From the NCBI GenBank assembly GCA_963753975.1, contig CAVWEH010000005.1:672001-736000 (forward strand): DNA of 64,000 nucleotides, read 5' to 3'. Positions 1-64,000 of this stretch are shown here, piece by piece; position 1 is the stretch's first letter, and the number at the start of each line of letters is the position of its first letter. This DNA comes from an uncultured delta proteobacterium. GTDB lineage: Bacteria; Desulfobacterota; Syntrophia; Syntrophales; Smithellaceae. The notes beneath the pieces are model-generated. The model saw only the letters and a list, made by a program, of their open reading frames with translations, was not told the DNA's origin and ran no database searches. The position numbers and the translations under genes were made by a program.

Positions 1-118
1 CGGATCCGCGCCCTTCCGCATTTGCCGGTTGCGTAAACGCAAACAGTATAATCCCCGACAACACTACCAGCATAAGCCCGATCACAAGGTACCAACTTTT
101 ATTGCGAGTATTTGACAT
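1..118 (-). CDS. 5' part of a secreted/membrane protein running off the window edge
   Basis: ATG at 118 with GGAGGT RBS upstream; MSNTRNKSWYLVIGLMLVVLSG signal-like N-terminus. Confidence 0.45.
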   Translation of the reverse strand, partial: MSNTRNKSWYLVIGLMLVVLSGIILFAFTQPANAEGRGS

Positions 119-162
119 AGTGTTATTACCTCCGTTAAATCAAATATAGATATTAGTCTCTC

Positions 163-771
163 TTACTTCACAGTATAGCCGCGGCCTTCGAGGCAAGCGG
201 ACATCGCCCGACGGAATTCGCCTGCCTTCCCCTCGTAGCGGGCGTCCAGCGCCTGATCGCGATTGACATAAGCTTCTTCCATTTGCTGGGCATACTGCTG
301 CCTGGATATATCTGATGCAGCACCAGCAACAGCCCCGCTTCCTGCACCAATCAATGCGCCAGCCCCGGCGTGCCTCGGTCCGGCTATTAACGCACCCAGT
401 ACCGCACCGGCGATTGCCAGAACGGCGGTATCATGACCGGGTGGAGGCATCGGGACCACTTTGACGCGACGCTCAGGCGGAATCGATGACTGACTCGGAT
501 CGAAACCGGTCTGTTGTACTGCCCAGTTGTAACATTCATAGTGGTCTCGTGACTGCTGTTCGGTCGTCTGTCCCTCTTTCGGGTAAAAATAGACCTGCGT
601 AAGCGGGGGCTTGGGGGCTGGACTTGCGATTGGAACCTCGCGATAAGTAGCAGGATAACACGCAGTAAGCGTTAGGATTAATAAGAAAAGCAAAAGCCGA
701 AAGCCAGCTCTTGATAACCACCGTTTCGGTGTATGTTTTCCTGGTGTCATCTTCCAGATTGACATCATCAT
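163..771 (-). CDS. Glycine-zipper lipoprotein
   Basis: Lipobox LTAC; GAxxGAxxG zipper; QQSRDHYECY and AMSACLEGRGYTVK motifs; AAGGAGG RBS. Confidence 0.75.
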   Translation of the reverse strand: MMMSIWKMTPGKHTPKRWLSRAGFRLLLFLLILTLTACYPATYREVPIASPAPKPPLTQVYFYPKEGQTTEQQSRDHYECYNWAVQQTGFDPSQSSIPPERRVKVVPMPPPGHDTAVLAIAGAVLGALIAGPRHAGAGALIGAGSGAVAGAASDISRQQYAQQMEEAYVNRDQALDARYEGKAGEFRRAMSACLEGRGYTVK

Positions 772-896
772 TTATGTCCTCCTTGCGTAGCTAAAAACCA
801 GAGAAATGATCGTCACAAAAGGATGCCTTTTTCCCGTTGTGGATTATTATTTCTCTTTTTTTATAAGTTTTAGATATATTTTGGGTAATAATTAAA

Positions 897-912
897 AGCA
901 ATGGCTGTGCCA
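897..912 (-). promoter_or_regulatory. Sigma-54 (-24/-12) promoter facing the lipoprotein gene
   Basis: Minus strand reads TGGCAC-AGCCA-TTGCT, matching TGGCAC-N5-TTGC; AT-rich tract upstream. Confidence 0.7.
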
Positions 913-1084
913 GTCTTATTATTTTAAAGTGCAGCATATTGAATTATTATTGATATTATAGCTTTATAAAGATTAGTGAACTTCCCTTGAAGATATAAAT
1001 ATGGATAATAAGTATCCGATTTCAGTATCCACTTGTAGACAAAATACCCACCCACCAGTGGAAAGTCAATGGTCTTAAATTTGA

Positions 1085-1250
1085 ATTCTGCTACGAAACG
1101 AAAGACTTAATCGACAGCGCTCATTACATCGAAAGCTTTTATAACCGCATATGCTGCCCTACTGGATTTCAAATTGAGCTTTGTTACGGATTCTTTGGGT
1201 ACAAGAAGAAAAATTCGTTTACCTCATCCACTATGATCGGAGATTGATGC
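1085..1250 (+). mobile_element. Possible degraded IS3-family transposase 3' remnant
   Basis: Translates HYIESFYNR, resembling the IS3 integrase-core C-terminal YIExFYNxxR motif; short and decayed. Confidence 0.3.
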
Positions 1251-1379
1251 AAGTATAAGACAAAATGAGGCCGGGACTTTTCCCGCTGAAGGGCCGTCAT
1301 GAAGATTGAGGTACTTCCTCTCCATTTCTGCTGAGTTTAAATACCGGCGTGGTTGAAACACATGGTTTGGCGACCTGTT

Positions 1380-1947
1380 TCAGCCGTAGAGCTTCTTCAG
1401 TATCCAGGCGATCTTTTGCCCCAGAGTTCGCGCACTCTGGACGCCTTCCTCATCTTTTTCCACCTCTCCCTTGTCTCTGGCAACACTCAATGCCCGGCCG
1501 GCGATGATCAGCTCGTTGCCGAAGAAGAAATGGTTCATGGTTTCGATGGTATGCATTCCTCCAGTGCGACGAAAACAGGACGAGGGATGCCCCGACTTTG
1601 TTCTTGTACATCTTCCCATTGGCCAATCCGACGAATCCCGCCCGGTCGATCAAAGCCTTCATCTCCGCCGTTACATCCTGAAAATAGGAAGGAGATCCCA
1701 AAACGATACCCTGAGCCGTTGTCATCTTTTCGATATATTCGTTCGCCGCATCGTTCTTAACGGCGCACCGCTGGTCCTGATTCTCGAAACACTTGTAGCA
1801 GGCAATACACCCGTGAATCGCCTTTGCCGAGAGCTGAACGAGTTCCGTTTCAATGCCTTCTTTCTCGATCTCCCGGAAGAGATAGCCCATCAACGTCGTG
1901 GTGTTGCCGTCTTTCCTTGGACTGCCGTTGAAGCCGATAACCTTCAT
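1380..1947 (-). CDS. Flavodoxin-family / iron-sulfur flavoprotein (NADPH-dependent FMN reductase fold), split by a 1-nt insertion near 1583
   Basis: GSPRKDGNT, CIACYKC and LGSPSYF in 1450..1947; continuation SCFRRTGG...GQKIAWILKK in ORF 1380..1619. Confidence 0.8.
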
Positions 1948-2126
1948 ATCCGTCCTCCTTTCCGTTAAGAGGTATTGTCAAAACTTCCTCAAGAAGAGCG
2001 TGATCTGCTACTGAGACTTGTATCACACGTTAAGTTAGAGTTCAGCCGTTTTTTATTTCTCGAGTCAGGTCACAAACGGTCCCAAGTGGGAATTGCACAA
2101 AAAAATAATTTGCTGCCTTTATTTGA

Positions 2127-2155
2127 TTGACATAAAAGGCTGTTTTGCTTATACT
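2127..2155 (+). promoter_or_regulatory. Sigma-70 promoter for the TPM genes
   Basis: TTGACA-17 nt-TATACT, ending 17 nt before the ATG at 2173. Confidence 0.7.
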
Positions 2156-2172
2156 TCTGCCCATCAGATGAT

Positions 2173-2823
2173 ATGAGAAAAATATTAAACAATCAGGAAC
2201 GAAGCCGGTTGGATAAGCGCATAGCGGAAGCGGAAAGGCGTACAGGCGCTCAGATTGTAGTTGCTGTTGTCCACCGCAGCGACTCTTACTCTGAGTTGCC
2301 TTGGAAAGCCTTCGCGTTGGGAGTGTCCGTTGCCGGCCTTTTGGTTTCTATTTTTAATCTGCTTTCACCTGGATGGGATGCGCAAACCGCTGTGCTGATC
2401 TCTGCCGCGGCTATACTGATGATCGGCATCATAAGTGCTCTTTTATCCCTTTACATACCTAAGTTCGCGCGGCTTTTTCTTGCCCCTCACCGTGCCGAAG
2501 CGGAAGTGCGGCAATACGCCGAATCCCTTTTTCTTTCACACGAATTGTTCGCCACCAAGCGCAGGACCGGCATTTTGCTGCTGGTAAGCCTGTTCGAAAG
2601 GCAGGTTATCTTACTTCCCGATAAAGGATTCAGCAAACCGTTGAAACAAAAGGCCATGCAAAAAATTATTGAGCAGATGACACCGTCTCTTGCTTTGGGG
2701 CAGGTGACCCGCGCCCTGGAAAATGGGCTGATAAAACTTACGGAAATTCTGGCCGTTAAGAAGCGCGGAAAATCCCGCAGAAATGAACTTCGCAACGAAG
2801 TTCTCGAGGAGAAGGGTGTATGA
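2173..2823 (+). CDS. TPM-domain membrane protein
   Basis: IAEAERRTGAQIV, two TM helices, TGILLLVSLFERQVILLPDKG, NELRNE. Confidence 0.8.
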   Translation: MRKILNNQERSRLDKRIAEAERRTGAQIVVAVVHRSDSYSELPWKAFALGVSVAGLLVSIFNLLSPGWDAQTAVLISAAAILMIGIISALLSLYIPKFARLFLAPHRAEAEVRQYAESLFLSHELFATKRRTGILLLVSLFERQVILLPDKGFSKPLKQKAMQKIIEQMTPSLALGQVTRALENGLIKLTEILAVKKRGKSRRNELRNEVLEEKGV

Positions 2824-3776
2824 AAATAGTGCTGCGTCTTGCAGTTATCACAGCTATGCTCTCGGCGGCGGCAATCGCCGCCGGAACGGATATACCGTAT
2901 CTCACCGGCCGCGTAACCGATAACGCTCAAATCCTGCGAGCTGATACGATCCGAACACTTACCGAAACTATGAAGGCGCATGAGGAAAGAACCGGCAATC
3001 AGATTGCAGTTCTCACCGCCCCCACCCTTGAAGGCGAGAGCATCGAGGACTACGCCGTTGCGGTTTTCAAAGAATGGAAACTCGGCCAGAAGGGGAAGGA
3101 TAACGGAATTTTGGTCGTCGTCGCGCCAAAGGACCGGCGTATGCGCATCGAAGTTGGCTACGGGCTGGAAGGGACTCTCCCCGATGGTTTGGCCGGGAGC
3201 ATCATCCGCAATGTAATGACACCCCCGTTTAAGAACGGGGACTATAACCGCGGCATAAGTGACGGTGTAAAAGCTATCATCGATGTTCTGGAGGGGGGCA
3301 AACTACCCGATACGGAGAGCAACGCAAACAGCAAGTCACAGGTCTCATCCGGTTTGAATATCAGCGCGCCGGATATGCCGATTATCGAGAGGATTCTCAT
3401 CGGCGCTTTTATTTTCGGCATTATCGGGCTTTTCACTGTGTTCGGCATTCTAACACCCGGAGTCGGATGGTTTCTCTATTTCTTTCTCATTCCTTTCTGG
3501 GCCATGTTCCCTACTATAATTGTCGGCACCACAGGCGCTCTCTACTGTCTTGTAACCTACCTGATAGTTTTTCCGATTGCCAAGCTGTTTATCAAAAATA
3601 CCGATTGGTACGTTAAGGCAAGAAAGGATCTCCAAACGAAGGGTCGTGCCTCTATCGGCGGATTCATGATTTCCGGTGGTTCCGGGAGATCCTGGAGCTC
3701 GGGCAGTTCCGGTGGCTCGAGTTTTTCCGGAGGCGGCGGATCATCCGGTGGCGGCGGCGCTTCCGGGAGCTGGTAA
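2820..3776 (+). CDS. TPM-domain protein (YgcG-like) with Gly/Ser-rich tail
   Basis: WKLGQKGKDNGIL, RIEVGYGLEG, FSGGGGSSGGGGASGSW. Confidence 0.9.
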   Translation: MKIVLRLAVITAMLSAAAIAAGTDIPYLTGRVTDNAQILRADTIRTLTETMKAHEERTGNQIAVLTAPTLEGESIEDYAVAVFKEWKLGQKGKDNGILVVVAPKDRRMRIEVGYGLEGTLPDGLAGSIIRNVMTPPFKNGDYNRGISDGVKAIIDVLEGGKLPDTESNANSKSQVSSGLNISAPDMPIIERILIGAFIFGIIGLFTVFGILTPGVGWFLYFFLIPFWAMFPTIIVGTTGALYCLVTYLIVFPIAKLFIKNTDWYVKARKDLQTKGRASIGGFMISGGSGRSWSSGSSGGSSFSGGGGSSGGGGASGSW

Positions 3777-3801
3777 GGGAAATTGCTGTATCCGCGGATC
3801 A

Positions 3802-5016
3802 TTAATCTTTGGCAAGGAGAATTACGCCTTTTTCGCTCAGAGCCTTGATCTCCTTTTGTTTGTACCCGATTTCTTTCATAATGGCTGCCGTATCTTTTCC
3901 CAGAACGGGGGCAGGCCAGGAAGGCTCAGCGGGTGTCTCAGAAAATTTTAAGGGAACGCCGATGCCTTGAATTTTCCCGCATACAGGATGGGTTTGCTCG
4001 ATAATCATGTTGCGCGCCTGCACGTGAGCGTCTTTTTCGACCTCGCCGATCTCCAGAACCGGCGTGAGGCAGGTATCGCAGTTGTTTGCGGCGGAAATCC
4101 ATTCGTCTCTTGACCTTGTTTGGAAAAGGGCGGCAATTTCGGCTTGCAGTTTTTCCGCTTCTTCACCAATAACGAATTGCAATCCTGACCATTCGGGGCG
4201 CCCCATCAATTCGCAAAAAGATTTCCAAAACTTCTCCTCCAGTATGCCCAGTGCGATATATTTTCCATCGGCACACTTATAAACCCCATAGCAGGCCAGG
4301 CCGCCAGTAAGCACTGCTTCTCCCGGAGCAGGCGCCAGCCCGGCAGCATGGTAATGAGCCATCTGCAAAGTCATCAAGGGAAGTATGGCATCGAGCATGG
4401 AAACGTCAACTTTTTGTCCCTTGCCGGTCTTTTCTCTCGCCCAGAGTGCGGAGAGGCAGGCGATTATTGTCATGTACGCGCCTCCGGCCACATCCGCGAT
4501 TTGCGGTCCGGGAATTGCGGGACCAGTCTTTTTTGAACCTGTCGTCGCCAGAATTCCGGAGTAGCCGATATAGTTGATATCGTGCCCCGCATCCGCGGTG
4601 TAAGGTCCATTCTGACCATACCCGGTGAGGGAAACATAAATAATATTTTTCTTCACGCGCCGGGCAGTTTCATAACCCAGGCCGATCTCGTCCATAACTC
4701 CCGGCCGGAATTGTTCGACAACGATGTCCGCTGTCGGGAGAAGCGAGAGAAATATATCCACACCTTTTTTATGCTTAAGATTCAGGGCGATGCTTCTTTT
4801 GGAGCGGTTTACGGCCAAAAAACCCGCTGATTCCGAGGCAATGTAAGGCGGATAAAAACGCATATAATCCGGAGCATTCATATCCTCAATTTTAATTACT
4901 TCGGCGCCCATGTCGGCAAGCATCATCGTGCCCAGCGGACCGGGATAAAGTCTCGTAAGATCCAGCAGGCGAATGCCTTTCAGGGGACCTGCTGCTTGTT
5001 TCCTTTGCTTTTTCAC
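3802..5016 (-). CDS. Family III CoA-transferase (CaiB/BaiF)
   Basis: LDLTRLYPGP, LADMGAEVIKIE, NRSKRSIALNLK, GHDINY. Confidence 0.9.
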   Translation of the reverse strand: MKKQRKQAAGPLKGIRLLDLTRLYPGPLGTMMLADMGAEVIKIEDMNAPDYMRFYPPYIASESAGFLAVNRSKRSIALNLKHKKGVDIFLSLLPTADIVVEQFRPGVMDEIGLGYETARRVKKNIIYVSLTGYGQNGPYTADAGHDINYIGYSGILATTGSKKTGPAIPGPQIADVAGGAYMTIIACLSALWAREKTGKGQKVDVSMLDAILPLMTLQMAHYHAAGLAPAPGEAVLTGGLACYGVYKCADGKYIALGILEEKFWKSFCELMGRPEWSGLQFVIGEEAEKLQAEIAALFQTRSRDEWISAANNCDTCLTPVLEIGEVEKDAHVQARNMIIEQTHPVCGKIQGIGVPLKFSETPAEPSWPAPVLGKDTAAIMKEIGYKQKEIKALSEKGVILLAKD

Positions 5017-5431
5017 GATTCAGACCTTCCGAGGTTATTTTCACACTATTATTACCGGCGGTAATATGCCCAAATATTGGGCAATTTGCTATATTTCTTT
5101 TTAGGACAAAGTATTAGATAAATCAAGAATATCAGAAAAGGCTAGTTATTAACAAAAACTGTTGATAAATAATAATAAGAAGGATGGAAGCTGGGAAACC
5201 TACGGTATTGACGAAACCGATAGCGCCACGGATAAATATTACGATATATTTCACGCCACATGGGTTGCCTCCGGTATGATAGTCGAACCGTTGAGCCTGG
5301 GCTGCGCCTTTTTATAAACCCTTAATTAAATCATTGGAAAATTATGCAAACGCGTATAAAGTCAAACAGGGTGTAGAAGAAAGAGACAAAGTTGGAAACT
5401 GCCCACAACAAGAGAAAGGGAATAAGAAAGC

Positions 5432-6034
5432 ATGATCAACCTTAAAATATTTTCCGATTATATCTGACCGTTCTGCTATATCGGCAAAGGAATTGTCGAC
5501 AGGTTAAAGAAAGAATACAGCATCGAAGATGAATGGGTGAGCTATGAGCTCCATCCGGAAACGCCGGCCCACGGCATACTGCTATCCGAAAGATTTAAAG
5601 GCCGGGATATGTCCGGGTTTTACGACCAACTGCGCCGGCGTGGCAAAAAAGCCGGCATCGTCTTCGGCAATCGCGCTATCCTTTCTAATTCCAGATTGGC
5701 CTTAGAAGCCAGTGAATATGCGCGTGATATGGGCAAGTATGATGCTTTTCACGAAAACATATTCCACGCATATTTTACTGAAGCTTTGGATATCGGCATC
5801 CTTGATGTCCTGGCCGCTCTCGCCAAAAAAAGCGGTCTTGATGATACTGATATGCGCAAATCCCTGCAAGATGGCCGCTATAGAAAGAGATTAGAGCAAG
5901 CCCGAAAAGAAGCGCAGGCAATCAATCTGACCGGCGTGCCGACTTTCATCATCAATGCCAAACAAAAAATCGTGGGTGCCCAACCGATCGATGTTTTCCG
6001 TGATCTTTTCCAGGAGATCGGCGAAGGCAAATAG
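5432..6034 (+). CDS. DsbA/FrnE-family oxidoreductase, selenoprotein (UPFC; Sec TGA at 5465-5467)
   Basis: MINLKIFSDYI-TGA-PFCYIGK in frame with ORF 5537..6034 (cis-Pro motif GVPTF); TGA replaces the first Cys of CxxC. Confidence 0.85.
5481..5499 (+). promoter_or_regulatory. Putative bacterial SECIS hairpin
   Basis: TCGGCAA-AGGAA-TTGTCGA (7 bp, one G-U) starting 13 nt after the TGA. Confidence 0.6.
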
Positions 6035-6112
6035 TATAAATACTCATTCAGCAGTAAGATATTATTAACACAAAACTACTCAAGGAGGATAGGAATCGAA
6101 TGATGGTAATGA

Positions 6113-6262
6113 ATATTGGCCGGTTGGCGAGCGGCAAGCCAAGATGACCTTATAAATTTTTGTAAAGAGAATTTACCCGCCTATAAAAGACCTAAATCAG
6201 ATTCATTGCCCAAGAGCACACTCGGCAAAATTTCCAGGAGAGAACTGAGAAATATCGGCTAA
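6113..6262 (+). pseudogene. C-terminal remnant of an acyl-CoA synthetase (AMP-binding C-terminal domain)
   Basis: DDLINFCKENLPAYKRPKS-DSLPKSTLGKISRRELR; rest of the gene absent. Confidence 0.65.
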
Positions 6263-6561
6263 AACAGAAGAAAGGCAAGGACTCACACAAGATTAATCAT
6301 ATTGAATCTATAAAATGTCCATGATATCTTAACAGTACTTAAATCAAGTAAAGAGGTTAGTAATTACTTATGCGCAGCCGGTGCGGCAAAGAAGATAAGG
6401 TATCTAAAGGAAGAGCTTTGGACGAAAGGGCAGCTGCGGGCGCCTATGAAAAACTGGCTTTCGATTGCGATCATGATTCAATTTTAAGCTATCGTAAAGT
6501 TTTTATAAAGTTCAACGAGATTTTAGAAAAAGAATTATTCCTTTCAAGACAATAACGCCAG

Positions 6562-7974
6562 GTGAGGAATCTATTTATGGAAAAAGGAAGCAAGAAAACA
6601 GTTTTAACTAAGACGGAGACGCTATTTACGAACGGTTTCAGGTTCAGCTTAACGAAAGCACAATCAATGTTCATGGAAACTTTCGGGTTAAGTCCAGCAG
6701 CAGCGCTGAGCGCGATCATTTTTGTCAGTATCGTGATTATCGTTGCCGGTTTCTGGTTCTTTCGTTCAGCACCGCCAGATACCATTATCATTACGACCGG
6801 TGACACAGACACTCGTTTCTACAGGAATGCCGGAAAATATGCGAAAATATTGGAGCGTAACGGGGTGAAACTGAAAATCCTTCCCTCCGCAGGCTCGCTG
6901 GAAAATCTGGAAAGGCTGGGAAATAGATCGTTCCCAGTTGATATAGGCTTCGTGCAAACCGGCGTAGCCAAGGGGCAAAATACCGATAAGCTGGTATCCC
7001 TGGGAAGTACTTCTTACGAACCGCTCTTTATTTTCTACCGGGGCAATAAACCCTTCAGCATTCTTTCCCAGTTCACCGGTAAAAGATTGGCTATCGGCGA
7101 AGACGGCACCGGAACACAGGTCTTGGCGCTGGAGCTTCTGGCGATTAACGGCATTAAGCCCGGTGGTTCTACCACGCTACTGGAGATGGATGACGAGGAT
7201 GCGGGAAAGGCGTTGCTCAAAGGGAAAATCGACGCCGCATTCATGATGGGCGATTCCGCGTCGTCCAAGACACTGCACAGTCTCATGCGGGAACCGGGTA
7301 TCAAGCTTTTCGATTTTGCCCAGGCTGATGCCTACACTCGACGCATCGCCTATTTAAGCAAGATTATCCTTCCCCAGGGATCTCTCGACTTTGGAAAGAA
7401 CATCCCCGATCATGATGTAAACCTGATCAGCCCCACTGTCGAACTAATTGCCCGGTCTGATTTGCATCCCGCACTTTCCGATCTTTTATTGGAGGCGGCG
7501 ACTGAAGTACATTCGCGGGCTTCGATATTTCAGCACCGGGGTGAATTCCCCATGCCGCTGGAGCATGAATACCGCATCAGCTCCGATGCCAGCCGTTACT
7601 ATAAATCGGGCAAGAGCTTCCTTTATCGTTATCTTCCCTTCTGGATGGCCAGTATGGTAAACCGTATTTTAGTGGTGTTTGTGCCGATGGTTTTAATCCT
7701 GATACCCGGACTAAAAAGCATCCCGGCTATTTTTCGATGGCGAATGAAGCTGCGCATCTATCGCTGGTATCGTTTATTGCTGGTAGTCGAACAAGATATG
7801 ATTGCGCACCTGACTCCTGAAAAGAGCGCAGAATTGTTAGGAAGGCTGGATCACATAGAGGAAGAGGTTAACAAAATGAAAGTGCCGGCATCCTTTGCCG
7901 ACCAATTCTATGTACTTCGCGGGCATATTAGTTTTGTTCGCGAAAGACTAACGAGCAGTATGCATTCTATCTGA
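6562..7974 (+). CDS. TAXI-family solute-binding protein with N- and C-terminal membrane anchors
   Basis: SAGSLENL, DIGFVQTG, YEPLFIFYR, AIGEDGTGT; true start probably 6577 or later. Confidence 0.8.
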   Translation: MRNLFMEKGSKKTVLTKTETLFTNGFRFSLTKAQSMFMETFGLSPAAALSAIIFVSIVIIVAGFWFFRSAPPDTIIITTGDTDTRFYRNAGKYAKILERNGVKLKILPSAGSLENLERLGNRSFPVDIGFVQTGVAKGQNTDKLVSLGSTSYEPLFIFYRGNKPFSILSQFTGKRLAIGEDGTGTQVLALELLAINGIKPGGSTTLLEMDDEDAGKALLKGKIDAAFMMGDSASSKTLHSLMREPGIKLFDFAQADAYTRRIAYLSKIILPQGSLDFGKNIPDHDVNLISPTVELIARSDLHPALSDLLLEAATEVHSRASIFQHRGEFPMPLEHEYRISSDASRYYKSGKSFLYRYLPFWMASMVNRILVVFVPMVLILIPGLKSIPAIFRWRMKLRIYRWYRLLLVVEQDMIAHLTPEKSAELLGRLDHIEEEVNKMKVPASFADQFYVLRGHISFVRERLTSSMHSI

Positions 7975-8043
7975 AATGAACGGAAAAGGTGCATTGCGAC
8001 AGATCATGAAATTATGTAAGTAGAGCGCATTTTTGCTGCTTAA

Positions 8044-8487
8044 TTAAATTTCACCTTCGATAATGGACATGGCTATTCTTGTTGCTTCTTCAGTGAAATT
8101 TCTACACTGCTCAACTTTGTTTTCTGAAAAAAACTTTTTTAACCCTTCTTCAGTTCCTAAATCCAGGCCGATCAGCTCTTTACAATTTGTTGAACCAAAT
8201 TTATTCTCAAAGGTGTTGATCATTTTTCGCACAGGGATGTAACTCTTATCCAGCGGCTCATTGGGCGTGCTTCTGCCGTAAAATAAGTTTAACGCCATAA
8301 TAGCGCCGCTGACTGCTCCGCAAATTCCACCTGTTCTCGCCAGCCCACCACAAAAACCGCTGCTGATTTTTGGAATTATTTCGGAGTGAATCTTTTTGCT
8401 TTCAGCCACGGAAAGCAAAACGCTTTCCGCTCAACGATAGCCGGACCGGAAAAGTTCCCCGCTGTGTTTTGATGTTTTATCAATCAT
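8044..8487 (-). CDS. C-GCAxxG-C-C family redox protein, selenoprotein (Sec TGA at 8433-8431)
   Basis: MIDKTSKHSGELFRSGYR-TGA-AESVL in frame with ORF 8044..8418 (ICGAVSG, NCKEL, QC); RBS GGAAGGGG. Confidence 0.85.
8394..8420 (-). promoter_or_regulatory. Putative SECIS hairpin
   Basis: Perfect 10-bp stem TTTTGCTTTC/GAAAGCAAAA, loop CGTGGCT, 10 nt after the TGA. Confidence 0.65.
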
Positions 8488-8622
8488 CTGTTCCCCTTCC
8501 TGGTCAACTTAAATTATCATTTTGGAATTATACAGCTATGCCGAAGCCCAATATTACTTGAACAAATGTACGGCAAATTTATTAATTTTTTTTGTTAATA
8601 AGTGTCCAGTAAATTACTGTAT

Positions 8623-8994
8623 TTATTTCTTCCGAAAATAAGCATCGCACTGCGGAGATAACTCGGCCTCATGCGACTTCAAACAACTGATGATACGGCC
8701 ATGTCCCGGTCTTATACCCTTGCAAAATTTATCGGCGTCCGGTTTGCAAGCTTTCGTAAACTCTTGAGCTTTTTCTTTTTTCGCGGCAATTTGATCCCTG
8801 CATGCCGGCGACAATTCATTTTCATGTGCTTGCATACATCTCACTATTCTGCCCTGTCCCGGTTTTACATTTTTGCAAAATCTCTCAACATCAGCTTTGC
8901 ATGCCCCTGTTCTGTGTATTTGTTCGGATTGAGCCATTAAGGGAAGCAGTAAAAACAGCGCCGCAACAATCGACGCAATAATTGATTTTCTCAT
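8623..8994 (-). CDS. Secreted cysteine-rich repeat protein
   Basis: Signal peptide; two repeats of ACKxDxxxFCKxxxPGxGRIxxCxxxHExELSPxC. Confidence 0.8.
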   Translation of the reverse strand: MRKSIIASIVAALFLLLPLMAQSEQIHRTGACKADVERFCKNVKPGQGRIVRCMQAHENELSPACRDQIAAKKEKAQEFTKACKPDADKFCKGIRPGHGRIISCLKSHEAELSPQCDAYFRKK

Positions 8995-9241
8995 AAAGCC
9001 TCCTTCTTGGGTTTAATTGTCTTCTGCCATCTAATAATTTCTTAACACATTTAAAAGCGGATTTCTTCTGCTTTTTACACAAAAATCTTCATCAACAGAA
9101 TTATTATATCGGATTACTATATTTTTTTGATGAGTGGGAAATTCGATAAAGAGGATAATCAGAGGATAATCAATTGCGAGATATGGCATCCTAGCTATGG
9201 TTGATGACGAAATAAATCAGGAGTTGAGCCCATAATTCTTA

Positions 9242-9961
9242 TCATTTATGACAATTCGGATAATATTTCTTCATACATTCGGGGCAAATGCCGTGACTGA
9301 AATCAGCGAGCGACCTTTTTTTTATATAGCCTTCGATTTGTTCCCAGTAACCGTGGTCATTGCGTATTTTCTTGCAATATGCGCAAATCGGCAATAGTCC
9401 GCTCAACGTCTTGATTTCCGAAAGCGCTTTTTTAAGTTCCAGGATGAGGTTCTCCCGCTTGGCTTCCACCAGTGTGCGCGGGGTGATGTCGCGTATGTTG
9501 CATTGAATTATTTTTGTGTGCTTAACATGACAGACATTGCTGATAAACTCCACGTTGATTCTGCGCCCGTCTTTAGTTTCCAGCGGCAAATTATCGTAAC
9601 GAATATATCCCTTCTTCTGCAATTCGGCGAAGGCCGCCTTGCTTTTCTCTATATCGTTAAGACTTCCAATCTCCCAGAGTTTCTTTTCTGCAAATTCCTG
9701 GAAAGAATAATTCAGCATATTCATCAAAAAAGGATTAACATCAACTATTTTTCCTGTTTTCTCATCGAGTATCAATATCCCGTCCTGGGCCGTTTCAAAT
9801 AGCCAGCGGTAACGAATCTCGGAGGCCTGAAGTTTTTCCTCTGTTCGTTTGCGCTCGGATACCACTTTCCCCGTTTCGGCAATCCGTTGCCGAAGTTGCG
9901 CCATTCCGTTTATGTTTTGCTCTTTTGTTTTCTTTTCTTCCTTCATGAGTAAAAAACTCAC
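9242..9961 (-). CDS. PAS-domain sensor with C-terminal CxxC...HxxCxxC domain
   Basis: YRWLFETAQDGILIL...CNIRDIT; LLPICAYCKKIR...FSHGICPEC. Confidence 0.8.
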   Translation of the reverse strand: MSFLLMKEEKKTKEQNINGMAQLRQRIAETGKVVSERKRTEEKLQASEIRYRWLFETAQDGILILDEKTGKIVDVNPFLMNMLNYSFQEFAEKKLWEIGSLNDIEKSKAAFAELQKKGYIRYDNLPLETKDGRRINVEFISNVCHVKHTKIIQCNIRDITPRTLVEAKRENLILELKKALSEIKTLSGLLPICAYCKKIRNDHGYWEQIEGYIKKRSLADFSHGICPECMKKYYPNCHK

Positions 9962-10232
9962 ATAACAATCATTTTTTTATTTATGATTTTGTTTACTAAA
10001 ATATATTCTTGTTTTATTTGAGAATAGCCATTGAAACGCCTCACAAATTAAGTTATAAGTGGGCACCATGAAGACGCGATTATTCCATCCTAAGAAATTG
10101 CTTATGCCGTGGTTGGGTTCCAATGAAATGAACTTATTCCCGGATGCCCCTGGCCGGAAGTTAAAACAGCAACTGCAATTGGATGCCCGGGCAATAATAC
10201 CTCCTATATATAAAAACAGAATTTACTTGTTT

Positions 10233-10526
10233 TTACACAGCCTTTCTCGGTCCGTTGCAAACAGGCCTTCCGGCCTTGCGTGGTCCGCCGTAATAGAGAT
10301 ACGGGTCCGGCCAGATACGTTTGATATCGATGCCGATCCTGGCGGCAATGTGTCTGCGCACACGGTCGGAAACCGTGTTGCCCTGGATAACGTGGTAAAC
10401 GAGTTGTTGAGTCGCACCGAGTTCACGGGCAAGTTGAGATTGCGTAAGACCCGCTCTCATCATGGCAATCCGTATTTCAACGGGTTCCATGTTTTGTGGT
10501 CGCGTGACCTTCAGGTTATTGGACAT
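10233..10526 (-). CDS. Ner/Nlp-like (Mu-type) HTH regulator
   Basis: GLTQSQLARELG HTH and IAARIGIDIKRIWPDPY, resembling the Ner IWPSRY motif. Confidence 0.7.
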   Translation of the reverse strand: MSNNLKVTRPQNMEPVEIRIAMMRAGLTQSQLARELGATQQLVYHVIQGNTVSDRVRRHIAARIGIDIKRIWPDPYLYYGGPRKAGRPVCNGPRKAV

Positions 10527-10734
10527 TAATTAACCTCTTTTTTTTGAAAGGCTATTTTACTTTTTGATTAGTCCAATAAACCAATAATTAGCTCGTGTCA
10601 AGCGATAATTTGGTCTAGCTGTATTTTTTTATCAAACTTGAGTTATTTGTATATATAACATATTAATTATATTGATAAATATCATATTCTCGATAACGAC
10701 AAACAATAGACAGCGGATATGAAATTGGTGTATA

Positions 10735-11355
10735 ATGAGCGTTAATACTTTAAAAGAACGCGCAAATTGGGCGATAAATTATATTGTCGCGAAAGAACAC
10801 CTCTCTAATATTAAGCTTGGCAGACAAATGGGATTTGCGGCAGGCACAATAAATAGTTACCGGCGGATGACAACAGATCCAAGCATCGAGTTTATTCTGA
10901 AATTTTGTCAGTTATTTAAATTTAATGTTTTATGGTTTGTTTTGGGAGAAGGTTATCCTTTTCTCGGGGCGCGCGAAGCATTTCCTGAATCCAAAGGCCC
11001 CAATCCGATATCACCGCCGTCTCCCGACATTTTTGATGATCAACGTTTTACATTGAGAGAGCCAAAAACAGACTACGGCGCACCAGCCACAGAGCAAAAA
11101 ATCAGTATTGAGGAGGCTGTGGGAAAGGCATTCAAGATTCTATCGTCCGGCACGGCTCTTTCCAACACTCTTTACTTAATTATCCAGCAGTTTGCAGATG
11201 CCCTGGACGGAAGCCGGGAACTCAACGCCTGCCGGGATGAAATCAGCGAGCTAAAAGCGCAAATGCTTGAATCGCGCGGAAAGGGGGAGCGCCTCACTAC
11301 CGCTCCGTCTATAGCCACAGAGCAAATCAAGCCTTCGAGTAAAAAGACAAAGTAG
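10735..11355 (+). CDS. XRE/CI-like HTH repressor with coiled-coil C-terminus
   Basis: LGRQMGFAAGTINSY...PSIEFI...NVLWFVLGEG; divergent from the ner-like gene. Confidence 0.65.
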   Translation: MSVNTLKERANWAINYIVAKEHLSNIKLGRQMGFAAGTINSYRRMTTDPSIEFILKFCQLFKFNVLWFVLGEGYPFLGAREAFPESKGPNPISPPSPDIFDDQRFTLREPKTDYGAPATEQKISIEEAVGKAFKILSSGTALSNTLYLIIQQFADALDGSRELNACRDEISELKAQMLESRGKGERLTTAPSIATEQIKPSSKKTK

Positions 11356-11436
11356 TTTATCTCTGTCATCAAATCAGCATAATATATTACTCAGTTAAAC
11401 CCCTGTAATCCCGCGACATATAATAGCTTAAACATC

Positions 11437-11465
11437 TTGACAGGCAAATGGTTCGTTTTTATATT
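11437..11465 (+). promoter_or_regulatory. Sigma-70 promoter
   Basis: TTGACA-17 nt-TATATT; implies the next ORF starts later than 11437. Confidence 0.5.
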
Positions 11466-11565
11466 TAGATATAAAGTGACTGACGATCAAAATAATCATG
11501 CATGTATAGCCCTACATTATGAAAGTGAAATGCGCAAAGTGAAAATCAATTTCGTTTTCCTTCAT

Positions 11566-12402
11566 ATGTTGAATAAATCTTTTATTGATACATACCGGAG
11601 AACAGTCAGCCGCCGGTCAAAAGGTTACCGACGGCGAATTACATCCAAAACTATATCTATTATTCTTGTCCTGGGTTTTATTTCCGCTTTTGCACCAAAG
11701 ATTGCTCCGGCTGGTCCGCCATTTCTCACCGATGACCCGGAACCGGTGGAATACCAGCACTGGGAAATATATGTTGCCACACAGTACATCCATTATCGAG
11801 ACCAGGATTCCGCTACGCTGCCTCACCTCGAGATAAATTACGGCCTGATTCCGAATGTGCAAATTCATTTAATTGCCCCTCTTGTATATGTAAAACCGGA
11901 AGGGGCTTCTTCGCAATACGGCTACGGAGACACGGAGGTGGGCATCAAATACCGTTTTATTCAGGAAACCGATTACATTCCGCAAGTGGGAATATTTCCC
12001 CTGGTAGAATTTCCCACCGGTGATTCCGAAAAGAGCTTAGGAAGCGGCAGAACTCAATATTTCCTTCCCGTCTGGCTGCAGAAAAGCTGGGGGCCGTGGA
12101 CAACCTATGGCGGAGGGGGATACTGGATTAATCCCGGTCCCGGAAACAAAGACTGGTGGCAGTTCGGGTGGCTGATTCAGAGAGATATCAATAAAACATT
12201 AACCCTGGGAACGGAACTCTATTACAAAACAGCGAGCACTTCCGACGGCAACGATACCACCGGATATACGGTGGGTGCGATCATCAATATTACCGAAAAC
12301 CATCATATCCTGCTTTCTGCAGGACAGGACATCAACGGCCCCAATTACCTCTCCGCTTACATTGGCTATCAATTAACATTTGGTCCGCTGAAGAAGGAAT
12401 AG
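11566..12402 (+). CDS. Outer-membrane beta-barrel transporter-like protein
   Basis: Signal-like stretch then AGPPFLTDDPEPV, GYGDTEVGIKYRF, C-terminal YIGYQLTF; start uncertain. Confidence 0.7.
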   Translation: MLNKSFIDTYRRTVSRRSKGYRRRITSKTISIILVLGFISAFAPKIAPAGPPFLTDDPEPVEYQHWEIYVATQYIHYRDQDSATLPHLEINYGLIPNVQIHLIAPLVYVKPEGASSQYGYGDTEVGIKYRFIQETDYIPQVGIFPLVEFPTGDSEKSLGSGRTQYFLPVWLQKSWGPWTTYGGGGYWINPGPGNKDWWQFGWLIQRDINKTLTLGTELYYKTASTSDGNDTTGYTVGAIINITENHHILLSAGQDINGPNYLSAYIGYQLTFGPLKKE

Positions 12403-12528
12403 TATCACATAGGATAGATTTATTAAGGTAAACGTCCACCAAAAAATTAACATCTTTAGGTATTAAAGAAAGAAACAAAAAAATGTTAAACTAAGGCTCC
12501 ATGATGTCTCATGCGCCTTTGCTGAAAA

Positions 12529-13761
12529 TTATTTCAGTTTGGGCAAGGAATTCATCGGATTACCCGATGCCGAGGAAATCAGGTCTCCCCCGAATATCCA
12601 GAAGTAAATAGTTCCTATAAGCCCGCAAGCAAAGGCAGTAAAGAAGTTTACCTCTGGCGATATTTGCCAGAGGAAAGCTCCGCCAAAAGCGCCGATGGAA
12701 ACAATGATATCCCGAATCAAATAGTATAGTCCAAACATTCCGGCCTTTTTGTATTTCGGCGCCAGATCCATAATCAATGCTTTGCGTGTCGGCTCGCCAA
12801 ATTCCTTCAACCCCCGGATAACGAAGGCTATCACCATCATCCAGAAGGAGTGCGCAAAAAAGATGACCAGTGGGAAAAGAGTAAAGTTAAAAAACGTGAT
12901 CACGACGAAAGGTTTCTTCGTGGAACGGTCGGCCAGATAGGCTACCGGCAGATAAATTAACAACGCGGTGGTCATTTCAATAGCGGTAAGAATTCCAAAC
13001 CCAGTTGCAGTGATACCATTATATTTTATGCACCAGACAACCACAAAAGCATAAGGAATCTGCTCGGCAAAACGGATAAGAATATCGGAAACAAGCAGGT
13101 TACGCAGTGGCTGATTCATAAACCGCCAGAGGCGCGAAGGACGCTTCTCCGCTTTTTCCCGCTCACTTTTATCATCCTTAATCATAATTTGCTGCAGGAG
13201 AAGGGCAATGATACCCAGAATAAAAGCCCCCACAAAAGCCAGCCGCACGCCCGATTTTTCTCCATAGACGCTGATTAAAACTCCGCCGATGATTGGCCCC
13301 AGAGCCATTGGTAGCCGTCGGACAAGCGAATGCAGCGAAACCCCCATGGTACGTTTATCCGGCGGCAACACGCGGGAAACAAGGCTCATGGTTGCCGGAA
13401 GCGATATCGCCGACCAAGAAAGGAAAAATATTGCGCCGATGAGGACAGCCTGCCAGTAGGGGAAAATAATGACAATGGCGTAGCCCAACAGGGCAATCAG
13501 GTTGAAAACCAACAGCGCTTTTTTGTAGCCTAGACGGTCACTCAAATAGCCGCCGGGGAAGGAATAGAGAGCGGAAAGAAGATTAGTCATGCCGTTGAGC
13601 AGGCCGATGGTAATTGCGCCGCCACCCAATGCTATAAGATAAATCGGCAAAAAACGTTCGGCCATTTTCTCCCCCAGGCCGACCAGGACGACCATAGCGA
13701 GTAAGGCCACCATACTTTTTCTCAGGCCGAAAAATTCAGCGATTTTTTCCCGTAAGCGCAT
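12529..13761 (-). CDS. MFS transporter
   Basis: About 12 TM segments; GGYLSDRLGYK motif A. Confidence 0.9.
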   Translation of the reverse strand: MRLREKIAEFFGLRKSMVALLAMVVLVGLGEKMAERFLPIYLIALGGGAITIGLLNGMTNLLSALYSFPGGYLSDRLGYKKALLVFNLIALLGYAIVIIFPYWQAVLIGAIFFLSWSAISLPATMSLVSRVLPPDKRTMGVSLHSLVRRLPMALGPIIGGVLISVYGEKSGVRLAFVGAFILGIIALLLQQIMIKDDKSEREKAEKRPSRLWRFMNQPLRNLLVSDILIRFAEQIPYAFVVVWCIKYNGITATGFGILTAIEMTTALLIYLPVAYLADRSTKKPFVVITFFNFTLFPLVIFFAHSFWMMVIAFVIRGLKEFGEPTRKALIMDLAPKYKKAGMFGLYYLIRDIIVSIGAFGGAFLWQISPEVNFFTAFACGLIGTIYFWIFGGDLISSASGNPMNSLPKLK

Positions 13762-13839
13762 TTCACTATGTCCTTTTCGGCAATGCCACTCCCAACTTTT
13801 CTTGTTTGATGTGCATGCCAGGGCGATAAGATCAGCCTA

Positions 13840-13976
13840 CAGTAGTTCTTTTCCCCGGTCGATATCGATATTGAAGTCGGGGTATTGTTCATACAAGTCA
13901 TTTAAAGTGACTCTCTCGAGCCTTCCGATATTTTTATGCGGGGCGCGGTTTATTTTTGATTTTTCAAAACGTGGTG
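13840..13976 (-). pseudogene. Degenerate duplicate of the 5' end of the kefG/kefF-like gene
   Basis: PRFEKSKINRAPHKNIGRLERVTLNDLYEQYPDFNIDIDRGKELL*; close nucleotide match to about 16325-16460. Confidence 0.8.
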
Positions 13977-13996
13977 TTTATGCTGGCTAAACACGA

Positions 13997-15880
13997 TTAT
14001 TTCTCCGATTTTTTATCGGAGAATTTTTCCTCAAACAAATCGCTGTCCCAGGCATGATCATTGATTGTGGGATTTAATTCCCGGTCGTTTAACAACAGCT
14101 GTTCCTGAATCTCGATTTGCTCGCGCACTTTCAAAATATATGCGCCCTGATCGTGCCGGTGTTCGGCTAATTTGCGCATCGCCACTTCATCATATTTGAT
14201 AAAGTTTTGAGCGGCTCGTGTAGCGGTGTATCTGCGAACGCCCAGCTTGACGAGCACATCGATTCCCAGACGCACTGAGGTATCCAGTGATTCACGGTAA
14301 ACGTTCTCAACGCCTTCATCGACCAGCTCATAGGCATCGACGCGATTTTTCGCGCGCACCATTATCGTGAGATGCGGAAATAGTTTCTTGATTTTATCCA
14401 CTAAATCGTGATTGATCGCGGGCGAATCAATAGCGGCAATCAGGATTTTGGCTTCATCGGCTCCGGCCGATTTTAAAATATCGATTCGCGTCGCATCGCC
14501 GTAGAAAACCTTGAAGCCCATCTTTCTTAAGAGATCAACACGGTCCGAATCGTTATCCAGAATTGTCGCATTGATTCCATTGGCCCTCAAAAACCTGCCC
14601 ACAGTGCTTCCGAAATGACCGAATCCCGCGATGATAACCGAATAGTGAGCATCGATTTCGTCGGCTTCTTTTTCTTCGGGAACTTCCGGTACGCCAAAGT
14701 AGGGATCAATGATGCGCTCGTTAATGAGCAAAAGCAAAGGAGTGACGGTCATGCTTATTGCCGTCACTCCCATCATCAGATCCGTCCATTCGTCGGAGAG
14801 GAGATTGATTCGGTGAATTAAAGGAAAGAGAACGAAGGCAAATTCTCCGACCTGTGCAAGGCCTAGGGTAAATAAAAGATTTTGATCAAAACTTAGGCCC
14901 GAAAACTTCCCGGTGAGGTAAAGAAGACACGCTTTGACAAAAATGACGCCAAAAACCAGCGCAGCTACTCTCACCGGGTTCTGGATAATCATATTGAAGT
15001 TTATCGAAGCGCCGACGGCAATAAAGAATAACCCGAGCAATATCCCTTTAAACGGTTCAATGTCGCTTTCCAGTTCATGGCGAAATTCGCTGTTGGCTAA
15101 AACCACTCCAGCCAAAAATGTTCCCAGCGCAGGACTCAGTCCCACGAGCCCCGTACCGTACGCAGTACCCACAACGATCAAAAGCGCTGATGCAGTAAAA
15201 AGTTCGCGCAAATGGATACGGGCAATAAACCGCAGGAAAGGAACCATCACGAACCGGCCGCTTAACATGATAAGACCGATAGCGGCAAGAAACGTCAACG
15301 TCTGCGCCCATCCCGGCAGTCCGGAAAACATTGTACGGTGGTCCGGCGGGGCATTGACTACGTAGAGAGCCAGGAGAGGCAAAAGCGCCAGAAGAGGAAT
15401 CACCGCAATATCCTGAAAAAGAAGAACGGCAAAGGAGCTTCCGCCGGATTCTGTTTGAGTGATCCCCTTCTCCCGCAACGTCTGCATCGCGATAGCGGTG
15501 GAAGACATGGAAAGGGTAAGACCACAGGCAAGCGCTGCCTGCCAGCTAAATCCTATAAAAAATAAAACGGCAAATAAAACGATGGTCGTCGTGCCCATCT
15601 GCAGCGAGCCCGAGCCCACGATCAGATTGCGCATGCGCCAGAAATTTGCGGGCTCCAACTCCAGCCCGACAAGAAAGAGCATCATCACCACGCCGAACTC
15701 GGCAAAGTGCATGATGTCCGTTCCTTCCTGGCCGATAAAGCCCAGAAAAAAAGGACCGATGATTATTCCGCCCAGAAGGTAGCCCAGCACCGAGCCCATA
15801 CCCAATTTTTTGGTAATGGGTACAAAGATAATCGCCGCGGCCAGATAAATTAGGGCGTCATGTAAAAAAGTGCCGCTCAT
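13997..15880 (-). CDS. kefB: KefB/KefC-like CPA2 potassium/proton antiporter with RCK domain
   Basis: HFAEFGVVMMLF, LLFQDIAVIP, ELESDIEPFKG, IAGFGHFG, FYGDATR. Confidence 0.85.
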   Translation of the reverse strand: MSGTFLHDALIYLAAAIIFVPITKKLGMGSVLGYLLGGIIIGPFFLGFIGQEGTDIMHFAEFGVVMMLFLVGLELEPANFWRMRNLIVGSGSLQMGTTTIVLFAVLFFIGFSWQAALACGLTLSMSSTAIAMQTLREKGITQTESGGSSFAVLLFQDIAVIPLLALLPLLALYVVNAPPDHRTMFSGLPGWAQTLTFLAAIGLIMLSGRFVMVPFLRFIARIHLRELFTASALLIVVGTAYGTGLVGLSPALGTFLAGVVLANSEFRHELESDIEPFKGILLGLFFIAVGASINFNMIIQNPVRVAALVFGVIFVKACLLYLTGKFSGLSFDQNLLFTLGLAQVGEFAFVLFPLIHRINLLSDEWTDLMMGVTAISMTVTPLLLLINERIIDPYFGVPEVPEEKEADEIDAHYSVIIAGFGHFGSTVGRFLRANGINATILDNDSDRVDLLRKMGFKVFYGDATRIDILKSAGADEAKILIAAIDSPAINHDLVDKIKKLFPHLTIMVRAKNRVDAYELVDEGVENVYRESLDTSVRLGIDVLVKLGVRRYTATRAAQNFIKYDEVAMRKLAEHRHDQGAYILKVREQIEIQEQLLLNDRELNPTINDHAWDSDLFEEKFSDKKSEK

Positions 15881-15885
15881 GGTTT

Positions 15886-16488
15886 CTACAGCCCCATTTC
15901 TTTAGAGAGCCAATCATTGAGATATTCAAATTGTTTTATGGCTTTTACATCAAATTCGCCTTTAGTGAGCCGCTCCAAAAGCATGCGATAAGAGCGCACA
16001 TAATTTTCCAAATCCGCGTCACTCAAAAGATGCGTGCCGTGAACAACGAAAGGCGGAAGATAAATCATTTTGCACAAAGTTGCCGTTTGCTCAAAAGGCA
16101 CAAGGAATTGACGAACAGTAAAATTATTAAGCATCCCCGGCGTATACGCCCCCTTTTTCCCTCCGGCAGTAACCGCATTAAAAATGATCTTACCTTTTAA
16201 ATTTACGCCTTCCCGCCCGTGAGCCCAGCCGTGTTCTAGCACCAAATCTATCCATTGTTTGAGCATCGGCGGAGCGCTGTACATGTATATCGGATGATGC
16301 CAGACGATAATTTCGTGCACCAGCAGCAATTCTTTTTCGCGTTCGATATCGATATTGAAGTCGGGATATTGTTCATACAAATCATTTAAAGTGACGCCCT
16401 CGAGCCTTCCGATATTTTTGAGCAACGCACGGTTTGTTTTCGATTTTTCAAAACGCGGGTGAGCAAAAAGGATAAGAATTTTGTTCAT
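15886..16488 (-). CDS. kefG: KefG/KefF-like NAD(P)H oxidoreductase ancillary protein
   Basis: ILILFAHP, DLYEQYPDFNID, LKQWIDLVLEHGWA; directly upstream of the antiporter. Confidence 0.85.
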   Translation of the reverse strand: MNKILILFAHPRFEKSKTNRALLKNIGRLEGVTLNDLYEQYPDFNIDIEREKELLLVHEIIVWHHPIYMYSAPPMLKQWIDLVLEHGWAHGREGVNLKGKIIFNAVTAGGKKGAYTPGMLNNFTVRQFLVPFEQTATLCKMIYLPPFVVHGTHLLSDADLENYVRSYRMLLERLTKGEFDVKAIKQFEYLNDWLSKEMGL

Positions 16489-16519
16489 GAAATGTCACCG
16501 ACTTCGGCCCTCAGCCTTT

Positions 16520-19165
16520 TTAGTGTGCTTCGTCCCAGTTCTTCCCTGCGGCAATTTCCACTTTTAAAGGCACTTTGAGTTTGATGACTTCTTCCATTTC
16601 TTTTTTAACGAGTTGCATGACTTCATCTTTTTCTTTTATCGGTGCTTCGAGAACAAGTTCATCATGCACCTGCATAATCAGGCGGGCGGCAAGATTTTTC
16701 TTTGTTAATAAATGAGCAATGTTGACCATAGCCACTTTAATCAAATCGGCGGCCGTGCCCTGAATTGGAGTGTTTATCGCCATGCGCTCGGCAAACTGGC
16801 GCACGGAAGCTACGGGGCTTTTTAATTCCGGCAAATAGCGGCGGCGGTTTAAGAGCGTGCAAACAAAGCCATCACGCCGCGCATTTTCCAAGATGCCGTC
16901 CAGATACTCGCGCACTTTTTTATAACGCTCAAAATATCCGTCAATGTAGGCCTGAGCTATTTTCTGGGGAACCCCCAGTTCTTTGGCCAGACCAAAGGCG
17001 CTCATGCCGTAAAGAATGCCGAAGTTGATGACTTTGGCCTGACGGCGCATATCGGCATTGACCATCTGTGGAAAGACGCCGAAAATATCGGAAGCCGTGC
17101 GGCTGTGAATATCTTCATCTGAGGAAAAAGCATCAATGAGAGCTTTATCTTCGGAGAGATGCGCAAGCACTCGCAGTTCGATTTGCGAATAATCAGCGGA
17201 GATGAGCAGGCAATTGGGCGCAGCAATAAACGCCTGGCGAATTCGTTTACCTTCCAAAGTTCTGATGGGAATATTTTGCAAATTCGGATTGCTGCTGGAG
17301 AGCCTTCCTGTCGCCGTCACTGTCTGGTTGTAGGAGGTATGAATCCGACCGGATTTAGGATCGATGAGAGCGGGCAGGGCGTCCACGTAAGTGGATTTGA
17401 GTTTGGCCAAACTGCGGTAGGCGAGAATCTCCGCAGGCAGTTCATGGTTTTTCGCCAGTTCCGTAAGAACGTCCACGTCGGTGGAAAAGCCTTCCTTCGT
17501 TTTCCTTCCCGTGGGGAGCTTGAGCTTGTCAAAAAGAACGATCTGTAATTGCTTGGGGGAATTTATATTGAATTTCTCCCCGGACAAGCGAGATATTTTC
17601 TCTTGGGAAATAGACAATAATTGTCCCAACTCTTCCGACATTTGTTTTAAAAGGGATGTATCTACCAGAACGCCCTTTTTCTCCATATCGGCCAGCACAT
17701 ACAGAAGCGGCATTTCCACTTTATGGAAAAGCTCGGCGGCCTTAATTTCTTTTAACTTCCCGGTAAGAAGCGGAAATAAAGAAAAAACAGCGGTGGCGCG
17801 TTGCCCTCCGTAGGCCGCCATTTTTTCCGCAGGCACGTCAGCCAGCAGATAAGTCTTCCCTTTGCCGCCGGCTACATCGGCAGGCGAGGGAATCTGTTCA
17901 TGCAAATATTCCCAGGCTACTTCGGAAAGCTCGTAAGAATTTTTCGCGGGATTGAGCAGGTAAGCCATAAGTCCGGTATCTTCTCCTGAGAGCACATCCA
18001 GACTGGGCATAGCCACAAGAGTTGTTTTTAAATCATGAAAATATTTTTTAATATTGCTGTTGGATAAAATCGGGGCCAGCGCGGCTAAAACTTCTTTTAC
18101 CTTCAACTGCTCTTTAGTAAGAGGTATATAAAAAGATTCACTGCCGGTGCTGAAAGCTATTCCGATCAAATCCGTTGATGGATTTTTCTCCCCAATAAAT
18201 TCACAGGAAACTTCACGGCATGCCTGTAGTTGCGTGATGAAATCCTGAAGCTTTTTGCTGTTGGTGATAATTATGCAGTCCACAACCTGCCGGGGAGCGT
18301 CCTGTTTAATTTCCTGCAAAAGAGAGGAGAATTCAAATTCACTGAAGAGTTGGGCAAGGAGCTCTTTGTCCGGTTCTTTACGTGCCGCATCCTGAATGTC
18401 AAAATCAAATTCGATATCTTTTCTAATGAGAGCCAATTGGCGGCTTAGTCTCGCCTGTTCGGCATATTTACGAAAACTTTCGCGCAGTTTAACGTTCTTT
18501 AAGTTTTCGGCATTTTGCAAAATAGCTTCTACCGAACCATATTCCTCAATAAGGCGTTGCGCCGTTTTCGGACCGATCCCCGGCACTCCCGGAATGTTGT
18601 CGGACGTATCGCCCACCAAGCCTAAAATCTCCACTACTTTGTCCGGCCCCACCCCAAAGCGCTCTTTCACCGCCGCGACATCATACGTTTTATCTTTCAT
18701 CGTGTCGATCATAGTGACGTTTTCGTCCACCAGCTGCATCAAATCCTTATCCCCGGATACGATGACTGTCCGCCAGCCTTGCTTACTCACCCGCTTGGCT
18801 AAAGTGCCGATGATATCATCGGCTTCGATCCCCTGTTTTTCCAAAACAGGAATGGAAAAGCCGCGGACTATGTCCTTGATAAAGGGTATCTGCGGTCTGA
18901 GATCATCGGGCATGGGTTTGCGCGTGGCTTTATAATCGGTAAATTCCTCGTGACGAGTGGTGGGACCTTTGACATCAAAAGAGACAACGATATAATCAGG
19001 CATAAGCTCACGCAAAAGCTTTAAGAGCATATTGGTAAAGCCGTAAATGGCGTTGGTGGGGAAACCTTTGGAGTTCGTGAGCATCGGTATAGCGTAAAAA
19101 GCACGGTAAAGATAATTACTGCCGTCAACGAGAACTACCAGGGGAATTTCATTTTTTTCTGCCAT
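16520..19165 (-). CDS. polA: DNA polymerase I
   Basis: 5'-3' exonuclease (YRAFYA, EADDIIG), TGRLSSSNPNLQNIP, ADYSQIELR, QVHDELV. Confidence 0.98.
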   Translation of the reverse strand: MAEKNEIPLVVLVDGSNYLYRAFYAIPMLTNSKGFPTNAIYGFTNMLLKLLRELMPDYIVVSFDVKGPTTRHEEFTDYKATRKPMPDDLRPQIPFIKDIVRGFSIPVLEKQGIEADDIIGTLAKRVSKQGWRTVIVSGDKDLMQLVDENVTMIDTMKDKTYDVAAVKERFGVGPDKVVEILGLVGDTSDNIPGVPGIGPKTAQRLIEEYGSVEAILQNAENLKNVKLRESFRKYAEQARLSRQLALIRKDIEFDFDIQDAARKEPDKELLAQLFSEFEFSSLLQEIKQDAPRQVVDCIIITNSKKLQDFITQLQACREVSCEFIGEKNPSTDLIGIAFSTGSESFYIPLTKEQLKVKEVLAALAPILSNSNIKKYFHDLKTTLVAMPSLDVLSGEDTGLMAYLLNPAKNSYELSEVAWEYLHEQIPSPADVAGGKGKTYLLADVPAEKMAAYGGQRATAVFSLFPLLTGKLKEIKAAELFHKVEMPLLYVLADMEKKGVLVDTSLLKQMSEELGQLLSISQEKISRLSGEKFNINSPKQLQIVLFDKLKLPTGRKTKEGFSTDVDVLTELAKNHELPAEILAYRSLAKLKSTYVDALPALIDPKSGRIHTSYNQTVTATGRLSSSNPNLQNIPIRTLEGKRIRQAFIAAPNCLLISADYSQIELRVLAHLSEDKALIDAFSSDEDIHSRTASDIFGVFPQMVNADMRRQAKVINFGILYGMSAFGLAKELGVPQKIAQAYIDGYFERYKKVREYLDGILENARRDGFVCTLLNRRRYLPELKSPVASVRQFAERMAINTPIQGTAADLIKVAMVNIAHLLTKKNLAARLIMQVHDELVLEAPIKEKDEVMQLVKKEMEEVIKLKVPLKVEIAAGKNWDEAH

Positions 19166-19261
19166 GAACTATCACTTTAATGAATAAGCCCACCCATACT
19201 GCTAATGGCAGCGATATAGGTGGGCCAATGATAAAAAAATAATTCAGCTCAATTATTAAAC

Positions 19262-19918
19262 CTACCTGTTGCGTTCGGCTTGCTTTCTTGCTTCTTCAAT
19301 TTGCTTTAAGTATTGCCTATTTATTTCTTCAGCCGTCCTCCTATATTGCTCGGCGGTTGGCGCCATGCTCCGGGCTTTGTATTGCATGGTGATTATGATC
19401 AACGTCAAAACAGCACCGATGATTCCAAATACCAGCCATGCTTTTTCTGAGGGAATATTGTGTACCTGCGCGCTGGCAATGACCAGAAAGTAGACGTAAA
19501 TCGCCATATAGAGGATGATGCCGGCGTAAGGAATGATGTTTATTATCACGACAATAGGCGCTAAAGCCATCAAGTAAGCCGCGCAGCGATAGGAAGTTTC
19601 ATAGTTTTCCCGAGAGCCGATCAGTTTCCAAATTACATAAATTATAGCGGCGCCGATAAAACTGCTGATAACGGAAAAAAGCGGAACAAAAATAATCATT
19701 CCCAGACTTTCCGCAAATCCTACGTACGCATAACTTAAGCCAAGAATGTCGATAAGGGCTTGAATAATACCGGCGATAACGCTCATTATTGCCGCAAAGA
19801 TTAGAGGTTCAACAAATCCGCCTGTTTTCGGCATTTTTTTAAAAAATTCTGCCGGCGCTGTTATAACTCGCACCGCCGTTTGCGGCATCGCTGCAAAATT
19901 AATGTCTTTTACTTCCAT
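19262..19918 (-). CDS. Yip1-domain membrane protein
   Basis: PAEFFKKMPKTGGFVEPLIF followed by five TM segments. Confidence 0.75.
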   Translation of the reverse strand: MEVKDINFAAMPQTAVRVITAPAEFFKKMPKTGGFVEPLIFAAIMSVIAGIIQALIDILGLSYAYVGFAESLGMIIFVPLFSVISSFIGAAIIYVIWKLIGSRENYETSYRCAAYLMALAPIVVIINIIPYAGIILYMAIYVYFLVIASAQVHNIPSEKAWLVFGIIGAVLTLIIITMQYKARSMAPTAEQYRRTAEEINRQYLKQIEEARKQAERNR

Positions 19919-20027
19919 TCTTACCCTCCTCTTTTATGGTTTTAAGAACAGCTGAATAATGGGGTTTTGGGTATCTCTCATGAATTAAGTTTATCGTCAA
20001 TCTATTGTTTTTGTATAGAAACATCTT

Positions 20028-20122
20028 GTTATTTCGAGGAGCGACAGCAACGAAAAATCTTTATTTTACGCTACTCATGATTCAAAGATTACTCACCCGC
20101 AATAGCGGGATTCGGAATGACA
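20028..20122. repeat. Miniature palindromic element (REP/RPE-like)
   Basis: GTTATTTCGA...AAATCTTT / AAAGATT...TCGGAATGAC imperfect inverted arms; internal CCCGC-AATA-GCGGG hairpin. Confidence 0.55.
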
Positions 20123-20174
20123 ATTTTTACGATCATGGAGCAGCCTCACGAGAGACCTCATGACACTGTCGCCA

Positions 20175-20621
20175 CTACACATCAAAGGAAGCATTAATTT
20201 TAAACGTCTTGACCGCCCTCATGTCCAGAATATCCGTAACACCTGTTTTTTCTATTAAGCGAGCCAGAAACAATTCTATCTCTTGCGGATCTGCCGCGTT
20301 CACAGTAAACCAGACGTTGTATTCATTATCCCTCAAGTAATTGTGCGTCACTCCCTTATATGCGTTTACAGTGTCAACAAATCTTTCGAGTTTATCTTGA
20401 GGCACACGCGCGGCGCAGAGCGTGCTGATGCGTCCTAATTTCGTACCATCAAATATCGCTCCGATCCGGCGAATAATGCCCTCATCTTTCATTTTTTGAA
20501 TACGGCTGAGTGCTTCTTCTTCGGTGATGCCGCACTTTTCGGCAACTATCTGAAACGGCTGTTCCGTGAACGGAAATTCCTTTTGCAGAATATTTAATAT
20601 TTTTTTATCGATTTCGTCCAT
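20175..20621 (-). CDS. ahbA: Siroheme decarboxylase subunit alpha (Lrp/AsnC-like)
   Basis: MDEIDKKILNILQKEFP, IIRRIGAIFD, STLCAA, GVTHNYLR, YNVWFT; heme cluster context. Confidence 0.85.
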   Translation of the reverse strand: MDEIDKKILNILQKEFPFTEQPFQIVAEKCGITEEEALSRIQKMKDEGIIRRIGAIFDGTKLGRISTLCAARVPQDKLERFVDTVNAYKGVTHNYLRDNEYNVWFTVNAADPQEIELFLARLIEKTGVTDILDMRAVKTFKINASFDV

Positions 20622-20670
20622 AATGCGTAAATAATTTCCAAATTCCCGTTTTGAGGGTATGCGCCCCCAG

Positions 20671-21741
20671 TCAACAGCCCTTTGGCTGATACAAGCACAA
20701 CGGCTCCTCCGCCAGGTAATCGCCCGTTGCTTCATAGGCGCGCGCGCGGCAGCCGCCGCATACCTTGATAAATTCACAGCGGCCGCACTTGCCGCCATAC
20801 TTACCGAGGTCTCGCAAATTTCTAAACACTTCCGAATTTTCCCAAACCAGATCAAACCTCTGCTTTTGAATATTACCGCAATCTAATTCCAGATAACCGC
20901 AGGGCTGAACCTGGCCAATGTGTGAAATAAAGCAAAAGGAGATGCCACCGAGGCACCCTCTGGTCATTTCATGAAACTGTCCTGCAGCCGGCTTGTTCTT
21001 CTGGCCTTTGTCTTTTTGCTGGTGAAGAATGCGGAAGTAATGAGGGGCGCACGTGGCTTTGAGCTGAATGGAACAATCCAGACTTTGCTTGTGAAACCAC
21101 ATAAGCATTTCTTCATAATCCGTCGCGGTTATTGCTTGATCTACCAAATCTCTGCCCCGTCCTGTGGGAACAAGCAAAAAGATATGATGCGCCGCGGCTC
21201 CCAGTTTTTTGGCTAATTCCAAAATATCTTTAATTTGACGGAGATTCGCGGTTGTAACTGTTGTATTGATTTGAAATTCCATACCGGCTCTTTTCATTGC
21301 ATCTATACCGTTCAGGGCTCCTCTAAAAGCGCCGCTCTCGCCACGAAAAGCATCATGGCTTGGCGCATCCTTACCATCAAGGCTTACGCTTACCCTTTTA
21401 ATACCGCTTTTAATCATTTTTTTCGCCGCGGCCTCATCAACAAGCATGCCGTTTGTTGCTATAACCATGCGCAAACCTTTTCCCGTTCCGTAGGCGGCTA
21501 TATCAAAAATATCGGGACGCAATAACGGCTCGCCCCCGGTCAGAATAATTACAGGTGAAGACATGGCGGTAATTTCATCGATAAGTTGAAAGCACTTTTC
21601 GGTAGAAAGCTCGCCCGCATAAGGGCCGCGGCTTGCCGCCGCCCGGCAATGGATGCAATTCAGATTACAGCTACGCGTAACCTCCCAAGCCACCATTTGT
21701 AAATTATTTTTTAATAACTTCGACGAAAGTTCCAACTTCAT
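20671..21741 (-). CDS. ahbD: Heme b synthase (radical SAM/SPASM)
   Basis: AWEVTRSCNLNCIHCRA, LKATCAPHYFR, GCLGG, CGGCRARA. Confidence 0.9.
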   Translation of the reverse strand: MKLELSSKLLKNNLQMVAWEVTRSCNLNCIHCRAAASRGPYAGELSTEKCFQLIDEITAMSSPVIILTGGEPLLRPDIFDIAAYGTGKGLRMVIATNGMLVDEAAAKKMIKSGIKRVSVSLDGKDAPSHDAFRGESGAFRGALNGIDAMKRAGMEFQINTTVTTANLRQIKDILELAKKLGAAAHHIFLLVPTGRGRDLVDQAITATDYEEMLMWFHKQSLDCSIQLKATCAPHYFRILHQQKDKGQKNKPAAGQFHEMTRGCLGGISFCFISHIGQVQPCGYLELDCGNIQKQRFDLVWENSEVFRNLRDLGKYGGKCGRCEFIKVCGGCRARAYEATGDYLAEEPLCLYQPKGC

Positions 21742-21785
21742 CTCCCCTTGGGGTTTTGCAATTATTATTTATATGCCTTTGCCTG

Positions 21786-21886
21786 GCTGAAAAATGGACT
21801 CATGAAGAGCGAATCGGAGATTTTTTCAGGCACCATGCCCTTGCAGCTTTTGCGCCCGGAAACGCAATGAGCCTATTTTTCAAAGC
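21786..21886. repeat. Intergenic palindromic element
   Basis: TGAAAAATGGACTCAT ... ATGAGCCTATTTTTCA imperfect inverted repeat between hemB and ahbD. Confidence 0.45.
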
Positions 21887-21888
21887 TC

Positions 21889-22863
21889 TCATTTGTTCAA
21901 GAATGCTGCTGCCTGCGGGGCAAAATAGGTTATAATAATATCCGCGCCAGCCCTTTTTATTGCTGTCAGTGTTTCCATCATCACTTTTTCTTCATCCAGC
22001 CAGCCCATCTGCGCCGCTGCTTTGATCATCGCGAATTCGCCGCTGACACTGTAGGCCGCGAGGGGCAAATCAAACTCTTGTTTGGCGCGATAAATTACAT
22101 CCAGGTAAGCCAGCGCCGGTTTCACCATGATGATATCCGCGCCTTCCGTAACATCAAGCCCGATTTCCCGAATCGCCTCATCTACATTGGCCGGATCCAT
22201 CTGATACGATTTCCTGTCGCCGAATTGCGGGGCGCTTTCGGCCGCTTCGCGAAAAGGGCCGTAGAAAGAGGAGGAATACTTGGCCGCGTAAGCCATAATC
22301 GGCGTATCTTCCAAATTGTTTTCATCGAGAGCTTCACGAATAGCCGCGACTTGTCCATCCATCATTGCCGAAGGGGCAACCATATCCGCACCCGCTTGCG
22401 CGTGCGATACTGCCGTTTCGGCCAGCACTTCCAGCGTGGCATCATTTTGCACCTGATCTTTCTCCAGAATGCCGCAATGGCCGTGGCTGGTGTATTCGCA
22501 CAGACAGACATCGGTAATCACCAGTATGTCCGGCACCTCACTTTTTATCCGCTTTATTGCCTGCTGGACAATACCGTCTTTCGCAAACGCTCCCGTGGCC
22601 ATTTCATCTTTTTTCTCGGGAATGCCGAAGAGGAAAACAGCGGGGATAGAAAGCTCCTGCGCTTTTTTCACTTCCTTGACTACGTTATCCATAGACATCT
22701 GAAAACTGCCCGGCATGGATTGAATAGGTTTTTTGAAATTCTTCCCACCAACGACAAAGAGCGGATAGAGCAGATCGTCAGCGCTTAGTTTTGTCTCACG
22801 AATCAAACGCCGGAAGTTTTCATTTTTTCTCAACCTTCTGGCGCGATATTCTGGAAATTGCAT
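21889..22863 (-). CDS. hemB: Porphobilinogen synthase
   Basis: [31 protein letters not shown]. Confidence 0.97.
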
Positions 22864-22866
22864 GTT

Positions 22867-24054
22867 TTAATCCTCCTTAGTGCCTATCTCTTTATCGGTA
22901 AGATAACAGGCGGGATCGGGCCCCCAGATATCTCCCGCCGCTTCGGCCCTGGCCCGGAAATTTCCGGCGCAGATGTCCAACCAGCAGCACTGAGCGCAGC
23001 GTCCTTTTACATATTTCCTTTTTTGTTTTAATTTTGCCAAAAACTCATTAGCTGTATCAAGCCAGATCTCACTAAAAGGCTTTTGGCGGATATTGCCGAC
23101 AGGCCTGTTGCGCCAGAATTGATCGGCATAAACTTCGCCGTCCCAGCTCACACAGCCGATACCGAGTCCCGAACTATTACCCTCATTCATTTGCAGAAGC
23201 TCCAACACTTCTTTGGCGCGTTCAGGATTTTCTTCTTTCATCTTTAAATAAAGATACGGACCGTCGGCATGATTATCCACGGTGAGAATTTCCGGCTTTC
23301 CGCCCGCATCGAACATTTGCCGGGTTCGCTGCATGATTAAATCAAGAAGTCTCCTCGTTTCCTGATGAGTTAAGTCTTCTTTTCTCAGTTTGGAACCACG
23401 GCCGGTGTAAACAAGATGATAGAAACACAATCTTTCTATTTTTTCTGTTTCCAGCAAATCGAACATCGCCGGCACATCCGGCAGATTATGTTTGTTTACG
23501 GTAAAGCGGATACCGACTTTAATTCCGGCATCGCGGCAATTTCTTATTCCTTCCATGGCCGCGGCAAACGCGCCCTTCTTACCCCGGAAGCGGTCATGTG
23601 TTTTTTCCAAACCGTCCAGGCTTACACCCACATAGGAAAGACCGATCTTCTGAAGTTTGGATGCCATTTCTTTAGTGATCAGCGTCCCGTTGGTGGAAAT
23701 GACAGCCCGCATCGCTTTACCGACAGCGTATTGCGCGAGCTCCAATAAATCCGGGCGCAAAAGCGGTTCGCCGCCGGAAAAAAGAATTACCGGCGAGCCG
23801 AACGCTGCCAGATCGTCAATGAGTTTTTTACCCTCTTGTGTTGTCAATTCATCGGGTGCAAAAGTATTGTCCGAGCTGGAATAGCAATGGACGCACTTCA
23901 AATTACAGCGGCGCGTCATATTCCAGACGACAACGGGGCGTTTATCGGCAGAAAATTGTAACAAATGCGAGGGAAGCGCTCTGGAATGCCTGCCGTAGCG
24001 CAGCACATCGGATGGTTCCACCGCGCCGCAATATAATTTGGATATGCCGATCAT
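22867..24054 (-). CDS. ahbC: 12,18-didecarboxysiroheme deacetylase (radical SAM)
   Basis: MIGISKLYCG, CNLKCVHCY, LTVDNHADG, GNFRARA, DPACYL. Confidence 0.9.
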   Translation of the reverse strand: MIGISKLYCGAVEPSDVLRYGRHSRALPSHLLQFSADKRPVVVWNMTRRCNLKCVHCYSSSDNTFAPDELTTQEGKKLIDDLAAFGSPVILFSGGEPLLRPDLLELAQYAVGKAMRAVISTNGTLITKEMASKLQKIGLSYVGVSLDGLEKTHDRFRGKKGAFAAAMEGIRNCRDAGIKVGIRFTVNKHNLPDVPAMFDLLETEKIERLCFYHLVYTGRGSKLRKEDLTHQETRRLLDLIMQRTRQMFDAGGKPEILTVDNHADGPYLYLKMKEENPERAKEVLELLQMNEGNSSGLGIGCVSWDGEVYADQFWRNRPVGNIRQKPFSEIWLDTANEFLAKLKQKRKYVKGRCAQCCWLDICAGNFRARAEAAGDIWGPDPACYLTDKEIGTKED

Positions 24055-25610
24055 TTTTTCTGTCCCTCAAACCTGCCGCGAGCAATTTTCTTTTCAAAAT
24101 AATCAATCAAAGCCCGAACCAGCCCCTCCATAGTATATTCTTCCTGATGGATGTCCACGGAAAATCCCGCTTTTTTCGCGGCGGCAGCGGTAACGGGTCC
24201 GATGCAGGCAATTTTGGCCTGCGGCGGATAGGAAAAATCTTTACCCATAATTTCCACGAAATTATTGACTGTTGAAGAGCTGGTAAACGTAATCACATCC
24301 ACTCGATTTTCATCAAACAATTTTTCGAGCTCTTTCTTTTTCTTTCCCGAACTTACTGTTTGGTAAACTGTAACCATATCAACCTTGGCACCGAGTTTTT
24401 TCAAACCCTCGGGAAGAATATCGCGCGCGCTGTATGCCCGTGGAATAAGTATTTTCTTTCTCCGCAAATCGACGCCGGCAAATGATTTAAGAATTCCTTC
24501 GGAGATGAAGTAATCGGGAACCAGATCGACTTTCATGCCTCGCTTTTCGATTTGCCGGGCAGTAGCCGGACCGATACAGCAAATTTTAATTCCTTTCAGA
24601 TCACGAACATCTCTTCCTTTTTCCAGGAGTCTTTCCAAAAAGAATTGAACGCCGTTGGCGCTGGTAAAGATCAGCCAGTCATAATTTTCCAGATTTTTTA
24701 TTGCCGCATCAAGTTTACGCCAATCCGTCGGAGGAACAATTTTGATCGTCGGAAAGCGAATGGGATTCGCTCCTTCTCTTTCCAAGAGCTCTGCCAACTC
24801 GTCGGCTTGCGTCTCCGGTCGAGTTATAACAATGCCTTTGCTGAAAAGCGGTTTTTCATCGAACCACTGCAACTTGTCGCGCAGATCAACGACCGGACCG
24901 ACAACCAGGATAGCCGGAGGGTCGAATTGATTGGCATGAGCCAGGATGACGATGTCTGCCAGCGTGCCCGTAAGAATTTCCTGCTGCGGCGTCGTGCCGC
25001 GGCGGATAAGCGCTGCCGGTGTGTCTGGCGGTTTGCCGCGCCCAATTAGTTCTTTTGTAATCTGGCCCAAATTTTTCACGCCCATCAAAAAAACCAGCGT
25101 GCCGATACCGGCCAGTGCTTGCCAGTCAATGTCGCTTTTTTCTTTAGACGGGTCTTCATGGCCGGTGATAAAGGCAATAGTGGAAGTGAGCCCGCGATGA
25201 GTGAGCGGAATTCCCGCATAAGCGGGAACAGCGATTGCGGAAGTAACTCCCGGGACTATTTCAAAAGGGATGCCTTTTGACACGAGTATTTCTGCCTCTT
25301 CTCCGCCGCGGCCGAAAATAAAGGGATCGCCGCCTTTCAGCCGCGCCACCATATTTCCCGCCGCAGCTTCTTTAATCAATAGGTTGTTGATTGTTTCCTG
25401 CGATAAAGTATGATCGCCGCCTTTTTTCCCCGCGTAAATAAGGCGGGCATCACTCCTGGCGTATTTTAATAACTTTTCATTTACCAGATTGTCGTAAACA
25501 ACTACATCGGCCAGACGCAGACAATCAACACCTTTGATGGTAATCAAACCAGCGTCACCCGGACCAGCACCGATGATATAAACTTTACCTACTTTAGATT
25601 TTTGTCCCAT
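24051..25610 (-). CDS. cobA: Uroporphyrinogen-III C-methyltransferase / synthase fusion (CobA-HemD)
   Basis: GAGPGDAGL, RLKGGDPFIFGRGGEE, then HemD domain FTSANGV, FTSSSTV. Confidence 0.95.
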   Translation of the reverse strand: MGQKSKVGKVYIIGAGPGDAGLITIKGVDCLRLADVVVYDNLVNEKLLKYARSDARLIYAGKKGGDHTLSQETINNLLIKEAAAGNMVARLKGGDPFIFGRGGEEAEILVSKGIPFEIVPGVTSAIAVPAYAGIPLTHRGLTSTIAFITGHEDPSKEKSDIDWQALAGIGTLVFLMGVKNLGQITKELIGRGKPPDTPAALIRRGTTPQQEILTGTLADIVILAHANQFDPPAILVVGPVVDLRDKLQWFDEKPLFSKGIVITRPETQADELAELLEREGANPIRFPTIKIVPPTDWRKLDAAIKNLENYDWLIFTSANGVQFFLERLLEKGRDVRDLKGIKICCIGPATARQIEKRGMKVDLVPDYFISEGILKSFAGVDLRRKKILIPRAYSARDILPEGLKKLGAKVDMVTVYQTVSSGKKKKELEKLFDENRVDVITFTSSSTVNNFVEIMGKDFSYPPQAKIACIGPVTAAAAKKAGFSVDIHQEEYTMEGLVRALIDYFEKKIARGRFEGQKK

Positions 25611-25616
25611 AGCTTT

Positions 25617-26531
25617 TCAATGAACCAAATCCAAAAACTTTTTGCCGCCGCGCGCCAGAATCATTTCGGCCAGTTTTTTGCCCAGTTCTTCCGCTTCAAA
25701 AATAGTTCCTTTCACTTTATCCCTGATTATGCCCGTGCCTTGAGGCGAAGCCACAAGCCCTTCCAGCGAAAGTTTATCCCCTTCCAGTTTGGCTAACGCG
25801 GCAATAGGCAAAAGGCAGCCGCCGCCTAAGCAACGCAAAAAGTAACGCTCCGCCGTCACTTCGGTATAGGTCGGCGCATGATTAATTTTCGCCAGAATTT
25901 TTTTGAGTTCATTATCGCTTGTTCTTACTTCCAGCCCCAAAGCCCCCTGTCCGACTGCGGGCAGCATCAATTCCACCGGCAGGAACTGCGAAATTCTCTG
26001 AACAAATCCCATGCGCTTCATCCCCGCTGCGGCGACAATAATGGCGTCGAGGTTTTCCGTTTCTATTTTTTTCAGTCTCGTATCCAAATTCCCCCGCAGG
26101 GGAAGAATTACCGCGTCAGGCAATATGTCCAGAAGCTGGGCGGCGCGGCGCAACGATCCCGTACCGATTCTCGCTCCTTTGGGCATCTGTTCGATCTTCC
26201 TTCCATCCCGGGATGCCAGGATATCCCTGGCGTCTTCCCGCTCCAGGATCGCGGCAAATTCCAAACCGTCGGGAATTTCCGTAGGTACATCTTTCATGCT
26301 GTGTACGGCTAAATCAACATTTTTCGCAAGAAGGGCGTTTTCAATCTCTTTGACAAACACGCCTTTGCCGCCAATTTTCAACAAAGATATATCCTGCATG
26401 ATATCGCCGGCGGTCTTAATGATGCGGATTTCGATTGCGGCTTCCGGCATTATTTTTTTTATTTTTTCGGCAACCAGATTAGTCTGGGCTAAAGCCAGCC
26501 TGCTGCCGCGGGTGCCTATTTTTAAATTCAT
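25617..26531 (-). CDS. hemC: Hydroxymethylbilane synthase
   Basis: IGTRGSRLALAQ, GGKGVFVKEIE, VHSMKD, LRGNLDTRL; start taken at MNLKIG. Confidence 0.95.
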   Translation of the reverse strand: MNLKIGTRGSRLALAQTNLVAEKIKKIMPEAAIEIRIIKTAGDIMQDISLLKIGGKGVFVKEIENALLAKNVDLAVHSMKDVPTEIPDGLEFAAILEREDARDILASRDGRKIEQMPKGARIGTGSLRRAAQLLDILPDAVILPLRGNLDTRLKKIETENLDAIIVAAAGMKRMGFVQRISQFLPVELMLPAVGQGALGLEVRTSDNELKKILAKINHAPTYTEVTAERYFLRCLGGGCLLPIAALAKLEGDKLSLEGLVASPQGTGIIRDKVKGTIFEAEELGKKLAEMILARGGKKFLDLVH

Positions 26532-26610
26532 ATAACCCTGCATTAATTTTTTAGACTTTGACCTCGGACCACTTAAATAGCTACGTGCAAGAACATCGCC
26601 GCGTTTTATC

Positions 26611-27873
26611 TTATTCATCCAAACGAAAGATTTGCCTCACGGTAGCCACGATATCGGCGGAACCGACTGCGGAGCTTTCTTCTTTTAAAACACTCACTGG
26701 AGTATGCAGTATCTTGTTGACGATGGAATTGACCAGAATTTTTATTTTTTCTTGTTGCTCCTGATCAAATTTTTGCATCCAGCTTACCGCCTTCTCCATT
26801 TCCGCCTGCGTAATTTCTTCGGCCTTGGTCCGCAGGGACACTATTGTCGGTACAGCCTCCAATTCTTTCAACCAGTCAGTGTAATGCATTATTTCCTCTT
26901 CCACGATCGCTTCAGCTTTAATTGCTTCTCTTTTACGGCTATTCATGTTTTCATCGACAATATCCTGAAGATTGTCAATGTTATAAAGATAAACATTTTC
27001 AATAGAATCAACCGCGGGATCAATGTCGCGCGGGACGGCTATGTCAATCAAAAACAGCAGGCGATTTTTGCGCTTATGATGAATCCTCCGGATCAAATCC
27101 GCAGTAACGATATAGTCAGGTGCATCCGTGGAGCTAATTACAATGTCGGCTTCGATCAGTTTTTCACCTAAAGCGTCGAGCGTTACCGCTTCTCCATGAA
27201 ATTTCTCCGCGAGCGTCACCGCCTGCGATGGCGATCTGTTGGCGATCACTATATCCTCCGCCCCGCTGCTGATCAGATGTGTGCCGGTCAATTCCGCCAT
27301 CTCGCCGGCCCCGATCAATAAAATTTTCCTGCTTGCAAGCGTTCCGAATATTTTCTTGGCCAACTCCACCGCGGCAAAACTCACGGAAACCGGATTGACC
27401 GCTATCGTCGTTTCCGACCGAACGCGTTTGGCAGTGCGAAAAGCGCGGTGCATCAAGCGGTTAAGAACAGTCCCTATTGCATTTCGTTCCAAAGCCCGGC
27501 GGTACGCGTCTTTCACCTGCCCGAGAATTTGTGTTTCGCCCATCACCAGTGAATCCAGGCTGGATGCCACTCTAAAAATATGGCGGACCGCTTCCTCATC
27601 GCAATATTTGTAGAGACATTTTTCCGCTTCCACCCGTGTCAAATTTCCATTTCGCGCCAAAAGATCAAAGAGGCTACGGATGGTTTCCTCCTCCCCTTCG
27701 ATACTGGCGATAATTTCAATCCGGTTGCAGGTCGAAATATATAAAACTTCCTGCACGCCTTTTAAGGAAAGAAGCCGAGAAAAGAGGTCGTTTCCTTTTC
27801 CACAACCGGCAAATATTTTCTCCCGAACAGCAAGCGGCGCTGTTTTATGATTTACGCCAATTAATACAATCAT
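26611..27873 (-). CDS. hemA: Glutamyl-tRNA reductase
   Basis: GVNHKTAP, STCNRIE, GETQILGQVK, IGAGEMA, DIAVPRD. Confidence 0.97.
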   Translation of the reverse strand: MIVLIGVNHKTAPLAVREKIFAGCGKGNDLFSRLLSLKGVQEVLYISTCNRIEIIASIEGEEETIRSLFDLLARNGNLTRVEAEKCLYKYCDEEAVRHIFRVASSLDSLVMGETQILGQVKDAYRRALERNAIGTVLNRLMHRAFRTAKRVRSETTIAVNPVSVSFAAVELAKKIFGTLASRKILLIGAGEMAELTGTHLISSGAEDIVIANRSPSQAVTLAEKFHGEAVTLDALGEKLIEADIVISSTDAPDYIVTADLIRRIHHKRKNRLLFLIDIAVPRDIDPAVDSIENVYLYNIDNLQDIVDENMNSRKREAIKAEAIVEEEIMHYTDWLKELEAVPTIVSLRTKAEEITQAEMEKAVSWMQKFDQEQQEKIKILVNSIVNKILHTPVSVLKEESSAVGSADIVATVRQIFRLDE

Positions 27874-27876
27874 GTC

Positions 27877-28713
27877 TTAAATAAAATCATGCAAAGTTGT
27901 AAAACAAAATCTCACGCCAATATAAGATAACAAGAAGAGAATAAAAACGGCGCAGGAAACTACAGCCATTCGGAAACCTTTCCAACCTATGGCGAGCCGC
28001 TGATGCAGAAGAAATCCGTAAATAATCCAGGCGCTGAATGTCCAAATAATTTTTGGGTCTGCCGGCCAACCTCTCTCCCAGGCAAATCCCGCAAAAACCG
28101 CTCCGGCAACAATACCTACGGTCAAAACGGGGAACCCCCAGAGCAGGCAAATATGATTAATCTTGTCCAGATCGCTAAGCGAAGGCAATAACCTGCTCAT
28201 CGAGCTCAGTTTCTTATGCTTCAAGAGACCATTTTGAATTATGAACATTGCTCCCGCGCAGGAGGCAAGAACAAATAAAACTCCCCCGACGATCGTTAAA
28301 GCCAGATGAGCCATAGTCAGCCAGTTTCGTAACCCTTCCGGCAGCAGAGATTTGCCCGTTTGGTATCCGGCAGCTGCAATAATAAAAAACAAAATGAAAG
28401 GAGAAATAAAGGCGCCCAACGATCTTGTTTTGGTTCTAAATTGCAGGGCAAGATAAACTCCACTTGCCGACCAGGCGCAAAAAGAGAAGAAAGCGCGCGA
28501 ACCGAGGTTATGAAATCCGGCTGAACTGATGACCGCGAAGAATAAATAGAAGGTGATAAAGCCGAAAGCAATGGCCAAAATCCAGGTGGAAATTTTGGCC
28601 AGCATAATTCTTTTTACAAGCAATGAAAGCGAATATCCGGCAACGGACAGAGCACACAGGACAAAGGCAATTTTAAATAAAATAAGCTCTGTGTTAATTA
28701 AACTCAATTTCAA
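27877..28713 (-). CDS. ccsA: Cytochrome c assembly protein (CcsA/HemX-like)
   Basis: About 8 TM segments, conserved His, DPKIIWT motif; typical position next to hemA. Confidence 0.75.
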   Translation of the reverse strand: MKLSLINTELILFKIAFVLCALSVAGYSLSLLVKRIMLAKISTWILAIAFGFITFYLFFAVISSAGFHNLGSRAFFSFCAWSASGVYLALQFRTKTRSLGAFISPFILFFIIAAAGYQTGKSLLPEGLRNWLTMAHLALTIVGGVLFVLASCAGAMFIIQNGLLKHKKLSSMSRLLPSLSDLDKINHICLLWGFPVLTVGIVAGAVFAGFAWERGWPADPKIIWTFSAWIIYGFLLHQRLAIGWKGFRMAVVSCAVFILFLLSYIGVRFCFTTLHDFI

Positions 28714-29335
28714 CCTCCGTGCCCGTGATTTTCTTTACAAGCATCTTCACCTTCTTCCATTTTTTTCCCTTTATAATGTCAAGTATCCCCGCAGCCAATA
28801 AGGATGTAAACCAATCTTTCCCCACACCGGAATTTTTTGCCATTTTGGTTCTCAGGCTCCCTAAAATGTTGAGAAAAATTTCATATTCTTTTCCATATTG
28901 GGATTCGAGCTCTTCGCGTAGATGCTTCGCCAGTGCCGGACTTTTGCCGCCGGTTCCTATAGCGATTGTCAGATCTCCTCGCTCCACAACGGAGGGCAAA
29001 ATAAAATCGCTTTTTTGCGGATCGTCAACAATATTTACGGGGATGCCTTTATTGCCGGCATCGCCGCATATTGCGGCATTAGTTTTTTCATCATCAGTCG
29101 CCCCCACAACCAAAGCGGCCCCATAAATATATTCACTGGAGTAATCCTTAGCAATGTGGCTAATCACATTTTCGTGGGCGAGCCGGGTAAGCTCTGGTGT
29201 CAGTCGGGAGCTGATGATAAATACTTTAGCACCGCTCTCCAAAAGCCTTTTTACTTTTCTTTCCGCAACTTCACCGCCGCCGACGACGATGCATTTCTTG
29301 CCGGCAACATTCCAAAAGACAGGGTAATATTTCAA
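28694..29335 (-). CDS. Precorrin-2 dehydrogenase / sirohydrochlorin ferrochelatase (SirC/Met8-like)
   Basis: YYPVF, VGGGEVAERK, NIVDDP, TGGKSPALA; TTG start with GAAAGGA RBS. Confidence 0.9.
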   Translation of the reverse strand: MKYYPVFWNVAGKKCIVVGGGEVAERKVKRLLESGAKVFIISSRLTPELTRLAHENVISHIAKDYSSEYIYGAALVVGATDDEKTNAAICGDAGNKGIPVNIVDDPQKSDFILPSVVERGDLTIAIGTGGKSPALAKHLREELESQYGKEYEIFLNILGSLRTKMAKNSGVGKDWFTSLLAAGILDIIKGKKWKKVKMLVKKITGTEVEIEFN

Positions 29336-29524
29336 TGTTTTCCTTTCTGTTGCTGTTGGGATACGCTTATCAGCCCGGTTCGGCGAAACTACCACGAAGG
29401 GGGGTAAAATACAAGCCGGGGGATTTGTACAAAAGTGTCGAGCGAGACATGCTTAAGTATCAGCCCGCTTGAATTATTGCCCGAAACAAGCTATATGATT
29501 TTTACGAGAAGCAAAGGATTTTTC

Positions 29525-30466
29525 ATGGCAAGAAAAGAACCGGAAAAATGGCTGAAAATGGAAATATCTGCACCCGTGGAACTCATGGATGCTCTCGGAA
29601 ATTTTCTTACCGAAACAGGTGCCCAGGGCGTATTTCAAGAAACACTGGAGCCTCAAACCGCTGGTGACTTTCCCGAATCGACGGACCAGGAAATACTCCA
29701 AGCCTATTTTCCTCAAGATGCGCGCTCTGAAAAAAGAATCATCGCTGTGCAAAAATATATGGAAAGCGTGCGCGAAATATTTCCCGGTATAAGAAGACCG
29801 TCCCTGAAAACGGAAGTCATCAGCGATCCGGATTGGGGCGAACAATGGAAAAAATATTTCAAGCCGATAAGGGTAAGCAACAATATAATCGTTAAACCGA
29901 CATGGGAAAGATATTCTCCTTCGAGCCGCGATATTGTAATTGAAATTGATCCGGGCATGGCCTTCGGCACCGGTCAGCATGCTTCCACCAGAATGTGCAT
30001 AGAAGCCCTCGAAGATATAATCATGAAAGATCGTTCCGTCGAATCATGGAAAGTGCTGGATGTCGGCTGCGGCACAGGAATACTGGGTATTACCGCCGCC
30101 AAACTTGGAGCACAGGACGTTATCAGCGTGGATATCGATAAAAAAGCCGTGGAAATCGCCCGCGAAAACGCCGCAATCAATCAGGTGAACGACCGCTTAA
30201 GATTTTTCAACCGTGATGTTACAACCATCAACGAACCGCGCAATTTAATTATCGCCAACCTTACTGCTAAATTGCTCTTAATCTTGAGAGAGCATTTGAC
30301 AAATTTACTTCTCGCGGACGGTTACTTGATCATCTCCGGCATTATTGAACAGGATACTAAAAGCATCGAAGAGAATTTTTCTGTCGCATCGTTCAGCCAA
30401 AGCAAAGTAATCACGGAAAAAGAATGGGTTTGCTATGTGCTCAGAAAAAAATCAGCAACTGTTTAA
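29525..30466 (+). CDS. prmA: Ribosomal protein L11 methyltransferase
   Basis: DWGEQWKKYFKP, IDPGMAFGTGQHAST, LDVGCGTGIL. Confidence 0.95.
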   Translation: MARKEPEKWLKMEISAPVELMDALGNFLTETGAQGVFQETLEPQTAGDFPESTDQEILQAYFPQDARSEKRIIAVQKYMESVREIFPGIRRPSLKTEVISDPDWGEQWKKYFKPIRVSNNIIVKPTWERYSPSSRDIVIEIDPGMAFGTGQHASTRMCIEALEDIIMKDRSVESWKVLDVGCGTGILGITAAKLGAQDVISVDIDKKAVEIARENAAINQVNDRLRFFNRDVTTINEPRNLIIANLTAKLLLILREHLTNLLLADGYLIISGIIEQDTKSIEENFSVASFSQSKVITEKEWVCYVLRKKSATV

Positions 30467-30518
30467 TTGCGAAACTTTTTAAACTTAAACGCTTCTATTA
30501 AGCAAAGGAAAGCCGGCT

Positions 30519-31292
30519 TTGACCATTACCAGAATTTATTGTCCTGATGCCATAAAAAGTAAAAAAATTTGCGAACTGGGACCGGACAATTATAAATATT
30601 TGAAACAAGTATTGCGCTTAAAGCCGGGCAATAAAATAAATGTATTTGACGGCTGCGGTCATGAGTTCGCTGCAGTAATTAAAAGTTTTTCCCCCGGTGG
30701 AGTTTGCGTAGAGTTGGGGGAAAAAATTTCAGCCCCCGGTAAAGGAATCCGGATCTCTTTGGCGCAAGCCATACCCAAAGCAAATAAAATGGATTTGATC
30801 GCGAAGAGTGCTGCCGAATTGGGCGCGGACGTAATAATTCCTTTTACGGCGGCGCGCTCAGTTAGCCGCATTGCCGGCGACAAGGAGCTGGCCAAAATCG
30901 CACGCTGGCAAAAGATTGTGCGGGAAGCGGCACGCTGCTGTCGCAGCAGTCAAATGACGGAAGTTTATCCTCTTAAGTCATTCGTATCCATGATTAAGGA
31001 TGCAGATGGACCTTTTCTCAAAATGATTTTTTGGGAAGAAGAATCGCAAAAAAGCATCAAGGACGTGCTTACCGATAAAAAAATAAATTCCATAAGAGAT
31101 TTTTTTATTGTTGTCGGACCGGAAGGCGGCTTTTCCAAAGACGAAGTAATCCTCGCAAAAGGGGCCGGTTTTATTTCTGTTTCGTTAGGCAGGCAAATTC
31201 TAAAAGTCGAAACAGCGGCAGCGGCAATAATTTCCATTATCCAATATGAAAAAGGAATCTTTAGTAATAGATCAAAGGAGGTTAATAAATGA
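30519..31292 (+). CDS. rsmE: 16S rRNA m3U1498 methyltransferase
   Basis: VLRLKPG, ELGAD, VGPEGGFS, SLGRQILKVETA. Confidence 0.93.
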   Translation: MTITRIYCPDAIKSKKICELGPDNYKYLKQVLRLKPGNKINVFDGCGHEFAAVIKSFSPGGVCVELGEKISAPGKGIRISLAQAIPKANKMDLIAKSAAELGADVIIPFTAARSVSRIAGDKELAKIARWQKIVREAARCCRSSQMTEVYPLKSFVSMIKDADGPFLKMIFWEEESQKSIKDVLTDKKINSIRDFFIVVGPEGGFSKDEVILAKGAGFISVSLGRQILKVETAAAAIISIIQYEKGIFSNRSKEVNK

Positions 31293-31897
31293 CCATTTAT
31301 AAATTTGCCGGTTTTTGGCGGCGGTTCGTAGCCTACCTAATCGACAGCACTATTATCGCCATTGTTTTCTTTGTTCTATTTACGATCGCTATGGTGGCCT
31401 TTTTATTTGGCGTCATGTCCGTTGATAGCAGCGAATGGCTTGCTGATTTGGCGGATCCCACAAAATTATTTTCCATGTCCATTCTTATTTTGATGCTTTT
31501 AATCGCTCTAATGATTGCCTATTTTACTTATTTTCACGGCACTACCGGACGCACACCGGGCAAGATGCTCCTCGGCTTGCAGGTAATTTCCGTTGATGGA
31601 GCGCCGATAACTTATGGTATCGCTTTTTTAAGAGCGGTAGGCTATCTGGTTTCTAGTTTATTATTTACGATTCCGGTTGGCTTTATCTGGGCTGCTTTCG
31701 ACAAGAAAAAACAAGGCTGGCATGACAAGATTGCCGATACGGTCGTAATCATCAGGGAACAGGAAAATCAAAGTGCCGGCATATCCATTCCCGATCAACC
31801 GGCAATTCTACCAGCGCCGCAACATGATGACATAAGACCTGAAGACATTAAAGAGCAAACGAACGGGCCGGGTCAAATGCCGGGAAACAATAGCTAA
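31289..31897 (+). CDS. RDD-family membrane protein
   Basis: AGFWRRFVAYLID, TPGKMLLGL, QGWHDKIADT. Confidence 0.9.
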   Translation: MTIYKFAGFWRRFVAYLIDSTIIAIVFFVLFTIAMVAFLFGVMSVDSSEWLADLADPTKLFSMSILILMLLIALMIAYFTYFHGTTGRTPGKMLLGLQVISVDGAPITYGIAFLRAVGYLVSSLLFTIPVGFIWAAFDKKKQGWHDKIADTVVIIREQENQSAGISIPDQPAILPAPQHDDIRPEDIKEQTNGPGQMPGNNS

Positions 31898-31994
31898 CCG
31901 AGAGGCAAGCACGCGTAAGCAGCAAAAAGACCTTGACAAAGAAAGTCATATTTTATAGACGATTGCAGCCTTTGCCAGGTTAAATAAATCCGGC

Positions 31995-32070
31995 GGGTCG
32001 GTAGCTCAGTCGGTAGAGCATCGGACTGAAAATCCGAGTGTCGGCAGTTCAATTCTGCCCTGACCCACCA
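31995..32070 (+). tRNA. tRNA-Phe (GAA)
   Basis: 76-nt cloverleaf; acceptor GGGTCGG/CTGACCC; anticodon arm TCGGA-CTGAAAA-TCCGA; encoded CCA. Confidence 0.97.
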
Positions 32071-32081
32071 TAAAACTGCAG

Positions 32082-32109
32082 GCCCTCCCTAAATAAGGAG
32101 GGCTTTTTT
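32082..32109 (+). terminator. Rho-independent terminator after tRNA-Phe
   Basis: GCCCTCC...GGAGGGC followed by T6. Confidence 0.75.
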
Positions 32110-32130
32110 AGTCCACCGTCTTTCGAGATA

Positions 32131-33471
32131 ATGGAACTAATAAGTGTGTCGATGACAAAACAAAAATTGAAAATCATGCTGGTCAATCCTCCCAACTGCG
32201 GCAAGAGTATTCCGGAGGAGGAATACGGCATTACCTCTCTTAAACAGCTTTTCAAGGGAGAACCTTTCAATCTGGAAGTCCTCGCCGGTCCTTTGCAGGA
32301 ACATGAAGTAACGATATTTGATCTCAAGAGCGAGAGCGAAGAGACTTTTTGGAAATCCTTCGACACGTTTGCGCCGGACATTGTCGGTCTAACAGCAGTA
32401 ACCTGCGAGGCCAATACCGTCATCCGCATAGCCCGCAAAATAAAAGAGAAAAGCAATCCGTTCATCGTAATCGGCGGCAATCACGCCACTTATAGCCCCG
32501 GCTATTTTAACCGTCCCGAATTCGACTATATTGTTATCGGTTTAGGGAAAAAAAGTTTCAGTGAATTACTCGAGTGTTTGGCTCAAGGCAAAAAAGGCAT
32601 AGGCATTGCCGGAGTTGCGCAAACCTCGCCCGGTAAACCTTTAGCCTATGTCACCAGAAATTATAGCGAAGCGGATTTGATGGAGGATATCCCTCCCCGC
32701 TATGATCTCGTTGCCAAATATAGAAGCCAATATTTTCTGGAGCAATTGGGTCTGACAATGGGGTTTGTCATCACCGCCTACGGCTGCACGCATAAATGTT
32801 CTTTTTGCACGATCCCGGGAATGACGGGAGGAAAATACTTGAATCACTCTATAGATGCTGTAATTCGCGATATCCGGCTGCTCGGCGATATTTCCTTTAT
32901 TCGTATGGTTGATGCCAACACCTTCGGCAATACGTCATTATCACTTGACCTTTACAGAAAAATCATGCAATCCGGTATCAAGAAAAGATTCTTCGCGGAT
33001 GTCCGTGCCGATACTATTGTCAAACACCCGGCTCTAATGAAAAACTGGAAGGAAGCCGGACTCTATGCGGTCGTCGTGGGCTTCGAGGATTTTCAGGATA
33101 CGCGCCTTGCCGCCTATAACAAAAAATATCAAGGTCATGTGATTAACGAAGCAATAAAAATTTTGCATGACCTGGGCATAGTCATTATCGGTGATTTTAT
33201 CGCCTCTCCCGAATATGAGGAAAGTGATTTTGAAAAACTGGAAAACTTCATAGTCGCCAATAAGATCGAAGTTCCGGTAATATCTATTTTGACTCCTATT
33301 CCGGGAACGCCTCTATACGAGACAATGAAGAATCAAATCGTGATTTCCGATTTGGATTATTACACCTTTACCAACGCGGTCACGGCGACAAAGATGCGCG
33401 AAGATTTATTTTACAGAACATTCGCTGATATGGTAAAAAGGTTTCATGATAAGCCGCACAGACCACAGTAA
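32131..33471 (+). CDS. Cobalamin-binding-domain radical SAM protein
   Basis: B12-binding fold (PDIVGLTA, IGGNHAT) and GCTHKCSFC. Confidence 0.88.
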   Translation: MELISVSMTKQKLKIMLVNPPNCGKSIPEEEYGITSLKQLFKGEPFNLEVLAGPLQEHEVTIFDLKSESEETFWKSFDTFAPDIVGLTAVTCEANTVIRIARKIKEKSNPFIVIGGNHATYSPGYFNRPEFDYIVIGLGKKSFSELLECLAQGKKGIGIAGVAQTSPGKPLAYVTRNYSEADLMEDIPPRYDLVAKYRSQYFLEQLGLTMGFVITAYGCTHKCSFCTIPGMTGGKYLNHSIDAVIRDIRLLGDISFIRMVDANTFGNTSLSLDLYRKIMQSGIKKRFFADVRADTIVKHPALMKNWKEAGLYAVVVGFEDFQDTRLAAYNKKYQGHVINEAIKILHDLGIVIIGDFIASPEYEESDFEKLENFIVANKIEVPVISILTPIPGTPLYETMKNQIVISDLDYYTFTNAVTATKMREDLFYRTFADMVKRFHDKPHRPQ

Positions 33472-33485
33472 ACGGAGGGAAATTA

Positions 33486-34628
33486 GTGCCTGTCTATATT
33501 AATGATGTTTCCGCGTTTCTCCCCAACGAGCCGGTTGGAAACGAAGAGATTGAAGATATACTGGGGAAAATTCATGATAATCGCTCCCGCATGAAATCAA
33601 TGGTTCTCAAAAACAACGGGATACTAAAAAGATACTATGCGATCGACCGCAAAACTGGAAAGCTCAATTATACGAACGCGGCACTTACGGCGGAGGCAGT
33701 CAAAAGATTGAAACCTTATGAAGGTTTTTCGATAAATGATATTCAGTGCCTCTGCTGCGGCACAACTATCGCGGACGTTATCGCGCCCGGCCACGGTCTG
33801 ATGGTGATGGGCGAACTTAAGATTCCGCCCTGCGAAGTTATTACCACGGCGGGCATTTGTCTCTCCGGCGTCACCTCCTTCAAGGCCGCCTACGCCAATG
33901 TCGCCCTGGAGTTGAGCGATAACGCCGTGGCGACCGGTTCGGAACTCGCCTCATCTCTCATACGCTCTAATTTCTTTGAGCACCTCCCCGGCGATCCTGA
34001 CCTGAAACGGCATCCTGTTCTTACCTTTGAATCGGATTTTTTGCGCTGGATGTTATCCGATGCCGCGGGCGCTGTTTTTATGTCCCGCAAGAAAAATAAG
34101 AAAGGCGGGTCGCTGAGGGTCGATTGGATCGAGCATGTGTCTTACGCGGGACAAATGGATGTTTGTATGTATGCGGGCGGTGTGAAAAAAGCGGACGGCA
34201 GAGTTACCGGGTGGCGCGAGCTTGATTCGCTTCAGGAAGCTCTCGCCGGAAACTTTTTTGCTCTCAAGCAGGATACCGAACTTCTGGGCGAACATGTTGT
34301 ACGCATTACCGTAAGCGAAGCGCTTTTGCGCACCGTGAAGAAAAGAAAAATTAAGCCGCAAGAAATTGATTGGTTTTTGCCGCATTATTCATCGGAATAT
34401 TTCCGCGACAAAATTCATGATGCGATGGCCGGCATTAACTTTGAAATACCTTACGAGAAATGGTTTACCAACCTTACCTCTAAAGGCAACACCGGCGCCG
34501 CTTCCATTTACGTGATGCTGGAAGAGCTTTTCCATTCGGATAAATTGAAGAAAGGGCAGAAGCTGCTTTGCTATATTCCCGAAAGCGGCCGGTTTTCCGT
34601 CGCCTATATGCTGCTTACCGTTGTTTAG
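33486..34628 (+). CDS. StlD/DarB-family beta-ketosynthase (KAS III-like)
   Basis: FLPNEPV, NNGILKRYYA, AGIC, FLRWMLSDAAGA, FLPHYSS, GNTGAAS, PESGRFS. Confidence 0.85.
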   Translation: MPVYINDVSAFLPNEPVGNEEIEDILGKIHDNRSRMKSMVLKNNGILKRYYAIDRKTGKLNYTNAALTAEAVKRLKPYEGFSINDIQCLCCGTTIADVIAPGHGLMVMGELKIPPCEVITTAGICLSGVTSFKAAYANVALELSDNAVATGSELASSLIRSNFFEHLPGDPDLKRHPVLTFESDFLRWMLSDAAGAVFMSRKKNKKGGSLRVDWIEHVSYAGQMDVCMYAGGVKKADGRVTGWRELDSLQEALAGNFFALKQDTELLGEHVVRITVSEALLRTVKKRKIKPQEIDWFLPHYSSEYFRDKIHDAMAGINFEIPYEKWFTNLTSKGNTGAASIYVMLEELFHSDKLKKGQKLLCYIPESGRFSVAYMLLTVV

Positions 34629-34653
34629 GTGTAGCTGCGGACGCTGTTTTTTC

Positions 34654-34926
34654 AATGAAACTCAAATTTCCAAAACGAAGTGTATAACCTGAAGGTCACA
34701 CGTTGAAATTTGCGGAGCTTCAAGAGAACAGTCGAAGACTCTTTTCCAACATGCGACGTCCCGCAAAGTACAGCGGGGTTAGTTGAATTGATCCCGCCAT
34801 AGGCGGAGGGTATCGTAGATACCCGTGGTGCATGGAACTCAAATTTCCAAAACGAAGCGCATGGAAATTTGTTAGTTGTAATGAGACCCAAACTTCAGAA
34901 ACAGAATGCATGACCTAAAGGTCACG
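34654..34926 (+). repeat. Three tandem copies of the ATGARACTC-hairpin dispersed element
   Basis: Units begin at 34654, 34831 and 34880; the first matches 39184-39300 over about 115 nt. Confidence 0.75.
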
Positions 34927-35000
34927 TCACCCCGTGAATATAATTATTGAACAAATCATATAACAGATGTAAATCAATACAGAATAAGGAGGCGCTGCCA

Positions 35001-35585
35001 ATGAAATCGAAATCCGTGAAGATTATAATTATATTTTTAGTTTTATCAGTCTTTCCCTTATTCTCCGCTTATTCAAATGATAAGCAACAATCAACGGATA
35101 TCGAGGCAATTAATCAGGATCAACGGCTAAGGGACGCATTGAAAGGCGTCAGTGCAAAAAAAGCTATGCTGCTTGCGAACAAATGGCGGCTGGAGAAAAT
35201 TAATATTGTGAGTTTTGTAACCCCGGATGCGGTAAATTTTAAGTTCCGAGATGGAAAAACTCTAAGCATATCTCTGCCGGATGATGAGATGATTGTGTCC
35301 GTCGCACCTTATATAAAAAACACGCATGAATGCGCGACTCATTATATGTCGAGTTGTGATGGGGAACTGAAGAATAAACTTGTAAAAATTAAAGCGGTTA
35401 CCGCTAAAGGTAAAATTCTCATTAATAAAATAGTTACTATGCCCCGCACCGGGTTTTATGATCTTTGGCTTCCCCGAGATCAGGAGATAACCATATCAGT
35501 CGATGCCCTGGGTAAAAAAGCAACCGGCAAAATATTTACTAACAGAAACAGCAAAACTTGCGACACAACATTGAAGCTCGAGTAG
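35001..35585 (+). CDS. CueP-family periplasmic metal-binding protein
   Basis: Signal peptide; APYIKNTHECATHYMSSCDGEL, GFYDLWLPR, TCDTTLKL; AAGGAGG RBS. Confidence 0.75.
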   Translation: MKSKSVKIIIIFLVLSVFPLFSAYSNDKQQSTDIEAINQDQRLRDALKGVSAKKAMLLANKWRLEKINIVSFVTPDAVNFKFRDGKTLSISLPDDEMIVSVAPYIKNTHECATHYMSSCDGELKNKLVKIKAVTAKGKILINKIVTMPRTGFYDLWLPRDQEITISVDALGKKATGKIFTNRNSKTCDTTLKLE

Positions 35586-35739
35586 TAAGCTTGATCATCT
35601 ATTTGAGCTTCATCACTTAAATCACGTGGTGTTTATTCAAGAAGGGTATTTGTTTCTGAGGAAATCCTTGACAGGCGGAGTTATTTATTCTGTACTCTTG
35701 GTCATCATTTTGTAGAAGTTCATATCCGGGGAGATTGAT

Positions 35740-37887
35740 ATGTCTGAAAATCCTTTGCAATTGCTGATGAATCCCAAATCTATAGCTGTCGCGGGAGCAA
35801 GCAACAAACCGACCAAGATGGGGACAATACAATCCTTGAGTGTTTTGAAAGACGGCTACCAAGGCAAGTTCTATCCGATTCATCCCACGGAAAAAACAAT
35901 TCTAGGGATTGCGGCTTATGCCTCGCCATTGGATTTACCCGAAGTTCCTGATCTGGCCTTGTTGATAGTTCCCGTAAAAGCGGTCGTTTCCCTTTTGGAG
36001 GATTTCGGCAAAATCGGCACGAAAAGGGCAATCGTCGTCACCGCTGGTTTCAGGGAAACAGGAAACGCCGGTCAGGATATGGAAAATAAGCTCAATGAAG
36101 TTGCTCGCCGCTATGGGATGCGTTTTGTCGGCCCCAATTGTCTGGGCGTAATTAACAGTCAGATTTTTTTGAATACAACTGTCTATCCCTTTCCCCGGGA
36201 GCACGGCCTGCTTGGTTTTGCATCGCAGAGCGGCACTTATGTTACACAGGTTCTTCCCCTGTTGAGAAAAAAGGGAATCCGTTTCAGCAAAGCCATCAGT
36301 CTCGGCAACGAAGCAAATATCGATATTGCTGATGCCTTGGAATTTTTGGGAGAGGATGAGCAAACCAAAGCAATTATACTTTACATTGAAGGAATTCGTG
36401 ATGGCAAAAGATTCATAGAAATTGCCCGCAAAATTACTTCGCATAAACCCGTGTTGGCGCAGTATGTCGGCGGCACCAAATCCGGTGCCCGAGCCGGCAT
36501 GAGCCACACCGGCGCCATGTCCGGACCCGATTTTCTTTATGACGGCATCTTCAAACAAGCAGGGATAATCCGTGTGGGCTCCGTGGAAGAGCTTTACGAC
36601 CACGGCTGGACGCTGGCCACACAACCACTCCCGCGGGGAAGGCGTGTCGGTGTCATCACTAATTCCGGCGGTCCGTCATCCTCCATTTCCTATACTTGCG
36701 ATTTAGTTGGATTGGAAGTTCCGCGTTTTTCCGCCGGTTTGCAAAAAGAAATCAGAAAATATTTGCAGCCGCATGCGGCTTCGGCCAATCCGGTAGATCT
36801 GACTTTTGATACAGGCATGGAAAAACTGGCGGTAACCATTCCTGAGCTCGTAATCAAGAGCGGGGAAGTGGATGCTTTAATCGTGCATGGAATAATGCAC
36901 TCCGGTTTTTTGCGCGAAATTTATAATCATGTTTCCGATTATATCAAGGGGATTTCCTTTGAAGAATTTTTAACTTTCACCGGGCCCGTAATTAAAGAAG
37001 TGTTTGAACTGCCGCGCAAATATAACATGCCCTTAATTATTTCCAGTTTCTTCGGTCAGGAAGATTCTTATACTAAAGGTTTTCAGGAAAACAATATTCC
37101 GGTCTTTAATTCTCCGGAAAAGACCGCCCGTGCGTTAGGCTCTCTTTATCGCTATAAACTAATCAAGGAACGGTCTCTGGATAAAAAAATTGTGTTGCCC
37201 CAAATCAGCGAACAAGCCGGAAGTCTCATTAAACAAGCGAAGGAAAATGGACAAAAAGCTCTGGATGAACATGCAGCCAAGAGTTTGCTTGCTGCCTACG
37301 GTGTACCGGTTACAAAGGAAGCACCGACAAAAACGGAAAGTGAAGCGCTTTCCGCCGCCGCTAAAATCGGTTATCCGGTAGCACTGAAAGCCTGTTACTG
37401 GGAAATCATGCACAAGAGCGGCAAGGGGCTCATAGCTTTAAACATAGAAGATGCCTCCGAGTTAAAAACGGCGTTTCAGGATATTCAAAAGGCCGCGGGA
37501 AAATCAGTGCCGGTACTGGTTCAGGAAATGCTCGCCGGCAGCCGGGAATTTCTGGCCGGTATGACTCGTTTTGCCGGATTTGGGCCGTGTGTGGTTTTTG
37601 GATTGGGCGGTGTTTTTACCGAGATGTACCGCGATACGACAATTCGGATGGCGCCGCTTACCGATGCCGACACAAAGGAAATGTTTGCCGATCTGCGTGC
37701 GCACAAACTTCTGGATGAATTCCGGGGCATGCCGCAGGTAGAGAAGGATAAGCTTGCGGGAATACTGCAAGCAATAGGAAATATTTCCTTATTGCATCCG
37801 GAAATAGCCGAAATTGATTTAAACCCCATTATCATCAGCGGGGCCAAGCCTGTTGCCGCCGATGCTTTGATTGTGCTTTCAGGATAG
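35740..37887 (+). CDS. ADP-forming acetate/acyl-CoA ligase (alpha-beta fusion)
   Basis: PKSIAVAGAS, GPNCLG, SQSG, SHTGAM, NPVDL, C-terminal ATP-grasp with EIDLNP. Confidence 0.92.
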   Translation: MSENPLQLLMNPKSIAVAGASNKPTKMGTIQSLSVLKDGYQGKFYPIHPTEKTILGIAAYASPLDLPEVPDLALLIVPVKAVVSLLEDFGKIGTKRAIVVTAGFRETGNAGQDMENKLNEVARRYGMRFVGPNCLGVINSQIFLNTTVYPFPREHGLLGFASQSGTYVTQVLPLLRKKGIRFSKAISLGNEANIDIADALEFLGEDEQTKAIILYIEGIRDGKRFIEIARKITSHKPVLAQYVGGTKSGARAGMSHTGAMSGPDFLYDGIFKQAGIIRVGSVEELYDHGWTLATQPLPRGRRVGVITNSGGPSSSISYTCDLVGLEVPRFSAGLQKEIRKYLQPHAASANPVDLTFDTGMEKLAVTIPELVIKSGEVDALIVHGIMHSGFLREIYNHVSDYIKGISFEEFLTFTGPVIKEVFELPRKYNMPLIISSFFGQEDSYTKGFQENNIPVFNSPEKTARALGSLYRYKLIKERSLDKKIVLPQISEQAGSLIKQAKENGQKALDEHAAKSLLAAYGVPVTKEAPTKTESEALSAAAKIGYPVALKACYWEIMHKSGKGLIALNIEDASELKTAFQDIQKAAGKSVPVLVQEMLAGSREFLAGMTRFAGFGPCVVFGLGGVFTEMYRDTTIRMAPLTDADTKEMFADLRAHKLLDEFRGMPQVEKDKLAGILQAIGNISLLHPEIAEIDLNPIIISGAKPVAADALIVLSG

Positions 37888-37931
37888 CGGAGAAGAACTA
37901 ATTTTTTTAAGAAATCTGTCGGAAGAATATT

Positions 37932-39092
37932 CTAACGTTTTTTGCGGGATTTTTTGAATACATCACCGAGAGTACCCATCATTTCCGGCGCCTTGGCCAT
38001 GTAGTCCTTTAATTCGTCATTTTCAGACGCGGCATTTTCGTTTCCGGCAAGATCAAGAGAGATTCTTTTATTGACCGGATCAGCTTTTTCAATTCTTACT
38101 TCCAACTGCGCGTCCGGAGAAAGCACATCGCGTGCATGTTTAATCTTCTTGCCGCGGGCGAGTTTGGAAATATGTAAAAGGCCGTCAATACCGGCTTCCA
38201 AAGTGATAAAAGCTCCAAAATCCGTCAGGCGCGCTACCCGGCCTTCGTGAATACTCCCTTCGGGATATTTACTCAGGACATCATTCCACGGATCGGGCAG
38301 AGTGTCTTTGAAAGACAGGGTAATGCGTTCATTTTCCCAATCAAGATTGATAATTTTTGCTTCTATTTTATCGCCCGGGAAATAGAGAGCCTTGGCGTCC
38401 TGAACTTTCCCCCAGGCCATTTCGGAAACGGGCAGCAGAGCTTGTATCCCTCCGATATCCACGAAAGCGCCGAAATCACGGACGGCTTTGATTACACCCT
38501 GGACGAGCATGCCTTTTTGCAATGAACCTTTGAGCTCTTTGATTTTTTCCTGTTCGATTTTTTCGAGAAGCGGACGGCGGGAAAGAACTATTGTGCGTCC
38601 GTTTTCCGCATATTCGATAATCATAAAATCAAATTTCTTGCCGATATACAAGGCGACATCATCGATTTTTTTCGTATCCATCTGGGAGTAGGGACAAAAG
38701 CCCACGACATTTGCACTTATTTTGACTTCGAAGCCTCCTTTGATTTCCTTTTCCACGGTTGCTGGGAGTGGAATTTGTCTTTTATAAGCATTGTATAAAT
38801 AATCGTCAACACTCTTGCGTGTCAGCAATTTGGTGGTAAAGAGCTTTTCACCGTGCTTCGAGGATAAAAAATAGGCCGTGATAGGATCGCCTTCCTTTAC
38901 TCTCAGGTTGCCTTCATCATCCAGAAGCTCTTTTTTATCGAGATAGCCTTCGCTTTTTGCCCCCAGATCGAGAAATATCCAGTCGGAAGTAATTTTTACG
39001 ACGGTCGTATCGATTTTTTCTCCCACAGAATAACGCCGGGGAGTGAGACTTGTCTCATCAAGCAACTCAGCAAAACTCTTTTCCTCAGCCAT
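37932..39092 (-). CDS. Short ribosomal protein S1-like protein (four S1 domains)
   Basis: FLDLGAKSEG, FGAFVDIGG, FGAFITLEAGIDGLLHIS. Confidence 0.85.
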   Translation of the reverse strand: MAEEKSFAELLDETSLTPRRYSVGEKIDTTVVKITSDWIFLDLGAKSEGYLDKKELLDDEGNLRVKEGDPITAYFLSSKHGEKLFTTKLLTRKSVDDYLYNAYKRQIPLPATVEKEIKGGFEVKISANVVGFCPYSQMDTKKIDDVALYIGKKFDFMIIEYAENGRTIVLSRRPLLEKIEQEKIKELKGSLQKGMLVQGVIKAVRDFGAFVDIGGIQALLPVSEMAWGKVQDAKALYFPGDKIEAKIINLDWENERITLSFKDTLPDPWNDVLSKYPEGSIHEGRVARLTDFGAFITLEAGIDGLLHISKLARGKKIKHARDVLSPDAQLEVRIEKADPVNKRISLDLAGNENAASENDELKDYMAKAPEMMGTLGDVFKKSRKKR

Positions 39093-39183
39093 AGATCTTC
39101 CTCGTCTTAAGCAATAATGAAGTTTCCGCATCGGGCGGTTGTCTTTGATAACATGAAAAAAATAATTTGTCTTTCAGAAAATT

Positions 39184-39300
39184 AATGAGACTCAAATTTC
39201 GGAAACGAAGTGCGCCGAAATTTGCGGAGCCTCAAAAAGGCATCTGAAAACTCTTTTTCAACATGCGACGTCCCGCAAAATGTAGCGGGATCAGTCGAAT
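39184..39300 (+). repeat. ATGARACTC-hairpin dispersed element copy
   Basis: AATGAGACT-CAAATTTCGG-12 nt-CCGAAATTTG-CGGAG...CAACATGCGACGTCCCGC; matches the 34654 copy. Confidence 0.75.
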
Positions 39301-39552
39301 ACAGTGCCTATGCATGCCGTGACTTGACATGGCATGCGGGCAAATATAAAATCATCAACTTCCTTATGTATCAAAGACTCTGGTTTTCCTCCATAACCAG
39401 AGTCTTTAATTATCCTGCGAATGGAATTCGCGGGGCGAATTATCCATCTAGCGAAACGGGATTAATACCGTTGCTTTTTTTAAAAAAATCTGGATATTTC
39501 AAGAAATATGTATTATTAACGAATCAAGAATATCCAAGGAGTTAAATCACTT

Positions 39553-40857
39553 ATGCGCTTTGAAATTGCCCGCGGCGGCAGCGGCTTAACTTATGAAATC
39601 CGTAATATTGTGCTTATCGCCAATAAGCTCAAAGAATACGGCGTCGATATTATCTGGGAAAACATCGGCGATCCCGTCCAGAAGGGAGAAAAAATACCCG
39701 CCTGGATGAAAGATGTCCTGATCAATATATTAAAAGAAGATAGTTCCTATGCCTATTCGCCGACTAAGGGAGTTGATGAAACACGCAAATTTCTTGCCGA
39801 CCGTCTGAACAAACGCGGCAAAGTTCAAATCACACCGGAAGACATAATTTTCTTCAACGGCCTGGGTGATGCCATCGCTCGTGCCTACAGCTCTATCCAG
39901 GTTGACGCGCGCATGATCATGCCGGAGCCGACGTATTCCACACATTTTATGGCGGAAGTCCTGCACGCTTCCTTTCCTCCCAATACATATCGGATGAACC
40001 CTTACAGCAACTGGTATCCGGATATGCGGGAGTTGGAACAGAAAGTTAAAAGTCATAAGTCCATCGTCGGCATTTTGGTGATCAATCCCGATAACCCCAC
40101 GGGGTTCGTTTATCCGGTGGAGACGCTCAAGCAAATTGTGCAGATCGCCAAGGAAAATGATCTTTTTATCGTCTTCGATGAAACATATATCAACATAGTT
40201 TACAACGGTAAAAAGACCGTGCCGCTTTCCGATATTGTGGGCGATGTTCCCGCAATCAGCATGAAGGGCATTTCCAAAGAACTTCCCTGGCCGGGTGCGC
40301 GCTGCGGATGGATCGAAGTTTATAACGCCGAAAAAGATCCGATCTTCGCCCGTTTCATTAATACGATCTTGCAGCAGAAAATGGCGGAAGTGTGCTCAAC
40401 AACTCTGCCCCAAATGGCGATTCCCAGGATTATGTCCCATCCCGAATATCAGAATTATTTAGATAAGCGCAAACAGCATTACGAAAAACTTTCCCGGATC
40501 GCTTATGATATTCTAAAGGATGTTCCCTGTCTGATGGTGAATAAAACCAACGGCGCTTTTTACATGACCGTTGTTTTTAATGAATCGGCTCTCAATAATC
40601 GCCAACGTCTGCAGATTAAGAAAAAGGAAATAAGAGAGTTCGTGGAAGATTTAGTTAAAGAGACCATCGAACACGATAAACGATTCGTTTATTATCTTTT
40701 GGCGGCAACCGGTATTTGCGTTGTGCCGTTGACATCATTTTTTACCCCGCTGCTTGGTTTCCGTATGACGCTATTGGACAAAGACGAAGCGGAATTCAAA
40801 TACGTAGTTAAAACCATCGCCGAAAAAATCGTGGAATATATTGAGTCGGGGAAATAA
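39553..40857 (+). CDS. PLP-dependent class I/II aminotransferase (AlaA/AspC-like)
   Basis: NIGDP, INPDNPTG, FDETY, ISKELPWPGARCGW. Confidence 0.9.
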   Translation: MRFEIARGGSGLTYEIRNIVLIANKLKEYGVDIIWENIGDPVQKGEKIPAWMKDVLINILKEDSSYAYSPTKGVDETRKFLADRLNKRGKVQITPEDIIFFNGLGDAIARAYSSIQVDARMIMPEPTYSTHFMAEVLHASFPPNTYRMNPYSNWYPDMRELEQKVKSHKSIVGILVINPDNPTGFVYPVETLKQIVQIAKENDLFIVFDETYINIVYNGKKTVPLSDIVGDVPAISMKGISKELPWPGARCGWIEVYNAEKDPIFARFINTILQQKMAEVCSTTLPQMAIPRIMSHPEYQNYLDKRKQHYEKLSRIAYDILKDVPCLMVNKTNGAFYMTVVFNESALNNRQRLQIKKKEIREFVEDLVKETIEHDKRFVYYLLAATGICVVPLTSFFTPLLGFRMTLLDKDEAEFKYVVKTIAEKIVEYIESGK

Positions 40858-40897
40858 AAAAGCCGAAGGGTTTTATAATGACTCTTCGGCTTTTTTT
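40856..40897. terminator. Bidirectional rho-independent terminator
   Basis: A6-GCCGAAG...CTTCGGC-T7 between convergent genes. Confidence 0.8.
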
Positions 40898-40907
40898 GTT
40901 TAAACTA

Positions 40908-40988
40908 TTATCCCCATGCGCTTCGCTTAGGGCATCAATTCGGCTAGCAATTATTACTTAGTTTCTCTCGTAATAATTGAGTCTCATT
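40908..40988 (-). repeat. ATGARACTC-hairpin element, subfamily B
   Basis: Minus strand AATGAGACT-CAATTATTAC-12 nt-GTAATAATTG-CTAGCCGAA; matches the 43386 copy. Confidence 0.7.
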
Positions 40989-40990
40989 GA

Positions 40991-41344
40991 TTAGTATTTG
41001 CCGCCGCGGTTTCCACCGCCTCCGCCGCGTCCGCCTCTGTTAAATCCACCGCCACTGCGATTGCCGCCGCCTTTTGAGCCTCCGCCACCGAATTCCTTCT
41101 TTGGTCTTGCCTCGTTGACAGTAATCGCCTTTCCATCAAGCATACCGCCGTTGAACTTCTTGATGGCTTCAGTTGCGCCTTCCTCTGTTTTCATTTCGAC
41201 AAAACCGAATCCCTTCGATTGACCTGTAAACTTATCCTTAATGATTGCAGCGGATACGACTTCTCCCGCTTCAGTAAAGTTAGTTTTGAGATCCTCGTCC
41301 GTAACTTTATAAGACAGATTGCCGACATACAAATTCTTGTTCAT
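40991..41344 (-). CDS. RRM RNA-binding protein with Gly-rich tail
   Basis: LYVGNL (RNP2), KGFGFVEM (RNP1), VNEARP, RGG-rich tail. Confidence 0.95.
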   Translation of the reverse strand: MNKNLYVGNLSYKVTDEDLKTNFTEAGEVVSAAIIKDKFTGQSKGFGFVEMKTEEGATEAIKKFNGGMLDGKAITVNEARPKKEFGGGGSKGGGNRSGGGFNRGGRGGGGGNRGGKY

Positions 41345-41833
41345 TTTAATCCCCTTTCTCGTTGACTATCTTTTGTTAACCTTCATTCCCCCGTGGGGCC
41401 CATAAAGCATCAAAATCACCCCCATCCGTCTCCCGGTTGAGAAGGAAGGAAAAAGTGAGGGGCTTGTATGCCTTACCTCTTGAGCTTTTTTCCAAGCTCA
41501 CTACTGCTCAAAGAAAAAACCACCAACGCTCCGAAAAACGTGGTGGTTGTGTCTCGTTTATAAAGAAATTTTTAACATTCTAAAACATAAACACAGTTTA
41601 TTTTCATGTAACTTGGTCACAATACCAATTAATAGTCAAGAAGGATTTTATTTTTGTTTTCTATTGATTAGCAACGCCTTCTGAGGAAATTCGGTTCAAA
41701 ATACACTAACTTCATTCTATTAATTCCGATTGATGACCAATTAATTCGTTCAATTGCTTTTTTTCTGCTATAATCCGTAAACTTTCATTAAGGCATTTTC
41801 AATAACCATGCGCCGCAAATTAAGGAGGAGTTT

Positions 41834-43102
41834 ATGTTTGATTACATGCTGACCAAAGAGCAAATAAAGATCAGGGACGAGGTCCGTGAGCTTGTAAAAT
41901 GGACGCCTCGCCAGATGATTTTGGATATGGATACGGATAAAATCAAATTCCCCAAAGAATTTTTACAGGAAGCAGGCAGACGCAATCTGCTGGGCTGTCG
42001 CTACCCCAAAAAATGGGGAGGCAGGGAAATGGATTGGGTAACCACCTGCATGATTATGGAAGAGGTGGGAACACTCGGTTATGAATTTGCCTGCGTTTTC
42101 GGTGTGGGGGCAGAATTAGTCTGCGATGCCATTATCCTGCACGGCACAGATGAGCAAAAAGAAAAGTACGTAAAGCCTCTCCTGAAGGGGAAGCTTTTTG
42201 CGGCGGAGTGCCTAACGGAGCCGCGAGGGGGCTCGGATTTTTTTGGAGCGACGACTAAAGCCGAGGATAAGGGTGATTATTATCTCTTGAATGGCCAGAA
42301 ACGTTTTATCGTTGGCGCCGAAGGCGCGGATTTTTTTCTCGTTTACGCTAGGAGCCATTCCGAAGCCAAGCCGCAAGAAGCAATAACCTGTTTTATTGTG
42401 GATCGCGGACCGGGTGTGGAAGTGAAATATCTTTACGGCCTTATGGGTTGCCGCGGCGGCGGAACCGGCCGTATTATCTTCCGCAATGTTAAAGTACCTA
42501 AGAAAAATGTTGTGGGAAAAATTCAGGGAGCCTACGCGGTTTTTAATACCATGATGATCCCGGAGAGGTTAGGCACCGCCGCGATGACTATAGGCGCCGC
42601 CCGCCCTGCCCTCGATGTCGCCACGCGATACACATCGAAACGCAAAGCATTCGGCCAGATAATCAATCAATTTGAAGGCGTTAGTTTTCAGATTGCCGAG
42701 GCTGCCATGCTGCTGGATGCGGCACGCGCCGTGGCTTATGTTACGGCCCGCGCGGTGGATGCAGGCGTGGATATGAACCGTGTGCGGCGCATGGTATCGC
42801 AGAGCAAAAAGTTTATCACCGAATCATGTCAGAAGGTCGTTCATAATTCCATGCAGGTGATGGGGGGAATTGCTTACACCAATGTTTTTCCGCTGGAACG
42901 CATCTACCGCGATGTTCGTCTGGCTTCGATTTGGACAGGCACCAGCGAAGTCATGTCCATGATCACGGCTCACGAGTGGTATCGTGAATATTTTCGGGAA
43001 AAGGCAAAGGGCAAAACCCGCGACCATGAACTAGACGCCCCGGAAGCTTTTGATGAAGAAAAAATCTACGACGATGACGATATGTGGAAAAAGGGCTGGT
43101 AA
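41834..43102 (+). CDS. Acyl-CoA dehydrogenase
   Basis: CLTEPRGGSD, LNGQKRFI, RKAFG, QVMGGIAY, IWTGTSE; extended -10 TGCTATAAT at 41766. Confidence 0.93.
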   Translation: MFDYMLTKEQIKIRDEVRELVKWTPRQMILDMDTDKIKFPKEFLQEAGRRNLLGCRYPKKWGGREMDWVTTCMIMEEVGTLGYEFACVFGVGAELVCDAIILHGTDEQKEKYVKPLLKGKLFAAECLTEPRGGSDFFGATTKAEDKGDYYLLNGQKRFIVGAEGADFFLVYARSHSEAKPQEAITCFIVDRGPGVEVKYLYGLMGCRGGGTGRIIFRNVKVPKKNVVGKIQGAYAVFNTMMIPERLGTAAMTIGAARPALDVATRYTSKRKAFGQIINQFEGVSFQIAEAAMLLDAARAVAYVTARAVDAGVDMNRVRRMVSQSKKFITESCQKVVHNSMQVMGGIAYTNVFPLERIYRDVRLASIWTGTSEVMSMITAHEWYREYFREKAKGKTRDHELDAPEAFDEEKIYDDDDMWKKGW

Positions 43103-43276
43103 GGGCAAGATATTGAAAATCTGCCGTCTAACCGGTGATAAAATTTTTTAATATAGTCATACAAACTATTTGACCAAATCCAGTCATTTTATTATATTCA
43201 CGTATCGAGAGTGCCGGTTTGGAGAGTGGCCGGTATTTTGCTGTGCTATTAATCCTTATTAATGGAGGTTCAGACT

Positions 43277-43387
43277 ATGGCTAAATCAAGAGACATAAAG
43301 AAGGACGCGAAGAAGAAACCCGCCAAAACGGCGAAAGAAAAAAGAGAAGCCAAGAGATTGAAAAAAATGACCAGAGAAGGATTATAG
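43277..43387 (+). CDS. 36-aa Lys-rich small basic protein (below the ORF-track cutoff)
   Basis: GGAGGT RBS; MAKSRDIKKDAKKKPAKTAKEKREAKRLKKMTREGL. Confidence 0.65.
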   Translation: MAKSRDIKKDAKKKPAKTAKEKREAKRLKKMTREGL

Positions 43388-43466
43388 TGAGACTCAAATA
43401 TTGCGAGTATAACAAAGCAATATTTGCTAGCCGAACTATCCCCGAAGCGCAGCGGAGCGGGATAAC
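43386..43466 (+). repeat. ATGARACTC-hairpin element, subfamily B
   Basis: GTGAGACT-CAAATATTGC-12 nt-GCAATATTTG-CTAGCCGAA. Confidence 0.7.
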
Positions 43467-43579
43467 GAGCACCGACCACACACACTATGCTCAAAAAAAT
43501 CAATCACTCATTTTGAATACCGGGCAGAGTGCTGGGGCGGTTTTTTGTTACTGTTAATTATCGGCACAGCGGAGTTAAA

Positions 43580-45190
43580 ATGAAAATTAAATTTCTCGGG
43601 GCGGCAAGAGAAGTTACCGGCTCTTGTTTTATTATTGAAACGGATAAGGTAAGATTCGCTGTTGACTGCGGCATGCATCAGGGCAGCGATGAAATAGAAA
43701 AACGCAACTGGGATGTCGACATATATGAACCTGAGCATATCGATTTCATCCTGATTACTCATGCCCATATTGATCATTCGGGATTACTCCCCCGTATTGT
43801 GCAAAAAGGATTTCGCGGCCTTATTTACGCAACCGAGCCCACCGGCGACCTGATTAAGATATTGCTTTTGGACAGCGCGCATATACAGGAAGTCGAATCA
43901 ACGTGGAAAATCAAAAAAATGCAGCGTCACGGCAACACTGACGATGCCTTACCGCTTTACACGACGAAAGATGCCGAATCCGTCAGTCCGCTAATTAAAA
44001 CCAAAACCTACAACGAGGTTTTCAGTCCCGCAAACGGGATAAAAGCCAACTTTCAGGATGCCGGCCATATTTTGGGCGCGGCGATACTGGAATTATTTAT
44101 CGAGGAAAACGGTAAATCCACAAAATTAATTTTCTCCGGCGACATCGGCCGTCGCCACCAGCTATTGATGAAAGACCCCGTAACCGTCAGCGCGGCGGAT
44201 TTTCTTTTTATGGAATCGACCTACGGCGACCGCAACCACAAAGGTGAGGAGGACAGCTTAAATGAAATGGCCGAAGCGATTAAGTACAGTTACTCCAGAG
44301 GGGAAAAAGTCATCATTCCCGCCTTTGCCGTGGAAAGAACCCAGGAAATGCTCTATTCGCTTTATCTTCTTTCCCGGGATGGCAGGCTGCCCAAAGACAT
44401 GCCGGTGATTCTGGATAGTCCCTTGGCAATCAAAGCAACGGAGATATTCCGCCGTTACCGTTCCTATCTCGATTCCGAAACGCAGAGCCTTTTGAAAAAT
44501 GGCGAAGACCCTTTAGATTTGCCGCAGCTTCAGTTTTCTTCAACAACCGAACAATCGAAGCAAATTAATGAATTAAAAGGATCGGCAATTGTTATTTCCG
44601 CGAGCGGCATGGCCAATGCCGGAAGGATCAAACATCATTTGCGGCATAATTTGTGGCGTCCGGGCGCAAGCATTGTGTTCGTCGGCTATCAGGCGGAAGG
44701 CACACCCGGCCGCAAAATTGTCGACGGCGCGAAAAAAATCCGCATCTTCAATGAAGATATCGCCATCAAGGCCAAGGTATGGACTATCAGCGGTTTTTCC
44801 GCCCATGCCGGCCAGAATCAGCTACTGGATTGGCTGGGGAATTTCCGCAATAAAAAAATGCAGGTGTTTTTAGTTCACGGTGAATTTTCCGTGCAAGAGC
44901 AATTAGCCTCAATAATTAGGAAAAAATTGGGCTTTGATGTTACCATCCCCGAATATCTGGAGGAAATACGGCTGAAGGTCGGTGCTGAGTTCGAAGAAGT
45001 AAAACCGGCGAAGGTCGAAGAGACGCGAGTCGACTGGGATTTGTTATTGGGCGATTTGGAATCAAAAATTTCTTCTCTGCAGGGCCTGAAGAAAAAGCTC
45101 CAATCACTGCCTTTGAGCAAACAAATGGAAATCAGGGATACTCTGCACGAAGCGCATGTCAATATTAATGAGATAAAGGATGAGATTTAA
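43580..45190 (+). CDS. MBL-fold beta-CASP ribonuclease
   Basis: GAAREVTGS, THAHIDHSG, AGHILGA, FSGDIG, ESTYG, FSAHA, VHGE. Confidence 0.92.
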   Translation: MKIKFLGAAREVTGSCFIIETDKVRFAVDCGMHQGSDEIEKRNWDVDIYEPEHIDFILITHAHIDHSGLLPRIVQKGFRGLIYATEPTGDLIKILLLDSAHIQEVESTWKIKKMQRHGNTDDALPLYTTKDAESVSPLIKTKTYNEVFSPANGIKANFQDAGHILGAAILELFIEENGKSTKLIFSGDIGRRHQLLMKDPVTVSAADFLFMESTYGDRNHKGEEDSLNEMAEAIKYSYSRGEKVIIPAFAVERTQEMLYSLYLLSRDGRLPKDMPVILDSPLAIKATEIFRRYRSYLDSETQSLLKNGEDPLDLPQLQFSSTTEQSKQINELKGSAIVISASGMANAGRIKHHLRHNLWRPGASIVFVGYQAEGTPGRKIVDGAKKIRIFNEDIAIKAKVWTISGFSAHAGQNQLLDWLGNFRNKKMQVFLVHGEFSVQEQLASIIRKKLGFDVTIPEYLEEIRLKVGAEFEEVKPAKVEETRVDWDLLLGDLESKISSLQGLKKKLQSLPLSKQMEIRDTLHEAHVNINEIKDEI

Positions 45191-46085
45191 TTCCCCTTAT
45201 CCCCGGATGAAAAATTAGCGCCATTTCTTCGATGGCATCCACAATACGCGGCGATGCCCGGCTGATCAAATCGGTATCGATAGGATAAATTCTATTATTA
45301 TCCACCGCCGGTACTCCTTTGAATTCTTGCCAGAAGCGTTTTCCCGCAGCAAATTCCTTGTCGCCGGCCATCGGCGCAAAAAGAATTATATCCGGCGCTG
45401 CCCCCATGATGCCTTCGGCACTGTAGCGGGGATAGCGGGCGGTGTCCCCTCCCGCAACATTAACACCTCCGGCTCGCTCAATAACTTCATTGATTAACGT
45501 ACCTTTGCCGGCCGTAATAACCGGCTCTAAACCAATTTGGAAAAAAACTCGCGGTTTACTTTTATGGTTTATTTGCGCCGTGATATTGTTTAATCTCTTT
45601 TGCAGTTTTTCCACCAGTTTTCCGGCGTCCTTTTCCCGGTTTGTTATTTCGCCTATATGTAAAATGCTTTTCAGGATACCAGCGGTATCGGAAGGATTGG
45701 TTACATAGACGGAAAGACCGATTCTTTCCAATTGCCGCACGGTATCTTTGCGGTTCCCGTCCGCCGTGGCTATGATCAAATCGGGTTTCAGGGAAACAAT
45801 CTTTTCTATGGAAGGATTGGTGAATCCACCGACTCGCGGTTTCTGACGCGCCTGCGACGGCCAATTGCAAAAGGTGGTCACGCCCACAATTTTGTCGTCA
45901 AGGTTAAGTGCGTAAAGAGTTTCCGTTATTCCCGGAGCAAGGGAGACAATCCTCTGGGGAGACTCTTTAATATTTATCTTGCGCCCGATCTCATCCCTTA
46001 CCGTACCGGCCCAAGTTTCGCTTACGCAAAAGAACGTCAAAATAATGAGCAAAGTATTATTAATAATTTTTAATTGTTTGCGCAT
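45165..46085 (-). CDS. btuF: Cobalamin-binding periplasmic protein (BtuF-like)
   Basis: RIVSLAPGITETLYAL, EKIVSLKPDL, SRASPRI. Confidence 0.82.
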   Translation of the reverse strand: MRKQLKIINNTLLIILTFFCVSETWAGTVRDEIGRKINIKESPQRIVSLAPGITETLYALNLDDKIVGVTTFCNWPSQARQKPRVGGFTNPSIEKIVSLKPDLIIATADGNRKDTVRQLERIGLSVYVTNPSDTAGILKSILHIGEITNREKDAGKLVEKLQKRLNNITAQINHKSKPRVFFQIGLEPVITAGKGTLINEVIERAGGVNVAGGDTARYPRYSAEGIMGAAPDIILFAPMAGDKEFAAGKRFWQEFKGVPAVDNNRIYPIDTDLISRASPRIVDAIEEMALIFHPGIRGIKSHPLSH

Positions 46086-46147
46086 TATTATAAAACCGTT
46101 TTTCTTGTTTCAGCTTTTTCTGCTTATTTTGGCTGCGGGGAGAAATG

Positions 46148-46717
46148 TCAGTCCATGATTTTATACCGGAAGGAAGCCAATATATTCAAGCGCGAAAGAT
46201 TATATTGCTCCGGCAAGGGATCGTACGGCGCGGCGGCTTTGACTACACCCAACGCTCCTTCATCGAGCTCTATTGCCCCGGAGGAAGACACGAGGGTTGT
46301 TGCAGCAAGGGTACCGCCGGCATCAATGGATAATTTTACCACGACAGTTCCCTCTTCATTTTTACTGTAAGCTTTTTCGGGATAATTCCAAATTCGGAGA
46401 ATCTTCTTTTTGATCTTAACCAAATAAGCGCCATACTTTACATCCATGCTGCCAAGTTCAACAGTCTCTTCCCGCCAGCCGTCATTGACAAGAACATCTT
46501 TCGCGTCTTTGCTCCGTGAGGGTTTTATTTCTTCGGGCCTTTTTTCTTCGTTTTTCTTCGGCTGTATTTCTGTTTCCGGCTCTTTGATATCCACGGTGAT
46601 TATTTCGTCGGCTCTAATATTTTCACGTAAATCGATCATGCCTGTAACGGTGATTAACGCTAGATGCCCAACAAAGGATATTAGGACCGGCAATAATATG
46701 ACTTTTTTTGTATCCAT
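46148..46717 (-). CDS. TonB C-terminal domain protein
   Basis: N-terminal TM with His; WNYP...EGTVVVKL, SSGAIELDEGAL, AAPYDPLP. Confidence 0.8.
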   Translation of the reverse strand: MDTKKVILLPVLISFVGHLALITVTGMIDLRENIRADEIITVDIKEPETEIQPKKNEEKRPEEIKPSRSKDAKDVLVNDGWREETVELGSMDVKYGAYLVKIKKKILRIWNYPEKAYSKNEEGTVVVKLSIDAGGTLAATTLVSSSGAIELDEGALGVVKAAAPYDPLPEQYNLSRLNILASFRYKIMD

Positions 46718-46816
46718 GTTTTACCGCTTCGGAGCAATTATATACGGCAATTGCCATAAAATCAACTATATGATAACGATGCGGAGAAATTAGATGTCAG
46801 GGAAAGCGGTTGTTAA

Positions 46817-47296
46817 ATGCAAAATCACTATAATTTCATGAAAATTGCGCTGGAGGAAGCCGAGATCGCCTACCGCGAGGGAGAAGTGCCCGTCGGTGCT
46901 GTACTCGTGAGCGAAGGCCGCGTTTTAGCGCGGGCGCATAATTCACCTATTACGAAAAACGATCCTTCGGCGCATGCGGAATTACTGGCCTTAAGGCAGG
47001 CAGGAGAGACTATCGGCAATTACCGTTTGGTAGGCGCGGAACTCTACGTCACACTGGAGCCCTGCGTCATGTGCGCGGGCGCAATTATTCAGGCCCGACT
47101 CTCCCGGGTAATTTTCGGAATGCGTGATCCTAAAAACGGTGCTGTCGTATCATTGTATAAAATTTTAACCGATGAGCGGCTGAATCATCAGGTAGAGATA
47201 ACGGAAGGTATTTTGCAGGAAGAATGCGGGGAACTTTTGAGTAGATTTTTCAGCCAAAAGAGGATAACATCCCGCGCGCTTCGGGCAGATAATTAA
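46817..47296 (+). CDS. tadA: tRNA adenosine(34) deaminase
   Basis: EVPVGAV, DPSAHAE, TLEPCVMCAGA. Confidence 0.95.
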   Translation: MQNHYNFMKIALEEAEIAYREGEVPVGAVLVSEGRVLARAHNSPITKNDPSAHAELLALRQAGETIGNYRLVGAELYVTLEPCVMCAGAIIQARLSRVIFGMRDPKNGAVVSLYKILTDERLNHQVEITEGILQEECGELLSRFFSQKRITSRALRADN

Positions 47297-47298
47297 GT

Positions 47299-47376
47299 GG
47301 AGAGATACCGAAGTGGTCGTAGCGGGATCGACTCGCCCGGCATGCGCCGGGCGTCCGGCGAATGTCGGACGAAATC
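47299..47376 (+). pseudogene. Duplicated 5' half of tRNA-Ser(CGA), interrupted in the anticodon loop by 36 nt of hairpins
   Basis: 47299-47335 matches 47650-47686 with one mismatch; resumes with AAATC after the insert. Confidence 0.85.
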
Positions 47377-47392
47377 TACAATAATTGATATT

Positions 47393-47647
47393 ATGTATTA
47401 CGTTTACATACTACAAAGTGAACGGGATAAAGAATTTTATGTTGGAAGGACTAGTGATCTTAAAAGAAGATATTCGGAACATCAGGCAGGCCGTGTAGAA
47501 TCGACAAGACACAGGTTGCCCATGAAGTTGTTATGTTACGAGGCTTATAGCACGAAAGAAGAATCAGCCAGGCGGGAAGAATATCTAAAAACGAGTGATG
47601 GAAGAAAAGATATCAGGAAACGAATTATAGAAAGCCTGATTAAATAG
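47393..47647 (+). CDS. Small GIY-YIG nuclease
   Basis: MYYVYILQS...FYVGRTSDLKRRYSEH...REEYLK, 84 aa. Confidence 0.9.
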   Translation: MYYVYILQSERDKEFYVGRTSDLKRRYSEHQAGRVESTRHRLPMKLLCYEAYSTKEESARREEYLKTSDGRKDIRKRIIESLIK

Positions 47648-47649
47648 AC

Positions 47650-47743
47650 GGAGAGATACCGAAGTGGTCGTAACGGGATCGACTCGAAATCGATTTGGGG
47701 GCCACAAGCTCTCACGGGGGTTCGAATCCCCCTCTCTCCGCCA
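47650..47743 (+). tRNA. tRNA-Ser (CGA)
   Basis: Acceptor GGAGAGA/TCTCTCC; anticodon arm ATCGA-CTCGAAA-TCGAT; long variable arm; G73 and CCA. Confidence 0.95.
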
Positions 47744-47802
47744 GAAATAGATACGGAGATGTAATATGTTACGTCTCCATAGTTAAAAATATTGTAATGA
47801 CC

Positions 47803-47896
47803 GGAGAGATGTCCGAGCGGCTTAAGGAGCACGACTGGAAATCGTGTGTATGCCCACAAAGGTGTACCGCGGGTTCAAATCCCGCTCTCTCCGCCA
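47803..47896 (+). tRNA. tRNA-Ser (GGA)
   Basis: Acceptor GGAGAGA/TCTCTCC; anticodon arm CACGA-CTGGAAA-TCGTG; long variable arm; CCA. Confidence 0.95.
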
Positions 47897-47938
47897 TTTA
47901 TTACTGTAGATAGATAGTAAGGAAGCGTTCATAATGAT

Positions 47939-48020
47939 CGGGTTCACCCGGCACGTGTGACCTTTAGGTTATACGCCGGGTAGTCCGGCGAATGCCGGAC
48001 AAATCCCGCTCTCTCCGCCA
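47939..48020 (+). pseudogene. Duplicated 3' end of tRNA-Ser(GGA), interrupted in the T-loop by nested hairpins
   Basis: CGGGTTC-[insert]-AAATCCCGCTCTCTCCGCCA. Confidence 0.8.
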
Positions 48021-48065
48021 GAAAACAAAAGCGCAATTGCTTAGAATATAATATGGGTAAAACAT

Positions 48066-48809
48066 ATGATTCTTATGCCTATTCCCGCCATTGATTTTGA
48101 TCCCAGTGAAACAAGTATTCCCTGGAAAGCATTGAATTCTAATAATATCGACATAACTTTTGCAACTCCATCGGGACAGCCGGGCAAAGCTGATCCCAGA
48201 ATGCTAACCGGGAAAGGCCTGGGGATTTGGAAAAAGATATTGATGGCCAACGCCGACGCATTAAATTGCTATTCCTTGATGACTAAAGATAAAAATTTCA
48301 ATAAGCCCATCAAATGGGATGAAATTAATCCGAAAGACTTTGCAGGAATAATTCTTCCTGGTGGTCATGCTCCCGGCATGAGAACATATCTGGAATCCAA
48401 AAAACTGCAAAATATCATTGTCAGGCTCTTTGAAGAAAATAAACCAGTAGGAGCAATATGTCACGGCGCTTTACTCGCTGCGCGAAGCATCAATCCCAAA
48501 ACAGGAAAATCCGTAATATATAATTATAAAACTACTTCACTTTTGAAATCACAAGAGTTGTCTGCGTATTATCTTACATTTCTTTGGCTGGGACGTTATT
48601 ACAGAACATATCCGGTAACGGTTGAAGATGAAGTTAAATCTTATCTAATTGATAAAAAAAATTTCTTCCGGGGTAATTCGGGGCTAATCAGAGATTCCAT
48701 TAACAACACAACGCATAGCTTTTCGGTACGCGACAGAAGCTATTTATCGGCGCGTTGGCCGGGCGATGCCTACCATTTTGCTTTTGAGTTTTTAAAATTA
48801 ATAAAATAG
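48066..48809 (+). CDS. DJ-1/PfpI-family (type 1 glutamine amidotransferase-like) protein
   Basis: DFDPSE, LPGGHAPGM, AICHG, SARWPGD. Confidence 0.88.
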   Translation: MILMPIPAIDFDPSETSIPWKALNSNNIDITFATPSGQPGKADPRMLTGKGLGIWKKILMANADALNCYSLMTKDKNFNKPIKWDEINPKDFAGIILPGGHAPGMRTYLESKKLQNIIVRLFEENKPVGAICHGALLAARSINPKTGKSVIYNYKTTSLLKSQELSAYYLTFLWLGRYYRTYPVTVEDEVKSYLIDKKNFFRGNSGLIRDSINNTTHSFSVRDRSYLSARWPGDAYHFAFEFLKLIK

Positions 48810-48946
48810 CGCGTTACTTCGCACAAAACGATAAAAACCGGTCTACTTCACCCGGGTCACGACTGCAGATGCAGGCAGACGAACTTGCTACTGTAATAAC
48901 AGGCTGCCGATAGACACTACGCCAATGTGTGTAACTGCGTACCGTC

Positions 48947-49474
48947 TTACTTCTCAGCCAAAATCTTCAGGTTGGCTAAACCGGTCTCGAAGTCCTTACC
49001 GATCATCTTGTCCATACCGAAAAATATGCTCATGACCTTCGCCAAATAGGAATTGGAGCCGTACATGGCCCACGTAACGTTAGTGACGTCGCCCTGCGGT
49101 TGAAGCGTGAACTCAGCGATGCTGTGACCTTCCAGTGGTTTTTCGAAATCCAGTTTAATCACAACCCTGAAAGACGGAGACACTTCCATGATCTCCATAC
49201 GACCCTTGCCTACCTTATTATTGCCTTCCCACGCATACGCAGAACCGATACCTGCTTCAGGGCCACTGAATGTCCTCTTCATTGCCGGATCCATCTTCTC
49301 CCAGGGTGACCAGTCGCCCCATTTATGCAAGTTAGTGATGAGAGGAAATATCTTCTTTGGCTGCGCCTTGATGCTCGCCGTACGCTCGACACGGAACGTG
49401 TCCGGTTTGGTCGCGGCAAAAACCAGCAGACCGACTATCAAAACGACCAATGCAATAACGATTATTTTTATCAT
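48947..49474 (-). CDS. SRPBCC-family protein
   Basis: PDTFRVERT, WSPWEKMDP, YAWEGN, GKDFETGLANLK. Confidence 0.88.
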   Translation of the reverse strand: MIKIIVIALVVLIVGLLVFAATKPDTFRVERTASIKAQPKKIFPLITNLHKWGDWSPWEKMDPAMKRTFSGPEAGIGSAYAWEGNNKVGKGRMEIMEVSPSFRVVIKLDFEKPLEGHSIAEFTLQPQGDVTNVTWAMYGSNSYLAKVMSIFFGMDKMIGKDFETGLANLKILAEK

Positions 49475-49875
49475 ATTATCCTCCTTCTGTTTCTTAATTT
49501 ACCGCCTAACCACACACTAGGCATGGTAAGTATTATAAGCGCAATTGGATACCATGTACCCGATGATGCTATTGCGTTGTCCCAATTTGCAATTGATCCG
49601 AGTATAGCAAATACAAGTCCTATTACTCCAAGAATGATGGCATGACGCATTGGTCGACTTGGTGCTAAAGTTGCGGTAACATAACCGCCCACTGCTGCAT
49701 AGATAGTGCGATATATAAGCGCAAGAAAAAGCATCCACCAGGCGTGAGAACCAGGTTCACCTTGCGGGGGAAAAACACCAAGTTTTTCCAATATAATATC
49801 TGTCCCAACACTTAAGACAAAAACCGCAATAAATCCTGTCAGGATGGCGCCAATACTTTTCAAAATGTTCTTCAT
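49471..49875 (-). CDS. Four-TM hypothetical membrane protein
   Basis: Hydrophobic; GGYVTATLAP.RPMRHA, WYPIAL; overlaps the SRPBCC start. Confidence 0.7.
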   Translation of the reverse strand: MKNILKSIGAILTGFIAVFVLSVGTDIILEKLGVFPPQGEPGSHAWWMLFLALIYRTIYAAVGGYVTATLAPSRPMRHAIILGVIGLVFAILGSIANWDNAIASSGTWYPIALIILTMPSVWLGGKLRNRRRII

Positions 49876-49959
49876 ATCTTTCCACCCCTTTTCACCTCGT
49901 TCAGCGTTTCTCTCTTTTTAGGATTTCGCACTGCTTAAAAATTTGATGCACTGATTTTA

Positions 49960-50712
49960 TCACCGGCTATTCATCTGTTGAAAGCTTTTGTCCAACTCTG
50001 CTCGGGACGCCTGGATAAATCCTTCCGACATCCCATAAGCTATTTCAAATGCGTCATTTTGGAAGCCTTTCATCACTGCGGCGACAAATTTATCAGCCGT
50101 GAGACCCGCTTTAAAATTGCCTCTTTGGGCTCTTCCCTCCTGATTCAATTCCGTATCCACCGCCGGGGGAACCACCTCAAAAACTTTGATCCCTTGATTT
50201 TTTAGCTGATGTCTCAGGGCCATAGAAAAGGCATGGAGGCCGGCTTTGGTCGCGCTGTACACGGGCATTCGGGCCATAGGCACAAAACCTAATCCCGAGG
50301 AGATATTGATAATGGCGGCTTCTTTTTTTTCGGTCAAATATGGAATAAAGAGCCCGGATAGAACAATCGGGGCTTCCAGGTTGATTTTTATTTCACTATC
50401 GCCTGCCAGAAATTCGTCAATACCTTTTGTGAAATCAATATCTCTTTGGATGCCGGCATTGTTAACCAGGATGTTTAAATTTCTGAAATTGGCAGTTGCC
50501 CATTCCACAAGCGCCTTTCGATCAGCTTCATCAGCAACATTACATACCTTGATATGAAAACCCGGATGTTTCTTCTGAGCCTGAAGAAGTCTTTCTTTCC
50601 TGCGGCCGCAAATGATGACTTCATTTCCCGCTTTCAGGAAAGATTCGGCCATCGCATATCCAATGCCCGTCGCTCCACCAGTAATCAATACCGTATTTCC
50701 TGAAATCTTCAT
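49960..50712 (-). CDS. Short-chain dehydrogenase (DltE-like)
   Basis: TGGATGIG, NNAG, YSATK. Confidence 0.9.
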   Translation of the reverse strand: MKISGNTVLITGGATGIGYAMAESFLKAGNEVIICGRRKERLLQAQKKHPGFHIKVCNVADEADRKALVEWATANFRNLNILVNNAGIQRDIDFTKGIDEFLAGDSEIKINLEAPIVLSGLFIPYLTEKKEAAIINISSGLGFVPMARMPVYSATKAGLHAFSMALRHQLKNQGIKVFEVVPPAVDTELNQEGRAQRGNFKAGLTADKFVAAVMKGFQNDAFEIAYGMSEGFIQASRAELDKSFQQMNSR

Positions 50713-51102
50713 TGAAAATTTCCTCCGTTAATTTTTGCCGGATAGCCAACTGTGTGGGCAAAGAAAATATTTACCAATAAATGCGGCTGTGGATTTCTTT
50801 TTCTTTCCTTCACTCATCAGCAATTCTTCCTTTTTATTTCAGCAAGGCACAATAAGAACATAATAATGAATTGTTATTTTTCAAATACAAACTTTGCACT
50901 GCTATTAGTCAACTCGTACTGGAGATTCCCAATGTTTATATCCTGCTGTTATTTAAGAAGAAAATAATAAACGCCGGTTGCATAACGGTCGTTTTCGACC
51001 ATCATAATGTCTGCGAAAAATCGATATAAAAAATTTGAGTTGATTCCTATTCATTTATCAATTAAGAGTTTCGCTGAAGAATTTGCTTTTTATAAAAAGA
51101 TA

Positions 51103-51200
51103 TGGCCGGGTCCCGTGCAACGGTGGCTTGTGAACCCCGTCAGGTCCGGAAGGAAGCAGCGGCAGCAATGTTCCGCCTTGTGTTGCGGTAAACCTGGCCA
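51103..51200 (+). ncRNA. ffs: Signal recognition particle RNA (4.5S)
   Basis: Conserved GTCAGGTCCGGAAGGAAGCAGC core inside a long TGGCC...GGCCA hairpin; upstream of dnaX. Confidence 0.93.
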
Positions 51201-51206
51201 CCAGTA

Positions 51207-51334
51207 ATTATACCGGAAAAAGTCTCCAGCATGCGCCGGACTGCGCATATGCGGAGTTTATCCGGCGTATGCCGGATGCGCGTTTCATCCTCTGGTCTTG
51301 CGCGCCTTGCCTCTGGAGCTTTTTGCGGTATAAT
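51207..51334. repeat. 128-nt palindromic MITE-like element (family C, copy 1)
   Basis: Terminal arms ATTATACCG..AAAAG / CTTTT..CGGTATAAT; body close to 53558-53685. Confidence 0.8.
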
Positions 51335-51431
51335 CAAACAAAAGGTAATGATTTTGTTGGCAGTCTCGTTATCTTTTGCAAGCGAACAGGTAAAAATACA
51401 CCGAGATTTTGCAGTAAGTTTAGGAGTTTCA

Positions 51432-53135
51432 TTGGAATATCTCGTCCTAGCCCGAAAATTTCGGCCGCAGTCTTTTGAGGACGTTGCCGGTCAGGAACAT
51501 GTCGTGAAAACCCTGAGAAACGCTATAAGCCGGGGCCGCGTTGCCCACGCGTTTCTTTTCAGCGGTCCGCGCGGTATCGGTAAAACCTCGGTCGCCAGAA
51601 TTCTCGCCAAATCGCTCAATTGCGAAAAAGGCCCGACGCCTATTCCCTGCAATGTCTGCTCCAACTGCCGTGAAATAACCGACGGCTCTTCACTGGATGT
51701 GCGCGAAATTGACGGTGCTTCCAACCGCGGAATCGACGAAATTCGGGAACTGCGGGAAAACGTTAAATTTGCTCCGGCGGCATCCAAATATAAAATCTAT
51801 ATTATCGACGAAGTGCACATGCTCACTAGGGAAGCTTTCAACGCCCTTTTGAAAACGCTGGAAGAACCGCCCTCCCACGTAATTTTTATTTTTGCGACAA
51901 CCGAAAGCCATAAAGTTCCTGCTACCATTCTTTCCCGTTGCCAATGCTATGATTTTCGCCGGATATCGCTCAAAGAAATAATCGCTAATCTGGGCAAGAT
52001 AGCCACGGCGGAAGGAATAAAAATAAGTCCAGCCGCTCTTACCTGGATTGCTGAAGCTGGTGACGGAAGTATGCGCGACGCGCAAAGCATATTCGACCAA
52101 ATCATTTCGTATGCCGGAACAAATATTAAAGATGCCGATGTAGAGGAAAACCTGGGACTTACGGACCGGAAGTATCTATTTGTCCTTTCCGAAGCCGTCT
52201 TACAGAGGAATGCCGGTACCTGTCTGAATATCCTTGAAGAAGCATATTTAGCGGGTATTGACATGAAGCATTTTTATCAAATGCTGCTCAAACATTTCCG
52301 AAATTTGCTTCTGGTTAAAATTGCCGGCTCTGCCAGTTCTTCTTTCGATATCGCGCCGGAGGAAATTGAAAAACTAAAAAATCAAACCAATACCGTATCG
52401 CGTGAAACTTTACAGCGCCTGGCGGAAATTTTAATCGCCGAAGAAGAAAGTTTTCGCCGCAGTCAGGAGCCGCGGATGAAACTGGAGGCTGTACTTGTGA
52501 AGATGGCTTATCTGGAACCGATAATTCCTCTGGGTGAAATTGTGGCGACAATCGAAGCCATCGAACAAAAACTTCGCCAGGGTTTGCCTGCAGCTGCCGG
52601 CAATATTGGAGAGCAACTTGCAACAAATAAACAGGTAAAAGAAATACCTGCTGATTACGGCGCCAAAATTAATATCACCGATGAAAAAAATAATGAGGAT
52701 AGCTTAGCTGGTCAGAATAAGCCTACCGATGATCTGAGAATTCTTTCCGATAATTTGAAGAAATTTATCAAAAAGGAGAATGCGATACTTGGAGCAAAAA
52801 TTGACTCTGCCGAAATTTTAAGTTACGAGAACGGCTGCCTTACGCTGGGATTCCCTAAGGGATTCATATTCCTCGAGGACATCAAAGCCAAAAAGCAAAA
52901 GGATCAACTGGAGCAAATCGCTGGGAAATTTTTCCAGGCTGATGTGACAATAAATATTGCCACTACCGAGGCAGATAAGATAAATACAAACGGCAATAAT
53001 GGGCGCGGCAAAACCAATAGCTTAAGCGACATGAAACGGGAAGCGATAAACCATCCGCTTTTGCAGAAAGTTATGGACGAATTTGCCGGCGCCGAAGTAA
53101 TAGAAATTAAAGCGCGGACAGATAAACCCCGTTAG
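51432..53135 (+). CDS. dnaX: DNA polymerase III subunit gamma/tau
   Basis: LARKFRPQ, GPRGIGKTS, zinc Cys cluster, IDEVHML, SRC; TTG start with AGGAG RBS. Confidence 0.96.
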   Translation: MEYLVLARKFRPQSFEDVAGQEHVVKTLRNAISRGRVAHAFLFSGPRGIGKTSVARILAKSLNCEKGPTPIPCNVCSNCREITDGSSLDVREIDGASNRGIDEIRELRENVKFAPAASKYKIYIIDEVHMLTREAFNALLKTLEEPPSHVIFIFATTESHKVPATILSRCQCYDFRRISLKEIIANLGKIATAEGIKISPAALTWIAEAGDGSMRDAQSIFDQIISYAGTNIKDADVEENLGLTDRKYLFVLSEAVLQRNAGTCLNILEEAYLAGIDMKHFYQMLLKHFRNLLLVKIAGSASSSFDIAPEEIEKLKNQTNTVSRETLQRLAEILIAEEESFRRSQEPRMKLEAVLVKMAYLEPIIPLGEIVATIEAIEQKLRQGLPAAAGNIGEQLATNKQVKEIPADYGAKINITDEKNNEDSLAGQNKPTDDLRILSDNLKKFIKKENAILGAKIDSAEILSYENGCLTLGFPKGFIFLEDIKAKKQKDQLEQIAGKFFQADVTINIATTEADKINTNGNNGRGKTNSLSDMKREAINHPLLQKVMDEFAGAEVIEIKARTDKPR

Positions 53136-53217
53136 TCCCGTTAGAAATCAGAGGACATATGTTAAAAGAAGAGTTTGGATTGTTTGAACCAAGGTGAGCG
53201 TGAGATTTCTAACGGGA
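53136..53217. repeat. Small element with perfect 14-bp terminal inverted repeats
   Basis: TCCCGTTAGAAATC ... GATTTCTAACGGGA around a 54-nt spacer. Confidence 0.75.
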
Positions 53218-53242
53218 TAAAAGCAGAAAGGACATAAAAGAG

Positions 53243-53551
53243 GTGCAGAATTTCGGCAATATTATGAAGCAGGCGAAAAAAATGCAGGAGCAAATCGGAC
53301 AGCTCCAGCAGGAATTGGAGGCCAAAACCACAGAAGCGCAGGCCGGCGGCGGAATGGTACGGGTCGTAGTGGACGGCAAGTTTAGAATAGTTTCCATAAA
53401 AATCGAAAAGGAAGCGGTCAATCCCGAAGATATAGAAATGCTGCAGGATTTAATTGCGGCCGCGGTAAATGAGGGAATTCGCAAAGCGCAGGAAATGGCT
53501 TCCGCAGAAATGGCAAAAATCACGGGAGGGATGGGAATTCCCGGCATGTAG
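53243..53551 (+). CDS. ybaB: YbaB/EbfC nucleoid-associated protein
   Basis: MKQAKKMQ, AGGGMVRV, EMLQDLIAAAVN; between dnaX and recR. Confidence 0.93.
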   Translation: MQNFGNIMKQAKKMQEQIGQLQQELEAKTTEAQAGGGMVRVVVDGKFRIVSIKIEKEAVNPEDIEMLQDLIAAAVNEGIRKAQEMASAEMAKITGGMGIPGM

Positions 53552-53557
53552 GCTATG

Positions 53558-53685
53558 ATGACACGGCCAAAAGTCTCCGGCATACGCCGGACTGCGCATA
53601 TGCGGAGTTTATCCGGCGTATGCCGGATGCGCATTTCATCCTTCGACCTCGCGCGCCTTGCTTCTGGAACTTTTGGTGGAGTCAT
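53558..53685. repeat. 128-nt palindromic MITE-like element (family C, copy 2)
   Basis: ATGAC..CCAAAAGT / ACTTTTGG..GTCAT arms; core shared with the 51207 copy. Confidence 0.8.
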
Positions 53686-53738
53686 TCTGTGAATCTGATT
53701 GTTTAGTGACTTAATTAAGATTCTATTAGGCTGTATTT

Positions 53739-54338
53739 ATGAAAGCATACGCTCAACCCATAAAACGACTGATCGCCGAACTCGGTAAACTTCCCGGTAT
53801 CGGCGAAAAAACAGCTGCCCGTCTGGCTAACTATATTTTACGCGCAACGGCGGACGACGTAAAGAAACTTGCGGAAAGCATCATTGAAGTCAAAAGAAAA
53901 ATCAAACTCTGCCGGATTTGCTTAAACCTGACCGAGGGAGATGTTTGCCATATTTGTCACGACACGACAAGAGATCATGGCGTGATTTGCGTTGTGGAAG
54001 AACCGGATGCGATGGTGGTAATTGAAGAGAGTGGAGGATTTCGGGGGACTTATCATGTTTTGCACGGACACCTGGCGCCTCTGGATGGAATTGGGCCGGA
54101 AAATCTGCGGTTAAACGAACTTCTCCAGCGAATTAACGGCGGCAAAATCAAAGAAGTGATTATCGCTACAAATCCCGATGTCCACGGCGAAGCGACTGCT
54201 TTGCTGATTATCAGGATGCTCAAAGGGAAAAAAATTAAGGTGACGCGCATTGCCACGGGCGTGCCCATGGGCGGCGACTTGAAATACATTGACAAGATGA
54301 CTATTTCCAAATCGTTGGAATTCCGGCGCGGCATATAG
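53739..54338 (+). CDS. recR: Recombination mediator RecR
   Basis: [10 protein letters not shown]4 zinc finger, YHVLHG, TOPRIM ATNP..GEATA. Confidence 0.96.
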
Positions 54339-54463
54339 TATGACACCATAAAACAGCCTTTGGCTACTTTGTTGGCTGTGTCTTCGGGTTGCGGCGTATG
54401 CGAAAAATACGCCGCACTTCTCAGGCCTCGCGCGCCTTGCCTCTGGTCATTTTTGACGTCATA
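54339..54463. repeat. Palindromic MITE-like element (family C, divergent copy 3)
   Basis: TATGAC...GTCATA ends; shared CTCGCGCGCCTTGCCTCTGG; central GCGGCGTAT/ATACGCCGC hairpin. Confidence 0.7.
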
Positions 54464-54511
54464 AGGCTAAATATTTTTATTGACTATTTTATGGAGTTTT
54501 CGAGTGTAGAT

Positions 54512-55384
54512 ATGGAAAAGAAAACCAGAAAAACAGCTAAGCCGGCAGATCGATTGCAAGCTAATTACCGCGACGGTAAAAAAACTTTTTATCGAAGCTA
54601 ATACTGTCTTTAGGTACGGATGTTGTGGAAGCGCTACGCAAATCTCTGCCCAAAGAGGAATCGGCAACCGGCAGAGAGGTGCTCGCAAAAATAATGGAAA
54701 ATGCTGATATTGCCTGCCGTAGTAAAATGCCCATCTGTCAGGATACAGGACTGGCGGTTGTCTTTCTTGAAATCGGGCAGGATGTTCATATCGTCGGCGG
54801 GAATCTACGGGAAGCAATTGATGAAGGTGTGAGGCAGGCTTACTGCTGAGGGCTATTTGCGAAAATCAGTCTGTGATCCGCTGACCAGAAAAAACACACA
54901 GGATAATACACCGGCGATAATTCATGTTGATATTGTCGAAGGCGACAGGCTGAAAATAATTGCCATGCCCAAAGGCGGCGGCAGTGAAAACATGAGCGCG
55001 GCGAAAATGCTTACGCCGGCGGCGGGGAGCGACGGCATTAAAAAATTTGTTCTGGAAACGGTGGAGCAAGCGGGCGCCAATCCTTGCCCGCCCATTATGG
55101 TCGGAGTAGGTATCGGCGGCTCCCTGGAAGAAGCCTGCATCCTGGCCAAGAAGGCGCTGTTAAGACCAGTAGGCGAAGGTAATAGTAAAGATGAACGTTT
55201 GGCTCAAATGGAAAAGGAACTTTATACCGGTATTAACGATCTGGGTATTGGTCCGGGAGGTCTTGGCGGAAGGGTTACAGCACTGGCCGTAAATGTAGAA
55301 ATGATGCCCTGCCATATAGCCTCTCTGCCTGTCGCGGTAAATATTCAATGTCATGTCGCCAGGCATAAGGAAGAGATTATATGA
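54512..55384 (+). CDS. Fe-S fumarate hydratase / tartrate dehydratase alpha subunit, three apparent 1-nt insertions
   Basis: PICQDTG, NTQDNTPA, KGGGSEN, NPCPP, PCHIASLP; frames join by removing single bases near 54542, 54609 and 54844. Confidence 0.85.
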
Positions 55385-55968
55385 AGGACGTCGCTGTGAC
55401 TGAAGAAAAAGAGATACCTCGCCATATTCAGACACCTCTGACCAAAGAAGTTGTGCTGTCTCTGCGGACAGGAGATATGGTTTTATTGAGCGGCGAGGTT
55501 TACACGGCACGAGATGTCGCGCACCGTCGCCTCTATGACGCGTTGATAAGAGGTGAGGCTCTGCCTATAGATTTAAAGAAAAGTGTTATATTTTACGCGG
55601 CTCCCACGCCCACTCCGCCGGGTAAGGCCATCGGTTCCATCGGTCCAACAACCAGTTACCGGATGGATTTCTTCACTCCGAAGTTAATCGAAAACGGCCT
55701 CATGGGAATGATCGGTAAAGGCAGCCGTTCACCGGAAGTCATAGCGGCACTGCAAAAATACGGTGCCGTTTATTTTGGCGCTATCGGCGGCATTGCGGCT
55801 CTTTCTGCTCAATGTGTTCAAAAAGCCGAGCTTATTGCCTACGAAGACCTTGGCCCGGAAGCCATCAGAAAGTTGACCATCGTTGATTTTCCGGCAATTG
55901 TCGTTAATGATGCTTACGGAAATGATTTATATGCCGAAGCCAAGAATAAATGGCGCGTAAATCGTTAA
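55381..55968 (+). CDS. Fe-S fumarate hydratase beta subunit
   Basis: TARDVAHRR, GPTTSYRM, MIGKG, DLGPEA. Confidence 0.92.
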   Translation: MKDVAVTEEKEIPRHIQTPLTKEVVLSLRTGDMVLLSGEVYTARDVAHRRLYDALIRGEALPIDLKKSVIFYAAPTPTPPGKAIGSIGPTTSYRMDFFTPKLIENGLMGMIGKGSRSPEVIAALQKYGAVYFGAIGGIAALSAQCVQKAELIAYEDLGPEAIRKLTIVDFPAIVVNDAYGNDLYAEAKNKWRVNR

Positions 55969-56073
55969 CCGTAAAAAATTTATATTGCGAAAAAAGTTGA
56001 CAGAAAAATTCGAATATAATAGAAAAACACTTCACTTTACTTCGTAATAACTAATCCGGCAGGAGAGATTATA

Positions 56074-56625
56074 ATGATAGAAGTTAGATGGCACGGCAGG
56101 GGCGGCCAAGGTGCGGTAACATCGGTAGAATTGCTCGCGGTGGCGGCCATAGGCGCGGGTAAATATGCTCAAGGCTTCCCCAGCTTCGGCCCGGAGAGAA
56201 GAGGAGCGCCCGTTGCCGCTTTCAGCCGCATAGATGACAAAAAAATCAAGGTACGTTCCGGCATTTATCAGCCTGATGTCGTTGTAGTGCTGGATTCCAG
56301 CTTGATCGGCATGGTAAACATGACCGAAGGTTTGAAGCCTGACGGAATATTGATTGTGAATACGCCGAAATCGCCGGAGGAAATGAAAAAAGAACTGAAT
56401 TTCAGCGGCACGACCGCAACTGTCGATGCAACGGGCATTGCCAGGAAGGAAATGGGGGTGCCCATTGCCAATACGACAATGCTGGGCGCTTTGATAAAGA
56501 TGATTGACACTATAAACCTGGACGCTCTGAAAGAACCCATAGAACACCGCTTCGGCAGGATTGCGCAAAAGAATTTAACCGCCATGAAAAGGGCTTACGA
56601 AGAAACTAAAATCAGTAAAAATTGA
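56074..56625 (+). CDS. porC: Pyruvate/2-oxoacid:ferredoxin oxidoreductase gamma subunit
   Basis: EVRWHGRGGQG, FGPERRGAP, NTTMLGA. Confidence 0.92.
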   Translation: MIEVRWHGRGGQGAVTSVELLAVAAIGAGKYAQGFPSFGPERRGAPVAAFSRIDDKKIKVRSGIYQPDVVVVLDSSLIGMVNMTEGLKPDGILIVNTPKSPEEMKKELNFSGTTATVDATGIARKEMGVPIANTTMLGALIKMIDTINLDALKEPIEHRFGRIAQKNLTAMKRAYEETKISKN

Positions 56626-56637
56626 GGTGTAAGAATC

Positions 56638-56928
56638 ATGACAAAAAAGAAAGGGCCTGATGCCTGGCAGGAAATAACCACGGGATGCGTCGTTTTCGAA
56701 CCGGGCAGCGCCAGTGAATATCATACGGGAAGCTGGCGGGCGCAAAGGCCGGTTTGGAATAATCAAAAATGCATCAAGTGCGGTATTTGCTATATCTTTT
56801 GTCCGGAAGGGTGCATTCAGCAAAGCGAAGACGGTTTTTTCCGGGCCAATCTGGACTATTGTAAGGGCTGCGGCATTTGTGCACACGAATGCTGGCCGAG
56901 GGCAATAGCAATGACGGAGGAGGGATAA
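56638..56928 (+). CDS. porD: Pyruvate/2-oxoacid:ferredoxin oxidoreductase delta subunit
   Basis: TGSWR..RP, CIKCGICYIFCP, YCKGCGICAHEC. Confidence 0.92.
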   Translation: MTKKKGPDAWQEITTGCVVFEPGSASEYHTGSWRAQRPVWNNQKCIKCGICYIFCPEGCIQQSEDGFFRANLDYCKGCGICAHECWPRAIAMTEEG

Positions 56929-56930
56929 GC

Positions 56931-58109
56931 ATGCCTAAGCGCGTTGGAATGGAAGTGGCAATTGCCGTCGCCGAAGCCGTGGGGCAGTGCAATATCGACA
57001 TGGCTGCTGTTTATCCCATTACGCCCCAATCGCATATTGCGGAACATCTCTCCGATCTTGTAGCTGATGGAAAAATAGACGCGGAATTCGTCACGGTGGA
57101 ATCCGAGCATTCGGCGATGAGCGCGGTTATCGGTGCTTCCGGCACCGGCGCGCGGGTATATACGGCGACAAGCTCCCAGGGCTTAATGTTGATGCATGAA
57201 CTTTTGCCGATTGCTTCGGGCATGAGACTGCCGATTGTGATGGGAATCGCGAACCGGGCTGTTTCCGGACCTTTAAATATATTAAATGATCATTCGGATA
57301 TTATGCCGCAGCGCGATTCCGGCTGGATTTCAATGTTTGTGGAAAACGGGCAGGAAGCGATTGATTTGTCGATACAGGCATTCAAGATTGCCGAGCATAA
57401 AGACGTTCTGCTCCCGGTATGCATAAATATCGACGGATTTCAGTTGACACACATGGTGGAGCCGGTGGAATTTCCGGAGCAGGAATTAGTGGATAAATTT
57501 TTGCCGCCGCGTGAGCCCTATGCGACGCTTCATCCGGGTAAACCCGTCACTATGGGCGCTTTCGCCATGGCGGATTACTACCCGGAAATGATGAAAGCAA
57601 AAAATGAGGCTTTAAAAAATTCCCAGAAAACGATTCTTGCCGTTTGGGAAGAATGGGCAAAAATATTCGGTCGCCGTTACAAACCGGTGGAAACATATAA
57701 AGCGGAAGGCGCAGAAATTCTACTTCTGACAATGGGCTCGATGGGCGAAACGGCGGAAGTGGCGATCGATGAGCTTCGTGCCAAAGGGAAATCGGTAGGT
57801 CTGATAAAACTCAGACTTTGGCGGCCGTTTCCATTTGAGGAGTTGAAAGAAGCTGCGAAGGAAGCGAAGAAATTAATTGTTACCGACCGCGCCGTTTCTT
57901 TCGGCGGGCCGGGAGGACCGGTTTTCTCGGAAATAAAATCCGCCCTTTATCATGAAGAGACGCGTCCGATGATCTGCAACTACATTATCGGATTGGGCGG
58001 CCGCGATGTAGCGGTAACAGACTTTACAGCAATGATCACAAGAGTCATCCGGGAAGACTCAAAAAAAATAGCGGACACCTGTGAATTTTGGGGAGTAAGA
58101 GAGAAATGA
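56931..58109 (+). CDS. porA: Pyruvate/2-oxoacid:ferredoxin oxidoreductase alpha subunit
   Basis: YPITPQ, ESEHSA, TATSSQGL, GLGGRD. Confidence 0.93.
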   Translation: MPKRVGMEVAIAVAEAVGQCNIDMAAVYPITPQSHIAEHLSDLVADGKIDAEFVTVESEHSAMSAVIGASGTGARVYTATSSQGLMLMHELLPIASGMRLPIVMGIANRAVSGPLNILNDHSDIMPQRDSGWISMFVENGQEAIDLSIQAFKIAEHKDVLLPVCINIDGFQLTHMVEPVEFPEQELVDKFLPPREPYATLHPGKPVTMGAFAMADYYPEMMKAKNEALKNSQKTILAVWEEWAKIFGRRYKPVETYKAEGAEILLLTMGSMGETAEVAIDELRAKGKSVGLIKLRLWRPFPFEELKEAAKEAKKLIVTDRAVSFGGPGGPVFSEIKSALYHEETRPMICNYIIGLGGRDVAVTDFTAMITRVIREDSKKIADTCEFWGVREK

Positions 58110-59056
58110 ATATTGTAGAGAATTTTGATTTATATGCCCCGCGGCTGGTAAATAAGAAGGAATTGTTCTGCGCCGGCCACCGCGCCTGCCAGGGCTGCGG
58201 CGAGGCTTTGGCTGTAAGGCTCATGTGCAAAGCTCTGGGTGAAAATACGGTTATTGCTTCGGCGACCGGTTGCATGGAGATAGTATCGAGCCTGTATCCG
58301 ACTACTGTGTGGGAAGTGCCCTGGATTCATGTGGCCTTTGAAAACGCGGCGGCAGTAGCCTCCGGCGTAGAGGCCGGCCTCAAGGCGCTGCGCAAGAAGG
58401 GCAAGATCGACGACCGCAATATAAAAGTTGTCGGTATGGCGGGTGACGGCGGCACAATGGATATCGGCCTGCAGGCGCTCTCCGGTGCGATGGAACGCGG
58501 ACATGACATGCTTTTTGTCTGTTTCGACAATGAAGCTTATATGAACACGGGAATTCAGCGCTCCAGCGGCACACCGATGGGCGCATCAACTACGACTGCA
58601 CCGGCAGGCAAAATCAGTTACGGGCAGAAGACGTGGAAGAAGAATATGCCGGAGATAATGGTTGCCCACAATGTTCCTTACGTGGCCACGGCTTGTCCCA
58701 GTTACCCGCTTGATTTCATCCGCAAAGTGGAGAAGGCCAAAAAAACCAAAGGGCCTTCTTATATCCATTGCTTCTCCGTGTGTCCGACCGGCTGGCGCTC
58801 ACCCTCGCATTTGACTATCGCTCTGGGACGCCTGGTTGTCGAAACCGGCATATTCCCGCTCTACGAAGTGGAAAACGGCGAGTATAAGATTTCCGCGGAA
58901 ATGCCGAAAAAATTAAAGCCGATTAAAGATTATTTCAAAACGCAGGGACGCTTCCGTCACTTGACGGATGATGAAATCAAGATGATTCAGGAAAGAGTAA
59001 ATAGTGAATACAAAAAACTTTTGAACAAAGTCGAATGCCTGAAAGCATGGGATTGA
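58106..59056 (+). CDS. porB: Pyruvate/2-oxoacid:ferredoxin oxidoreductase beta subunit
   Basis: GHRACQGCG, GDGG (TPP), DNEAYMNTGIQRS, CPTGW. Confidence 0.93.
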   Translation: MNIVENFDLYAPRLVNKKELFCAGHRACQGCGEALAVRLMCKALGENTVIASATGCMEIVSSLYPTTVWEVPWIHVAFENAAAVASGVEAGLKALRKKGKIDDRNIKVVGMAGDGGTMDIGLQALSGAMERGHDMLFVCFDNEAYMNTGIQRSSGTPMGASTTTAPAGKISYGQKTWKKNMPEIMVAHNVPYVATACPSYPLDFIRKVEKAKKTKGPSYIHCFSVCPTGWRSPSHLTIALGRLVVETGIFPLYEVENGEYKISAEMPKKLKPIKDYFKTQGRFRHLTDDEIKMIQERVNSEYKKLLNKVECLKAWD

Positions 59057-59096
59057 TATTGCACGAGGACCGGAAAAATTCTGAGGTGATTTACGC

Positions 59097-59594
59097 ATGA
59101 AGAAAGCCACAACTACTGCCGCAACTACTATAGAAGCGAAAACAAAAGAAATTATAAAAAAACATAACAGGGACAAGAGTTCCTTAATTGCTGTTTTGCA
59201 GGATGTTCAACAACAATATAACTACCTGCCTAAAGACGCGCTCGCGACCGTTAATTGCGAAATGGAAATTCCAGCCAGCCGTATTTATGAGGTGGCAACC
59301 TTTTATGACGCCTTCAGCCTCACACCGAGAGGAGAGCATGTCATCAAGCTTTGCCAGGGTACAGCCTGCCACGTCCGCGGTGCAGCCGCAATACTCGATA
59401 AGCTGGAAAGAACGCTGGGAATAAAACCGGGCGAGACGACCAGCGATCGGAAATTTACTCTGGAGACGGTTAACTGCGTTGGGGCCTGCGCCATCGGTCC
59501 TGTCATGGTAGTCGACGGAGAATATCACGGACAGGTAAACATGGCTAAAGTGGATAAAGTTATCGGACCGCTGAAGAAGGGGGAACAACGATGA
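59097..59594 (+). CDS. NuoE/HydC-like [2Fe-2S] subunit
   Basis: [25 protein letters not shown]. Confidence 0.9.
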
Positions 59595-61435
59595 AAAAAA
59601 ATATCGATATTCAAGCCCACCAGCTTCCGGATGATTTGACAAAAAATTACGGTCCGAATAAAAAGTTTGTTACGATTTGCGCCGGCACTGGTTGTCGTGC
59701 TGCGGGCAGTCTCAAGGTCAAAGAGGCCCTCGAGGCCGAATTAAAAAAACAAAACATGAACGTGGATGTCCTCGCCACAGGCTGTTTGGGATTCTGCGAA
59801 AAAGGCCCCATGGTCGTTGTCTATCCCGACAAGTATTTTTATCAGCAGGTAAAAGTCCAGGACGTGCCGGAAATCGTCTCCAAAACCGTGGCCAAAGGGG
59901 AAGTTATCAGCCGCCTGCTCTACCGCCATCCGGAAACGAAAAAAACTTTGTTTCGGGAAGATGACTTGCCCTTTTACAAAAAGCAGCTTCGCGTAGTATT
60001 CGGCCAAAATGGCATGATTGATCCTACGCGGCTCGATGATTATCTTGCCATCGACGGCTACCAGGCGCTGGGCAAAGCGCTTTCCGAAATGACACCTGAA
60101 GGCGTAATCAGCGAAGTGAAGAAGGCCGGCTTGCGCGGCCGTGGCGGCGGAGGCTTTCCTGCGTCCGTCAAGTGGGAAGGAGTACGCAAGGCGCCAGGTG
60201 TTCCCAAATATGTCATCGCCAACGGAGACGAAGGCGACCCCGGAGCCTATATGGACAGAAGCCTCATGGAAGGCAATCCCCACAGCATCATCGAAGGCAT
60301 GATCATCGGTGCTTACGCCGTAGGCGCGCACGAAGGTTATATCTACGTGAGAAACGAATACCCGCTGGCGGTGACGCATCTAACAATAGCGATTGCGGCT
60401 GCCAAGGAAATGGGGCTTTTAGGCAAAAACATTTTAGGCACTGATTTTTCGTTTGATATTCATATTAGCAAAGGTGCAGGAGCATTTGTCTGTGGTGAAT
60501 CCTCCGCGCTGTTTGCTTCGATAGAAGGCCGCGCCGGTGAACCGCGCGCCAAATATGTCCACGCTGTGGAAAAAGGCCTGTGGGACAAACCCACAGTACT
60601 CAACAACGTGGAAACATGGGCCAACGTTCCTCTAATCATCAATCGCGGAGCTGATTGGTATAATTCCATCGGTACGGAAAAAAGCAAGGGTACAAAAATA
60701 TTTTCTCTTGTCGGTAAGATTAATAATACCGGCTTAGTCGAAGTTCCGATGGGCACAACGCTCTACGAAATCATTTACGACATGGGAGGCGGTATTACAA
60801 ACGGCCGTAAGTTCAAAGCCGTGCAGACCGGTGGTCCTTCCGGCGGATGCATTCCGGAGAACCTGCTGGATATTCCCGTTGATTTCGATAAACTCGCCGA
60901 AGTCGGCTCCATGATGGGTTCCGGCGGTATGATCGTCATGGACGACAGTTCCTGTATGGTCGATGTCGCCAGATACTTCCTCGCCTTTCTTAAGGAGGAA
61001 TCCTGCGGCAAATGCGTGCCCTGCCGTGAAGGGGTTCGACGGATGAGTGATATTCTGGAAGATATCTGCGCGGGAAAGGGCAAAGAAGGGGATGTAGAGC
61101 TCTTGGAAACGATGTCGCGTGCCATCAGTGACGGTTCACTTTGTGCGTTAGGTGGCAGCGCCCCAAACCCGGTACTTAGCACTATTAAGTATTTCCGCGA
61201 TGAATATGATGCCCACATCAAGAAAAAACGCTGTCCTGCCGGTGTCTGTAAGGCTCTTATCAAATACAGTATTAATCCCGAAAAGTGTACCGGTTGCGGC
61301 ATGTGCGTCAAGGTATGTCCCACATCAGCCGCAAGCGGAGAAAAGAAGAAACCACATATTATTGATAATGAAAAGTGCATCAGATGCGGCGCCTGCATAG
61401 AGAGCTGCAAATTCGATGCAATAAAGATTGAATAA
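59591..61435 (+). CDS. NuoF/HydB-like FMN/NADH-binding subunit with N-terminal 2Fe-2S and C-terminal 2x[4Fe-4S]
   Basis: [46 protein letters not shown], two CxxCxxCxxxC motifs. Confidence 0.93.
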
Positions 61436-61451
61436 AGGCAGGGTATATACA

Positions 61452-62166
61452 ATGGTAAATTTGATTATTGATGACAAAAAAATAGCCGCTCAAAAAAACA
61501 CGATGATCCTGGAAGCCGCCCGTGCCGCCGGAATCGATATACCCACTCTTTGCGCTCATGAGTCGGTTTCCCGTTCGGGCGCCTGCAGACTTTGCGTGGT
61601 GGAAGTGAAAAAAGGGAAACAGGTCTAAGATCGTAACTTCTTGCCTTTATCCGGTGGAAGAAGACATTGTCGTGGAAACAAAAAGTGAGCGGGTCTTAAA
61701 TGTACGCCGTTTGGTGCTGGAATTATTATTGGCCCGGAACCCGGAATCCGACGTCATTGCCGATTTGGCTAAAAAGCTCGGTGTAACGCCTCAGCCTCGA
61801 TTTACTCCGGATACGGATAAAGGCAAATGCATTCTTTGCCGGTCCTGCGTGCGTGTCTGCGAAGAAGTTGTCGGTGTCAGCGCGATCGGATTATCTTGCC
61901 GCGGCTCAGAGAAGAAAGTCGGACCTCCTTATAATGAGGAATCGGCAGTCTGCATCGGCTGCGGCGCCTGCGCCTTTATTTGTCCGACCGGTCATATCGA
62001 AATGGAGACAACCGGGGATAAGAGAATAATTTGGGGACGCACATTTAAAATGCAATCCTGTGACGTTTGCGGCCGCTATTTTGCACCCGTTGATCAGCTA
62101 AAATACATTAGTAAGATAACCGGCGTTCCGTTCAAAGAACTGGCAATTTGCATGGATTGCCGCTGA
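61452..62166 (+). CDS. NuoG/HydA N-terminal-like Fe-S subunit without catalytic domain, 1-nt insertion near 61617
   Basis: IPTLC, GACRLCVVE, TSCLYP after removing one A, CILCRSCVRVC, CIGCGACAFICP, terminal CDVC...CMDC. Confidence 0.85.
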
Positions 62167-62237
62167 CTTTTTTTGTAATTTCCTGTAGATTAGTCAAATG
62201 GTTTCCGCGGCGGCGGATAGGGAAGCCAATTCCCCCA

Positions 62238-62402
62238 AAGGCTACTCCATCTGTAACGTATATGGACGAAATAGAGTTTATGCCCACCGACAAAAATATC
62301 CTCTTTGGTTATTAGTTTAAGCCGATTGCGGGTAAGGCACCGATCATTGGACCGATTATTGCGATCCGGTGGAGATAGCCGCCTGCGTTGATACGGATTC
62401 TG
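62238..62402 (+). pseudogene. Degraded N-terminal fragment of a second CstA-family gene
   Basis: KATPSVTYMDEIEFMPTDKNILFGY*FKPIAGKAPIIGPIIAIRWR*PPALIRIL aligns with the CstA N-terminus; stops at 62313 and 62376. Confidence 0.7.
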
Positions 62403-62559
62403 TATGAATTGTTAGCGCAGGGAGAGAAACTACATTGATGATATCGATAGAAGAGAGAGGCACGCGGTATTCTGATCAGAAGTATGGCCTGCAGAGAGTT
62501 TTTCCTTGACAGGCTGATGATAGTGTTATGTGAAATAAATTTTTCAAAAGGAAAATCGT

Positions 62560-64000
62560 ATGAGCTCATTGTATTTGCTGATTGGTGCATTATGCGTCTT
62601 TGCTTTAGCTTACCGCTACTACGCGGCATTCATCGCGACTAAGGTACTGATGCTGGATGACCGTAATGTCGCACCGTCCATCTCCTGTAACGACGGCCAG
62701 AATTTCGTCCCCACCAACAAGTGGGTTGTCTTCGGCCATCATTTTGCCGCCATCGCCGGAGCGGGCCCTCTGATCGGACCGGTCCTGGCCGCCCAGTACG
62801 GCTGGGGTCCCGGTTTTTTCTGGATTCTGCTGGGCAGTGTCTTTGCCGGTTGCTGTCCATGACATGATCATTCTTTTTGCCTCCTACCGTCACAAAGGCC
62901 AGTCTCTGTCCGTCATTGCCGAAAGAGACGTCAGCAAGCTCACCGGCGGTGTCACGGCAGTCGTCATCCTCTTCATCATTATCGTCGCCCTGGCCGGTCT
63001 CGGCGTGGCCGTGGTGAACGCCCTGTTTAACAATCCCTGGGGCGTCTTTTCCATCGCCATGACGATTCCCATTGCCATGGCCGTCGGCATTTACATGTTC
63101 AAGATCAGACCCGGGGCGATCCTTTCCGGATCCATCGCCGGATTTATTCTGGTCTGCGCCGCCGTTTTCCTGGGGCCCTATATTGCAGACTCCAGTTATG
63201 CCGCCTGGTTTACCTTCAGTAAAGAACGAGGTGTCCGTCATCTTGCCTCTTTACGGCTTCCTGTGCGGCGTCGATTCCCGTCTGGCTCCTCCTCGCCCCC
63301 CGGGACTATCTCAGCACCTTCATGAAGATCGGCGTCATCGCCGCCCTGGCGGTTGGCCTGTTCTTCGTGAATCCCAGTGATCAAGATGCCCTTCACCACC
63401 CAGTTCATGGACGGCGGCGGACCCATCATCCCCGGTCCCTGGTGGCCCTATGTGTTCATTACCATCGCCTGCGGCGCCATTTCCGGATTCCACGCCCTGA
63501 TCGGCTCCGGAACAACGCCAAAGATGATCGAACATGAAACGGAGATTACCATGATCGGCTACGGCGCCATGCTGACCGAAGCTTTGGTCAGCGTCATGGC
63601 CCTGCTCTCCGCCGTCACCCTCAATCCGAGCGACTATTTCGCCATCAATACCTCCGCGGCTGTCTATGCGAAAATTGAAAATGACGGTTGTCGATCTGCC
63701 TGTCCTCAATCAGCTGGTCGGGCTGGATGTAGCCCATCGTCCGGGCGGCGCCATTTCCCTGGCCGTGGGCATGGCCCATGTCTTTGCCAATATCGGCGAG
63801 GGTCTGCGGCACACGATGAAGTACTGGTTCCAGTTCATCATCATGTTCGAGGCGCTGTTTATCCTGACGACCATCGACGCCGGTACCCGCGTGGCCCGCT
63901 ACATCCTCCAGGACATCCTCGGTTATGTCTATAAACCCCTCGAGCCGGAAAGACTGGATTCCCGGTTCTATTTTAACCAGCGCTCTCGTTTCCCTGGCCT
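62560..64000 (+). CDS. cstA: Carbon starvation protein A (peptide/pyruvate transporter), multiple apparent 1-nt insertions, truncated by the window end
   Basis: [54 protein letters not shown] across shifting frames. Confidence 0.88.

Follow-up and report, generated by a model that had tools for sequence, protein, structure and literature searches.

Two families of 18-22-nt hairpin units inserted into hairpin loops in a Smithellaceae genome and its relatives

Described small repeats and the units studied here

The very small hairpins of the Nostocaceae, SDR1-8, were reportedly described by Elhai et al. 2008 as clade-restricted, 21-27 nt long, and inserting at preferred sites inside other repeats and inside their own copies. 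The units that we analyse here stand in a 64,000-nt stretch of contig CAVWEH010000005.1 (the window), from an uncultured member of the Smithellaceae, and elsewhere in that genome (G000) and its relatives; they form two families, A and B. Set against that description, their behaviour appears closest to that of the cyanobacterial SDRs: they nest in their own copies and in other repeats and are restricted to a clade, as SDRs are said to be. They differ from SDRs in occurring in another phylum and in being 18-22 nt long rather than the reported 21-27 nt, and are set apart by description in that B takes a hairpin geometry rather than one sequence as its target and has an apparent origin in an initiator tRNA. 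SDR5 inserts in HIP1, according to the available portion of PMC5861425.

The GTAG and CGTC REPs that accompany RAYT/TnpA-REP enzymes, as presented in the accessible text of PMC3733652 and PMC8266576, resemble A and B in their short hairpin, 5' tag, strand-specific G.T pairs, head/tail dimers and intergenic position. Unlike these REPs, most A and B units lack GTAG or CGTC (GTAG stands just 5' of the hairpin in 8 of the 73 B copies of G000, and 11 of 65 A contexts have a GTAG head, 4, or a GCAG head, 7), G000 has no RAYT, and B inserts into both kinds of REP rather than standing free. Nor is B the repeat that flanks a cognate Y1 gene: the RAYT genes of G021 and G022 are flanked by another REP, of the GTAG kind, which holds inserted B. 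B cores were not found in four text supplementary files of PMC3733652. The available sections of PMC8266576 treat the spread of REPs as an open question, and those of PMC3733652 do the same for CGTC repeats.

SsnA of Neisseria (cd10448) is, in the available sections of PMC11893778, a single-domain GIY-YIG protein that binds a single-stranded DNA hairpin and cuts a few bases 5' of it; its gene is flanked by its own hairpin repeats, such units are proposed as possible domesticated mobile elements, and insertion of hairpins is no part of the description in those sections. The window also has a single-domain GIY-YIG gene with hairpin repeats on its flanks, as in this Ssn/NTS(SRM) arrangement, but its flanking repeats are A pairs in tRNA copies. 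No CGTC(A)-headed hairpin lies within 400 nt of the window gene, where A and B are found instead, and a 20-row tree puts its product in a nine-row group (95/89) apart from the CGTC-flanked proteins, with which it shares 33-44% identity, and so outside the cd10448 clade. A cut of the SsnA type, 5' of a hairpin, would fit the short, variable heads of A and B. On the features tested, and as far as the available text of these sources describes them, the GTAG REPs and the Ssn/SRM repeats do not take in A and B. An earlier note on the window had proposed a candidate new system.

Rickettsia palindromic elements (PMC3733652) and mitochondrial double-hairpin and repetitive hairpin elements (PMC2800124) are likewise, in the sections available, gene-less palindromes that appear as insertions, some of them double; RPE-1 is longer and intragenic by that description, whereas A and B measure 18-22 nt, lie between genes and need not be a multiple of three in length. 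In the literature searched (subscription papers and bioRxiv supplements excluded), these units, bacterial tRNA-derived micro-elements and Smithella repeats are not described. What is new here is the correspondence, in sequence, of the 18-nt B unit to positions 36-53 of initiator tRNA-Met. The two families offer exact junctions, both empty and filled sites, a target rule and an order of nesting, and close relatives have anywhere between 0 and 185 B cores; comparison and assay can therefore be used to look for the enzyme. If true, a mobile unit made from a segment of a tRNA gene would be new biology, and possibly a tool, as would the nuclease-driven writing of short DNA into hairpin loops without a transposase.

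The tRNA-Ser cassette and its nuclease gene

The source genome comprises 2.43 Mb and is 95% complete; no 16S gene was found in it by primer motif. Downstream of tadA it has, all on the plus strand, a 5' copy of tRNA-Ser(CGA) (47299..47376), a GIY-YIG nuclease gene of 84 aa (47393..47647), intact genes for tRNA-Ser(CGA) and tRNA-Ser(GGA) (47650..47743 and 47803..47896), which are the templates for the 5' and the 3' copy respectively, and the 3' copy of tRNA-Ser(GGA) (47940..48020). The 5' copy is split in its anticodon loop, between positions 35 and 36, by a head-to-head pair of A units that occupies 36 nt (47336..47371, without overall strand): a 16-nt core on the minus strand (47336-47351), CG, a 16-nt core on the plus strand (47354-47369) and CG. 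The whole insert reads CG, 16-nt hairpin, CG, 16-nt hairpin in the opposite orientation, CG, and the earlier note had seen both hairpins correctly. In the 3' copy it is the T-loop that is filled, with an interrupted A core (47947-47980), a TAG centre, a second A core (47984-47999) and a duplicated CA; the insert measures 55 nt and not the 54 nt first read. Nested in the loop of the first A hairpin is an 18-nt B unit (B18; 47954..47971, minus strand), the inner 18-mer of the same note, and G007 has the A pair at this T-loop site with the inner 18-mer absent. An A pair, a nested B and the nuclease gene thus all stand at one locus of the window. Local folds of the tRNA copies beat all 200 shuffles.

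Among 24 relatives in which the region upstream of tRNA-Ser(CGA) is visible, G001 and G003 share the half-tRNA, the pair and the gene, the pair having the same layout and different hairpin sequences; G011 has a decayed half-tRNA without the gene, and the other 21 have none of these. Followed upstream, the GIY-YIG frame meets no stop in the 36-nt pair or the tRNA half and reaches a GTG directly after the tadA stop (116 aa; 47297-47647), and the corresponding open frames in G001 and G003 are 109 aa. At another locus (L012, G015:C21) two tRNA-Ser genes are apparently fused, the 5' part of the CGA gene being joined to the GGA gene. No sequencing run contained more than 0.10 of the words searched and no RNA run was among those listed; four sequencing runs gave contigs of relatives only.

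The 84-aa protein matches PF01541 (E 1e-15) and keeps, read in translation, Tyr, Tyr, Arg, His and Glu, which we take to be the residues expected of the GIY-YIG family. Neither NCBIfam nor PHROGs gave it a family, and its closest homologues are labelled Smithella or Syntrophaceae. Together with the tree, its closest solved structures, 1zg2 and 1ywl, whose proteins are named as bacterial Slx1 members in the available part of PMC1564403, place it in the stand-alone, bacterial Slx1-like type. At 80 loci of GIY-YIG homologues from many phyla, a tRNA gene lies within 400 nt in 47, and a hairpin-split tRNA copy is present in 13, two of them weak.

A MITE is marked by terminal inverted repeats and a target-site duplication; A pairs have inverted ends and a 2-nt duplication at most sites, with none at a tRNA-Ser(TGA) anticodon site, and B has no duplication. 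Their centre can be the reverse complement of the duplicated dinucleotide, as would be expected if each strand end extends and folds back: a duplicated CA with a TG centre fits L139, at the same T-loop site as in the window, and L167, in a tRNA-His of another phylum. The exceptions are the window's own TAG, which is one base off, and the tRNA-Ser(TGA) anticodon site, which breaks the rule; L141, L143, L189 and L195 give no clear reading. The adjacent GIY-YIG gene, which the earlier note had named as a candidate enzyme, is a reasonable one where the A pairs of the tRNA copies are concerned. That proposal does not extend to B. Close orthologues of the window nuclease (79-85%) occur only in G001 and G003, which have 0 and 3 B cores, and none at E<=1e-8 was found in the B-rich G020, G021, G006 and G005 (185, 89, 61 and 54 cores); within the limits of incomplete genomes, the gene does not track B and is not needed for it. 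Every family genome has some other small GIY-YIG gene, so that an enzyme of this kind may act in trans. A search for small GIY-YIG ORFs by motif used too narrow a pattern and missed known ones.

Structure, mobility and target sites of the two families

The inserts belong to two unrelated families with no sequence in common, which the earlier note had merged into one class of hairpin. B consists of a 14-nt core, TAACCTRAAGGTCA, and a tail of 4-8 nt; A has a 16-nt core and a further 2-6 nt, so both come to 18-22 nt. In each unit a small hairpin is preceded, on one strand, by a short 5' head, and the hairpins are strand-specific, with G.T pairs. The heads of A end in G and lie on the 5' side (CTTG 10, CCTG 9, GCAG 7, GAAG 7 and others, in 65 contexts), and in variants of the B stem both arms change together. 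A relaxed pattern found 73 B cores in G000 against 0, 1 and 0 in three shuffled genomes, far more than chance would give, and 71 of the 73 lie outside ORFs of at least 150 aa, which make up 77% of the genome. By the tail rule, the 72 parsed B units of G000 measure 18 nt (29), 20 nt (21), 21 nt (18), 22 nt (3) and 19 nt (1); empty sister sites likewise give B lengths of mostly 18, 20 and 21 nt, and A inserts vary from 18 to 22 nt. The fixed length and the preservation of frame that had been proposed therefore both fail, as 43 of 72 B units differ from 18 nt in length and 25 of 72 are not multiples of three. The 18-nt form is nonetheless common, with 29 of 39 units in G011 (1.98 of 2.8 Mb read) and 38 of 38 in 20 chosen stretches of G020.

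Of 24 other family genomes, 22 have the exact B core, with copy numbers that run from 0 to 185, and so do 2 of 16 genomes outside the family; the 18-nt form occurs in seven of seven family genomes, with single matches in 2 of 393 others of the phylum. For family A, 23 of 24 family genomes and 2 of 16 others have copies. These structures are not an assembly error, because the same ones stand in independently assembled genomes. G020 also has B variants with both arms changed (CCACCT..AGGTGG, TCACCT..AGGTGA and TACCCT..AGGGCA; L295, L292, L303), which nest with canonical B up to four levels.

Elsewhere in the window, a B18 unit (34685..34702, plus) lies in a host hairpin repeat (34657-34715), where it is the 18-nt gap against the sisters at 39187 and 34834; the empty sister (39187..39224, plus) aligns with the filled repeat, and the 18-nt difference reported between the repeats at 34654 and 39184 was found as described. 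A B22-type unit of 22 nt (34911..34932, plus) is inside a truncated second host hairpin, so the related unit noted at 34909 is real without being an 18-mer, while that at 10501 is indeed one (10501..10518, minus). The latter is one of the sites that lack a host hairpin; it lies 5'-terminally in a phage-type repressor ORF (10233-10526, minus). It is in frame within the first codons of this short repressor, or just upstream of it if the second Met is the start, and the phage-type repressor genes at 10233-11355 form a divergent pair that is likely a prophage remnant.

The repeat at 53558, which had been read as three tandem 18-nt hairpins, proved to hold two A insertions around host sequence, one of 21 nt (16-nt core and 5-nt head; 53576..53596, minus) and one of 19 nt (53609..53627, plus). 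Both are absent from the G011 orthologue, which shows gaps of 21 and 19 nt and identifies the middle 'hairpin' as host sequence plus the head of the first insert. A second copy of this doubly filled host repeat is at 51207..51328 (plus), with A cores at 51225-51240 and 51261-51276, where G011 has a different repeat.

Comparison of G000 with G011 (1.41 Mb aligned at 86% identity; these two genomes) gave 53 clean indels of 13-30 nt, the commonest lengths being 21 nt (8) and 18 nt (7). Ten of the 53 are A or B units (B of 17, 18, 18, 18, 20, 21 and 21 nt; A of 21, 21 and 21 nt), of which two are self-insertions where G011 has just the outer B, and a B variant lies inside one further indel of 23 nt. 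In the aligned blocks, 13 B units of G000 comprise four that face an empty site, four whose host is missing, two shared and three unclear; for 14 B units of G011 the corresponding counts are 2, 2, 5 and 5. In one host loop G000 has B where G011 has A; in a second it is the other way round. Because many B copies share a host repeat, there have been fewer events than copies (24 contexts for 72 sites).

With each unit removed in silico and the remaining DNA folded to minimum energy, a terminal loop contained or bordered the junction in 11 of 24 contexts in G000, 7 of 17 in G011 and 4 of 14 in G020; nearby offsets gave 9-18% and random positions 22%. This test missed hosts with weakly folding big loops, so the measure was changed after the result had been seen. 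A stem arm of at least 5 bp that starts within one base of the junction was then found in 14/24 (G000), 10/17 (G011), 6/14 (G020) and 7/14 (viral, one of the 14 contexts being a tRNA-Met fragment with no insertion), against 6-9% of controls (9% in G000). The usual site of B is the junction of a hairpin loop and its 3' arm, often within B itself, and its hosts include several family repeats, A, B, the CGTC repeats beside Ssn-type genes and the GTAG REPs beside RAYT genes. Geometry rather than host sequence picks about half of B sites; the remaining half or so, such as 10501, lack such a stem arm. Serial, nested, loop-directed insertion, as the earlier note had put it, is supported by these arm junctions together with the empty orthologous sites in relatives and the self-insertions. 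This is a real and unusually well-resolved case of micro-element mobility.

Insertions of B into B were collected from metagenomes (122 stretches, of which 80 had flanks; 78 contexts were distinct and 70 could be parsed). No target duplication accompanies B, its boundaries in self-insertions are unique, and self-insertion uses one exact position across 33 combinations of inner and outer tails. The inner, youngest unit is dominantly of 18 nt (66 of 70), under a pattern that leaves out inner 21-nt and some 20-nt forms. In G020, two to four unlike B18 units can follow one another in tandem and nests reach four levels; some of these arrays lie next to assembly gaps.

Origin of B and the activities that could move it

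The 18-nt B pattern has 23 viral matches, two of which are intact tRNA-Met(CAT) genes where it covers exactly positions 36-53 (18/18); a tRNA-Met fragment at L354 is identical to another B18 variant. The match was noticed after the fact. In six sister genomes the initiator tRNA equals one B18 variant at 17 of 18 positions, and the one difference is a C-to-T change that closes the stem. G000's own initiator tRNA reaches 13-16/18 against the B18 variants, always the best of 5618 tRNA windows, and shuffles of the commonest variant reached its score of 14 in 68 of 5000 cases and 15 in 6 of 5000. The flanks of B18 agree with tRNA-Met as well (A on the left in 83 of 100 units, T on the right in 71 of 100), and the left boundary (35/36) coincides with the insertion point of the window's A pair in the anticodon loop; the boundary on the T-loop side (53/54) is 2 nt off the A-pair site. 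From this resemblance we think it likely that B18 began as positions 36-53 of initiator tRNA-Met. No dispersed B copy equals the host's own tRNA segment, and in just two of those seen is the C of tRNA position 41 retained; as the dispersed copies differ from the resident tRNA, B copies would come from B. B also shares 11 nt with the RAYT-flanking REP, so the likeness to tRNA-Met may have arisen by convergence on a short loop motif. For family A the best match to a tRNA is 12/18, which is chance level.

Our preferred reading, which we regard as somewhat more probable than its competitors together, is that A and B are two families of non-autonomous micro-elements, directed to hairpins by a trans-acting enzyme and copied through single-stranded DNA. 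A and B are present or absent at orthologous sites, and B is added without duplication, mostly where a loop meets a stem arm; because it inserts regardless of the sequence of the host hairpin, it stacks in tandem and nests in itself and in A. A stands in head-to-head pairs with a 2-nt duplication in the loops of duplicated tRNA pieces. A structure-reading nuclease would nick the host hairpin and the donor unit would be joined or copied into the nick, presumably by way of single-stranded DNA and by an enzyme acting in trans; an A pair would be the product of nicks on both strands. For A pairs the best candidate would be the cassette's own nuclease, the small Slx1-like GIY-YIG protein. That gene is not the candidate for B, where some host activity common to the family, or a different small GIY-YIG protein, seems likelier than a transposase; after its probable start in tRNA-Met B18 would have been copied from its own kind. 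We offer as a speculative and rather unlikely extension that one chemistry could cover everything, as a distinct class of mobile DNA that needs no transposase: tiny Slx1-like GIY-YIG enzymes might nick single-stranded hairpin loops, chiefly those of tRNA genes, and the 18-22-nt pieces released from between nicks might rejoin in other nicked hairpins, yielding split tRNAs, A pairs and B nests, with B18 a piece of initiator tRNA-Met, from anticodon to T loop, that became self-copying after one stem-closing change.

Among the enzymes searched (GIY-YIG, RAYT, reverse transcriptase and IS110) none tracks B across the family genomes. PF00078 (reverse transcriptase) matched in one of five B-rich genomes and PF01548 (IS110) in two of the five, not including G000; a search of the five for PF04986 gave no match, but its control matched nowhere either, so it is uninformative. 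A GIY-YIG gene of the UPF0213 type is present in all 24 family genomes examined and shares B's range, yet it is mostly single-copy, also occurs in B-poor genomes and is not regularly flanked by repeats; it is an unsupported candidate for the B enzyme.

An unlikely alternative treats both families as atypical REPs, which a RAYT/HUH (Y1) enzyme, present in the lineage for a time and since lost, would have moved through cleavage and strand transfer on single-stranded DNA. Such an enzyme would account for a strand-specific hairpin with G.T pairs that enters without target duplication, for the GTAG and GCAG heads of a minority of copies, and for the GTAG REPs beside the RAYT genes of G021 and G022, which share the 11-nt loop core with B and hold B themselves. 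RAYT, the other enzyme that the earlier note had put forward, has however no PF01797 match in G000, 95% complete as it is, or in the B-rich G002, G005, G010 and G011, while PF01797 is present in the B-poor G004, G007, G008 and G012; it also occurs in the B-rich G006, G013, G019, G020, G021 and G024. REPs of the G021/G022 type occur in 0 of 14 genus members and are absent from G020 with its 185 cores. The commonest heads are CTTG, CGTG and CGCG, and the junctions have no constant CT or CA dinucleotide, the sites at which TnpA-REP cleaves and transfers strands (PMC8266576). We give still less credit to the idea that no dedicated activity exists and that a few templated insertions, made by chance at broken hairpins, became widespread as the larger host repeats were amplified and through gene conversion and slippage. 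The collapse of 72 sites into 24 contexts would suit it, as would the two adjacent paralogous hosts filled in opposite genomes, the coming and going of whole hosts, and the tandem runs of G020 that adjoin assembly gaps. It is already strained by 41 distinct target contexts across four data sets, which include unrelated REP types and phage DNA, by identical 20- and 21-nt forms that recur in at least three unrelated hosts, and by the one exact position of self-insertion.

Two further explanations are very improbable. If a reverse transcriptase working at DNA breaks newly wrote each B copy with tRNA-Met as template, the agreement of B18 and its flanks with positions 36-53 and the retron-type reverse transcriptase of G000 would follow, but the absence of any copy equal to the host segment and the near-loss of C41 largely refute it. 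A retroposed tRNA fragment is likewise a poor description of units that match the resident gene at 13-16 of 18 positions, with a reverse transcriptase found in one of five B-rich genomes, and the 19-22-nt forms and compensated stem variants are unlike any tRNA. The single system of the earlier note, in which units of both families, always 18 nt long and frame-preserving, are inserted by the neighbouring GIY-YIG gene, can draw on the meeting of A pair, nested B and gene at one locus, on the 18 nt of the youngest B layer and on the left boundary of B at the A insertion point of the anticodon loop. The lengths of 18-22 nt and the restriction of close orthologues to G001 and G003 speak against it, and as an obligatory partner of B the gene is refuted within the limits of incomplete genomes.

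Several smaller observations concern other repeats and genes. At L055 (1058-2244; G000:C2) the retron-type reverse transcriptase gene (best match NF038233, below cut-off) directly follows an Xre-type HTH gene and is probably part of a defence locus. At L273 (G022:C13; 1000-1250 and 2200-2400) a RAYT gene and REPs stand inside what appears by eye to be a diversity-generating retroelement, with a template-repeat-like, AAC-rich stretch upstream and an RT-like ORF downstream. After the SRP RNA and after recR (51207 and 54345 in the window, compared with L125), G000 and G011 have different host repeats, so that one whole repeat takes the place of another at a fixed site. An acyl-CoA dehydrogenase gene is enclosed by two copies of a host hairpin repeat (40939-40986 and 43388-43435), which are inverted and stand 2.4 kb apart. 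Between dnaX and ybaB (53127-53216) is a third repeat, with CCCCGTTAG / TCTAACGGG ends; the repeat with these ends also flanks a second Slx1-like GIY-YIG gene in G000 (L002, G000:C1:309217), G002 and G010, and a separate repeat seems to go with each type of small GIY-YIG gene.
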